In this document: one piece after another, positions 1 through 35,686 of the stretch
Position numbering within the stretch: the stretch's first letter is position 1
Layout: each line of letters starts with the position of its first letter
IMG/VR virus record: IMGVR_UViG_2923302340_000008
DNA length: 35,686 bases
Source of the DNA: a virus
Taxonomy: Duplodnaviria; Heunggongvirae; Uroviricota; Caudoviricetes
Strand: one strand, 5' to 3'
The notes under the pieces: model-generated
Seen by the model: the letters and a program-made list of their open reading frames with translations, nothing else
What the model was told of the DNA's origin: nothing
Database searches by the model: none
Translations under genes and position numbers: made by a program

Positions 1-19
1 CTATTTGATAAATATTAAA

Positions 20-1315
20 TTAATTTTTTATTGCTTCATTATGGGGCATGGTTGGGGCAAACTCGCTTAACTGTGTATTTAACAAAGCTAGCTGTGCATT
101 ATTGTTTTCAGACATCCATTTTCCGTATACCTGAAATACCATTTGCGCATCTGCATGGCCCATCTGGTTTGCTATAAATGCCGGGTTGGCACCAGCTGTC
201 AGCGACCAGCAGGCATAAGTATGTCTCGACTGATATGATTTTCGATGGCGGAGTCCGGCACGTTTTATCGCTGCGTCCCACATCTGCCTTATTGAGTCAA
301 CGGTAAAATGGTCACCATAATTTTTTACTCTCGCTGACACTTCAGGTTGAAAAACAAAGGTGCATTTTTGTTTTTCTGTTCTGCCATACTCTCTGAGGTG
401 AACATCAATGATATGCTCTTTACTCAGTCTCGTTAATGTCATCTGACTCCGGAGAGCGTCGATTGCTGGCTTAATAAGATGAATGACCCGATTGGTTCCC
501 GCCTGTGTTTTTGGTACCGTGAAACGGTCTTTTGCTAAATTTCTCCTGATCATCATTGTTCCATTTTTCAGATCTATGTCCTCCCATCCAAGTGCACACA
601 GCTCACCAGGGCGAACGCCAGTATAAACAGAAACACACCATAAATTTTTTGCTTGCTGATTTCTGCACGCATCGATAAGACGGATAAATTCCTCCCGCGA
701 AAGAGGATCCGGAATGGTTCTTGATTCCTTTAATGGCGAGATCCCCTTAAACGGATTATCTGCCAGGTAACCGTTATCAACACCAAACTGGAACACGGCG
801 TTAAGATTTGTCATGTAATTATTTACAGTTACAGCCGATCTCCCTGGTTGTGTAACAATATAGTTACTTTTGGGGATCTGGTATCCAGTCAGTAGCTCTT
901 TACGAACCTCCAGTAATTTTTCTTTATTAATCGATGAGGCAAGATTTTTTTCACCGATTATGCTCAGGATATTTTTGATGACGGCACGGTATGTGTTGAG
1001 TGATGTTTTGGCGACTTCAGTTTCTTTCAGTGCCAGAAATTTTTCAGCCAGTTCTTTTATGGTTAAATCTTGTCGGGCCTCACCAAATTTTTCCAGATTG
1101 CGTGAGGAGGGAAACTGTTTTGCATAGTCGAAAACACCAGTTTTTATTGCGTAACAAACAGAGGAGCGTAGTTCACCTGCAACGCGCCTGTTTTTTGCTG
1201 TGTCAGGAACCCCCAGATTTTCCCTGACTCTTACGCCTTTATAAACAAACCAGATACGTAATTTCCCTCCATGGTTTTCCACGCCTGTCGGATATTTCAT
1301 TTCAACTTCTCTCAT
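20..1315 (-). CDS. int: Phage tyrosine integrase (site-specific recombinase)
   Basis: 431-aa ORF with a tyrosine-recombinase-like C-terminal region (…RHTYACWSLTAGANPAFIANQMGHADAQMVFQVYGKW…). It lies at the prophage end, downstream of an excisionase-like gene. An alternative start at the second Met (MKYPTG) is possible. Confidence 0.85.
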   Translation of the reverse strand: MREVEMKYPTGVENHGGKLRIWFVYKGVRVRENLGVPDTAKNRRVAGELRSSVCYAIKTGVFDYAKQFPSSRNLEKFGEARQDLTIKELAEKFLALKETEVAKTSLNTYRAVIKNILSIIGEKNLASSINKEKLLEVRKELLTGYQIPKSNYIVTQPGRSAVTVNNYMTNLNAVFQFGVDNGYLADNPFKGISPLKESRTIPDPLSREEFIRLIDACRNQQAKNLWCVSVYTGVRPGELCALGWEDIDLKNGTMMIRRNLAKDRFTVPKTQAGTNRVIHLIKPAIDALRSQMTLTRLSKEHIIDVHLREYGRTEKQKCTFVFQPEVSARVKNYGDHFTVDSIRQMWDAAIKRAGLRHRKSYQSRHTYACWSLTAGANPAFIANQMGHADAQMVFQVYGKWMSENNNAQLALLNTQLSEFAPTMPHNEAIKN

Positions 1316-1334
1316 TAGTTAGTGTGGCTTTTAG

Positions 1335-1586
1335 TCAAGTAAGATGACGTCTTGGTCTTGCTGATGCCTGGCGCTCAATCCAGCGATCAATTTCTTCCAG
1401 GTTGTAAAAGCATGGACTGTTATCCCATGGCATACCGTCATGAGCGACATGCTTATATTCCCTTCCTTCCATAAACGATTTTTCCCGGGCCTTTTTTAAC
1501 GTACCTTTTTTTATTCCTTTCAGCGCAATTAACTGCTCTTCGGATACCCATTTGCCGGGAGAGACAATCATGATTACTTCGCTCAT
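1335..1586 (-). CDS. xis: Excisionase-like small DNA-binding protein
   Basis: 83-aa basic ORF immediately upstream of and co-directional with int, the classic xis position. The family is not identifiable by eye. Confidence 0.55.
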   Translation of the reverse strand: MSEVIMIVSPGKWVSEEQLIALKGIKKGTLKKAREKSFMEGREYKHVAHDGMPWDNSPCFYNLEEIDRWIERQASARPRRHLT

Positions 1587-1658
1587 CGATTTCTTTATCT
1601 CTTACATCAGACGAGCGCCGGTTGCAGAATACCAGTCACAACCGGCGACAGTTGAACA

Positions 1659-4130
1659 TTAAGAATCAGCCTGACTCGGGATCAGTTTTTGCCAGATAAC
1701 TGAAACGTATTTTGCCTGGTAACGGGCGTCATCAAGTGCATTATGGCGCTCACCTTCGAATGGAATAGCCGTTCTGGCATCGAAGTCTATGGCTTTCCCC
1801 AGCTCAACGATTGTGCGTACATCGCGATCGTTGTAGTAACGCCACGGACAGGGGATCCCCTGCCGTTCGTATGAACGGCGCAAAATCGTGTTGTCGAAGT
1901 TGGCTCCATTTCCCCAGACCTGAACAAAAAATTCACCGGAGTTTTCGTCGATAAATTCCCGCAATTGTAACAGTGCATCATCTAACGGGATTTCATCGGT
2001 CATAATGGCAGATTGCGCTTCGCGTGATTGCTTAAGCCACCATTTAATGGTGTCCCGATCAATGACTCCGCCAGCAGTTTCCAGATCGATAGTCTTACTA
2101 AATTCCGGTCCCATATCTCCGGTTTGCGGATCGAAAAATATTGCACCTATTGAGATGATCGGGGCATCAGGATTTTTTCCCATGGTTTCAAGGTCGATCA
2201 TTAGATGGTCACACGTCCTGCTGGTGGATGTGATTTCGTGATGACCGTTCACCTTAATTGAGTGATCTGCCGTCTCGCCAGTTTCATTATCGCTATCGTG
2301 ATGCTGATTGCCGCCAGTGTTCTCCTTGTGTGGATGTTCAGCGCCTTCCATTTCCTTCGGATCATCTTCCTGAACTTCAACCTGATACTCTTCATCGAAT
2401 GTTTCCTGGTATGTTGCGTCGCCCATCACCGCGCCACAATCAGGGCAGTTGCCGCCGCCGGTCTGACCGCAGGCGGTGCAGACTTTTTCCACTTCCTGTT
2501 GCGCCACTGGTTCAGGCTGTTTCGTTTCTGGCTCGTTTTGTAACGCATTTGGGCTGTTTTGTTCCGCTTTTTGGTAGTTCCGTTCCGATTCATGCTGGTT
2601 CTGGTTCACAGAATCGCGGGTCTGGATCCCCTTAACCCATTTCGGATCATTCGGGTCACTAATCCCTTCAACAAATTCACCACGTGATGCAGCAAGCAAC
2701 TTATCGGCGTCAGGCTGGCTGATATTGGCTGCCTGCATAATTTTGTTTACTTCGTCAGCGGTAACTTTTATCGGTTCTGGTTGTTCTGAATCTTCAGCGG
2801 TATCTACATTTTGCGGTAAGCCCGTGTATGTGCCATTTTTTCGGGCAAAATATTCTTCTTTAGTGATTTCAGTGGCGCCAGCAGCCAGTGCCTTATCCAG
2901 ACCAGAAAGTTTGTTTGCGCGACCGTATTTTTCTCCGTCCTTATCTGCGAAGAGGAAATAGAACGGCCCCTCACGCTCTACAGATGGTTCAGCTTCCGGC
3001 GCGGTTTCATTTTTTGGGATATCAGATACCTCAGTTTCCACTGCATCAGTTTGTGTTTCTGATGACTGGAGAACATCAACAGTGCCCAGGTCTGTTTCTT
3101 CATTCTCAAACACGCCCTTTGTCGTCAGGTATTCAGTAATGTATTTGTTCAGTGCCACAGGGTCTTTGTGAATGTCGATCGGACGTTCACGGACAAGGCC
3201 AAAAATAGTCTGGCGGTCGTAGCGAAGGGCATCAGGCTGTTTGCGCATTGATGCCGAGATACGCTTCCAGTCTTCACGGTCGTTGTCGATAACTTCATTT
3301 TTTGCCCAGCGATGGATGCTGCCGTCAATGTTTCCGGCATCCACATCACCAGGCCAGAGAGCGTAGGCCAGTTCGTCATCCAGTGTTTTCCATGTCTGCT
3401 TGTATTCGCGATGAATGGCAGCAATGACCGGGCTGAGTTTTCCTGTTGAATTTTCAGTGTGCTGTTGATTGGCTCTGGCGCGGGCGAGATCAACAACAGA
3501 CGTGTATTTTCCGGTTTCCTTGCGTTCACCTTCGCGACGTTTTTTCCAGATGCGCATCTCTGCCTGAATTTCGGGCCATTTGGCACCTGGCTTACATTTA
3601 TGCTTAACCCACCCGATGGCATGCAGCTTAAGCTCCGGATACATGGCGTTAACTTCTGGCATTTTCATCAACGCTTCAACGATATGTCCGTCGAATGTTG
3701 CCATGTCTTCCTGCAACAGTTCCTGCGCGCTAATCACCATATCAACGGTGATGTTTTCACATGTGTCGAACTTAACCATGACAGCGTTCTGTACTTCAGG
3801 GGCCAGCTTGTCAAAAGTGACGTTTATCGGATCTGATTCAGTCTCAACCGGGACAAAGGAAGCAGACTCCTCATCCCAGCGGTTTTCCTGCATATATTCA
3901 GCATCCCAGGAATCGAGGGCAGGGCGGGGTATGTCAGGTTTATCCTCGCAGACAATAAATTTATAAGCGCAGTCCTGAGCAGCCGTATAATGTTCCAGGA
4001 ACTGCCAGTGAAATTTTGCTCGAGCACGGCGTTCGTCGCCAGCTTCAATGGCTGTGGCTACAGCCACAGCGCCTTCTTCCCTTGTTGCCAGTTCGTCAGG
4101 AATAGCGGCGCAAATAAAGACTTTACTCAT
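1659..4130 (-). CDS. Phage exonuclease with C-terminal DnaQ-like (DEDDh) 3'-5' exonuclease domain and internal Cys4 zinc ribbon
   Basis: 823-aa ORF. The C-terminus carries DLETMG…GNGANFD…HNALDDARYQAKY motifs typical of DEDDh exonucleases. A CTACGQTGGGNCPDCG zinc-ribbon lies mid-protein. A GAGG RBS lies about 10 nt upstream. It occupies the exo position of the leftward early operon. Confidence 0.75.
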   Translation of the reverse strand: MSKVFICAAIPDELATREEGAVAVATAIEAGDERRARAKFHWQFLEHYTAAQDCAYKFIVCEDKPDIPRPALDSWDAEYMQENRWDEESASFVPVETESDPINVTFDKLAPEVQNAVMVKFDTCENITVDMVISAQELLQEDMATFDGHIVEALMKMPEVNAMYPELKLHAIGWVKHKCKPGAKWPEIQAEMRIWKKRREGERKETGKYTSVVDLARARANQQHTENSTGKLSPVIAAIHREYKQTWKTLDDELAYALWPGDVDAGNIDGSIHRWAKNEVIDNDREDWKRISASMRKQPDALRYDRQTIFGLVRERPIDIHKDPVALNKYITEYLTTKGVFENEETDLGTVDVLQSSETQTDAVETEVSDIPKNETAPEAEPSVEREGPFYFLFADKDGEKYGRANKLSGLDKALAAGATEITKEEYFARKNGTYTGLPQNVDTAEDSEQPEPIKVTADEVNKIMQAANISQPDADKLLAASRGEFVEGISDPNDPKWVKGIQTRDSVNQNQHESERNYQKAEQNSPNALQNEPETKQPEPVAQQEVEKVCTACGQTGGGNCPDCGAVMGDATYQETFDEEYQVEVQEDDPKEMEGAEHPHKENTGGNQHHDSDNETGETADHSIKVNGHHEITSTSRTCDHLMIDLETMGKNPDAPIISIGAIFFDPQTGDMGPEFSKTIDLETAGGVIDRDTIKWWLKQSREAQSAIMTDEIPLDDALLQLREFIDENSGEFFVQVWGNGANFDNTILRRSYERQGIPCPWRYYNDRDVRTIVELGKAIDFDARTAIPFEGERHNALDDARYQAKYVSVIWQKLIPSQADS

Positions 4131-4223
4131 TTTGTTTTAACCTCATGACAGATTTAAGGATGAACAAATCCCTGCCATTGCTGGCATATAAGAATGAAAC
4201 CGGATATTTATTACGGAACTGTT

Positions 4224-4415
4224 TTAAAGACCTGCCGGGATTTCGATATTATCCTGGTGAATAACTTTATCGACCGGGTAACAGTTACCGGGAATTTTCT
4301 GTTCGGTTGCTGCAGTCATACACTCCTGCATTGTCCTGTGAACACTGACTGCAATATCAACTGGCTCTCCGGAAACAAGAAAAACTGTCAGAACAAGCGC
4401 AAATGCTGAATTCAT
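4224..4415 (-). CDS. ydfD: YdfD-like small lysis protein with N-terminal hydrophobic segment
   Basis: 63-aa product (MNSAFALVLTVFLVSGEPVD…) immediately downstream of dicB, with its start overlapping the dicB stop. Length and position match Qin ydfD. Confidence 0.7.
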   Translation of the reverse strand: MNSAFALVLTVFLVSGEPVDIAVSVHRTMQECMTAATEQKIPGNCYPVDKVIHQDNIEIPAGL

Positions 4416-4600
4416 TGTGCACATCCTTTTGGCATCAGACGTAAACGAGCCAGCATTGAAACAATGCATATTTTATTTAATAGCTCCCGTTCTTGTTTTC
4501 TCTTGTTAATGGCATCTTCAGTAAATACAGGGTTACTGATAGTGACACCAATTTCAAAACAACCTTCAGACGTATTAACGTTTGGTAATAACGTTTTCAT
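4412..4600 (-). CDS. dicB: Cell division inhibitor DicB
   Basis: 62-aa product MKTLLPNVNTSEGCFEIGVTISNPVFTEDAINKRKQERELLNKICIVSMLARLRLMPKGCAQ matches recalled DicB nearly residue for residue. A GAGGA RBS lies 8 nt upstream. dicF lies immediately upstream. Confidence 0.85.
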   Translation of the reverse strand: MKTLLPNVNTSEGCFEIGVTISNPVFTEDAINKRKQERELLNKICIVSMLARLRLMPKGCAQ

Positions 4601-4771
4601 TATCGCGTCCTCAACAATGAATTTTGTGATGCAGTGCCTGGTGCCTCCAGGTGACGTTAACCAGTTAACAATTAACGCCGGATACAGAGAATCCACCCAT
4701 AACACTGTTTTTGGTTTTAACTGTTCCGCGTGCGCTTAGCCGCATTCACCGCATCACAAAATTCACTTTAA

Positions 4772-4827
4772 AAACGGCGGCAGAGCAGTCACGGAGTAAA
4801 ACTGATACCGCCAAACGTCACCAGAAA
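4772..4827 (-). ncRNA. dicF: DicF small regulatory RNA (ftsZ translation inhibitor)
   Basis: The reverse complement of 4776..4827 reads TTTCTGGTGACGTTTGGCGGTATCAGTTTTACTCCGTGACTGCTCTGCCGCC, matching the recalled about 53-nt DicF sequence. A GGCGG…CCGCC stem and a U-tract follow. It sits directly upstream of dicB as in Qin. Confidence 0.85.
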
Positions 4828-5102
4828 ATTGATAACAGAGGGCGTTGCAGCGGGGTTGTCACTTAAGCGTATGGTTAACCTGACAACTCGGTGTCCTCAA
4901 CGGGGAAGGAATAACCCCGCCATACTTACCGCCGCGCCATTTCGCGGGTTGCCACAACCGGAAGCGCACGGTCGAATTAAATTTAACGACACCGTACAGT
5001 GAGACGAACTTCGCCGTGCGCTTTCGTGTTGTGTGCCTGCTTTTAACCACGTCAGGCGAGGTGGTATCCTTCTTATCCCGAATAACCAAGAAGGAAATCT
5101 AT

Positions 5103-5303
5103 ATGACTAAAGAAGAATTTGTCTCTTATATTTTTGATAAAACGGTTGAAATGTATGCCGCTACTTACGGGTCCTGTAATCCTCTGAATAAACCAGAGGG
5201 GAAAGATGATTTCGACAAAATTTACCGCTTCTTGGAGGATCGCTATATCAAAAGGTTAGAGGACGCAGGGATCAAATCCCCAGTGAAGTCACCATTGTCC
5301 TGA
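5103..5303 (+). CDS. Hypothetical 66-aa protein encoded on the strand opposite to the dicB operon
   Basis: ATG preceded by a strong RBS (AAGAAGGAAAtctatATG). Codon composition is protein-like. No recognisable family. Confidence 0.4.
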   Translation: MTKEEFVSYIFDKTVEMYAATYGSCNPLNKPEGKDDFDKIYRFLEDRYIKRLEDAGIKSPVKSPLS

Positions 5304-5649
5304 GAACTTGCAGGACGTCATGATCGTAACTTCCATCCAAACCGCGACGGCAAATTGCTTCTCGTATTACCGGAAGCAGTTCGCTGGAAATCTCGGTGCA
5401 TATTTCACCTGCTAATACGCCTGGTTCAAGTGAGAATATTGGTGAACTTACGGTCTTGGTCTCGACAGTTTCAGAGTCAGTGCCAACATTATAAAGCTCA
5501 ACGAAAGCGGTCTTGATTTTCCGGGCCAGATCTTTTGCTGGCTCGCTTGCAATATCTTTCCCGATTTCTCGCAGCACAGAATGCAATGTATGAGCTGCTG
5601 TTTTCTGTACATCAGACGGTAAATCTTTAAATTCCATCGTCAGCCTCAT
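5272..5649 (-). CDS. Hypothetical 125-aa protein of the dicB operon
   Basis: Its start overlaps the ydfA-like stop (TGATG), suggesting translational coupling. Composition is protein-like. Family unknown. Confidence 0.5.
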   Translation of the reverse strand: MRLTMEFKDLPSDVQKTAAHTLHSVLREIGKDIASEPAKDLARKIKTAFVELYNVGTDSETVETKTVSSPIFSLEPGVLAGEICTEISSELLPVIREAICRRGLDGSYDHDVLQVLRTMVTSLGI

Positions 5650-5801
5650 CAGTCAGTGTTTCTGGCTAACCAGCAACGCGCGCCAGATTCGGTTTTAAAC
5701 GTTTTGCTTTTGGTATATGTCATCGCGGTGAACGTACCGTCCTGGTTGGGGAACACGCCACATACCAGAGATTCGCTGTTGCCAAGATCGATAGTATCCA
5801 T
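5649..5801 (-). CDS. ydfA: YdfA-like small protein (first gene of dicB operon)
   Basis: 50-aa product MDTIDLGNSESLVCGVFPNQDGTFTAMTYTKSKTFKTESGARCWLARNTD resembles recalled Qin YdfA. It lies downstream of the dicA-like gene. Confidence 0.6.
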   Translation of the reverse strand: MDTIDLGNSESLVCGVFPNQDGTFTAMTYTKSKTFKTESGARCWLARNTD

Positions 5802-5914
5802 GCTGACCTCATTTCCCCTTAACGCCGGGGTAGCGGAACTGTTTGCTGAGAACACCGTGCGGTGTGTTGATGGAGGTGATTTGGTTTTCTCATTGTTTTT
5901 CGTCAAGGTTTTTT

Positions 5915-5936
5915 GATGAGAAAACTCAAGTATTGG
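5915..5936. promoter_or_regulatory. Candidate DicA operator in the dicB-operon promoter region
   Basis: gaTGAGAAAACTCAAgTATTGG is a near-exact copy of the site at 6450..6470. It contains the inverted repeat TGAG-aaaa-CTCA. It lies between the dicA stop and the ydfA start. Confidence 0.5.
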
Positions 5937-5993
5937 CGCAAGATAAAGCCAATACATTGAAATGTAAGGCTTTAAAATTTTGTGAAGGGATGA

Positions 5994-6401
5994 TTATTGA
6001 TGCTTGTTGCGTTTGCGAGCCTCTAATAGCTCGGTGAACAGGCGATTAAAATTCTCAACGCGGGCGCGGAGTTCGCTGAGTTGTGCTTGTTGCTCTGATT
6101 TAGGAAGTGCGCGATACAAACGCAGCATCTCTAACTCATCTTCCGATAAGTCTAAGGCACTATCGAGTGAAACAGGGGGAGCTGGTGTTTTGTCCTCGTC
6201 GCCAAACAGTATCCAGGTTGGTGAACATTGCAATACCTCGGCGAGGCGATGCAAATTTTGCCCGCGCGGGGCTGTATGGTCACTTTCCCATAATGAAATT
6301 GATGAGCCAGATACGCCAGCAGCTTTGCTTAAACCGTTTTGACTTAAGCCTACCTGCTTACGTCTTTCTCTAATGCGTTGACCTAAAGTTTTCTCGTTCA
6401 T
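5994..6401 (-). CDS. dicA: DicA-like HTH (XRE-family) repressor
   Basis: 135-aa product from MNEKTLGQRIRERRKQVGLSQ… with an N-terminal HTH and the motif LQCSPTWILFGDEDK recalled from DicA. It is divergent from the dicC-like gene. Confidence 0.8.
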   Translation of the reverse strand: MNEKTLGQRIRERRKQVGLSQNGLSKAAGVSGSSISLWESDHTAPRGQNLHRLAEVLQCSPTWILFGDEDKTPAPPVSLDSALDLSEDELEMLRLYRALPKSEQQAQLSELRARVENFNRLFTELLEARKRNKHQ

Positions 6402-6449
6402 ATTTAGATATCTTAATAACCCTTGACTTGAGATTCCTTGAGTGATTAG

Positions 6450-6470
6450 CATTGAGAAAACTCAATATTG
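6450..6470. promoter_or_regulatory. Candidate DicA/DicC operator in the divergent intergenic region
   Basis: atTGAGAAAACTCAAtATTGG with inverted repeat TTGAG-aaaa-CTCAA. It overlaps a putative dicC promoter (TTGACT at 6423..6428) and lies just upstream of the dicC RBS. Confidence 0.5.
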
Positions 6471-6478
6471 GAGGTGCG

Positions 6479-6706
6479 ATGTTTAAATCAGACGTAATTA
6501 ATTTTTACGGTACGAAAGCCAAAGTAGCGAAAGCTGCTGGCGTTGACCCATCTGCTGTTTCTCAATGGCAAGAGCTGGTTCCTGAAGGTCGCGCGATGCG
6601 TCTACAGGAGGCATCTGGCGGCGAGCTTCTGTATGATCCCAAGGTTTATGACGAATATCGTAAGACGAAGCGGGCGGGGCGGTTGAACAATGAAAATCAC
6701 TCCTGA
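6479..6706 (+). CDS. dicC: DicC-like Cro-type regulator
   Basis: 75-aa product with C-terminus …LVPEGRAMRLQEASGGELLYDPKVYDEYRKTKRAGRLNNENHS as recalled for DicC. GGAGG RBS. Divergent from dicA. Confidence 0.75.
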   Translation: MFKSDVINFYGTKAKVAKAAGVDPSAVSQWQELVPEGRAMRLQEASGGELLYDPKVYDEYRKTKRAGRLNNENHS

Positions 6707-7211
6707 ACAGGCTCGTGAGGCTCTGGATGCTTGGATATGTCGACCAGGAATGACACAGGAGCAGGCGACGATATTAATCACTGAAGCATTCTGGGCTTTG
6801 AAAGAGCGCCCGAACATCGATGTTCAGCGTGTCACAGATGAAGGTGGCGCGGTTGATCAGCGAGCGCTTGGCGTTAATCGAGTGAAGATATTCGAACGCT
6901 GGAAGGCTATCGACACCAGGGATAAGCGTGAAAAGTTCACGGCGCTAGTGCCTGCAATTATGGAGGCTATCCGGATTAATGATTTCAGGTTGTATCGTGA
7001 AATTAGTGACGGAAAAAGCATCACGTACATGATCGCCGGGTTAAACAAAGAATATGGCGATGTGGTGGAGTCCGGACTGCTTTTTGCTGATCCTGCCGTA
7101 GTGGATCGTGAAACTGACGAACTTATAGAAAAAGCAATTGCTTTCAAACTTGCGTATCGACAGCAATACCAACAAAAAGCTGGATGGAATTATGAGCCTT
7201 CTTTTTGCTGA
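6690..7211 (+). CDS. Phage early-region protein of unknown function
   Basis: 173-aa ORF beginning inside the dicC 3' end and co-directional with it, upstream of the replication gene. No recognisable motifs. Confidence 0.5.
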   Translation: MKITPEQAREALDAWICRPGMTQEQATILITEAFWALKERPNIDVQRVTDEGGAVDQRALGVNRVKIFERWKAIDTRDKREKFTALVPAIMEAIRINDFRLYREISDGKSITYMIAGLNKEYGDVVESGLLFADPAVVDRETDELIEKAIAFKLAYRQQYQQKAGWNYEPSFC

Positions 7212-8157
7212 ACGCCCACTGGTTATAAACACACAGCTTGCGATGAAGATTGGCTTAAATGAAGCCATTGTGTTGCAGCAGTTGCATTACTGGTTGAGAG
7301 ATACCAATTCCGGCATGGAATGTGATGGTGTTCGCTGGATTTACAACACAACGGAACAATGGCTGGAACAGTTCCCATTCTGGTCAGAGTCAACGTTAAA
7401 GCGCGCGTTTGCAAGTCTGAAAACGCTGGGGCTTTTGCGTTGTGAAAAGCTCAATAAATCAAAGCGCGATATGACCAATTTCTACACGATTAACTATGGG
7501 AGCGAGCTTTTAGATGATGGCAAATTGAGCGAATCCATCGGTTCAAAATGCGCCGCTCCATCAGGTCAAAATGACACGATGGAAGAGGTCAAAATGAAAC
7601 GCTCCATTGGTTCAAAACGACCCAATGTCATCGGGTCAAAATGGCCTGATGATCTTACAGAGAATACAACAGAGATTACTACAGAGAATAAAAACACTTT
7701 TCGTCCGGAAGCTTCGCAATCGGACCCGCAGACAGCTGAACAGAATTATTTAACCCAATATCCTGACGCGGTGGTTTTCAGTGCTAAAAAACGTCAGTGG
7801 GGGAATCAGGAGGATTTGGCGTGTGCGCAATGGATCTGGGCACGAATCGTGAGCCTTTACGAACAGGCCGCCAGTGATGATGGCGAGATCATGCGACCAA
7901 AAGAGCCTAACTGGACTGCCTGGGCTAATGACGTGCGCACAATGCGGATGCTGGATGGCAGAAGCCATAAACAAATTTGCGAAATGTTTGGTCGGGTTCA
8001 GCGAGATCCATTCTGGGTAAAAAACATCATGAGCCCTTCAAAGCTCCGCGAAAAATGGGATGAACTGGTCATTCGCCTGGGGCGTTCACCTGTACAGCGT
8101 TGTGTGAATCATATTTCTGAGCCGGACAGCGAAATTCCACCGGGATTCAGGGGGTAG
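7192..8157 (+). CDS. Replication initiation / replisome-organizer-like protein with N-terminal HTH
   Basis: 321-aa product. The N-terminal region (NTQLAMKIGLNEAIVLQQLHYWL) is HTH-like. Repeated SIGSK/VIGSK peptides are encoded by an internal iteron array, analogous to ori inside lambda O. Confidence 0.65.
   Translation: MSLLFAERPLVINTQLAMKIGLNEAIVLQQLHYWLRDTNSGMECDGVRWIYNTTEQWLEQFPFWSESTLKRAFASLKTLGLLRCEKLNKSKRDMTNFYTINYGSELLDDGKLSESIGSKCAAPSGQNDTMEEVKMKRSIGSKRPNVIGSKWPDDLTENTTEITTENKNTFRPEASQSDPQTAEQNYLTQYPDAVVFSAKKRQWGNQEDLACAQWIWARIVSLYEQAASDDGEIMRPKEPNWTAWANDVRTMRMLDGRSHKQICEMFGRVQRDPFWVKNIMSPSKLREKWDELVIRLGRSPVQRCVNHISEPDSEIPPGFRG
7537..7644. repeat. Iteron array (candidate replication origin) inside the replication initiator gene
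   Basis: Five copies of a GG(T)TCAAAA(T/C)G motif spaced about 23-24 bp apart, at 7540, 7564, 7587, 7609 and 7633. Confidence 0.6.
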
Positions 8158-8159
8158 GT

Positions 8160-8372
8160 ATGCACAGCAGTAATCAACAGGCCGCAATCCAGCATTTGCT
8201 GGAGAACGGGGAAGCCACGTTCCGGGAGCTGGCTGATGCTCTTGGTGTGACCAACAAGAAAATTCAAAACCTGCTCCAGAACATACAGCGGTACGGGCAG
8301 CTTGTGCGGGAGGGGGAAAAATATCGGCTGGTACCGAACTGGCAGGAAAAATCTGCATTGCAAAAGCGGTAA
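8160..8372 (+). CDS. Small winged-helix/HTH-like protein
   Basis: 70-aa ORF with an ATG 2 bp after the replication gene stop and a G-rich RBS. Motif FRELADALGVTNKKIQNL is HTH-like. Confidence 0.5.
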   Translation: MHSSNQQAAIQHLLENGEATFRELADALGVTNKKIQNLLQNIQRYGQLVREGEKYRLVPNWQEKSALQKR

Positions 8373-8621
8373 CCGAAAGGTCAACAGCGTCGAAACAGGC
8401 TGCGGCGCAGGAATGTCGCCGGAACAGCAACGGATACCAGAGACAAAAAATTTTGGGGAGTAGTCGGGGAGTCGGTAACAGAGCTTAGGTAGAGCAATTG
8501 ATGCCAACTGACCTCTAACGTTTTGTTTCATGTTGTCATTATGTTTCAATTTAGTGGAATTGTTAATAAAGTGTTTTTATAATTAAAAACCAAACTACAG
8601 ATAGCATGGAGCTTTTGTTCA

Positions 8622-10178
8622 ATGAATGCCTATAAATTCAGAAATAATGATGAGATTGGAAAATTAGAGGCGGAAACTGATTCTTATCTTGATGCTTGTT
8701 TTTATGAGTCCAATGTTTTTAAAGGTATTGTGAATTTTGACTCTACTGAGAAGAATCCTGATTTTACAAGAAGAATTATTGTTGGAAGAACAGGAAGCGG
8801 TAAGTCTGCGTTGCTTAAAAAAATATTAGACAAAGGAAATATTAAGCTGCATGACACAATAGAGGCAGAAAATACGATATTTGAACATATTAATAACAAT
8901 GTGTTTATATCTGATTTGATCTCGAAAGGGATAGATTTACGTGGGTTTTATAAATCGTTATGGCTGCATGTATTACTTATGAAAGTTATACCAGCCGTTT
9001 ATCGTTCTTCCTATCAAAGCTTTTTTGAGGAAATTAAAGATCTTATTGGTGGTAAGAAGAAACCGTATAAACCAGAAGTTGCGAATGATTATATTGAACA
9101 ATTTAAAGAAAATTTCTTCAATGATAAAGCGCTCATTGAAATAAGTAACAAGCTTGAAAGTGATTTGTCATTCAAACTCGGAAATTCCGCTGTTGGTGTG
9201 GGTGGTAAAATATCTAATTCTGATACAGCCAAAATACAATCAGAAACTTCAAGTTATGTGAGTCGTGAACTTCTTTTTAAACAAAAAGAACTTATTAAAA
9301 TACTTAAAGAGGAGTTCGCTGACTCAAACCAGGTTAGAATAGTAATCAGTATCGATGATTTAGATAAATCTTGGTTAAGCACGAGCGCCATCAGATATGA
9401 CTTTATTAATGCTCTTCTTGAGGCCTTTCGAGAATTATTAGATATAAAGTCGGTTAAGGTTCTGATATCAATAAGAACAGATATTTTAATGGGAATTTAT
9501 AAAAGTAGTTTAAGGCAGGATGAGAAAGATCAATCTTTAATATATTCCATATCATGGAATAAAACGGAAATAAGAGAGATTATTGATGCTAGAATTAACC
9601 ATTTGGTTAAAAATAGATATCAATCAAATAAGTCTGTATTAATGAAGGATATTTTTAATTTTACAGTTGAAGGTATTGGAGCAGATGATTATATCCTTGA
9701 CAGAACAATGCTTAGGCCTAGAGATGCAATTAATTTCGTAAATATATGTCTTTCTGAGTGCGATGGTATGGTTAACATGAATGAAAATATTGTGTTAATT
9801 GCCGAAGAGAAATTTTATTCGTCCAGAAAGAGAGCTTTGGTTACAGAATGGAAAAGCATATATCCGTTTATCGAAGAATATTTGGATGTGCTTTCCTTGA
9901 TTTCATTTTCTGATTTTACAGTCTCAAACATAGGACAAGCAGTAAAAGATGATATATCGCAGCATTTACTTGATAGATTGACTGTAGTTAAAGAGGATGA
10001 TCAACATACAAAAATATTGATGAATTTTGAGGAGTTACTTAAAGTCTGGTTCGTCGTAGGCGTGGTTGGCATAAGGAAAACAGTATCTTTAATTTTATAT
10101 TCATCTTTTGATAAACCTAATTTGGATATTACTGATATGAAGAGAGATTTTGTAATACATCCGTTGTTTGATAGGTAA
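8622..10178 (+). CDS. AT-rich P-loop NTPase of unassigned family (candidate defence or abortive-infection protein)
   Basis: 518-aa ORF. Walker A is IIVGRTGSGKSALLKKI near residue 55. Walker B-like VRIVISIDDLDKSW lies near residue 243. Candidate sensor and arginine motifs are ISIRTD and LRPRD. Base composition is markedly AT-rich versus flanks. A TATAAT hexamer sits at 8578..8583 and a GGAG RBS upstream. Confidence 0.75.
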   Translation: MNAYKFRNNDEIGKLEAETDSYLDACFYESNVFKGIVNFDSTEKNPDFTRRIIVGRTGSGKSALLKKILDKGNIKLHDTIEAENTIFEHINNNVFISDLISKGIDLRGFYKSLWLHVLLMKVIPAVYRSSYQSFFEEIKDLIGGKKKPYKPEVANDYIEQFKENFFNDKALIEISNKLESDLSFKLGNSAVGVGGKISNSDTAKIQSETSSYVSRELLFKQKELIKILKEEFADSNQVRIVISIDDLDKSWLSTSAIRYDFINALLEAFRELLDIKSVKVLISIRTDILMGIYKSSLRQDEKDQSLIYSISWNKTEIREIIDARINHLVKNRYQSNKSVLMKDIFNFTVEGIGADDYILDRTMLRPRDAINFVNICLSECDGMVNMNENIVLIAEEKFYSSRKRALVTEWKSIYPFIEEYLDVLSLISFSDFTVSNIGQAVKDDISQHLLDRLTVVKEDDQHTKILMNFEELLKVWFVVGVVGIRKTVSLILYSSFDKPNLDITDMKRDFVIHPLFDR

Positions 10179-10408
10179 TAGCAATGTGAATATGTTGAGA
10201 CTACTGGAAAAGCTATAACTCCTTTAGTAAAGTTTCCGTGGGTGCTTGAGGCTATCTGTCTCAGGCATGAACACCAAAGGCAGATAGAGAAAAGCCCCAG
10301 TTAACATTACGCGTCCTGCAAGACGCTTAACATTAATCTGAGGCCAATTTCATGCTAGACACATGTAGGTTAGCCTCTTACGTGCCGAAAGGCAAGGAGA
10401 AGCAGGCT

Positions 10409-10564
10409 ATGAAGCAGCAAAAGGCGATGTTAATCGCCCTGATCGTCATCTGTTTAACCGTCATAGTGACGGCACTGGTAACGAGGAAAGACCTTTGCGA
10501 GGTACGAATCCGAACCGGCCAGACGGAGGTCGCTGTCTTCACAGCTTACGAACCTGAGGAGTAA
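10409..10564 (+). CDS. hokD: Hok-family type I toxin (HokD/RelF-like)
   Basis: 51-aa product MKQQKAMLIALIVICLTVIVTALVTRKDLCEVRIRTGQTEVAVFTAYEPEE matches recalled Hok-family sequence. GGAGA RBS. An in-frame upstream extension from 10352 is present. Confidence 0.85.
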   Translation: MKQQKAMLIALIVICLTVIVTALVTRKDLCEVRIRTGQTEVAVFTAYEPEE

Positions 10565-10633
10565 GAGACCCGGCGAGGGAGAAATCCCTCGCCACCTCTG
10601 ATGTGGCAGGCATCCTCAACGCACCCGCACTTA

Positions 10634-10665
10634 ACCCGCTTCGGCGGGTTTTTGTTTTTATTTTC
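10634..10665 (+). terminator. Rho-independent terminator downstream of hok
   Basis: CCCGC-TTCG-GCGGG hairpin followed by TTTTTGTTTTT. A second hairpin, GAGGGA-gaaa-TCCCTC, lies at 10575..10590. Confidence 0.7.
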
Positions 10666-10780
10666 AACGCGTTTGAAGTTCTGGACGGTGCCGGAATAGA
10701 ATCAAAAATACTTAAGTAGCGCGCAGGGAGAAGAGGGATGGTCCCTTAAAGGGGAGAGCTAATTATCCGGAAGGATTCTG

Positions 10781-11044
10781 ATGATGAACATGATGATGAA
10801 CATCGAAGAACTGCGTAAAAATTTTTGTGAAGATGGCCTCTATGCTGTGTGCGTTGAAAATGGAAATCTTGTTAGTCATTACCGCATTATGTGTTTGCGA
10901 AAGAATGGGGCTGCGTTAATTAATTTTGTGGATGGTCGAGTGACAGACGGATTTATCTTGCGCGAAGGTGAGTTTGTCACTTCATTACAGGCACTGAAAG
11001 AGATCGGAATAAAAGCAGGCTTTTCAGCTTTTGCAGAAGAATAA
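10781..11044 (+). CDS. Hypothetical protein
   Basis: 87-aa ORF with an AAGGA RBS and tandem Met codons. Family unknown. Confidence 0.45.
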   Translation: MMNMMMNIEELRKNFCEDGLYAVCVENGNLVSHYRIMCLRKNGAALINFVDGRVTDGFILREGEFVTSLQALKEIGIKAGFSAFAEE

Positions 11045-11110
11045 ACTCATCTACAATCTTGCGCGGGGCTGAACTCCCGCTGAGTAACACCGTGCCACCG
11101 GAGAAAACCG

Positions 11111-11389
11111 ATGGCACGCAACGTAAAATATTACAATTCTGATAATTCGCCCGTTCTTGCCTGCACGCACGAGCGGTATTCTCACGCATTCAAGTCTGAA
11201 TGGTTCCAGCACCCTCCATGCACTGAAGAGCAGGCTGAATGGATAATTCAGTGTTACCGCAGGCGCGGATACGAGGTTAAGAAAGCCCTTAGTCTCGACT
11301 ACCGTCACTGGATAATCTCAGTCAGATTGCCTTACTCCGAACGCCCACCGCGTCCGTCCCGTACATTCCAGCAACGCATCTGGAGGTAA
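11111..11389 (+). CDS. Hypothetical phage protein
   Basis: 92-aa ORF with GGAGA RBS, immediately upstream of the DUF968 gene. Confidence 0.5.
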   Translation: MARNVKYYNSDNSPVLACTHERYSHAFKSEWFQHPPCTEEQAEWIIQCYRRRGYEVKKALSLDYRHWIISVRLPYSERPPRPSRTFQQRIWR

Positions 11390-11390
11390 C

Positions 11391-12440
11391 GTGCGGGTAT
11401 TACTTCGACCTGTTCTGGTACCGGAACTCGGGCTGGTGGTCGTTAAGCCGGGCCGTGAATCCATGCCGGTATTCCACAATACCCGGGTACTGGTGGAGCC
11501 GGAACCGAAAAGCATGCGTAATCTGCCGTCCGGGGTCGTTCCTGCCGTTCGCCAGCCGCTGGTGGAAGACAAAACATTGCTGCCGTTTTTCAGTAATGCA
11601 CGGGTAATTCGTACTGCTGGTGGTGCTGGTGCATTGTCTGACTGGCTGTTGCGCCATATTAAATCCTGCCAGTGGCCACACGGCGATTATCATCACAGCG
11701 AAACCGTTATTCACCGTTATGGTACCGGCGCAATGGTGTTGTGCTGGCACTGCGACAACCAGCTGCGTGACCAGACATCCGAATCACTCGAGCAACTTGC
11801 TCATCAAAACCTGTCAGCATGGATGATTGACGTCATCGGTCACGCACTAAGCGGTACGCAGGAGCGTGAATTATCTCTGGCTGAATTATCCTGGTGGGCG
11901 GTCCGCAATCAGGTGGCGGACGCGCTACCGGAAGCGGTATTACGTCGCTCGCTGGGATTACCAGCGGAAAAAAACTGCTCGGTGTACCGCGAAAGCGACA
12001 TCGTACCGGGAGAGCAGACCGCCACCAGCATATTGAAACAGCGCACAAAAAATCTTGCACCGTTGCCTCACGCCCACCAGCAACAAAACCCATCACAGGA
12101 AAAAACGGTGGTAAGCATCACCGTTGATCCTGAGTCTCCGGAATCTTTCATGAAGCTGCCTAAACGTCACCGTTGGGTTAAGGAGAAATACACACGCTGG
12201 GTTAAGACACAGCCGTGTGCTTGCTGCGGTATGCCAGCCGACGATCCGCATCATCTGATTGGTCACGGGCAGGGCGGAATGGGAACCAAAGCACATGATC
12301 TCTTTGTGTTGCCTTTGTGCAGAAAGCATCACGACGAGTTGCATACGGGTACCGTGGCATTTGAAGAGAAGTATGGCTCCCAACTGGAGCTGATTTTTCG
12401 ATTTATCGATCGCGCGCTGGCAATTGGTGTGCTGGCCTAA
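11391..12440 (+). CDS. ydfU: DUF968-family protein with C-terminal HNH-like Cys/His cluster (YdfU-like)
   Basis: 349-aa ORF with GTG start and GGAGG RBS. The C-terminus carries CACCG…[10 protein letters not shown]…CRKHHDELH. Size and position upstream of Q match Qin ydfU. Confidence 0.65.
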
Positions 12441-12457
12441 TTTTGTGGAGTAAGTTG

Positions 12458-12835
12458 ATGCGTGATATTCAGATGGTTCTTGAGCGTTGGGGGGCATGGG
12501 CGGCTAATAATCATGAAGATGTGACCTGGTCGTCCATTGCCGCCGGTTTTAAGGGATTAATTCCTTCAAAAGTAAGATCTCGTCCGCAATGCTGTGACGA
12601 TGACGCGATGATCATTTGTGAATGTATGGCTCGCCTGAAAAAAAACAACAGCGATTTACATGATTTATTGGTGGACTATTATGTCGGCGGCATGACTTTT
12701 ATGGCGCTTGCACGTAAGCATGGGCGATCTGATTGTTGGGTTGGCAGGATGCTCCAGAAAGCTGAGGGCGTAGTGGAGGGCATGCTGATGGTGTTGGATC
12801 TCCGATTGGAGATGGATGCTGATTGTTCGAAATAA
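12458..12835 (+). CDS. Putative late-gene antiterminator Q
   Basis: 125-aa ORF ([21 protein letters not shown]…) with a Cys cluster. It sits at the Q position and is followed by a promoter-like sequence and a strong terminator. Confidence 0.55.
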
Positions 12836-12935
12836 TCAAAGGAAAAGTTGCTGTCTGATTTTCATTAGTCTAACATTTTAAATGTTGGAATCGCAACGTA
12901 GTTATTATCATATAACAGCTTGTTTCCTGATTTAG

Positions 12936-12962
12936 CCAGCCTCCCCAAAGGCTGGTTTTTTT
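12936..12962 (+). terminator. Rho-independent terminator (candidate tR' after Q)
   Basis: CCAGCC-tccccaaa-GGCTGG hairpin followed by seven T residues. Confidence 0.7.
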
Positions 12963-12990
12963 CTAATAAGTATCATTTCGGGTGGGGATT

Positions 12991-13515
12991 TTATTGTTTA
13001 ACCCATAATAGTTCATTGACATTGAATCCCAACTTTTGAGCGGTACGCACATAGTCTGCTTTTACATTATCTGGAATAGTTTGGGTCCTTGCCAGAATCC
13101 ATAGGTATTCTCTGTTCGGACCACTGACAAGAGCATACTTATACTCATCATCCAGCTTGATTACATTATAGCCACCATAGAAGGGGCCAAAAAACGAAAC
13201 TTTCAACGCTGCAGTTTTAGTATCTCCAGTAAAGTATGCTTTACCTTCGCTCTCGCTCCATTTGTTTTTCGTTGGATCGTATCCACGGTTAAGTACGCGA
13301 ATCCCTCCGTCGTTCCGTTTTTCATAAGTAGCGCTGACTTGTTCCAGACCACGTTCGAACCAGTTCTCGAGGCGAGCTATTTCATACCATTTTCCGAGGT
13401 AGCGGTTGGCGTCAAAATTTGTAATCGGCTGCACACCTTTAGGTGGTGTCGGGGCCTTACATGCTATAAGAGTGAAAGAGAGTGCAATGCCAGTCAACAC
13501 AGGCCATAACTTCAT
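12991..13515 (-). CDS. blc: Blc-like outer-membrane lipocalin lipoprotein (moron)
   Basis: 174-aa ORF with a signal peptide and lipobox (LIAC). Lipocalin-like motifs (NFDANRYLGKWYEIARLENWFERG) are present. Confidence 0.75.
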   Translation of the reverse strand: MKLWPVLTGIALSFTLIACKAPTPPKGVQPITNFDANRYLGKWYEIARLENWFERGLEQVSATYEKRNDGGIRVLNRGYDPTKNKWSESEGKAYFTGDTKTAALKVSFFGPFYGGYNVIKLDDEYKYALVSGPNREYLWILARTQTIPDNVKADYVRTAQKLGFNVNELLWVKQ

Positions 13516-13707
13516 AATAAATCCTGTACTTTTGATAGTTGAGAGTAAGTATGAAAGATAGATGAGTACGACCGATCACTTAAAGAACTTTCCTACTATA
13601 TTAGGAATAGTCCATAACAGAAAAATTGTCAGTGATGAAGCCAGAAAGGCAATTTAGTCCGTGCATTACAAAGTTTATGTGTTAATGAATTAGTCAAGGG
13701 GGAGGAA

Positions 13708-14667
13708 ATGATAAAAAAACCTGTGATTGGGATCAGCGGTTGTTTGGGCGGTTCTGCTGTTCGTTTTGATGGTGGTCACAAAAGAGATGACTTTTTAATG
13801 GACAAATTAGTGGAATGGGTAACATTCAGACCAGTATGTCCGGAAATGGCTATAGGGCTGCCAGTTCCGCGTCCTGCTCTACGACTTGTGCGCTCGAAGC
13901 AAGGAAATATACGGATGTGTTTCAGCCACGACCAGAATGAGGATGTGACAGAGAGAATGACAGAGTTTAGTCGTTCTTATATGGACAAATTAAAGGATGT
14001 ATCGGGGTTTGTGGTTTGTGCTAAATCTCCCAGCTGTGGCATGGAGCGCGTGCGTGTCTATGATGAAAATGGTAATCGAGGTCGTAAAGATGGAGTGGGA
14101 CTATTTACGAGCACTTTGATGGAAAAGTTTTCCTGGCTACCGGTTGAAGAGGATGGGCGATTACATGATCCAGTGCTTCGTGAGAATTTTATTGAAAGAG
14201 TTTTTGCTTTGCATGAGCTCAATCATCTTTACAAGGAGAAATTATCAAGAAGAGAGTTATTAGCTTTTCATAGTCGTTATAAGCTTCAGTTGTTGGCGCA
14301 TAGCCAGGCAGGCTATAAAGATATGGGACCATTTGTGGCTGCAATACACGAGTGGGCGGACCTTGAATCATACTTTGAGGTGTATCGTGATAATCTGATG
14401 GCGATTCTCAGAAAACCAGCATCACGTAAAAATCACACGAATGTGCTGATGCATATACAGGGGTATTTTAGTAATTACTTAAGTACACGCCAGCGTAAAG
14501 AGTTGAGCGAGGTTATACTTAACTATCGCTTTGGCACATTGCCTCTTCTTGCGCCGTTGACTCTGCTGAAGCATTATCTGGGTGAGTATCCTAATGATTA
14601 CTTGCTTACACAGAATTACTTCGATCCCTATCCGGAAGAACTGGCTCTAAGACTGATGGTGAATTAA
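13708..14667 (+). CDS. DUF523/DUF1722 fusion protein (TudS-like Cys-rich N-domain with YbgA-like C-domain)
   Basis: 319-aa ORF. The N-terminus GISGCLGGSAVRFDGGHK plus further conserved Cys residues suggest DUF523. The C-terminal half is helical, as in DUF1722. This assignment is from memory. Confidence 0.55.
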   Translation: MIKKPVIGISGCLGGSAVRFDGGHKRDDFLMDKLVEWVTFRPVCPEMAIGLPVPRPALRLVRSKQGNIRMCFSHDQNEDVTERMTEFSRSYMDKLKDVSGFVVCAKSPSCGMERVRVYDENGNRGRKDGVGLFTSTLMEKFSWLPVEEDGRLHDPVLRENFIERVFALHELNHLYKEKLSRRELLAFHSRYKLQLLAHSQAGYKDMGPFVAAIHEWADLESYFEVYRDNLMAILRKPASRKNHTNVLMHIQGYFSNYLSTRQRKELSEVILNYRFGTLPLLAPLTLLKHYLGEYPNDYLLTQNYFDPYPEELALRLMVN

Positions 14668-14759
14668 CTGTATGCGATATCATCTGAAAGTGATGAGTTC
14701 CTGTATGCAGGATATTTACAATCGTAAAAACTACGCTATGATGCCCATTGGATTTGCCC

Positions 14760-15665
14760 CTATATTTCCAGACATCTGTTATCACTTAACCCATTACAGG
14801 CCCGCTGCCGCAGATATTCCCGTGGCGAGCGATAACCCAGCGCACTATGCGGATGCCATTCGTTATAATGCTCGAACGCCTCTGCAAGGTTCTTTGCTGC
14901 CGTTAACCCGTCTGGTTTGGGCATGATACTGATGTAGTCACGCTTTATCGTTTTCACGAAGCTCTCTGCTATTCCGTTACTCTCCGGACTCCGCACCGCC
15001 GTGTTCTTCGGTTCAAGTCCCAACATCCGGGCGAACTGGCGTGTTTCATTAGCCCGGTAGCATGAACCATTATCCGTCAGCCACTCCACTGGAGACGACG
15101 GAAGATCGTTGCCGAAGCGGCGTTCCACCGCTCCCAGCATGACGTCCTGTACTGTTTCACTGTTGAAGCCGCCAGTAGTCACCGCCCAGTGCAGTGCCTC
15201 ACGATCACTGCAGTCCAGCGCGAACGTGACACGCAGTCTCTCTCCGTTATCACAGCAGAACTCGAACCCGTCAGAGCACCATCGCTGATTGCTTTCTTTC
15301 ACGGCCACTCTGCCTGTATGTGCCCGTTTCGATGGCGGTACAGCAGGTTTTCGCTCAAGCAACAGCGCATTCTGGCGCATGATCCGGTAAACACGTTTGG
15401 CATTGATCGCAGGCATACCATCAAGTTCTGCCTGTCTGCGAAGCAGCGCCCATACCCGACGATAACCATACGTGGGCAGCTCTCCGATAACATGGTGTAT
15501 ACGGAGAAGCACATCCGTATCATCAGTGTGACGACTGCGGCGGCCATCCATCCAGTCATCGGTTCGTCTGAGAATGACGTGCAACTGCGCACGCGACACC
15601 CGGAGACAACGGCTGACTAAGCTTACTCCCCATCCCCGGGCAATAAGGGCGCGTGCGCTATCCAC
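14760..15665 (-). CDS. insD: IS2 transposase InsD (OrfB)
   Basis: 301-aa product [23 protein letters not shown]… matches recalled IS2 InsD. DDE integrase core. Confidence 0.9.
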
Positions 15666-15988
15666 TTTTTTGCCCGTCCATATTCAACGGCTTCTTTGAG
15701 GAGTTCATTTTCCATCGTTTTCTTGCCGAGCAGGCGCTGGAGTTCTTTAATCTGCTTCATGGCGGCAGCAAGTTCAGAGGCAGGAACAACCTGTTCTCCG
15801 GCGGCGACAGCAGTAAGACTTCCTTCCTGGTATTGCTTACGCCAGAGAAATAACTGGCTGGCTGCTACACCATGTTGCCGGGCAACGAGGGAGACCGTCA
15901 TCCCCGGTTCAAAGCTCTGCTGAACAATTGCGATCTTTTCCTGTGTGGTACGCCGTCTGCGTTTCTCCGGCCCTAAGACATCAATCAT
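15623..15988 (-). CDS. insC: IS2 InsC (OrfA)
   Basis: 121-aa product [24 protein letters not shown]… matches recalled IS2 InsC. It overlaps the insD start, as expected for a frameshift fusion. Confidence 0.85.
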
Positions 15989-16400
15989 CTGTTCTCCAAT
16001 GACTAGTCTAAAAACTAGTATTAAGACTATCACTTATTTAAGTGATACTGGTTGTCTGGAGATTCAGGGGGCCAGTCTACCCATAGTGTCAGTTTGTATA
16101 AAAATCCTGTTCACGCTAAAGAAAACATTGAGATGCAATTTAATGTTGGTAAACATACCAGCCCCAAAAGATTTTATTCAATCTGTTTTTATATGAAGAT
16201 ATTTCAAGTGAATATTAAGAGCATATAATATTATTATTGCACGCAGCTATTATAATATAACAGATTAGTTTAATGATTTGTTTTTTGTGAGTTAAACACA
16301 TGGTTTTATAGTTGTGATGCAATGAGATTTTCCTTATTGTTGAACTGGCGAATATTGATTTTCCACCTATACTTACCTGGTGTAACCCCAATGATATCAG

Positions 16401-17123
16401 GTGGATAATATGCCATACATATGTTCTATCATTTTGGTGTTGAACTCGTTTGGTGTCCGAATTGGTAAAGAAGATATTTTGTTTAAAAAAGGAAATGCTG
16501 TCCTCATTGAATACAATTTAAAAGATCTTTTTTCGTCAAATACAGATCATCTAATGATCGTAGATGTTGAGGAGAAAACAGTTAATGATTTCTTTAAAAA
16601 CTACACACTCTCACCTTTTTCTGTAAGAAGGTTTTATCCGTCATACTTGATAGTAGAATGTGAAGATTTTTCATTGTTAAGGAACTTGGTTGCATGCTTG
16701 AATTGTGATAGCAAAACCGTGGATGTAGTTAGAAATCAAATATCACTTGCATGTCTTGCTGTCTTATCTTCAGAGAAAATAGTGCAAAGTTTTTTGTTCG
16801 GAAGTCTTAATAGCTTAGGTTGTAAAGTTAAGGCTATTATTCACTCGGATATCTCAGCGTCATGGAGACTTTGTGATATATCTTCAAGATTATATATGAG
16901 CGAGAGTTTGTTAAAAAGAAAATTAAAAGACGAAGGATTATCGTTTAGTAAATTAATTCTTGAAGAACGAATGATGATGGCGCAAAGATTATTGATCTAC
17001 AGTAACCATACTGTCGGCAAGGTGGCGGGAATATGCGGGTATGACAATGCATCATATTTTGTAAGTGTTTTTAGAGGATATTTTGGTGTGCCTCCGCACC
17101 AATATTTATCAAGATTTTCTTAG
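16401..17123 (+). CDS. AraC/XylS-family transcriptional regulator (AppY/PatE-like)
   Basis: 240-aa ORF in a strongly AT-rich segment. The C-terminus carries an AraC-type HTH (…KVAGICGYDNASYFVSVFRGYFGVPPHQY). Confidence 0.75.
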   Translation: MDNMPYICSIILVLNSFGVRIGKEDILFKKGNAVLIEYNLKDLFSSNTDHLMIVDVEEKTVNDFFKNYTLSPFSVRRFYPSYLIVECEDFSLLRNLVACLNCDSKTVDVVRNQISLACLAVLSSEKIVQSFLFGSLNSLGCKVKAIIHSDISASWRLCDISSRLYMSESLLKRKLKDEGLSFSKLILEERMMMAQRLLIYSNHTVGKVAGICGYDNASYFVSVFRGYFGVPPHQYLSRFS

Positions 17124-17313
17124 AAGATATGATGTGATGGCATTTTATAAAGTTATTTTTTGAAGTGTAAGATTATACGATATTTTTAGCTACGCCAGAA
17201 TAATTGCTGGCGTTTTTCTTTTTGAATAGATGTTCGGGCCTTACGCTAATGTAACTTCTTTCCTTCTTCGAACCAAACCGTGTACACCATCCGTTATCTG
17301 CGGAGGTGAGGCT

Positions 17314-17529
17314 ATGAAATCCATGGATAAGTTAACAACGGGCATCGCCTACAGCACCTCTGCAGGCAGTGCTGGCTACTGGTTTTTACAGTTGCTCGAT
17401 AAAGTCACGCCCTCACAGTGGGCGGCAATAGGTGTATTGGGTAGTCTGGTATTTGGCATGCCGACGTATCTGACAAACCTTTATTTCAAGATTAAAGAAG
17501 ACAGGCGTAAGGTTGCGAGAAGAGAGTAA
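17314..17529 (+). CDS. Class II holin (S21-like pinholin)
   Basis: 71-aa product with dual start MKSM and motif [15 protein letters not shown]…[13 protein letters not shown]…[15 protein letters not shown] resembling recalled S21. GGAGG RBS. Confidence 0.8.
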
Positions 17530-17533
17530 TCCA

Positions 17534-18085
17534 ATGACTCAAGACTATGAACTGGTTGTGAAAGGAGTTCGCAATTTTGAGAATAAAGTGGCGGTAACTG
17601 TAGCCTTACGGGACAAAAAACACTTTGACGGTGAAATTTTTGACCTGGACATCTCGCTGGACCGTGTTGAAGGTGCCGCGCTGGAGTTTTATGAGGCAGC
17701 AGCCAGAAGGAGCATCAGACAGGTCTTCCTGGATGTTGCTGCCGGGTTATGTGAAGGGGATGAGCAGTCGCCGGAAAAGCGCCCCATAATTTTAGAGGCG
17801 CAGAATGTGTGGATAACCTACAAAGGAAAGCTACCGGGAAGAATTACTGGTTCTCTGAAGACGCCACCGACGGCATTGCGGTCAGAAAAAGATGATATTG
17901 AATCGCCCATTGAAAAACTGGAGGGCAGCGTCGCTGATCTGAATAAAAAATTGTCGGTGCTGATTCCTTCTGAAGATGAAAAAAAACGCCGCGATGAGCA
18001 GTTTGCGGCGTTTTACGATTATTGCATTGAAGTTACTCGCAGGAATTTTGTGAAGATTTTTGAGGAGGGTAAATCTCTTCAGTAA
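17534..18085 (+). CDS. Hypothetical protein between holin and endolysin
   Basis: 183-aa acidic ORF at the position Qin ydfR occupies. Weak RBS. Family unknown. Confidence 0.45.
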   Translation: MTQDYELVVKGVRNFENKVAVTVALRDKKHFDGEIFDLDISLDRVEGAALEFYEAAARRSIRQVFLDVAAGLCEGDEQSPEKRPIILEAQNVWITYKGKLPGRITGSLKTPPTALRSEKDDIESPIEKLEGSVADLNKKLSVLIPSEDEKKRRDEQFAAFYDYCIEVTRRNFVKIFEEGKSLQ

Positions 18086-18293
18086 GCTTATTGGCGGACG
18101 CTGCAATTAATTCAGGAAGGTCCGCAAGGTCATCTGTCAGTGGATATGATGAAAAATCGGCGGCAGTTCTGTTAAGAAGCGCTTTAACTAATTCCTTTTC
18201 CTTCTCCGGCAACAAGTTGATTAGAGCTACGACTGCTTGCCTGAGTGCGATTAAATCAGCAAAAGTTTGTTTAGGTAGATTTGTGTAATCCAT
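18033..18293 (-). CDS. Hypothetical small acidic protein (opposite strand within lysis cassette)
   Basis: 86-aa ORF with a GAGG RBS about 5 nt upstream. It is convergent with the upstream ORF. Confidence 0.3.
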   Translation of the reverse strand: MDYTNLPKQTFADLIALRQAVVALINLLPEKEKELVKALLNRTAADFSSYPLTDDLADLPELIAASANKLTEEIYPPQKSSQNSCE

Positions 18294-18405
18294 AGTCGCC
18301 TCTGTGTTTATCAGATTGACTCCTCCTCCCGCCAGTGCCCATCACTGGTGAGGTAAGATTTAACATATCCGGGGATTTGAAGCCGATAAATCCTGATAAA
18401 TATCC

Positions 18406-19433
<1,028 letters not shown>

Positions 19434-19793
19434 ATTAATATTAAATCGGATTATTTTTAGCGCTGAATGTGAAATTTAAATAAAAAGGACTCTTCCATGA
19501 GTCAAAATCCTTGAAATCTTAAGGGTAAGATAAAAGGTCATTAGACAGAATGACACGTTTTATTAATAAATAAAGCTATTGTTTCATTCGTGTGTTTTTC
19601 TTTACAAAAGTAATCCTTGCTATGGTTGGTTAATCATGCGTTAATGGTGTTCTGGTTTGTTACAAAATTATCTGAAGCAGTCATTGTTATAATTTTATTA
19701 TTTGTACCTCTTGAGATTTCCTTGTTGGTTTTTCTCTCTGATATTTTTTTTCGGACCATTCTGCCCAAGGGCTAACTTCTTCAAAAGGTAATA

Positions 19794-20009
19794 ATGATGT
19801 CTAACAAAATGACTGGTTTAGTGAAATGGTTTAACCCTGAAAAAGGTTTTGGTTTCATCACGCCGAAAGATGGTAGCAAAGATGTGTTTGTCCATTTCTC
19901 AGCTATTCAGAGCAACGATTTCAAAACGTTAACTGAGAATCAGGAAGTCGAATTTGGTATTGAGAACGGACCTAAAGGCCCCGCGGCTGTTCATGTTGTG
20001 GCACTTTGA
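19794..20009 (+). CDS. Cold-shock protein (CspB/CspI-like)
   Basis: [38 protein letters not shown]… carries RNP1/RNP2 cold-shock-domain motifs. A long AT-rich 5' leader precedes it. Confidence 0.9.
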
Positions 20010-20213
20010 GGTAGAAAATATTACAAACCATATTCACTTTAGATGCCCGTGTTGCCATGGTTCTCAGTATAGAACATCATCTTTTGATGTTTCTGACAGG
20101 AATCCTTTCGGGGCAAAATGTATCTTTTGTAAATCAATGATGATTACATTTGATAATATTTCACAATACTTAAATGTTAGCCGTCTATCGTTAGATTTAA
20201 GAAAGTGAAAATG

Positions 20214-20236
20214 AAGGCTCCTTCGGGAGCTTTTTT
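20214..20236 (+). terminator. Rho-independent terminator
   Basis: AAGGCTCC-TTCG-GGAGCTT hairpin followed by TTTTTT. Confidence 0.7.
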
Positions 20237-20280
20237 GCTTAGTGTCTAGTCGATGGATACTCACATATTACGGTAACATT

Positions 20281-20511
20281 ATGAAAAAAATAATAGTTTT
20301 TTTTAACTCTGAACCAGCAATGGTAGTGCCAGTGATGACCGGAGTTAACACCATCATGCGTGAATATCCAAATGGCGAAACAACACACCTCACTGTAATG
20401 GCTGCAGGGTTTCCATCTCTGACCGGAGATCATAAAGTCATTTATGTAGCAGCGGATCGACATGTAACTTCAGAAGAAATTCTGGAAGCAGCAATGAGAC
20501 TCTTGAATTGA
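20281..20511 (+). CDS. Hypothetical 76-aa protein upstream of the gnsB-like gene
   Basis: ORF beginning MKKIIVFFNSEPAMVVPV…. Weak RBS. Confidence 0.4.
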   Translation: MKKIIVFFNSEPAMVVPVMTGVNTIMREYPNGETTHLTVMAAGFPSLTGDHKVIYVAADRHVTSEEILEAAMRLLN

Positions 20512-20680
20512 TTTGATTCTAATGCATTGATAATAAATGATAATCATCTTTATCTGTTTGTGTGAAATTTAGACCGTCGTATGTTGATTATTGCGATGTT
20601 TCATCTTATCTTTTATACGTTTGCTCCATATAATTGACACTACTGTGTACCAGGAAAGTCATAACAGACTAAAAGAGGAA

Positions 20681-20857
20681 ATGATGAACATTGAAGAGTT
20701 AAAAACAAAAACAGAAGCAGATATTTCTGAATATATAACAAAAAAAATCATTGAGCTTAAGAAAAAGACCGGGAAAGAAGTTACCAGTATCCAGTTTACT
20801 GCACGGGAAAAAATGACTGGTCTTGAAAGCTATGATATCAAGATTGATTTAATCTAG
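20681..20857 (+). CDS. gnsB: GnsA/GnsB-family small protein
   Basis: MNIEELKTKTEADISEYITKKIIELKKKTGKEVTSIQFTAREKMTGLESYDIKIDLI closely resembles recalled GnsB. AAGAGGA RBS. Confidence 0.75.
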   Translation: MMNIEELKTKTEADISEYITKKIIELKKKTGKEVTSIQFTAREKMTGLESYDIKIDLI

Positions 20858-21150
20858 TCTGTTTAGTATTAGCATCAATTTCTCATCAGATGCTATTCAA
20901 CAATACAAATTACCCATAAACCTCGTTTTTACGGGGTTTTGTTATATTTAAACATTACCGAATAGGTATAAATCTCGATTGTCGATGGTATTGGTTGTGT
21001 GACAATACCTAGTCTTTCCGGTATGCCTGAAGAGAATACAAACGACAGATTATGTAAGGGAAACGCGCTGAATCTTTAACTCTTTCATGCTGAGTGATTT
21101 GACGTTATATTTTTAGCCGTAAGTGAAGAGCAAACGCATGGAGCGACAAA

Positions 21151-21357
21151 ATGCATAAAGATCAATACACTGATGCCCCCTCCCAGGAGCAGGTTCGTGT
21201 AAAAACTATGCTTAATAGCACCATTTCGATGGGTTACCCGGATGTTGTAATTGCATGTATAGAACATCAAGTGTCTCTGGAAGCATTCAGGGCAATTGAG
21301 GCCGCGTTAGTAAAGCACGATAAGAATACGAAGGATTATTCCCTGGTGGTTGACTGA
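21151..21357 (+). CDS. Hypothetical small protein
   Basis: 68-aa ORF with a GGAG RBS. Family unknown. Confidence 0.35.
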
Positions 21358-21719
21358 TCACCATAACTGCTAACCATTCTGACCATTTCACAAGTGACAG
21401 AGTCAATATCGTATTCTGTCACTGTCAGGCTAATACAGCAATGCAATTCAACTACAGCAATGCCTCGTATTTAGGTGAATTTACAATATCGTCCAGTTCG
21501 GATGCCGGCTGCATTTCTGAAGATAAGGCATTTCGGTTCTCGTATTTTCCCCTCATGCTCGTCAGTCCTGCGCGTAGTAAGAAACAGGACACTCACACTA
21601 ATTTGTGTGGGCATGCTGTGATGTCCTTCTGAATTATCCCCATGCCATTATGTAAAGCTCTGTTACAGATGCTCGTCACGGTTGTCAGGCTGTCGGGTCC
21701 TCCCAGTGGGGGGCCCTGC

Positions 21720-21745
21720 CACGGGGCGGGAGCGTCGCGGAAAAA
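21720..21745. other. Candidate cos site (cosN-like)
   Basis: CACGGGGCGGGAGCGTCGCGG followed by an A/T-rich tract resembles recalled lambda cosN (…ACGGGGCGGCGACCTCGCGGG…). It lies about 190 bp upstream of the terminase small-subunit gene. Confidence 0.55.
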
Positions 21746-21909
21746 GGCTAGTTTTTGAAATTTTATTCGTCATCACCACTACTGTAATTGATTGATATTA
21801 CAGTTGTTTTAATTTTATGGTGTCGATTCTGATTGTTTTTTGTTCATCACTAACACCGTTTGCCTAAAGTTGTTCGCAAGATGCATGTTTAAAACATTCT
21901 GGAGCGGGT

Positions 21910-22404
21910 ATGGATCGAGAGTTAAAAAATCTGACGCTGAATATCAGTCAACTGGCGGCATTGTCAGGTGTACATCGCCAGACTGCTGCGGCAAGGCTGC
22001 AAAATCTACCCGTTGCAGGGGGGCATGAAAGCAACCTCAAGCTTTATCGGGTGGTTGATATTGTGTCGGCATTTCTGGCATTACCACCGCCGGTTGCAGA
22101 AGGCGAAATGGACGCGCATGAGCGCAAAGCCTGGTATCAGTCTGAACGTGAGCGTCTTAAGTTCGAACAGGAAACGGCACAACTCATTCCGGCCAGTGAT
22201 GTCAGACGGGAGTTTGCCATCTGGGCAAAAGCGGTCGTGCAGGTGCTGGAGACATTACCGGATATTCTTGAACGTGACTGCGGTCTGCAGCCTGCCGCTG
22301 TGAGCCGTGTTCAGTCCATTATTGATGATCTGCGCGATCAGATAGCCCTGCGGGTGACTGAAGCAGGTGCGGATGATGAGGAGGAATTACAGCAGGAGGA
22401 GTAA
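21910..22404 (+). CDS. Terminase small subunit (Nu1-like)
   Basis: 164-aa ORF with an N-terminal HTH and acidic C-terminus. It is immediately upstream of, and overlaps, the terminase large-subunit gene. Confidence 0.7.
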   Translation: MDRELKNLTLNISQLAALSGVHRQTAAARLQNLPVAGGHESNLKLYRVVDIVSAFLALPPPVAEGEMDAHERKAWYQSERERLKFEQETAQLIPASDVRREFAIWAKAVVQVLETLPDILERDCGLQPAAVSRVQSIIDDLRDQIALRVTEAGADDEEELQQEE

Positions 22405-24506
22405 TGCTGAATCAGGAAACCGCAAAGGCAGCACGAACCGATTCAGGTTATATCCTTCGCGCACCGAGACGAATGCGGGTTGCTGATGCCGTTGCTCAGT
22501 ATATGCGGGTGCCCATGGGGGCAGGGAACTCAGTCCCGTGGGATCCGCTGGTGGCACCGTATGTTATTGAGCCTATGAACTGCCTGGCCTCGCGTGAATA
22601 CGACGCAGTGATATTTGTTGGCCCGGCACGAACCGGCAAGACTATCGGCCTGATTGACGGCAGGGTGATTTACAACGTGATTTGCGATCCTGCTGATATG
22701 CTGATCATTCAGATGACGGAGGAAAAAGCCCGCGAACACTCCAAAAAACGACTCGCCAGAACGTTTCGCGTCAGCCCGGAAGTGGTCAGTCGCCTGAGTC
22801 CGAACAAAAATGACAACAACGTTTATGACCGAACATTCCTTGCTGGCAACTACCTGAAAATCGGCTGGCCGTCAGTCAATATCATGTCTTCATCAGATTA
22901 TAAATGCGTGGCGCTGACGGATTATGACCGTTTTCCGGAAGATATTGATGGTGAGGGGGATGCCTTCTCTCTTGCCTCAAAACGTACCACCACATTTATG
23001 TCCAGTGGTATGACGCTGGTGGAGAGTTCCCCCGGCAGGGATGTGAAGGATGTGAAATGGCGACGGACTTCACCGCATGAGGCTCCACCAACCACGGGGA
23101 TCCTGTCGCTCTATAACCGTGGCGATCGCCGTCGCTGGTACTGGCCCTGTCCACACTGTGGTGAGTATTTTCAGCCCTGCGGCGATGTGGTTGCTGGTTT
23201 CCGTGATATTGCCGATCCTGTGCTGGCAAGTGAGGCGGCTTATATTCAGTGTCCTTCCTGTTCAGGACGGATTTTGCCTGAACAAAAACGCGAGCTGAAC
23301 GGACGTGGGGTCTGGTTACGGGATGGTGAATCCATCAATGCAGATGGCAGTCGTTATGGTGATCCCCGGCGTTCACGTATTGCGTCATTCTGGATGGAGG
23401 GTCCGGCAGCTGCTTATCAGACACTCTCGCAACTCGTTTACAAACTGCTTACTGCAGAACAGGAATACGAGACAACCGGAAGTGAAGAGACACTCAAGAC
23501 GGTTATCAATACCGACTGGGGATTACCTTATCTTCCCCGCGCCAGCATGGAGCAACGAAAAAGTGAATTGCTTGAGCAGCGGGCAGAGCCAGTTCCTTCC
23601 CGCAGTGTGCCGGATGGCGTTAATTTCCTTGTGGCGACAGTGGATGTGCAGGCGGGACATCATCGCCGTTTTGTGGTTCAGGTAACGGGCTATGGCAGCC
23701 GTGGCGAACGCTGGATTATTGATCGTTACAACATCACGCAGTCATTGCGCGGTGACAGCGACGGGGAGAGCCAGCGAATTGATCCGGCCAGCTATCCGGA
23801 AGACTGGGATGTCCTGCTGACGGATGTTTTTCATAAAAGCTGGCCGCTGGCCTCCGATCCTTCTCAACAAATGCGACTGATGGCAATGGCGGTGGACTCC
23901 GGCGGTGAAGACGGGGTCACTGATAATGCCTATAAATTCTGGCGTCGTTGCCGTCGTGATGGCCTTGGTAAACGTATTTACCTGTTTAAGGGCGACAGCA
24001 TCCGGCGCGCAAAACTGATCACCCGTACATTCCCTGATAACACCGGACGAACGGGCCGACGGGCGCAGGCCGCAGGTGATGTACCGCTCTGGCTTCTTCA
24101 GACGGATGCCCTGAAAGACCGGGTGAATAACGCGTTATGGCGTGACTCGCCAGGTCCCGGCTATGTGCATTTCCCTGACTGGCTGGGGAGCTGGTTTTAC
24201 GACGAACTGACGTATGAAGAGCGGAGCAGTGACGGGAAATGGAGTAAGCCGGGTCGCGGTGCCAACGAAGCTTTTGACCTGATGGTGTATGCCGAGGCTC
24301 TGGTCATTCTGCATGGATACGAAAAGATCCGCTGGCCGGATGCACCGGAGTGGGCGAGCCGGGAAACCTGGCTGGAGTGTGTCCCGGACAGTACCGAACC
24401 GTCACCCACACCGGAACCGGTATCCACGCCTGTTAAAAAACAAAAACGGAAGAAAACAGTAACTGACGATGTTAACCCCTGGCTGACTTCCGGAGGATGG
24501 TTATGA
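22404..24506 (+). CDS. Terminase large subunit (gpA-like)
   Basis: 700-aa ORF with Walker A (VGPARTGKT), acidic motifs, and position between Nu1-like and W/portal genes. Confidence 0.85.
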   Translation: MLNQETAKAARTDSGYILRAPRRMRVADAVAQYMRVPMGAGNSVPWDPLVAPYVIEPMNCLASREYDAVIFVGPARTGKTIGLIDGRVIYNVICDPADMLIIQMTEEKAREHSKKRLARTFRVSPEVVSRLSPNKNDNNVYDRTFLAGNYLKIGWPSVNIMSSSDYKCVALTDYDRFPEDIDGEGDAFSLASKRTTTFMSSGMTLVESSPGRDVKDVKWRRTSPHEAPPTTGILSLYNRGDRRRWYWPCPHCGEYFQPCGDVVAGFRDIADPVLASEAAYIQCPSCSGRILPEQKRELNGRGVWLRDGESINADGSRYGDPRRSRIASFWMEGPAAAYQTLSQLVYKLLTAEQEYETTGSEETLKTVINTDWGLPYLPRASMEQRKSELLEQRAEPVPSRSVPDGVNFLVATVDVQAGHHRRFVVQVTGYGSRGERWIIDRYNITQSLRGDSDGESQRIDPASYPEDWDVLLTDVFHKSWPLASDPSQQMRLMAMAVDSGGEDGVTDNAYKFWRRCRRDGLGKRIYLFKGDSIRRAKLITRTFPDNTGRTGRRAQAAGDVPLWLLQTDALKDRVNNALWRDSPGPGYVHFPDWLGSWFYDELTYEERSSDGKWSKPGRGANEAFDLMVYAEALVILHGYEKIRWPDAPEWASRETWLECVPDSTEPSPTPEPVSTPVKKQKRKKTVTDDVNPWLTSGGWL

Positions 24507-24715
24507 ATCAGAATGATATTGAAGCCATGATTCAGCGTTATACGGAAGCTGAAATGGCGGCGCTGGACGGAAAATCCGTCACTTTTAATGGTCAGCAGAT
24601 GACCATGGAAAACTTATCTGAGATCCGGCAGGGGCGGCAGGAGTGGGAGCGCCGCCTTGCGGCTCTGATTACACGACGACGGGGGCATCCCGGGTACCGG
24701 CTGGCGAGGTTCTGA
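24503..24715 (+). CDS. Head-tail joining protein gpW-like
   Basis: 70-aa product whose C-terminus (…ITRRRGHPGYRL…) resembles recalled lambda gpW. GGAGG RBS. Its stop overlaps the portal start (TGATG). Confidence 0.65.
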   Translation: MNQNDIEAMIQRYTEAEMAALDGKSVTFNGQQMTMENLSEIRQGRQEWERRLAALITRRRGHPGYRLARF

Positions 24716-26223
24716 TGGCAATTCTTGATGATGTGATTGGCGTTTTTTCACCAGGATGGAAAGCGGCAAGGCTGCGTTCCCGAGCGGTGATCCAGGCTTA
24801 TGAGGCCGTAAAAACGACGCGGACACACAAAGCCCGACGGGAGAACCGAACTGCCGACCAGTTAAGCCAGTACGGGGCCGTGTCGTTACGTGAGCAGGCC
24901 CGTTACCTTGATAACAACCACGATCTGGTCATTGGTGTATTTGACAAGCTGGAAGAACGGGTGGTGGGGAAAAACGGGATTATTGTCGAGCCACATCCGG
25001 TATTACGCAATGGTGCCATTGCCCGTGACCTGGCAGCGGAGATACGTACCCGATGGAGTGAATGGTCTGTCAGTCCGGAAGTCACCGGGCAGTTTACCCG
25101 TCCGATGCTGGAACGTCTGATGCTGCGTACCTGGCTGCGCGATGGTGAGGTGTTTGCCCAGATGGTTTCCGGGCGCATAAACAGCCTGACGCCTTCTGCC
25201 GGTGTTCATTTCTGGCTGGAGGCGCTCGAGCCGGACTTTATTCCCATGACCAGTGATGAGAGCAACAGGCTGAATCAGGGCGTGTTTGTTGATGACTGGG
25301 GGCGTCCCGAAAAATATCTGGTGTATAAAAGTCGTCCTGTATCCGGACGGCAGATGGAAACCAAAGAAGTGGATGCAGAGCGAATGCTGCATCTTAAATT
25401 TGTTCGCCGTCTGCACCAGATGCGCGGGACGTCTTTATTGTCCGGTGTGCTGATCCGCCTCAGCGCCCTGAAAGAGTATGAAGATTCTGAGCTGACTGCA
25501 GCAAGGATCGCCGCTGCTCTGGGGATGTACATCCGGAAAGGCGACGGACAGAGCTATGAAACGGATGGTAATGACAGCAAGGAGAATGAACGCGAGCTTA
25601 CCATTCAGCCAGGCATTATTTACGACGATCTGAAACCCGGCGAAGAAATCGGAATGGTGAAGTCGGATCGTCCCAATCCTAACCTTGAAACTTTTCGTAA
25701 TGGTCAGTTGCGTGCCGTGGCGGCGGGCAGTCGTCTGAGTTTTTCCAGTACGGCACGCAACTATAACGGCACTTACAGCGCCCAGCGTCAGGAACTGGTT
25801 GAGTCTACTGATGGCTACCTGATCCTGCAGGACTGGTTTATTGGTGCCGTCACCCGCCCGATGTATCGTGCCTGGCTGAAACAGGCTGTGGCATCCGGTG
25901 TTATCAGGCTACCCCGCGATCTTGACCGTTCTTCACTGTATACCGCGGTGTATTCCGGACCAGTGATGCCGTGGATTGACCCTGTTAAGGAGGCTGAGGC
26001 CTGGAAAATCCAGATTCGTGGTGGAGCGGCGACAGAATCAGACTGGGTACGTGCTGGTGGTCGTAATCCGGATGATGTCAAACGTCGGCGCAAGGCCGAA
26101 ATTGATGAAAACCGCAAGCTGGATCTGGTATTTGATACCGATCCGGCCAGTGATAAAGGAGGCAGCAGTGCCGCAACGAAACGACAGGAGCCGCAGCACA
26201 CCGACGACCAGTCCGAAGAATAA
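24715..26223 (+). CDS. Portal protein (gpB-like)
   Basis: 502-aa ORF following gpW with translational coupling. Size and position match lambda-type portal. Confidence 0.8.
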   Translation: MAILDDVIGVFSPGWKAARLRSRAVIQAYEAVKTTRTHKARRENRTADQLSQYGAVSLREQARYLDNNHDLVIGVFDKLEERVVGKNGIIVEPHPVLRNGAIARDLAAEIRTRWSEWSVSPEVTGQFTRPMLERLMLRTWLRDGEVFAQMVSGRINSLTPSAGVHFWLEALEPDFIPMTSDESNRLNQGVFVDDWGRPEKYLVYKSRPVSGRQMETKEVDAERMLHLKFVRRLHQMRGTSLLSGVLIRLSALKEYEDSELTAARIAAALGMYIRKGDGQSYETDGNDSKENERELTIQPGIIYDDLKPGEEIGMVKSDRPNPNLETFRNGQLRAVAAGSRLSFSSTARNYNGTYSAQRQELVESTDGYLILQDWFIGAVTRPMYRAWLKQAVASGVIRLPRDLDRSSLYTAVYSGPVMPWIDPVKEAEAWKIQIRGGAATESDWVRAGGRNPDDVKRRRKAEIDENRKLDLVFDTDPASDKGGSSAATKRQEPQHTDDQSEE

Positions 26224-26236
26224 TTCCTGGTTCAGG

Positions 26237-28045
<1,809 letters not shown>

Positions 28046-28111
28046 ATTTTATAACCCATAACGGGCGTCAGAAATGACGCCTTTTTTATTGCAGAAAAGC
28101 GAGAGGTAATT

Positions 28112-28711
28112 ATGCGTAAACTTTATGCCGCCATTTTGTCCGCAGCCATTTGTCTGGCCGTATCCGGTGCGCCTGCATTGGTGTCTGAACATCAGTCCAC
28201 GCTGAGCGCGGGGTATCTTCATGCCTCGACGAACGTTCCCGGCAGCGATGATCTGAACGGGATTAACGTGAAATACCGTTATGAGTTTACGGACACACTA
28301 GGGATGGTGACGTCATTCAGCTATGCAGGAGACAAGAATCGCCAGCTGACCCATTACAGCGATACCCGCTGGCATGAAGACTCCGTTCGTAACCGCTGGT
28401 TCAGCGTGATGGCGGGGCCGTCTGTGCGCGTGAATGAATGGTTCAGCGCGTATGCGATGGCGGGTGTGGCTTACAGCCGTGTGTCGACTTTCTCCGGGGA
28501 TTATCTCCGCGTAACTGACAACAAGGGGAAAACGCACGACGTGCTGACCGGAAGTGATGACGGTCGCCACAGCAACACGTCTCTGGCGTGGGGAGCTGGC
28601 GTGCAGTTTAACCCGACCGAATCCGTGGCCATTGATATTGCTTATGAAGGCTCCGGCAGTGGCGACTGGCGCACTGACGGTTTCATCATGGGTGTCGGTT
28701 ATAAGTTCTGA
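28112..28711 (+). CDS. lom: Lom/Ail/PagC-family outer-membrane beta-barrel protein
   Basis: 199-aa ORF with a signal peptide and C-terminal aromatic residue (…GVGYKF). Its position between J and stf matches lambda. Confidence 0.8.
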   Translation: MRKLYAAILSAAICLAVSGAPALVSEHQSTLSAGYLHASTNVPGSDDLNGINVKYRYEFTDTLGMVTSFSYAGDKNRQLTHYSDTRWHEDSVRNRWFSVMAGPSVRVNEWFSAYAMAGVAYSRVSTFSGDYLRVTDNKGKTHDVLTGSDDGRHSNTSLAWGAGVQFNPTESVAIDIAYEGSGSGDWRTDGFIMGVGYKF

Positions 28712-28738
28712 TTAGCCAGGTAACACAGTGTTATGACA

Positions 28739-28764
28739 GCCCGCCGGTTCAGGCGGGCTTTTTT
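28739..28764 (+). terminator. Rho-independent terminator after lom
   Basis: GCCCGCC-ggttca-GGCGGGC hairpin followed by TTTTTT. Confidence 0.7.
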
Positions 28765-28775
28765 GTGGGGTGAAT

Positions 28776-31700
28776 ATGGCAGTAAAGATTTCAGGTGTAC
28801 TGAAAGACGGCACAGGAAAACCGGTACAGAACTGCACAATCCAGCTGAAAGCAAAACGTAACAGTACCACGGTGGTGGTGAACACGCTGGCCTCAGAAAA
28901 TCCGGATGAAGCCGGGCGTTACAGCATGGACGTTGAGTACGGGCAGTACAGCGTTATTCTGTTGGTGGAAGGATTCCCGCCGTCACATGCCGGGATCATC
29001 ACCGTGTATGAAGATTCTCAACCCGGTACGCTGAATGATTTTCTCGGTGCCATGACGGAGGATGATGCCCGTCCGGAGGCACTGCGCCGTTTTGAACTGA
29101 TGGTGGAAGAGGTGGCGCGTAACGCGTCCGTGGTGGCACAGAACACGGCAGTCGCGAAGAAGTCAGCCGGCGATGCCGGCACATCTGCCCGTGAGGCGGC
29201 AACCCATGCGACTGATGCTGCAGGCTCAGCACGCGCAGCCAGCACGTCAGCCGGACAGGCCGCTTCGTCGGCTCAGTCAGCGTCTTCCAGCGCAGGAACG
29301 GCATCAACAAAGGCCACTGAAGCGGAAAAAAGTGCTGCCGCTGCAGAGTCCTCAAAAAGCGCGGCGGCCATCAGTGCCGCTGCGGCGAAAACGTCAGAAA
29401 CGAATGCGGCAGAGTCACAACAATCAGCAGCCACTTCTGCATCCACCGCGACCACGAAAGCGTCAGAAGCTGCCACCTCAGCCCGGGATGCGTCAGCTTC
29501 AAAAGAGGCGGCAAAATCATCAGAAACGAGCGCAGCCTCGAGCGCCAGCAGCGCAGCTTCCTCGGCAACGGCGACAGCAAATTCTGCGAAGGCGGCAAAA
29601 ACGTCCGAGACGAACGCTAAGTCTTCTGAAACGGCAGCGGGACAGAGTGCCTCAGCTGCGGCAGGCTCAAAAACAGCGGCTGCGTCGTCTGCCAGTGCCG
29701 CGTCAACAAGTGCCGGGCAGGCCTCAGCCAGTGCCACCGCTGCCGGAAAATCGGCAGAAAGCGCCGCATCGTCCGCTTCAACAGCCACAACGAAGGCTGG
29801 CGAAGCCACTGAACAGGCCAGTGCAGCAGCGAGGTCTGCTTCCGCAGCGAAGACATCCGAGACGAACGCGAAAGCGTCGGAAACCAGCGCAGAATCCTCA
29901 AAAACGGCTGCCGCATCGTCCGCCAGTTCGGCGGCGTCATCGGCATCATCTGCGTCTGCTTCAAAAGATGAGGCGACCAGACAGGCGTCAGCAGCGAAGG
30001 GCAGCGCCACGACGGCATCCACGAAGGCGACAGAGGCTGCTGGTAGTGCGACGGCAGCAGCTCAGAGCAAAAGTACGGCGGAATCTGCAGCAACGCGCGC
30101 TGAGACAGCGGCAAAACGGGCAGAGGATATTGCATCCGCCGTGGCGCTTGAGGATGCGAGCACGACGAAAAAGGGGATAGTACAGCTCAGTAGTGCGACT
30201 AACAGCACTTCCGAGTCACTGGCGGCAACACCAAAAGCCGTTAAGGCCGCGTATGACCTGGCTAACGGGAAATACACCGCACAGGATGCAACGACAGCAC
30301 AGAAAGGGATAATCCAGCTAAGCAGCGCGACCAACAGCACGTCTGAAACGCTGGCGGCAACGCCAAAGGCAGTAAAAGCAGCCAATGACAATGCTGAGAA
30401 ACGTCTGCAGAAAGATCAGAACGGTGCGGATATCCCTGGCAAAGACACCTTTACGAAAAATATTGGTGCCTGCCGTGCCTTCGGTGGGTCAGTAAGCACA
30501 ACAACAGGAAACTGGACGACTGCACAGTTTATCGAGTGGCTGGATTCTCAGGGAGCATTTAACCATCCATACTGGATGTGCAAGAGTTCCTGGTCTTATG
30601 GCAATAATAAAATCATTACTGATACTGGCTGCGGTAATATTCATCTCGCCGGAGCTGTCATTGAAGTAATGGGGATAAAGTCAGCGATGACGATCCGCAT
30701 TACCACTCCGACCACATCCAGCGGTGGCGGAACAACCAACGCCCAGTTTACCTATATTAATCACGGAACAGATTATTCACCTGGCTGGCGAAGGGACTAT
30801 AACTCCAGAAATAAGCCAACGGCATCAGAGATCGGGGCGCTACCGTCAGGTGGAACAGCAGTATCATCAGTTAATCTGGCTTCAAAAGGTCGGGTAGCCG
30901 CGCTGACAGACAATACGCAGGGGGCAGCAGGTCTTGAGTTATACGAGGTGTATAACAACGGATATCCAACAGCGTATGGAAATATCATTCACCTGAAAGG
31001 GATGACAGCCGTTGGCGAAGGTGAGTTACTCATCGGCTGGAGTGGTACAAGCGGTGCTCATGCTCCGGCATTTATTCGTTCACGACGGGATACGACCGAC
31101 GCAAACTGGTCGCCGTGGGCGCAGCTTTACACCTCAGCTCATCCTCCTGCAGAGTTTTATCCAGTCGGTGCACCAATCCCGTGGCCATCAGATACCGTTC
31201 CGTCTGGTTATACCCTGATGCAGGGGCAGACTTTTGACAAATCTGCATACCCGAAACTTGCAGCCGCTTATCCGTCAGGCGTGATCCCTGATATGCGTAG
31301 CTGGACGATTAAGGGCAAACCTGCCAGTGGTCGGGCCGTATTGTCTCAGGAACAGGACGGCATTAAATCGCACACCCACAGCGCCAGCGCATCCAGTACG
31401 GATTTGGGGACGAAAACCACATCGTCGTTTGATTACGGCACTAAATCCACGAATAACATCGGGGCGCATACGCACAGTGTGAGCGGTACAGCCGCAAGTG
31501 CCGGAAACCATACTCATAGTGTCACAGGCGCATCAGCAGTCAGCCAGTGGTCACAAAATGGGTCAGTACATAAGGTAGTGTCTGCGGCCAGTGTGAATAC
31601 AAGTGCTGCAGGAGCGCACACTCATAGTGTCAGCGGCACAGCTGCATCTGCAGGTGCTCACGCACATACTGTCGGTATTGGTGCTCATACGCACTCTGTT

Positions 31701-31802
31701 GCGATTGGCTCACATGGACACACCATCACCGTTAACGCTGCTGGTAACGCGGAAAACACCGTCAAAAACATCGCATTTAACTATATTGTGAGGCTTGCAT
31801 AA
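28776..31802 (+). CDS. stf: Side tail fibre protein Stf (lambda orf401/orf314-type)
   Basis: N-terminus [26 protein letters not shown]… and C-terminus …[28 protein letters not shown] closely match recalled lambda Stf. A long Ala/Ser-rich repetitive core is present. Confidence 0.9.
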
Positions 31803-32377
31803 TGGCATTCAGAATGAGTGAACAACCACGGACCATAAAAATTTATAATCTGCTGTCCGGAACTAATGAATTTATTGGTGAAGGTGATGCATATATTCCG
31901 CCTCATACAGGTCTGCCAGCAAACAGTACCGATATTGCACCGCCAGATATTCCGGCTGGTTTCGTGGCTGTTTTCAACAGTGATGAGTCATCGTGGCATC
32001 TCGTTGAAGATCATCGGGGTAAAACGGTTTATGACGTGGCTTCCGGCGACGCGTTATTTATTTCTGAACTCGGCTCATTACCGGAAAATGTCACCTGGTT
32101 ATCCCCGGAAGGGGAGTTTCAGAAGTGGAACGGCACAGCCTGGGTGAAGGATACGGAAGCAGAAAAACTGTTCCGGATCCGGGAGGCGGAAGAAACAAAA
32201 AACAGCCTGATGCAGGTAGCCAGTGAGCATATAGCGCCGCTTCAGGATGCTGTGGATCTGGAGATCGCAACGGAGGAAGAAACCTTGTTGCTGGAAGCCT
32301 GGAAAAAGTATCGGGTGTTGCTGAACCGTGTTGATACATCAACTGCACCGGATATTGAATGGCCAGCCCTACCGTAG
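31802..32377 (+). CDS. tfa: Tail fibre assembly protein Tfa
   Basis: 191-aa ORF overlapping the stf stop (TAATG). Size and position match lambda Tfa. Confidence 0.8.
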
Positions 32378-32474
32378 GGTAAGATATATAAATTCTATAA
32401 TTAGAAGTATCTTTCCATTTAAGGCTAGGAAGGGGGGCTTGGAAAACGTAAGGAATCTCACACCGAGATTATTT

Positions 32475-33065
32475 TTATATATCAGGTGTCTGATTTTTTG
32501 CTTTAGCTCTTAAAATGGTTTGCCGCGAGGTTTTGAATTCTTGGGCAATGTCACTTATATTTATACCTGACTTAATTTGCTCTAGTACCCTCTGTATTTG
32601 TTCATCATTTAACACAGGTGGGCGACCAAATCGCTTTCCTGCGCCCCGTGCTCTTAATATCCCTGAATGAGTACGCTCAAGTAAAAGGTCTCGCTCAAAT
32701 TCAGCGACTGCTGAAATTACTTGCATCATCATTTTTCCAGGTGGACTGGTCAGGTCAACGCCCCCCAATGCTAAGCAATGCACTTTGATACCTGCTTTGG
32801 TCAGTTGTTCCACCGTTTTACTGATATCCATTGGATTACAACCGAGGCGATCCAGTTTTGTGACAATCAATGCATCACCTCTTTTCAGTCGATCAAGCAA
32901 CTGGTTAAAACCAGGACGCTCACTGGTTGCTGCTGAGCCGCTAATTTGTTCTTCAATTATTTGCTGAGATTTGATGTTAAAACCTGCACTTTCGATTTCC
33001 CGACGTTGATTTTTGGTTGTTTGTTCCAGAGTTGATACCCGACAGTAAGCATAAATTCGAGACAT
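32475..33065 (-). CDS. pin: Serine recombinase / DNA invertase (Pin/Gin/Hin family)
   Basis: 196-aa product [15 protein letters not shown]… has the catalytic Ser near the N-terminus and a C-terminal HTH. Length matches PinQ/PinR. Confidence 0.9.
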
Positions 33066-33383
33066 AGTGAGATCTTCTATACGAAATTGGTGTACATATC
33101 ATAATGCATCTCAGGAAATAATTTTGATTATTTTTGTACATATTTGTATGTACACGTTCGAAAATAAACGAATGCGTATGCAACCCCGTAATTTTGGTGA
33201 GACCCAAAATCGATTTTGTGAAAAATGGCCTTAACTCGGTTTGTTTTTCGAGTTCCGGGCGGACTCAAGGAAGAAGAATAGTGTTGCGTGTTATTTCAAC
33301 CAGATTTCAAGTTGTTTGGTCGTGGAAAAGTGGAGCAAAATGTTGTTAAAGTGGAAAAATGATAAAAAAGTAAGTTTATTATA

Positions 33384-33617
33384 TTACATTTTACCATTTA
33401 AATTTTTGTTGTCTTTAAGAACTGATATCGCTGTTTGTAATAATTCTTTGTTATCCAGCCATGACTTTTTCTTTATGTTTCCTTCAATGTAATCAAGCAA
33501 TGTTCTGGTATTGATAGGTCTTCCCTGTTTTGCTACTTCCACTACAGCATCCCCTAGGATAATTCTTACTTCAGGAAGCTGCGCAGGGAACCACTTTAGG
33601 GTGTCTTTTGATTTCAT
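33384..33617 (-). CDS. ydfK: YdfK/YnaE-like small protein
   Basis: 77-aa product MKSKDTLKWFPAQLPEVRIILGDAVVEVAKQGRPINTRTLLDYIEGNIKKK… matches recalled YdfK/YnaE. It lies adjacent to pin as in Qin. Confidence 0.75.
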   Translation of the reverse strand: MKSKDTLKWFPAQLPEVRIILGDAVVEVAKQGRPINTRTLLDYIEGNIKKKSWLDNKELLQTAISVLKDNKNLNGKM

Positions 33618-34402
33618 GAAGATATTCCTTAAAATATTATTGATTTTCATTGCGATATTGTATGTCTGATTCAGGATATGTTGACTTATACATCGGTTTT
33701 GTCTGGGTTATTGGATATGCCAATCCCTAATTTTATTAGAGCATGACTAAAAATGCTGAATATGATAAGGAGCGAAGTGATTATCAGTATGCTGTTCATA
33801 TAGCCTCGAATTAGTAATGTGTTATATATGATATAGTTGACAATTTTTATCCTGGGGGTTCTTAAAGTTCGTAGATAAACATTGTCGTTTCAGGTATACA
33901 GGAATGCTAACAGGTGGCGGCAAAAATCAGGCGGTTTATGGCGCAAGCTGAAGTGGCAACTGCAAACTATCTTATGCAGAGACTCTACACGGATTGGGTT
34001 TAAAAGTATACATAGATAACAGTTTTTATCTGAAGAAGAAAAATATCAAGGTGATATAGCCTATATGCCTTTGATGCGGAGGAATGAATGTGATGGGAGT
34101 GATGTATCTGAATAGTTGAAAAACCGCAGACACGCCTTATGCAAGAACGTGCTGCGGTTGGCTGGTAAATTTTTCGATAGTGCGAGTATTGAATGATTTC
34201 CAGCCGTTATTGATTTTACGCGTAAATCCATGAAAAAACTACTTATCTGTTGGGGAGTCTTTTTGGGGCATATATGGGACAGAAATAGGCCCCAGATAGA
34301 CACTGAGATCGAACTTAGGATGCTTTTTAAAAAATGCAACTATCTGAAAAAACCTAGAAAACGCCAAGGAAACCACAGGATGGGAAAAAACACCTGTGAA
34401 TT

Positions 34403-35686
34403 ATGGATTTCCAGTTATATTCGCTCGGCGCAGCGTTAGTGTTTCATGAAATATTTTTTCCTGAATCATCAACGGCAATGGCGTTAATTCTGGCAATGGG
34501 AACCTACGGTGCAGGTTATGTGGCGCGTATTGTCGGAGCATTTATTTTCGGCAAAATGGGCGACAGAATCGGGCGTAAAAAAGTGCTCTTTATTACCATC
34601 ACTATGATGGGGATCTGTACTACCTTAATTGGTGTGCTGCCGACCTATGCACAAATTGGTGTGTTTGCGCCAATTTTGCTGGTGACGCTGCGTATTATTC
34701 AGGGGCTGGGGGCAGGCGCGGAAATTTCCGGTGCCGGCACGATGCTGGCGGAATATGCACCAAAAGGTAAGCGCGGAATTATCTCCTCATTTGTTGCTAT
34801 GGGGACTAACTGCGGAACCTTGAGCGCAACGGCAATCTGGGCCTTTATGTTCTTCATTCTCAGTAAAGAGGAACTGCTTGCGTGGGGATGGCGTATACCG
34901 TTCCTGGCGAGCGTTGTCGTGATGGTCTTTGCTATCTGGTTGCGTATGAATCTGAAAGAAAGCCCGGTCTTTGAGAAGGTTAACGACAGCAACCAACCGA
35001 CAGCAAAACCTGCACCTGCTGGTAGCATGTTCCAGAGCAAATCCTTCTGGCTGGCAACAGGGCTGCGTTTTGGTCAGGCTGGTAACTCCGGTTTAATTCA
35101 GACTTTCCTTGCAGGCTATTTAGTGCAGACGTTATTGTTTAACAAAGCAATTCCAACAGATGCATTGATGATCAGTTCGATTCTCGGCTTTATGACCATT
35201 CCGTTCCTTGGTTGGTTATCCGATAAAATAGGTCGCCGGATCCCGTATATTATTATGAATACCTCTGCGATTGTGCTGGCGTGGCCAATGCTTTCTATCA
35301 TCGTAGATAAAAGCTATGCCCCGAGCACCATTATGGTTGCACTGATTGTGATTCATAACTGTGCGGTGCTGGGATTATTTGCTCTGGAAAACATTACCAT
35401 GGCAGAAATGTTCGGCTGTAAAAACCGCTTTACCCGGATGGCGATTTCTAAAGAAATTGGTGGTCTTATCGCTTCCGGTTTTGGTCCTATCCTGGCGGGT
35501 ATTTTCTGCACCATGACGGAATCCTGGTATCCGATCGCCATTATGATCATGGCATATTCAGTGATTGGTTTAATCTCTGCGCTGAAAATGCCAGAAGTGA
35601 GAGACCGTGATTTAAGTGCACTGGAAGATGCCGCGGAAGATCAACCGCGTGTTGTAACAGCTGCGCAACCTTCAAGAAGTCTGTAA
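34403..35686 (+). CDS. ydfJ: MFS-family metabolite:H+ symporter YdfJ (host gene; 5' part apparently separated by the prophage)
   Basis: 427-aa ORF with multiple TM segments. It begins at MDFQLY…, resembling the conserved N-terminal MFS motif, but an in-frame TGA lies 4 nt upstream. The product matches recalled YdfJ, the known Qin insertion target. Confidence 0.8.
   Translation: MDFQLYSLGAALVFHEIFFPESSTAMALILAMGTYGAGYVARIVGAFIFGKMGDRIGRKKVLFITITMMGICTTLIGVLPTYAQIGVFAPILLVTLRIIQGLGAGAEISGAGTMLAEYAPKGKRGIISSFVAMGTNCGTLSATAIWAFMFFILSKEELLAWGWRIPFLASVVVMVFAIWLRMNLKESPVFEKVNDSNQPTAKPAPAGSMFQSKSFWLATGLRFGQAGNSGLIQTFLAGYLVQTLLFNKAIPTDALMISSILGFMTIPFLGWLSDKIGRRIPYIIMNTSAIVLAWPMLSIIVDKSYAPSTIMVALIVIHNCAVLGLFALENITMAEMFGCKNRFTRMAISKEIGGLIASGFGPILAGIFCTMTESWYPIAIMIMAYSVIGLISALKMPEVRDRDLSALEDAAEDQPRVVTAAQPSRSL

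Follow-up and report, generated by a model that had tools for sequence, protein, structure and literature searches.

An AraC-Type Regulator Gene with a patE-Type Leader in the Q–Holin Gap of a Qin-Like Escherichia coli Prophage: A Probable Lysogenic-Conversion Moron

Organisation of the Prophage

The stretch of DNA analysed in this study, hereafter the window (35,686 nucleotides, IMG/VR record IMGVR_UViG_2923302340_000008), is essentially a whole Qin-like lambdoid prophage of E. coli, defective and rich in IS elements. Its left part carries, in order, an integrase gene, an exonuclease gene, DicF, a ydaT-like gene, an AT-rich KAP-NTPase gene, hok/sok, and ydfU. The order continues with Q, a terminator-like hairpin, a lipocalin gene on the minus strand, a YbgA-family gene, IS2, the AraC-type gene, and a holin gene. 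The genes after the holin are DUF1327, lysozyme, Rz, csp genes, terminase, and portal, and the right end is occupied by an IS3-family element, a tail fibre gene, and a host MFS gene. The features of the locus are listed below.

20–1315, minus strand: integrase gene
12458–12835, plus strand: Q antiterminator gene, 125 aa (protein identical to WP_001204787.1, "antiterminator Q family protein")
12934–12957: tR′-like terminator-like hairpin 3′ of Q
12991–13515, minus strand: Blc-like lipocalin gene, cargo (Pfam Lipocalin_2, 7.5e-43)
13708–14667, plus strand: YbgA-family gene, cargo, with a 2-thiouracil desulfurase domain (Pfam PF04463, 5.8e-40) and DUF1722 (PF08349, 9.4e-40)
14715–14742, plus strand: distal promoter-like site, TTTACA-16 nt-TATGAT, 10/12 matches (joint-best consensus match in the promoter scan)
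14744–14748 and 16080–16084: target duplication of IS2, CCCAT, 5 bp, perfect
14749–16079, transposase genes on the minus strand: IS2, 1331 bp (terminal inverted repeats and target duplication)
16085–17230, plus strand: AT-rich island, GC 0.320, containing the predicted promoter/leader, the coding sequence, and the terminator-like hairpin
16346–16373, plus strand: proximal promoter-like element, TGGCGA-16 nt-TATACT, with C at −13, 42 nt 5′ of the ATG (assigned by conservation)
16399–16404, plus strand: Shine–Dalgarno sequence AGGTGG, invariant in five homologous loci
16410–17123, plus strand: AraC/XylS-type regulator coding sequence, 237 aa (Pfam domains, conserved ATG and Shine–Dalgarno sequence)
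17192–17223, plus strand: intrinsic-terminator-like hairpin, ACGCCAG-loop-CTGGCGT, and T-run, 69 nt past the stop codon
17314–17529, plus strand: class II holin gene (essQ-type), first gene of the lysis cassette (PGAP annotation of locus L001)

The AraC-type gene occupies the gap between Q and the holin, lysozyme, and Rz genes, where the Q-dependent late operon begins, and its placement inside the late region by an earlier note on this DNA therefore holds. The Q–S gap is a classic cargo slot, which holds stx in Stx phages. The occupancy of the slot varies: the order is Q-AraC-holin in locus L014 versus Q-lipocalin-YbgA-AraC-holin in the window, and prophage Sp6 of strain Sakai (the O-island 50 equivalent) has other cargo at the slot and no homologue of the AraC-type protein. 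Between genes that adjoin each other in related phages, the AraC-type gene is thus found in some cases and missing in others, as is typical of a moron. A PADLOC search with the AraC-type, YbgA, and KAP NTPase proteins gave no defence-system match.

Start Codon and Base Composition of the AraC-Type Gene

The 240-aa ORF described earlier exists at 16401–17123 on the plus strand when it is read from GTG 16401, but alignment of five to seven homologous loci showed that the conserved start is ATG 16410, which gives a protein of 237 aa. The sequence CAGGTGGATAATATG precedes ATG 16410 and is invariant in five homologous loci (CAGGTGG...ATG). Because GTG 16401 lies within the Shine–Dalgarno sequence and the ATG is conserved, the real start was taken to be ATG 16410 and not the GTG. 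The PGAP annotation of loci L001, which is 99.8% identical to the window locus, and L002 uses the same start. Two small ORFs were also seen upstream of the gene (16052–16228, plus strand, and 16215–16391, minus strand), and they overlap the end of IS2 or a stretch that is deleted in phage alleles.

The coding sequence has a GC content of 0.336 and a GC3 of 0.307, whereas the GC content of the flanking genes is 0.43–0.53. The island as a whole, with an A+T content of 68%, is far more AT-rich than the backbone (GC 0.320 versus 0.466 for the whole window), in agreement with the earlier note, and only 1.9% of windows of the same size are equally AT-rich. No known RNA was found when the island was compared with Rfam.

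IS2 Insertion Upstream of the Gene

The island had been drawn from 16085 to 17123. Its AT-richness stands, but its left edge at 16085 is merely where IS2 and the CCCAT duplication end, and it is therefore not a natural boundary. When IS2 and one copy of CCCAT were deleted in silico, the exact 409-bp ybgA-AraC intergenic region of strain CFSAN061763 was obtained. The IS2 junction of the window is absent from all 5426 complete E. coli genomes. The perfect target duplication and this absence show that the insertion is recent and strain-specific.

The target duplication starts 2 bp past the −10 hexamer of the distal promoter-like site, and IS2 itself starts 6 bp past it. In the strain of the window, IS2 thus separates this conserved site from the AraC-type gene by 1.3 kb. 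Activation of the gene from within IS2 was considered and rejected, as the transposase end of the element (IRL) faces the gene. The outward −35 of IS2 is in IRR, which here faces away from it.

Promoter, Leader, and Terminator

At −39 to −42 from the ATG, the hexamer TATACT of the proximal element is found without change in the window, the phages IdasGreatGrand and Lambda_2G7a, the family members P0013 and P0016, Sakai ECs_0287 (patE), and phage ev099. Approximately 100 nt upstream of the gene is kept even among homologues with only 47–60% protein identity. The common leader consists of TGGC(A/G)A, a spacer of 16–17 nt, TATACT, and the Shine–Dalgarno sequence, and it is also present at the patE-type gene of phage ev099. 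It is kept between the window gene and patE although synonymous sites between the two are saturated, and it is absent upstream of the PsrA, YdeO, and AppY genes.

TATACT with C at −13 is a −10 form favoured by sigma-S. The patE gene (Z0321) is 6-fold RpoS-dependent (PMC2907692), and expression of ECs0287 rises as cells pass into stationary phase (PMC2241611). From the leader that is common to the window gene and RpoS-dependent patE, together with the C at −13, we infer a patE-like, RpoS-dependent proximal promoter at 16346–16373. The consensus promoter scan was at chance overall (14 sites versus 11.9 expected), so it was conservation and not the scan that assigned this promoter. A sigma-54-type reading of the TGGC motif was dropped by eye, since the distance between this motif and a GC element is wrong for it.

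The distal site is nearly invariant in all five loci with the lipocalin-YbgA-AraC block, and its flanks diverge in Lambda_2G7a. It could drive a long leader of the AraC-type gene or something else. Downstream of the gene, the terminator-like hairpin (17192–17213) has 7 pairs, 5 of them G-C.

Protein Family, Domains, and Fold

The C-terminal AraC HTH reported earlier was confirmed by Pfam profiles. HTH_18 matched residues 161–237 with E = 3e-16 (59.9 bits against a cut-off of 33.6), and HTH_AraC matched with E = 6e-11, also above its gathering score. The protein has an N-terminal regulatory domain at approximately residues 1–137 and a C-terminal double-HTH DNA-binding domain at approximately residues 138–235. 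By its profiles and modelled fold, it is a two-domain protein of the AraC/XylS family.

The AF2 model of the protein had a pLDDT of 88 and a pTM of 0.82. As in an AraC-type regulatory domain, its N-terminal half consists of strands (3–54 and 79–83) followed by helices. The modelled C-terminal domain superposed on the DNA-binding domain of GadX (3mkl) with a TM of 0.86–0.89 and an rmsd of 1.4–1.7 Å, and it also matched the DNA-binding domains of MarA and AraC. The best full-length matches in Foldseek were CsvR, Rns, and ToxT (E from 1e-11 to 1e-7). A sequence search of the PDB agreed with these structural neighbours, with matches in the Rns/CsvR/ToxT class.

The characterised paralogues were taken from annotated genomes and compared by BLASTP, or by tblastn for PsrA. 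The best characterised match was PatE (Sakai ECs_0287), with 47% identity over the full length. PsrA (ecs1087) had 38% identity, and GadW, AppY, and YdeO had 33%, 30%, and 29% identity in full-length alignments, so the kinship with AppY and PatE suggested in the earlier note is borne out. The identity of 41% with GadX covers the DNA-binding domain only. By domain, the identity with PatE is 65% in the DNA-binding domain and 34% in the N-terminal domain.

The clade alignment showed that C5, S164, S166, L167, K169, and L172 are invariant, and the clade motifs are present, namely the N-terminal M-x-x-x-C-S-(V/I)-I and the recognition helix SESLLKxKL. K169, which is invariant across the family, is the equivalent of AppY K170 and is predicted to be a DNA-contact lysine. 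AppY K170E is a DNA-binding mutant that served as a ChIP-seq control (PMC10057817). These sequence features make the protein a member of the GadW/YdeO/AppY/PatE/Psr clade of AraC-like regulators linked to acid resistance. The best NCBIfam alignments were with YdeO, HilD, and GadX, none of which reached the equivalog cut-off (112 bits versus 348 for YdeO, 92 versus 354 for HilD, and 89.8 versus 500 for GadX), and equivalence with these three was rejected.

In PHROGs, the protein belongs to phrog_1450, whose listed function is unknown and which is not a core module. The exact 237-aa protein occurs on 133 contigs in a public collection, under generic names throughout. No paper on the AraC-type protein of the window came up in literature searches, whether by accession or by topic.

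Distribution, Selection, and Mobility

The cassette was found in 922 of the 5426 complete E. coli genomes (17%), always on the chromosome and never on a plasmid. Most of the carriers are non-O157 strains, their sources being humans, animals, and water. Their identity to the query was at least 99% in 330 genomes and 80–90% in 541 genomes. The cassette had no large interruption, that is, a single place covered at least 80% of the query, in 878 of the 922 carriers (95%). Disruption in close relatives was thus confined to a minority, such as strain 97.3, where the insertion is an IS3, and CT01, where it belongs to the IS1 family. Some genomes tolerate the loss of the AraC-type gene.

The dN/dS of 0.21–0.25 against phage-borne alleles indicates that the AraC-type gene is under purifying selection. 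The alleles of two other strains have one amino acid difference each (pN 0.002) and no synonymous differences, while synonymous sites are saturated in comparisons with PatE and PsrA.

Alleles of the gene were also found in free temperate phages, in IdasGreatGrand (86% amino acid identity) and in a lambda-like set typified by Lambda_2G7a (76%), and they again lie between Q and the holin. The more distant family members P0013 and P0016 have 60% and 50% identity. The relatives directly follow three unrelated Q families (in P0013, P0016, and PsrA) or adjoin int, with no constant neighbours. The Q-lipocalin-YbgA block has a DNA identity of 96.8% with IdasGreatGrand and 91.5% with Lambda_2G7a, compared with 84% and 80% for the AraC block. 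The break in identity between the two blocks is located at the distal promoter-like site, and the blocks also differ in GC content (0.43 versus 0.32). Lipocalin-YbgA and AraC are therefore separate mosaic modules.

Proposed Role of the AraC-Type Gene

The best reading of the sequence is that the AraC-type gene is a moron, an autonomous cargo cassette with its own predicted promoter and leader, coding sequence, and terminator-like hairpin. We consider it probable that the gene encodes a trans-acting lysogenic-conversion regulator carried in this form in the prophage. The lysogenic-conversion reading of the earlier note is thereby supported, and its further point, action on chromosomal targets, is one that we also infer.

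In the lysogen, transcription would start from the proximal TGGCGA-16-TATACT promoter. Expression would probably be RpoS-dependent at the entry into stationary phase, as for patE, and probably dampened by H-NS, which we propose in view of the 68% A+T. In the strain of the window, only the proximal promoter would be able to serve the gene, since IS2 has cut off the distal site. The protein would bind AT-rich host promoters in trans. The likeliest targets would be gadE and hdeAB of the acid fitness island, on which PatE, PsrA/B, AppY, GadW/X, and YdeO all converge, and acid resistance would rise, as it does with PatE, PsrB, and AppY. We hold gadE and hdeAB to be probable targets, with lower confidence than the trans-acting role itself. 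Upon induction of the prophage, the gene would be co-transcribed with the late operon, as the stx genes are.

The signal and partners of the protein may differ from those of PatE, as its N-terminal domain is only 34% identical to that of PatE. The 35% divergence in the DNA-binding domain suggests that the regulon may differ as well.

In this one strain, the gene might instead be a silent passenger that has no phenotype, being silenced by H-NS and uncoupled from upstream transcription by IS2; the family could still function elsewhere. We regard this as unlikely, although several observations favour it: IS2 sits at the predicted start point of the conserved distal site, an arrangement unique among the 5426 genomes, the A+T content of the island is 68%, the defective prophage holds a second IS, and other strains have IS-disrupted alleles. 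Against this, the coding sequence is intact, with a single amino acid difference from each of the two strains' alleles, and the proximal patE-like promoter element, the Shine–Dalgarno sequence, and the terminator are untouched. The IS2 insertion is also recent, so it has little bearing on long-term function. Silence in the strain of the window would be compatible with a functional family.

A local role, in which the AraC-type protein acts on the lipocalin and YbgA promoters as part of one three-gene accessory module, appears quite unlikely to us. AraC-family proteins often control adjacent genes, and the order Q-lipocalin(−)-YbgA-AraC-holin is kept in the window, other E. coli prophages, IdasGreatGrand, and Lambda_2G7a-type phages while the lysis cassettes differ. 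The fold is also like that of the Rns/ToxT class, whose members bind fatty acids, and lipocalins bind lipids. However, P0013, P0016, PatE, and PsrA have neither lipocalin nor YbgA nearby, the two blocks are mosaic modules of different DNA identity and GC content, and the characterised relatives are trans-acting regulators of host genes. A related and very unlikely scenario is that the N-terminal domain, diverged and with a Rns/ToxT-like fold, senses a lipid or gut signal and controls a distinct regulon in commensal E. coli, perhaps with lipocalin and YbgA as a three-gene module that induction would activate along with the late operon.

Least probable of all is a role in the phage life cycle, such as tuning the expression of the lysis genes or the late operon. 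In its favour, at least four lineages have the gene immediately before the holin and on the same strand as it. Against it, the slot lacks the gene in many lambdoid phages and prophages (Sakai Sp6 has no homologue), PatE-type copies lie at the int-proximal end, the gene has its own terminator-like hairpin and an atypical GC content, phrog_1450 is not listed as a core module, and the slot is a common site for cargo such as stx.

The probable trans-acting conversion regulator would thus join the prophage-borne AraC-like proteins AppY, PatE, and PsrA/B, through which phages are known to rewire the acid resistance, biofilm formation, and virulence of the host. Approximately one-sixth of complete E. 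coli genomes carry this uncharacterised paralogue, as do free temperate phages, and in commensal and clinical strains it could be a modifier of stress-regulon output that is common but has been overlooked. The leader common to RpoS-dependent patE yields a concrete prediction on the regulation of the window gene. The mechanism is of no new class, and what goes beyond routine annotation is the patE-type leader and the strain-specific cut by IS2.

Comparison with Known Systems

The Rns/CsvR/ToxT class provides the best full-length structural matches, yet its identity to the protein is 17–21%. The global TM is approximately 0.44 because the relative domain orientation differs in the model, and the likeness is at the level of the fold only. 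Fatty-acid-responsive regulators of the Rns/ToxT type have a pocket in which basic residues bind the carboxylate (H20/R75 in Rns, lysines in ToxT). The chromosomal regulators GadW, GadX, and YdeO of the AR2 circuit have the same subfamily architecture and can be aligned over the full length. They differ in being core-genome loci and, for GadW and YdeO, in their low identity (29–33%).

AppY of prophage DLP12 in E. coli K-12 resembles the protein in being prophage-borne, in its AT-rich gene (GC 0.32), and in the conserved DNA-contact lysine. AppY binds and directly activates gadE, gadY, and slp (PMC10057817). It differs from the window gene in its position at the prophage end beside ompT, in its extra hya/app targets, and in its effects on RpoS.

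PsrA and PsrB (Sakai ecs1087; EDL933 z1789 and z2104) are prophage-encoded secretion regulators of the AraC-like type. Sakai psrA is ecs1087 (PMC13502914), and it lies directly downstream of Q in Sp4, a slot of the same type as that of the window gene. PsrB is reported to be 90% identical to PsrA, and the comparison here is with PsrA. PatE and PsrB activate gadE/hdeA, PsrA induces GadE, and PsrA/PsrB bind to the hdeA and gadE promoters (PMC10877973). The hdeA fragment from −132 to −45 is bound by both PatE and PsrB. Unlike the window gene, psrA lacks the common leader and has a GC content of 0.42, and PsrA/PsrB are tied to T3SS effector loci and Pch regulators, of which the window locus has none.

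[quoted passage not shown] ECs_0287 was equated with Z0321 by position, as the sole AraC-type gene in Sp1 at thrW (O-island 8). PatE is likewise prophage-borne and similar in length (247 aa versus 237 aa) and GC content (0.35 versus 0.34). It sits between tail-fibre assembly and int, whereas the window gene is in the Q-holin gap. The window gene was rejected as a PatE orthologue on its 47% identity and its different slot, the PatE alleles being at least 84–98% identical among themselves. The leader TGGCRA-16/17-TATACT-SD is common to both genes and lies at an equal distance from the ATG. On these sequence comparisons, the window gene is a paralogue of PatE with a common promoter/leader.

Junction upstream of the AraC gene

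The lipocalin and YbgA genes are conserved cargo 3′ of the window's Q type in the free temperate phages IdasGreatGrand and Lambda_2G7a, and PHROGs lists both families without function.

12991–13515 (−): Blc-like lipocalin gene
13708–14667 (+): YbgA-family gene (2-thiouracil desulfurase domain PF04463 and DUF1722)
14715–14748 and 16080–16200: conserved promoter-like site TTTACA-16-TATGAT, with the conserved sequence downstream

The promoter-like site lies approximately 50 bp 3′ of the ybgA stop codon, and approximately 100 nt of non-coding sequence after it are conserved as well. The site coincides with a mosaic boundary, where the Q-lipocalin-YbgA block gives way to the AraC block, and the site's predicted start point is the exact place of the IS2 insertion. 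The site may supply AraC with a long leader or drive a small transcript.

The AraC gene was broken by IS3 after approximately 47 codons in several genomes (H7–H10). The IS3-split gene of strain 97.3 (NZ_CP061758.1) occupies positions 2831–4831 of its locus (L012), and the CT01 genome has an IS1-family insertion in the gene. The AT-rich AraC island was a repeated target of IS elements across genomes.

Other AT-rich stretches and RNA matches

A second AT-rich island (8500–10000) in the early region contains a KAP NTPase gene, for which PADLOC returned no match. In the related prophage locus of strain CFSAN061763, this slot is taken by a DUF4209 gene with the opposite orientation.

8622–10178 (+): KAP-family P-loop NTPase gene, 518 aa (Pfam PF07693, 1.6e-6; phrog_13260)

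The following RNA families matched the window in Rfam at the gathering threshold.

4775–4826 (−): DicF
10240–10414 (+): sok antitoxin
19639–20055 (+): cspA thermoregulator, 5′ of the cspI-like gene in the third AT-rich stretch
32145–32343 (+): IS009

The prophage is defective: no head or tail genes lie between the portal/IS3-family element and the tail-fibre gene at 28770. A further AT-rich stretch is found close to its presumed right end.

26340–27521 (−): IS3-family transposase gene, 348 aa, directly 3′ of the portal gene
27399–27521: isrC RNA match at this transposase gene
33000–34500: AT-rich stretch (GC 0.33–0.39) with the tail-fibre assembly region on one side and the host MFS transporter gene (34403+) on the other

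Gene models

The domain match of the DUF1327 ORF covers residues 8–119 only, and PGAP labels its equivalent in related genomes as incomplete, missing the C-terminus, which suggests that the 3′ part is fused or rearranged.

17513–18085 (+): DUF1327 (ydfR-like) ORF, 190 aa

The psrA gene of Sakai (ECs_1087; NC_002695.2) lies at 18677–19390 of the Sp4 locus (L009) and is annotated as 195 aa, with its start at 18803. The open frame and the homology to the window protein begin 126 nt further 5′ (MVVVCSVIM...), and this start is probably too short.

What the first reader, a model, noticed from the sequence alone, without database searches (positions are those of the whole stretch)
17534..18293. Extra genes inside the lysis cassette between holin and endolysin, including a convergent small ORF
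A 183-aa acidic ORF follows the S21-like holin, and an 86-aa minus-strand ORF with a GAGG RBS lies between it and the SAR endolysin. Lambda and phage 21 have no genes here; Qin has ydfR at this spot. A convergent gene inside a late operon suggests an independently regulated moron or a transcription-interference element affecting lysis timing.
Basis: inference. Interest (0 to 1): 0.35.

Follow-up and report, generated by a model that had tools for sequence, protein, structure and literature searches.

The report
Backward-facing small gene in lysis cassette
Between the hole-forming and wall-cutting genes of a defective E. coli prophage lie two real genes of unknown function, both already listed in databases: a long YdfR protein and a small gene on the opposite strand that always travels with YdfR's tail as a mobile two-part insert; this is a modest curiosity rather than a new kind of system.

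Summary
Window 17534-18085 (+) is an open 183-codon YdfR/DUF1327 gene that starts 4 nt after an S21-type holin. Window 18293-18033 (-) is an 86-codon ORF with a GAGG Shine-Dalgarno, convergent on it with a 53-nt overlap, upstream of the SAR endolysin.

Both are already catalogued (RefSeq 'YdfR family' and 'hypothetical protein'; PHROG 2091 and 2572). The cassette is 99.8% identical to Qin-like prophages of E. coli HS and related strains, and 313 of 5426 complete E. coli genomes carry the ORF86 segment.

ORF86 is very probably a real gene. Relatives at 38-55% identity keep the length, the start codon, the Shine-Dalgarno and the best protein-level conservation in that frame.

The conserved unit is not 'YdfR + ORF86'. 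It is a roughly 70-aa helical tail plus ORF86, always convergent and overlapping by 53-59 nt, with a hairpin about 20 nt after the ORF86 stop. The tail can be fused to DUF1327, fused to other N-termini, or stand alone after Rz in Salmonella prophages whose holin and endolysin are unrelated.

This fits a moron-like mobile insert: low GC, its own ribosome site, a terminator-like hairpin. It argues against a role tied to S21/SAR lysis timing. No strong promoter was found and no function could be assigned.

The parts
17192..17213 (+). Intrinsic-terminator-like hairpin plus T-run after the AraC-like gene, directly upstream of the holin (context)
   Evidence: 7-bp stem with 5 G-C pairs, followed by TTTTTCTTTTT.
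17314..17529 (+). S21-type class II holin (essQ-like), 71 aa, with an MKSM dual-start motif
   Evidence: PF04971, 4.6e-33. PHROG holin families. Annotated essQ in E. coli HS.
17534..17869 (+). N-terminal DUF1327 domain (residues 1-112) of the long YdfR-family protein
   Evidence: PF07041, 143.4 bits, residues 1-112. AF2 model gives three strands and a helix at pLDDT 60-80. The homologous part of K-12 YdfR (residues 1-72) binds the RNase E catalytic half (PMC13232886).
17870..18085 (+). Helical tail (residues 113-183) of the 183-aa protein; the first half of the mobile tail+ORF86 module
   Evidence: Absent from the 103-116-aa YdfR forms and differs in the 268/296-aa forms. Homologous to a stand-alone 73-aa gene and to the C-termini of 116-, 144-, 174- and 243-aa proteins that all face an ORF86 homologue. 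Predicted helical hairpin 125-182. GC 0.42.
17979..18014 (-). Hairpin AAAACGCCGC / 12-nt loop / GCGGCGTTTT followed by more T (T8 in all on the minus strand); terminator-like, 18 nt after the ORF86 stop, inside ydfR codons KKRRDEQFAAF
   Evidence: The left arm is missing from the 296-aa YdfR form, which has no ORF86. The core 8 bp pair in all five distinct sequences from the three subfamilies, with one G:C->A:U double change that is not statistically significant. The T-run is present only in the window's subfamily.
18033..18293 (-). ORF86: an 86-aa acidic (pI 4.57) predicted three-helix protein, PHROG 2572, 'hypothetical protein' WP_001557934.1
18033..18085 (.). 53-nt convergent overlap of the two coding regions
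   Evidence: The overlap is 53 nt in the window's subfamily and 59 nt in the two divergent subfamilies.
18299..18302 (-). GAGG Shine-Dalgarno, 5 nt upstream of the ORF86 ATG
   Evidence: The divergent subfamilies have AAGGA at a comparable distance.
18362..18390 (-). Only sigma-70-like candidate promoter for ORF86: TTTATC, 17-nt spacer, TATGTT (7/12); uncertain
   Evidence: The hexamers and the 17-nt spacing recur in all three subfamilies while the spacer varies. However, 46 nt of this stretch also precede the endolysin in Stx phages that lack ORF86, so it may instead be the endolysin leader or a mosaic boundary.
18406..18939 (+). SAR-type lysozyme (rrrQ-like); no Shine-Dalgarno, A/T-rich leader (context)
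   Evidence: PF00959. Annotated rrrQ. Leader sequence.
18936..19433 (+). Rz-like spanin (DUF2514) with an embedded lipoprotein frame (context)
   Evidence: PF10721, 1.9e-38, and PHROG 312. Embedded ORF 19087-19383.

Best explanation
The interval holds two real protein-coding genes that together form a mosaic insertion in the pinholin/SAR-endolysin lysis cassette of a Qin-like defective lambdoid prophage of E. coli.

**Gene 1 (17534-18085, +)** is an in-line late-operon gene of the YdfR family. It combines a DUF1327 N-domain with a roughly 70-aa helical tail. In K-12 YdfR the N-domain binds the catalytic half of RNase E and co-purifies with RNA.

**Gene 2 (ORF86, 18293-18033, -)** encodes a small acidic protein of three predicted helices, with no convincing membrane-spanning segment.

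**Shown here:**
- The unit that is conserved and that moves between phages is 'tail + ORF86'.
- In every locus examined, across three subfamilies down to 38% identity, the two parts are convergent. They overlap by 53-59 nt and have a hairpin about 20 nt past the ORF86 stop.
- The tail may be fused to DUF1327, fused to other proteins, or stand alone after Rz.

**Inferred:**
- ORF86 is a moron-type gene, translated from its own Shine-Dalgarno and ended by the hairpin (a good intrinsic terminator here: 10-bp stem plus T8).
- It is transcribed against the late operon from a weak or factor-dependent promoter in the 112-nt spacer, so it would be expressed when late transcription is off.
- Because the late transcript is fully complementary to the ORF86 mRNA, the two partners would be expressed reciprocally.
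- The persistent pairing suggests the ORF86 protein acts on or with the tail.

The cargo function is unknown. It is not a core lysis function.
For: **Gene identities:**

**ORF86 is a real gene:**
- HMMER against 1.84 billion representatives, plus a profile search, finds 89-93-aa relatives at 38-55% identity. All fall in PHROG 2572.
- The sense frame has the best BLOSUM62 score in all three cross-subfamily comparisons: 160, 148 and 207, against 143, 95 and 152 for the wobble-sharing antisense frame.
- The start codon and Shine-Dalgarno are conserved.
- The frame is open in 90/91 loci, like the lysis genes themselves.
- Viable phages carry it: PhiR63_1, 2H10, PhiR5_1 and the PhiR12 series.

**Module architecture:**

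**Insert character:**
- DNA alignment shows the 296-aa form diverging at about 18040 and lacking the 15-nt left arm of the hairpin.
- mEp460 has only a 55-nt spacer between ydfR and the lysozyme gene.
- GC is 0.41-0.42 against 0.47-0.52 in the neighbours.

**Hairpin:**

**RNase E binding by the YdfR N-domain:** PMC13232886.
Against: - No strong promoter: the consensus scan finds none upstream of ORF86, and the best relaxed match is 7/12. The conserved upstream element is shared with phages that lack ORF86.
- The T-run after the hairpin is absent in the two divergent subfamilies. Hairpin covariation is a single event and does not exceed the shuffles. The stem could be conserved simply because it encodes the KRRDE..AA motif of the tail.
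- Within the window's subfamily, dN/dS is only 0.33-0.76 on 10-17 substitutions and cannot separate the two strands.
- 7 of 95 loci have lost the ATG and 1 has a nonsense codon.
- Structure models are of low to moderate confidence (pLDDT 68 and 54) and give no informative fold match.
- There are no expression data, and no test of an ORF86-tail interaction was possible.
Confidence: 0.5

Rival explanations
1. The function lies at the RNA level. The minus-strand transcript, or the act of transcribing it, is an antisense or transcription-interference element, and the ORF86 peptide is secondary. It would pair with the 3' end of the ydfR message and with any unmodified read-through transcript. Together with the hairpin, it would keep leaky transcription from reaching the holin-independent SAR endolysin in the lysogen, or it would tune expression of the tail.
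For: - The convergent 3' overlap of 53-59 nt plus a hairpin is the most invariant feature of the module.
- With the terminator at 17979-18014, about 100 nt of the two mRNAs would be complementary.
- The hairpin has an A-run on one side and a T-run on the other, like a bidirectional terminator.
- The C-terminal roughly 15 residues of ORF86, encoded in the overlap, are low-complexity and vary between subfamilies, while the partner's end is better conserved.
Against: - The first 55 residues of ORF86 are conserved at the protein level across 38-55%-identity relatives, with a kept Shine-Dalgarno and start. That points to a functional protein.
- In Salmonella prophages the module lies after Rz, where no lysis gene is downstream to be shielded.
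- The candidate TSS lies upstream of the endolysin start, so the RNA would not cover the endolysin ribosome site.
- No promoter has been demonstrated.
Confidence: 0.15
2. Tail and ORF86 form a two-protein accessory system of the kind prophages carry for the host: defence, anti-defence, exclusion, or a toxin-antidote pair. One partner would be made in the lysogen and the other late.
For: - The pairing is strict across subfamilies and genomic positions.
- The module sits in the Q-to-terminase moron hot spot, including the position between Rz and the terminase genes, which is where lambda carries bor on the opposite strand (own knowledge).
- ORF86 is small, acidic and helical.
- There is a weak, non-significant sequence resemblance to the anti-CRISPR AcrIIC4 (E 0.12).
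Against: - No PADLOC match for either protein.
- hhalign gives only 9% probability for AcrIIC4, and Foldseek did not return it.
- Known protein toxin-antidote pairs are co-directional operons (own knowledge).
- When fused to DUF1327 the tail is part of a late structural-operon protein, which is an odd place for a toxin.
Confidence: 0.15
3. The extra genes regulate lysis timing of the S21 pinholin / SAR endolysin system, acting like an antiholin or an endolysin regulator.
For: - In the window the genes lie between the holin and the endolysin.
- ydfR mutants were reported among envelope-leaky mutants in a genome-wide screen, as cited in PMC13232886.
- ORF86 helix 1 is nearly as hydrophobic as the SAR domain: Kyte-Doolittle 19-residue maximum 1.62 against 1.72.
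Against: - The module also occurs with Phage_holin_8 / Phage_holin_3_7 holins and a GH19 endolysin, and outside the holin-endolysin gap.
- Most S21-type cassettes lack it, and only 313 of 5426 genomes carry it.
- Neither protein has a signal peptide or a convincing membrane-spanning segment. The hydrophobic 19-mer of ORF86 contains conserved D13, R18, Q19 and N26.
- The holin already carries its own dual-start antiholin motif.
Confidence: 0.07
4. ORF86 is not a functional gene. It would be a shadow ORF or a decaying relic that hitch-hikes on a recently spread DNA segment.
For: - Within the window's subfamily, sequences are 93.5-100% identical and the codon-position pattern cannot separate the strands.
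- The + strand frame 18091-18288 is also open.
- Some loci have lost the start or gained a stop.
- No promoter was found.
- The family is confined to Escherichia, Shigella and Salmonella phages: 1 of 185,579 species-representative genomes.
Against: - Three divergent subfamilies keep an 86-93-codon frame, the start and the Shine-Dalgarno. The sense frame scores best at the protein level.
- The antisense frame has no conserved start or ribosome site.
- The frame is as intact as those of the lysis genes.
Confidence: 0.1

Closest known systems
YdfR (b1555) of the E. coli K-12 Qin prophage; Pfam DUF1327 (PF07041)
   Same: Same position directly after an S21-type holin and before the lysozyme gene. 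The N-terminal 112 residues match at 143 bits. That region of K-12 YdfR binds the RNase E catalytic domain (PMC13232886).
   Different: K-12 YdfR is 103 aa and ends where the window protein continues into a 70-aa helical tail. K-12-type and mEp460-type cassettes have no minus-strand gene.
Lambda bor, and morons in general (own knowledge: Hendrix/Juhala definition; bor lies on the opposite strand next to Rz and is expressed in lysogens)
   Same: A small gene on the strand opposite to the late operon, beside the lysis genes. It is inserted relative to related phages, has its own ribosome site and a terminator-like hairpin, and has lower GC. In Salmonella prophages the ORF86 homologue lies between Rz and the terminase genes, the position bor occupies in lambda (own knowledge).
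   Different: Bor is a lipoprotein with a proven promoter and phenotype. ORF86 has no signal sequence, has no demonstrated promoter, overlaps its neighbour by 53-59 nt, and always comes with a partner domain.
Convergent 3'-overlapping sense/antisense pairs: lambda oop-cII, and type I toxin-antitoxin loci such as txpA/RatA, bsrG/SR4 and par (fst/RNAII) (own knowledge)
   Same: Convergent transcription units whose 3' ends overlap by tens of nucleotides around a shared hairpin. They are often found on prophages.
   Different: Here both partners encode hydrophilic proteins of 70-90 aa or more. There is no small hydrophobic toxin and no evidence of RNA-level control.
Accessory lysis regulators encoded inside lysis cassettes: P1 LydB, T4 RI/RIII, and the phage Mu endolysin regulators (PMC9239132, listed; otherwise own knowledge)
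   Same: Extra genes placed among the holin, endolysin and spanin genes.
   Different: Those lie on the same strand and act at or in the membrane or periplasm. YdfR and ORF86 lack targeting signals, and the module is not tied to one lysis-gene type.
Phage-encoded RNase E binders such as phiKZ Dip (own knowledge)
   Same: If the K-12 result carries over, a phage late protein that binds RNase E.
   Different: There is no sequence or fold relation. The effect of YdfR on RNase E activity is unknown, and its overproduction changed few transcripts (PMC13232886).

Membership tests
YdfR / DUF1327 (PF07041) | Match to the Pfam model above the gathering score (25 bits) | tested here: met
   143.4 bits, E 2.6e-42, residues 1-112.
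YdfR / DUF1327 (PF07041) | Gene placed between an S21-type holin and a lysozyme in a lambdoid late operon | tested here: met
YdfR / DUF1327 (PF07041) | Binding to the RNase E N-terminal catalytic half (the only reported activity) | not testable with these tools
   Reported for K-12 YdfR residues 1-72 (PMC13232886). The window protein is 86-92% identical to the short YdfR forms over this part.
PHROG 2572 (unknown function) | Full-length match to the family profile | tested here: met
   178.3 bits, positions 1-86 of 86. The divergent relatives P0139, P0141 and P0167 match the same profile.
Moron (independent transcription unit inserted in a phage operon) | Present between genes that are adjacent in related phages | tested here: met
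   Absent from mEp460, from the 296-aa YdfR loci, and from most of the 5162 genomes that match the cassette.
Moron (independent transcription unit inserted in a phage operon) | Own terminator | tested here: inconclusive
   A 10-bp stem plus T8 lies 18 nt after the stop in the window. The stem is kept in all subfamilies, but the T-run is not.
Moron (independent transcription unit inserted in a phage operon) | Own promoter | tested here: inconclusive
   The consensus scan finds none. There is one 7/12 candidate at a conserved position, but it is shared with phages that lack the gene.
Moron (independent transcription unit inserted in a phage operon) | Base composition different from the neighbours | tested here: met
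   GC 0.41-0.42 against 0.47-0.52.
Moron (independent transcription unit inserted in a phage operon) | Expressed from the repressed prophage | not testable with these tools
   No expression data are available here. Carrier strains with public data are named.
Type I toxin-antitoxin with 3' overlap | Small hydrophobic membrane toxin plus a non-coding antisense RNA | tested here: not met
   Both partners are hydrophilic proteins (GRAVY -0.20 and -0.75), and ORF86 is conserved as a protein.
Antiholin / membrane-acting lysis regulator | Transmembrane or secreted protein specific to the holin or endolysin type | tested here: not met
   No convincing membrane-spanning segment. The module occurs with unrelated holin and endolysin families.
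AcrIIC4 anti-CRISPR | Significant sequence, profile or fold similarity | tested here: not met
   E 0.12 against PDB sequences. hhalign probability 9%. Not among the Foldseek hits.
DUF1823 (label used in the PhiR phage records) | Pfam match above the gathering score (25 bits) | tested here: not met
   12.9 bits, E 0.13.

The most novel reading that the evidence does not exclude
Tail and ORF86 are a previously undescribed antisense-coupled two-protein switch carried by temperate enterobacterial phages. ORF86 would be made in the lysogen and the tail protein late, here fused to an RNase E-binding domain. Each message would silence the other through the conserved 3' overlap and hairpin. The ORF86 protein would neutralise or redirect the tail protein, giving the prophage control over host RNA decay, over abortive lysis, or over a superinfecting phage.
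Probability: 0.1. Interest if true: 0.6.

Novelty: new member of a known kind. Interest (0 to 1): 0.3.

Why it matters
If ORF86 is expressed from the prophage, about 6% of sequenced E. coli carry an unstudied lysogen-expressed gene inside the lysis cassette. That includes laboratory strains: E. coli B REL606, ATCC 8739 and HS.

The gene is hard-wired, by a conserved convergent overlap, to a late protein that in this window carries an RNase E-binding domain. That would give an easy genetic handle on what YdfR-family proteins do. It would also add one more example of how morons are inserted against the late operon.

If it is not expressed, the finding is only a well-conserved mosaic block.

One practical point stands either way. 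PGAP marks the open 183-codon ydfR as a pseudogene, which is an annotation artefact.

Tried and rejected
1. **Codon-position and dN/dS test within the window's subfamily** (17 haplotypes, 10-17 differences). Omega is 0.33-0.76, but the + strand frame 18091-18288 shares the wobble positions, so the test cannot tell the strands apart. It was replaced by cross-subfamily protein scoring.
2. **The idea that ORF86 is the shadow of a longer + strand gene** (the 296-aa YdfR form would fill the gap). Rejected: the 296-aa C-terminal domain is unrelated DNA that replaces the module from about 18040.
4. **AcrIIC4 resemblance.** Not significant.
5. **Family libraries.** PADLOC, NCBIfam and Pfam give no match for ORF86, and 'DUF1823' is below threshold.
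6. **The 975-aa TPR/CHAT protein hit (P0140).** This is repeat-driven chance similarity.
7. **Rfam.** No family in 17100-19600; only the cspA thermoregulator at 19639-20055.
8. **Hairpin covariation.** One compensatory pair, no better than the shuffles.
9. **Promoter.** The consensus scan is negative, and the conserved upstream element is ambiguous.
10. **Literature.** Nothing on ORF86. The only functional paper on YdfR is PMC13232886.
11. **Species-representative genomes.** Only one E. coli record carries the family.
Full report
**What is there**

The window is a Qin-like defective lambdoid prophage of E. coli. The 1.75-kb stretch 17200-18950 is 99.8% identical to E. coli HS and many other strains. 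There it is annotated essQ (class II holin), 'YdfR family protein', 'hypothetical protein', rrrQ (lysozyme) and rzpQ.

In window coordinates the order is:
- Q antiterminator, 12443-12835
- lipocalin-like gene (-)
- YbgA-like gene
- an IS2-type element, about 14760-16033
- AraC-like regulator, 16401-17123
- terminator, 17192-17213
- S21-type holin, 17314-17529
- the 183-aa ORF, 17534-18085
- the 86-aa minus-strand ORF, 18293-18033
- SAR-type lysozyme, 18406-18939
- Rz (DUF2514), 18936-19433
- cspI

The 183-aa protein is acidic (pI 5.18). ORF86 has GAGG 5 nt before its ATG, and the two ORFs converge with a 53-nt overlap.

**The plus-strand gene**

Residues 1-112 match DUF1327 (PF07041, 143 bits), and the whole protein matches PHROG 2091 end to end. 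The family is modular. Database relatives are 103-116 aa (N-domain only, as in K-12 and mEp460); 169, 176, 183 or 211 aa (N-domain plus a helical tail with in-frame insertions or deletions); or 268 or 296 aa (N-domain, part of the tail, then an unrelated C-terminal domain of about 120 aa).

PGAP marks the gene as a pseudogene 'missing C-terminus' in HS, PK5 and AS19. This is an artefact of model length. The frame is open for 183 codons, and the 183-aa form is the majority among related loci (66 of 87).

The one functional report is Gopel et al. 2026 (PMC13232886). K-12 YdfR binds the catalytic N-terminal half of RNase E through residues 1-72 and co-purifies with RNA. Its overproduction changes few transcripts.

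**Is ORF86 a gene?**

It has no Pfam or NCBIfam match, but it matches PHROG 2572 over 86/86 positions. RefSeq lists it as hypothetical protein WP_001557934.1.

Within its own subfamily the evidence is weak. There are 95 loci and 17 haplotypes at 93.5-100% identity, and dN/dS is 0.33-0.76. A + strand frame (18091-18288) shares the same wobble positions, so codon patterns cannot tell the strands apart.

The deciding evidence comes from distant relatives. A full HMMER scan of 1.84 billion representatives and a profile search found 89-93-aa proteins at 38-55% identity. These come from Salmonella prophages and from gut metagenome contigs.
- They keep the length, a start codon and a Shine-Dalgarno: AAGGA in place of GAGG.
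- The minus-strand (sense) frame has the highest BLOSUM62 score in all three subfamily comparisons: 160, 148 and 207, against 143, 95 and 152 for the best antisense frame.
- The frame is open in 90/91 IMG/VR loci, the same rate as the holin (82/83) and the endolysin (86/87).
- Against this, 7 loci carry ATG->ACG, 1 a nonsense codon and 4 a lost stop.

I put the probability that ORF86 encodes a protein at about 0.85.

The AF2 model (pLDDT 68) has three helices: 8-27, 30-48 and 56-74. The protein is acidic (pI 4.57). Its most hydrophobic 19-mer reaches 1.62 on the Kyte-Doolittle scale. That stretch contains conserved D13, R18, Q19 and N26, so a membrane span is unlikely.

**The unit of conservation**

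In every locus examined, ORF86 or its homologue faces the 3' end of a late-strand gene, overlapping it by 53 nt (window subfamily) or 59 nt (the other two). The last 60-70 residues of that gene are homologous to the window's tail. The shared motifs are KRRDE or RQRHHE, then RNF.K or MKFLQ, then S.Q and the stop.

The partner varies:
- DUF1327 proteins of 169, 176, 183, 211 or 243 aa
- proteins of 116, 144 or 174 aa with other N-terminal sequence
- a stand-alone 73-aa gene

In Salmonella prophages the stand-alone version sits after Rz and before the DUF1441/terminase genes. Those cassettes are built from Phage_holin_8, Phage_holin_3_7 and a GH19 endolysin. The same order, Rz then the 73-aa gene, recurs on the short contigs L102-L104. 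In lambda that position is occupied by bor (own knowledge).

So the mobile block is 'tail + ORF86', not 'YdfR + ORF86', and it is not tied to the S21/SAR lysis system.

DNA alignment supports an insert. The 296-aa form diverges from the window at about 18040. mEp460 has only a 55-nt spacer between ydfR and the lysozyme gene. The tail and ORF86 have GC 0.41-0.42, against 0.47-0.52 for their neighbours.

**Signals around ORF86**

Eighteen nucleotides past its stop, on the minus strand, lies AAAACGCCGC, a 12-nt loop, then GCGGCGTTTT followed by four more T (17979-18014). It forms in the minimum-free-energy fold. The scan tool missed it because of its loop limit.

It lies inside ydfR codons KKRRDEQFAAF. 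The 296-aa form, which has no ORF86, lacks the 15-nt left arm. The 8-bp core pairs in all five distinct sequences from the three subfamilies, with one G:C to A:U double change. That does not exceed the shuffles, and the T-run is present only in the window's subfamily. So it is a good terminator here, but elsewhere perhaps only a stability or processing hairpin, or simply a by-product of the protein motif.

Upstream, the only sigma-70-like match is TTTATC (18390-18385), a 17-nt spacer, then TATGTT (18367-18362), scoring 7/12. The hexamers and the spacing recur in all three subfamilies while the spacer varies. However, 46 nt of this stretch also precede the endolysin in Stx1 phages that lack ORF86, and about 20 nt do so in mEp460. 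It may therefore be the A/T-rich leader of the endolysin, which has no Shine-Dalgarno, or a mosaic boundary. Independent transcription is therefore inferred, not shown.

**How it most likely works**

*Shown:* there are two real genes, a conserved convergent overlapping module, and an insert-like character.

*Inferred (about 0.5):* ORF86 is a moron-type gene transcribed against the late operon and ended at the hairpin. Q-modified late transcription, which must read through this stretch to reach the endolysin, produces RNA fully complementary to it. ORF86 and the tail protein would therefore be expressed reciprocally, and the invariable pairing suggests that their products act together.

*Rivals:* a purely RNA-level antisense or interference role (0.15); a defence, anti-defence or toxin-antidote-like pair (0.15); a non-functional relic (0.1); lysis-timing control (0.07). 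The last is disfavoured because of the module's other genomic contexts and the lack of membrane targeting.

**Comparison with what is known, and novelty**

YdfR family membership is met. ORF86 belongs to an existing PHROG of unknown function. By organisation the closest analogue is a moron such as lambda bor. The convergent 3' overlap with a shared hairpin recalls lambda oop-cII and the 3'-overlapping type I toxin-antitoxin loci, but their defining feature, a small hydrophobic toxin with a non-coding antitoxin RNA, is not met. The resemblance to AcrIIC4 and the 'DUF1823' label used in the PhiR phage records both failed testing.

The genes are already annotated. What is new is the recognition of the tail+ORF86 module and its mobility.

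The module is in 313 of 5426 complete E. coli genomes, including REL606, ATCC 8739 and HS. It is also in viable phages (PhiR63_1, 2H10, PhiR5_1 and the PhiR12 series), but in only one of 185,579 species-representative genomes.

**Verdict:** a real, ordinary-looking accessory insert of unknown function. Interest 0.3.

Noticed in passing
window 14760-16033 (-): An IS2-type (IS3 family) insertion element lies between the YbgA-like gene and the AraC-like gene. It therefore sits between the Q antiterminator (12443-12835) and the lysis cassette. Related strains carry the IS at other positions, or carry an IS3 inside the cassette region.
   Followed up: partly
window 16401-17123 (+) and 17192-17213: An AraC-family regulator, most similar to YdeO, GadX and HilD but far below their NCBIfam cut-offs, sits directly upstream of the holin. 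It is followed by a strong terminator-like hairpin. This is another moron in the Q-to-holin gap.
   Followed up: partly
window 19639-20055 (+): Rfam cspA thermoregulator (RF01766, 109.8 bits), covering the leader and coding region of the cspI-like cold-shock gene just after Rz.
   Followed up: no
window 17534-18085; L001 4335-4670: RefSeq/PGAP annotates only the first 112 codons of this ydfR, and as a pseudogene 'missing C-terminus', in HS, PK5 and AS19. In fact the 183-codon frame is open and is the majority form.
   Followed up: yes
window 18355-18405 (+): The SAR endolysin has no Shine-Dalgarno. Its A/T-rich leader (GATAAATCCTGATAAATATCC before the ATG) is conserved in Stx1 phages and in mEp460. 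Copies of it travel with ORF86 homologues even where no endolysin follows (L102, L110).
   Followed up: partly
window 18091-18288 (+): A 65-codon shadow ORF (TTG start, no ribosome site) lies antisense to ORF86 and shares its wobble positions. It stays largely open in the divergent subfamilies as well, which defeats simple codon-position tests.
   Followed up: yes
P0067/L095 2501-3391; P0114, P0106: The 268- and 296-aa YdfR forms carry an unrelated C-terminal domain of about 120 aa (…ECNRPSFVV…GKITISENGK…) in place of the tail end plus ORF86. Its function is unknown, and the only match is a weak PADLOC PbeC hit (E 0.018).
   Followed up: no
window 18190-18210 (ORF86 codons 30-35): In-frame 6-nt length polymorphism in the EKEKEL repeat of ORF86: +EK in P0002 and -EK in P0004. 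Another variant (P0009) lacks two residues near position 65.
   Followed up: no
window 17314-17325: The holin begins MKSM, the dual-start (antiholin/holin) arrangement known from S21 (own knowledge of the motif).
   Followed up: no
L066-L072 (IMG/VR): Seven loci have ATG->ACG at the ORF86 start. In those loci gene callers extend the ORF upstream to a 127-aa product (P0003).
   Followed up: partly

Follow-up and report, generated by a model that had tools for sequence, protein, structure and literature searches.

The window, that is, the whole stretch of 35,686 nucleotides analyzed here (IMG/VR record IMGVR_UViG_2923302340_000008), harbors a Qin-type defective lambdoid prophage in ydfJ. Genes for an integrase, a CI-like repressor, a CII-like protein, an O-like initiator, Q and a lysis cassette precede the packaging region, and a ydfJ-type MFS transporter gene lies at the end of the window. 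Membership in the Qin type is indicated by the ydfJ insertion together with the Qin gene set, both judged from the annotation of strain D2 and of K-12 Qin; in the RefSeq annotation of the near-identical D2 region, this set comprises dicB, ydfD, hokD, rem, ydfU, essQ, rrrQ, rzpQ, cspI, ynfN, gnsB, pinQ, and ydfK. A search for att repeats placed the left att outside the window; the element is roughly 34 kb long, as compared to 43-46 kb for complete relatives.

The first gene of the packaging module, terS (21910..22404, plus strand), encodes a small terminase subunit of 164 aa with a DUF1441 domain (PF07278, E = 2.7e-41; phrog_141, E = 7e-74) and is 100% identical at the protein level to TerS of Ayreon, phi458, vB_EcoS-569R4, and vB_EcoS-813R6. 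In the original prediction, this gene was termed Nu1-like, a designation that may hold for its remote ancestry but not for its family: TerS sits in the place of Nu1, yet is outside the Nu1 family as Pfam defines it. It did not match the Phage_Nu1 profile (PF07471), only DUF1441 being matched, whereas the same profile recognizes the TerS proteins of lambda (2.5e-100) and Gifsy-1 (9.5e-100), and BLASTP of TerS against Nu1 revealed no pairwise similarity (E = 20). Reciprocal, weak but near-full-length profile matches (window TerS to phrog_57, 8e-10; lambda Nu1 to phrog_141, 6e-8) nevertheless suggest that the DUF1441 protein is a remote Nu1 homologue. Matches of residues 3-33 to helix-turn-helix (HTH) profiles were all sub-threshold, and a sequence search of solved structures with TerS returned no match.

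The subsequent terL (22404..24506, plus strand) encodes an intact large subunit of 700 aa with the ATPase and endonuclease domains of the gpA family (PF05876 and PF20454), identical to mEp460 TerL in 696/700 positions and free of internal stops. With 25% identity (E = 5e-19), it is a distant homologue of lambda gpA; a gpA-family large terminase is found adjacent to the cos site described below. Next follow an intact gpW/Ad1-like head-tail adaptor (24497..24715, plus strand; phrog_118, E = 3.7e-36; 69/70 versus mEp460, no internal stop) and an intact portal of the lambda family (24715..26223, plus strand; 502 aa, PF05136; 497/502 versus mEp460, likewise without internal stop). The module then breaks off within a ClpP-like protease/scaffold/capsid fusion gene, of which the first ~95 nt (26237..26331, plus strand) are collinear with mEp460 gene 005 up to ...GATCTGAA(TG). 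At this deletion junction, an ISEc31-like IS3-family element of 1258 bp (26332..27589, minus strand) with transposase domains, terminal inverted repeats TGTAGTGG... and 94-98% identity to annotated ISEc31 copies stands in place of the capsid gene, the entire set of tail-shaft genes and the greater part of J. It is followed by a J remnant with the C-terminal receptor-binding domain (27590..28045, plus strand; PF12421 Ig_GpJ_C, profile positions 38-135 of 135) and by lom, stf, tfa, and pin. The earlier description of an intact terminase next to deleted head genes thus needs qualification: TerS and TerL are whole and the capsid is gone, but adaptor and portal are intact, and the tail shaft and most of J were lost as well. 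The IS is flanked by GAA on one side and TGT on the other, and these unequal flanks, with no target duplication, suggest an IS-mediated deletion.

Several further features of the prophage deserve mention. In the region 12443-17529, Q (12443-12835) and the holin gene (from 17230) are separated by a cargo of about 4.4 kb, which consists of genes for a lipocalin (12991-13515, minus strand), a YbgA-like protein (13708-14667) and an AraC-type regulator (16401-17123), as well as a second IS3-family element (14760-16033, minus strand). The latter, being located between Q and the lysis genes, may affect expression of the late operon, terminase included, and for this reason the expression of the resident terminase is uncertain. 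The O-like replication gene is followed by a gene for a KAP/Sll1717-type P-loop NTPase (window 8622-10178), while the same slot in strain D2 (D2 locus 6636-8423) carries an unrelated DUF4209 gene on the opposite strand; the slot is variable and possibly devoted to anti-phage defense. Finally, a pinQ-type DNA invertase gene (32475-33065, minus strand) adjoins the gene for a side tail fiber of 1010 aa plus tfa (28770-32377). This tail-fiber segment is likely invertible and is still intact, though the element can no longer make tails.

The site of interest lies upstream of the terminase genes, in the expected placement and orientation. Its full extent is about 21695-21909, of which the stretch originally flagged (21720-21760) takes in no more than cosN and the adjoining conserved segment. 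The cosN (21722..21737, plus strand) reads CG/GGGCGGGAGCGT/CG and is delimited here as defined by the Feiss lab, with a 12-bp cohesive end and 2 bp on each side. The putative cohesive end GGGCGGGAGCGT (21724-21735, plus strand) takes its register from lambda and from the ends of the Tritos and cdtI phage records, which would place the top-strand nick at 21723/21724 and the bottom-strand nick at 21735/21736; both the nick positions and the length of 12 nt follow from the analogy with lambda and from the point at which these two records were opened. Base 1 of this end (21724) precedes the terS ATG at 21910 by 186 bp; the ATG is therefore at +187, close to the +191 of the lambda nu1 ATG and in agreement with the predicted lambda-like distance of about 190 bp. 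The A/T-rich tract said to follow the motif is also evident, with a GC content of 0.33 over 21741-21909 versus 0.83 over 21695-21740 and 0.47 for the whole window. On the left, the site begins with a cosQ heptamer, GGGTCCT (21695..21701, plus strand), that is identical to lambda 48473-48479 and located 29 bp before the presumed top-strand nick (30 bp in lambda). In lambda, cosQ serves as the packaging-termination signal, and a 7-bp cosQ upstream of cosN is conserved in lambda-like cos sites (PMC4669245).

The string CACGGGGCGGGAGCGTCGCGG, which occurs once in the window (at 21720), matches the lambda record in 13/17 positions from -1 to +16, the value given in the original prediction, and in 16/22 positions from -5 to +17. 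The alignment with lambda cos proposed as a check does reveal similarity, including the identical cosQ heptamer. Although this 22-mer match is the best in the window, at least 16/22 was also attained in 31/200 window shuffles; by count alone, the likeness to lambda cosN is within chance and not significant, and the similarity count was rejected as evidence. More telling is where the differences fall. The cohesive end GGGCGGGAGCGT agrees with lambda GGGCGGCGACCT in 8/12 positions overall and in 6/6 of bp 1-6, with mismatches only at 7, 8, 9, and 11; neither the left half GGGCGG nor the CG pairs on either side (21722-21737) depart from lambda. The Feiss lab describes cosQ, the left half and the flanking CGs as conserved and bp 7-12 as naturally variable and tolerant to mutation (PMC4669245). 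Judged from the alignment, the four differences fit this pattern of natural variation and functional asymmetry exactly, and GGGCGGGAGCGT has the makeup of a lambda-like cohesive end in which bp 7-12 are free to vary (PMC4669245). The rotational symmetry of cosN amounts to 8/16 as compared to 10/16 in lambda.

That the segment merely resembles lambda cosN by chance owing to its GC-richness, or that it represents another kind of element, for instance a terminator or a structured regulatory site, would be in keeping with the 31 shuffles that score equally well. This reading has practically no probability left once the composite signature GGGTCCT-N(18-26)-CGGGGCGG-N6-CG is considered, which matches once in the window and in 0/100 shuffles. 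It is further countered by the identity to the termini of the Tritos and cdtI records and by a block conserved at 120 loci (see below). In addition, a search for a terminator-like site at the cos region found none, promoter-like matches are near background, and the segment does not differ from shuffles in fold energy (z = -0.08), on which grounds a terminator, promoter or structured element was rejected.

Two independent phage records have their termini at this very site. Tritos, which is prophage 3 of strain LF82 and a plaque-forming siphovirus (PMC9928086), is deposited as a linear record that ends in ...CTGCCACG and starts with GGGCGGGAGCGTCGCGG, which begins with GGGCGGGAGCGT; the cdtI record starts with GGGCGGGAGCGT, the same bases as the Tritos start. 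When joined, the ends of Tritos and cdtI are 100% identical to window 21716-21757 (-8 to about +33), in the same register as lambda ...GGTTACG/GGGCGGCGACCT. The opening of both records at GGGCGGGAGCGT indirectly supports 12-nt 5' extensions as physical ends, as does the related LLS record, which bears an annotated inferred 12-nt end; the cohesive end of mEp213/LLS is GGGCGGCGCGCT. Both records may, however, have been opened there by analogy with lambda. The LF82/Tritos paper is without a description of end mapping (PMC9928086). Within the literature searched, no physical end mapping for this cos type was found, and a search with the exact cohesive-end string gave a sole match, an unrelated mammalian paper. 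Likewise, 0/120 of the IMG/VR loci introduced below are on contigs that start at the nick, most of them being prophages from isolate genomes.

For comparison, viral contigs in IMG/VR were scanned for exact matches to this cosN, which yielded 120 further loci, or 121 including the window. In 113/121 copies, cosQ is at -29. To its left, several unrelated sequence classes are found, making cosQ the left edge of the conserved block. To the right of cosN, a conserved segment CGCGGAAAAAGGCTAGTTTTTG (+13 to +34; 21736..21757, plus strand) occupies the position of the lambda I2 region; from +1 to +34, identity is 34/34 in every pairwise comparison of four cosB classes, and divergence sets in from +35. 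At the 120 loci, unrelated classes thus abut both edges of the block from -29 to +34. This arrangement suggests that the edges are recombination joints at which late-region ends and cosB/terS modules are shuffled around a shared cosQ-cosN cassette. The stretch from cosQ to +34 can be regarded as a conserved cassette common to at least four cosB/TerS specificity classes, which extends the picture drawn from lambda, 21, and N15 to phages with a DUF1441 terminase. As far as sequence comparison goes, the site is confirmed as real by the identity to record ends, the composite signature, the conservation of the block at 120 loci, and its position and orientation; the prediction of a cos-like site upstream of the terminase genes was correct.

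Beyond the cassette, an AT-rich region equivalent to cosB reaches up to the terS start (21758..21909, plus strand), with its class-specific part at about +35 to +110 (21758-21833). Of the 121 loci, 63 belong to class A, the window among them, 38 to class B, which also contains Tritos and cdtI, 19 to class C and 1 to class D. Each class is paired with its own N-terminal TerS variant, and in all classes a DUF1441-type TerS follows. Between classes A and C, TerS is identical in 38/57 positions within aa 1-58 and in 105/106 within aa 59-164; for A versus D, the corresponding values are 45/57 and 104/106. Such co-variation of cosB and the TerS N-terminus would be expected if the N-terminal domain reads cosB, and has a parallel in lambda and phage 21: with cosQ and cosN in common, these two discriminate against each other's cosB more than 1000-fold (PMC4669245). 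By the same token, Tritos and cdtI resemble the window in having a DUF1441 TerS and a gpA-family TerL, but their cosB is unrelated beyond +34 and their TerS just 42% identical, which implies a packaging specificity probably other than that of the window, as for lambda versus phage 21.

Two candidate protein-binding sites stand out in this region. A perfect match (TATCAATCAATTA) to the IHF consensus WATCAANNNNTTR is located at 21785..21797 on the minus strand, in the position of lambda I1, and is the only match within +1 to +200 when up to one mismatch is allowed. The minus-strand position +62 to +74 is shared by class A, where the match is perfect, and by classes C and D, with 0-1 mismatch; in class B, a perfect match is found at +64 to +76, so that the position is conserved within 2 bp across all four classes. 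Lambda I1, at +79 to +91, was picked up by the same scan. Overlapping this candidate IHF site is an inverted repeat, ACTGTAAT-N8-ATTACAGT (21781..21804, no strand assigned), whose arms are mostly conserved and whose center is variable among 53 distinct class-A sequences. A search of cosB for R3/R2/R1-type repeats disclosed just this one 8-bp inverted repeat and weak, unconvincing repeats of 7-8 bp. By position, the interval equivalent to R3 of lambda/N15 is +48 to +65 (21771-21788; PMC9026076), and it is here that TerS would most likely bind. In sum, the site shares with lambda an identical cosQ heptamer, a partial two-fold symmetry, a downstream IHF consensus and a gpA-family TerL, but differs in its unrelated cosB sequence lacking recognizable R3/R2/R1 repeats, and in the TerS, which is Nu1 in lambda and DUF1441 here.

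We therefore consider it very likely that 21695-21909 is the cosQ-cosN-cosB packaging site of a lambdoid phage of the mEp460/Ayreon/phi458 type, a group with a Gifsy-2-like head module, kept in a Qin-type defective prophage in ydfJ. The closest known systems are the class-A phages phi458, Ayreon, mEp460, and mEp460_4F5, in which cosQ, cosN, cosB, and spacing are as in the window, TerS is 99-100% and TerL and portal are about 99% identical, and the head and tail modules are complete. From cosQ to the ATG, the window equals the plaque-forming phi458 and mEp460 except for a few cosB positions (about 7 versus phi458, with the same cosN), and these differences fall at positions that also vary among the 53 distinct natural class-A sequences. 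With cosQ, cosN and +1 to +34 identical to functional phages, the cos site looks intact at the sequence level. The authors of the Ayreon study predicted cos somewhere upstream of terS but did not pinpoint it (PMC5764929), and the genome records of mEp460 and Ayreon are opened at arbitrary positions. Two peculiarities of deposited records may be added: in mEp460_4F5 (LR595868), the record starts 4 nt left of the presumed nick and lacks 3 nt in the cohesive end (GGGCGGGA---GCG), which has the look of an assembly artefact at the physical ends of the DNA, and at position 12 of the cohesive end, mEp460 (JQ182728) reads G, not T.

A packaging site of this kind is not unusual for Qin. The Qin prophage of K-12 is found at the same locus (ydfJ) with the same neighbors cspI, ynfN, gnsB, rrrQ, rzpQ, pinQ, and ydfK, and carries a cosQ-cosN identical to that of lambda, followed by a Nu1-type nohA that is fused to stfQ; terL is missing (MG1655 1632000-1642000). 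Given that K-12 Qin keeps cosQ-cosN at this very locus, retention of cos in a defective Qin is the norm. In the window, by contrast, cos is of the GAGCGT kind, TerS is a DUF1441 protein, and TerL, adaptor and portal are all intact; the packaging module has been swapped between Qin-type prophages with the shared neighbors cspI, ynfN, and gnsB.

It might be argued that the element has evolved to depend on helpers, its cos, terminase, portal and tail-fiber set being under selection for a satellite-like hijack of the capsids and tails of related phages. The retained genes do form a coherent packaging set, the element has Int along with a CI-like repressor and an O-like replication gene, and there is precedent in Gram-negative PICIs such as EcCICFT073 and PICI-A, which are chromosomal, capsid-less, equipped with lambda-like cosQ and cosN in phage-like spacing, and packaged by helper machinery (PMC9026076). 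PICIs, however, possess an rpp gene beside cos that redirects the helper TerS, and no terminase of their own. In the window, the gene beside cos is an ordinary phage TerS (the one identical to that of Ayreon) and no Rpp-like redirector, followed by an intact TerL, and Q, a lysis cassette and tail-fiber genes are part of an element of about 34 kb with lambdoid prophage layout, not a small island of 10-15 kb with PICI layout. Moreover, the junction of portal, IS, and J remnant occurs in 0/5,426 complete E. coli genomes, and strain D2 has another deletion with a different endpoint at the same locus, joining a 36-aa TerL stub to lom' (D2 locus 21005-21436). These are independent events at one locus and marks of random decay, and as the deletion of the window is private to this strain, it speaks for decay, not design, as does the missing target duplication with the IS-mediated deletion it suggests. 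We accordingly regard selection for helper dependence as highly improbable, and a classification as satellite or PICI was rejected on the basis of gene content and the private deletion.

Another view would be that the site descends from a real cos but is an inert fossil, never used in this strain for want of a compatible helper, owing to a silent late operon, or through an inactivating cosB substitution. The prophage is defective, with capsid and tail genes deleted and two IS elements, and the cosB differences from phi458 would fit such a scenario; the copy of sister strain D2, which is devoid of even terL, attests to continuing decay with no selection for packaging. On the other hand, the parts shared with functional phages are unaltered, the cosB substitutions are confined to naturally variable positions, and compatible helpers are common, considering that the class-A cos/TerS region is present, with as many as 7 copies in one genome, in 2,112/5,426 complete E. 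coli genomes (39%), and with a coverage of at least 80% in 1,463. Permanent disuse thus strikes us as possible, if on the unlikely side. It concerns the use of the site, not its identity, and is compatible with our main explanation, a packaging site of the mEp460/Ayreon/phi458 type retained in a defective prophage.

The sequence anatomy, the conservation pattern, the identity to functional phages and the intact terminase genes are direct observations. How such a site would operate is modeled on lambda, from which we infer the nick positions, the overhang length, the binding of IHF and TerS, and any activity in the strain. Dimers of the DUF1441 TerS would bind the class-specific cosB, probably at about +48 to +65, spanning an IHF-induced bend at +62 to +74, and would thereby position the gpA-family TerL at cosN. 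Staggered nicks after 21723 (top strand) and 21735 (bottom strand) would then produce a 12-nt 5' extension, GGGCGGGAGCGT, and packaging would proceed rightwards, towards terS and terL. The cosQ would be needed for cutting and termination when terminase arrives from upstream. With no capsid or tail genes left in the element, the site can matter only together with a co-resident or infecting phage that supplies proheads and tails, while cleavage could be performed by the terminase of the helper (if of the same cosB class) or by the element's own.

Packaging of the element by a helper lambdoid phage, as envisaged in the original prediction, is plausible in principle. It should, however, not be open to any lambdoid phage: initiation at this site should be limited to helpers that belong to the same cosB class and to the resident terminase, because cosB and the TerS N-terminal domain come in at least four classes even though cosN and cosQ are widely shared. 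By lambda packaging limits, an element of about 34 kb would be close to the minimum length that can be stably packaged. Packaging of the lambda type needs a second cos in the same orientation or, otherwise, excision and concatemers; in the helper-packaging experiments of the Feiss lab, the second cos was provided by tandem prophages (PMC4669245). A more far-reaching proposal is that of a working helper-dependent element which, once a co-resident phage of the mEp460 type is induced, would be excised and replicated and would fill helper capsids by means of its resident terminase and cos (perhaps also its portal). Alternatively, cos might be cut in situ, with one-directional packaging of the adjoining chromosome (from ydfJ towards the mar region) into transducing particles. 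We rate this proposal as very unlikely.

The significance of the site is largely one of annotation, in that an exact packaging site and a predicted cohesive end, GGGCGGGAGCGT, can now be assigned to a very common group of E. coli prophages. It also marks a decayed Qin-type prophage as a potential substrate for the terminase of related phages, which bears on gene mobilization and will come as no surprise to specialists. The site is ordinary and expected, not new: it is a known kind of site from a common, sequenced E. coli phage group in a known kind of defective prophage.

Related cohesive ends are also encountered outside this group. In the Salmonella phage Gifsy-1, listed among the lambda-like cos sites by the Feiss lab (PMC4669245), cosQ is identical and the cohesive end GGGCGGCAGCGT is one base (position 7) off that of the window, but, unlike the window, Gifsy-1 has a true Nu1-family TerS and head genes of the lambda/21 type. 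VT1-Sakai (at about 268-340) and several Stx2 phages contain a related cos with just 11 nt between the flanking CGs (CG/GGGCGGGCGGG/CGCGGAAAAAGG), so that either the overhang would be 11 nt long, or the nick shifted, or the site defective.
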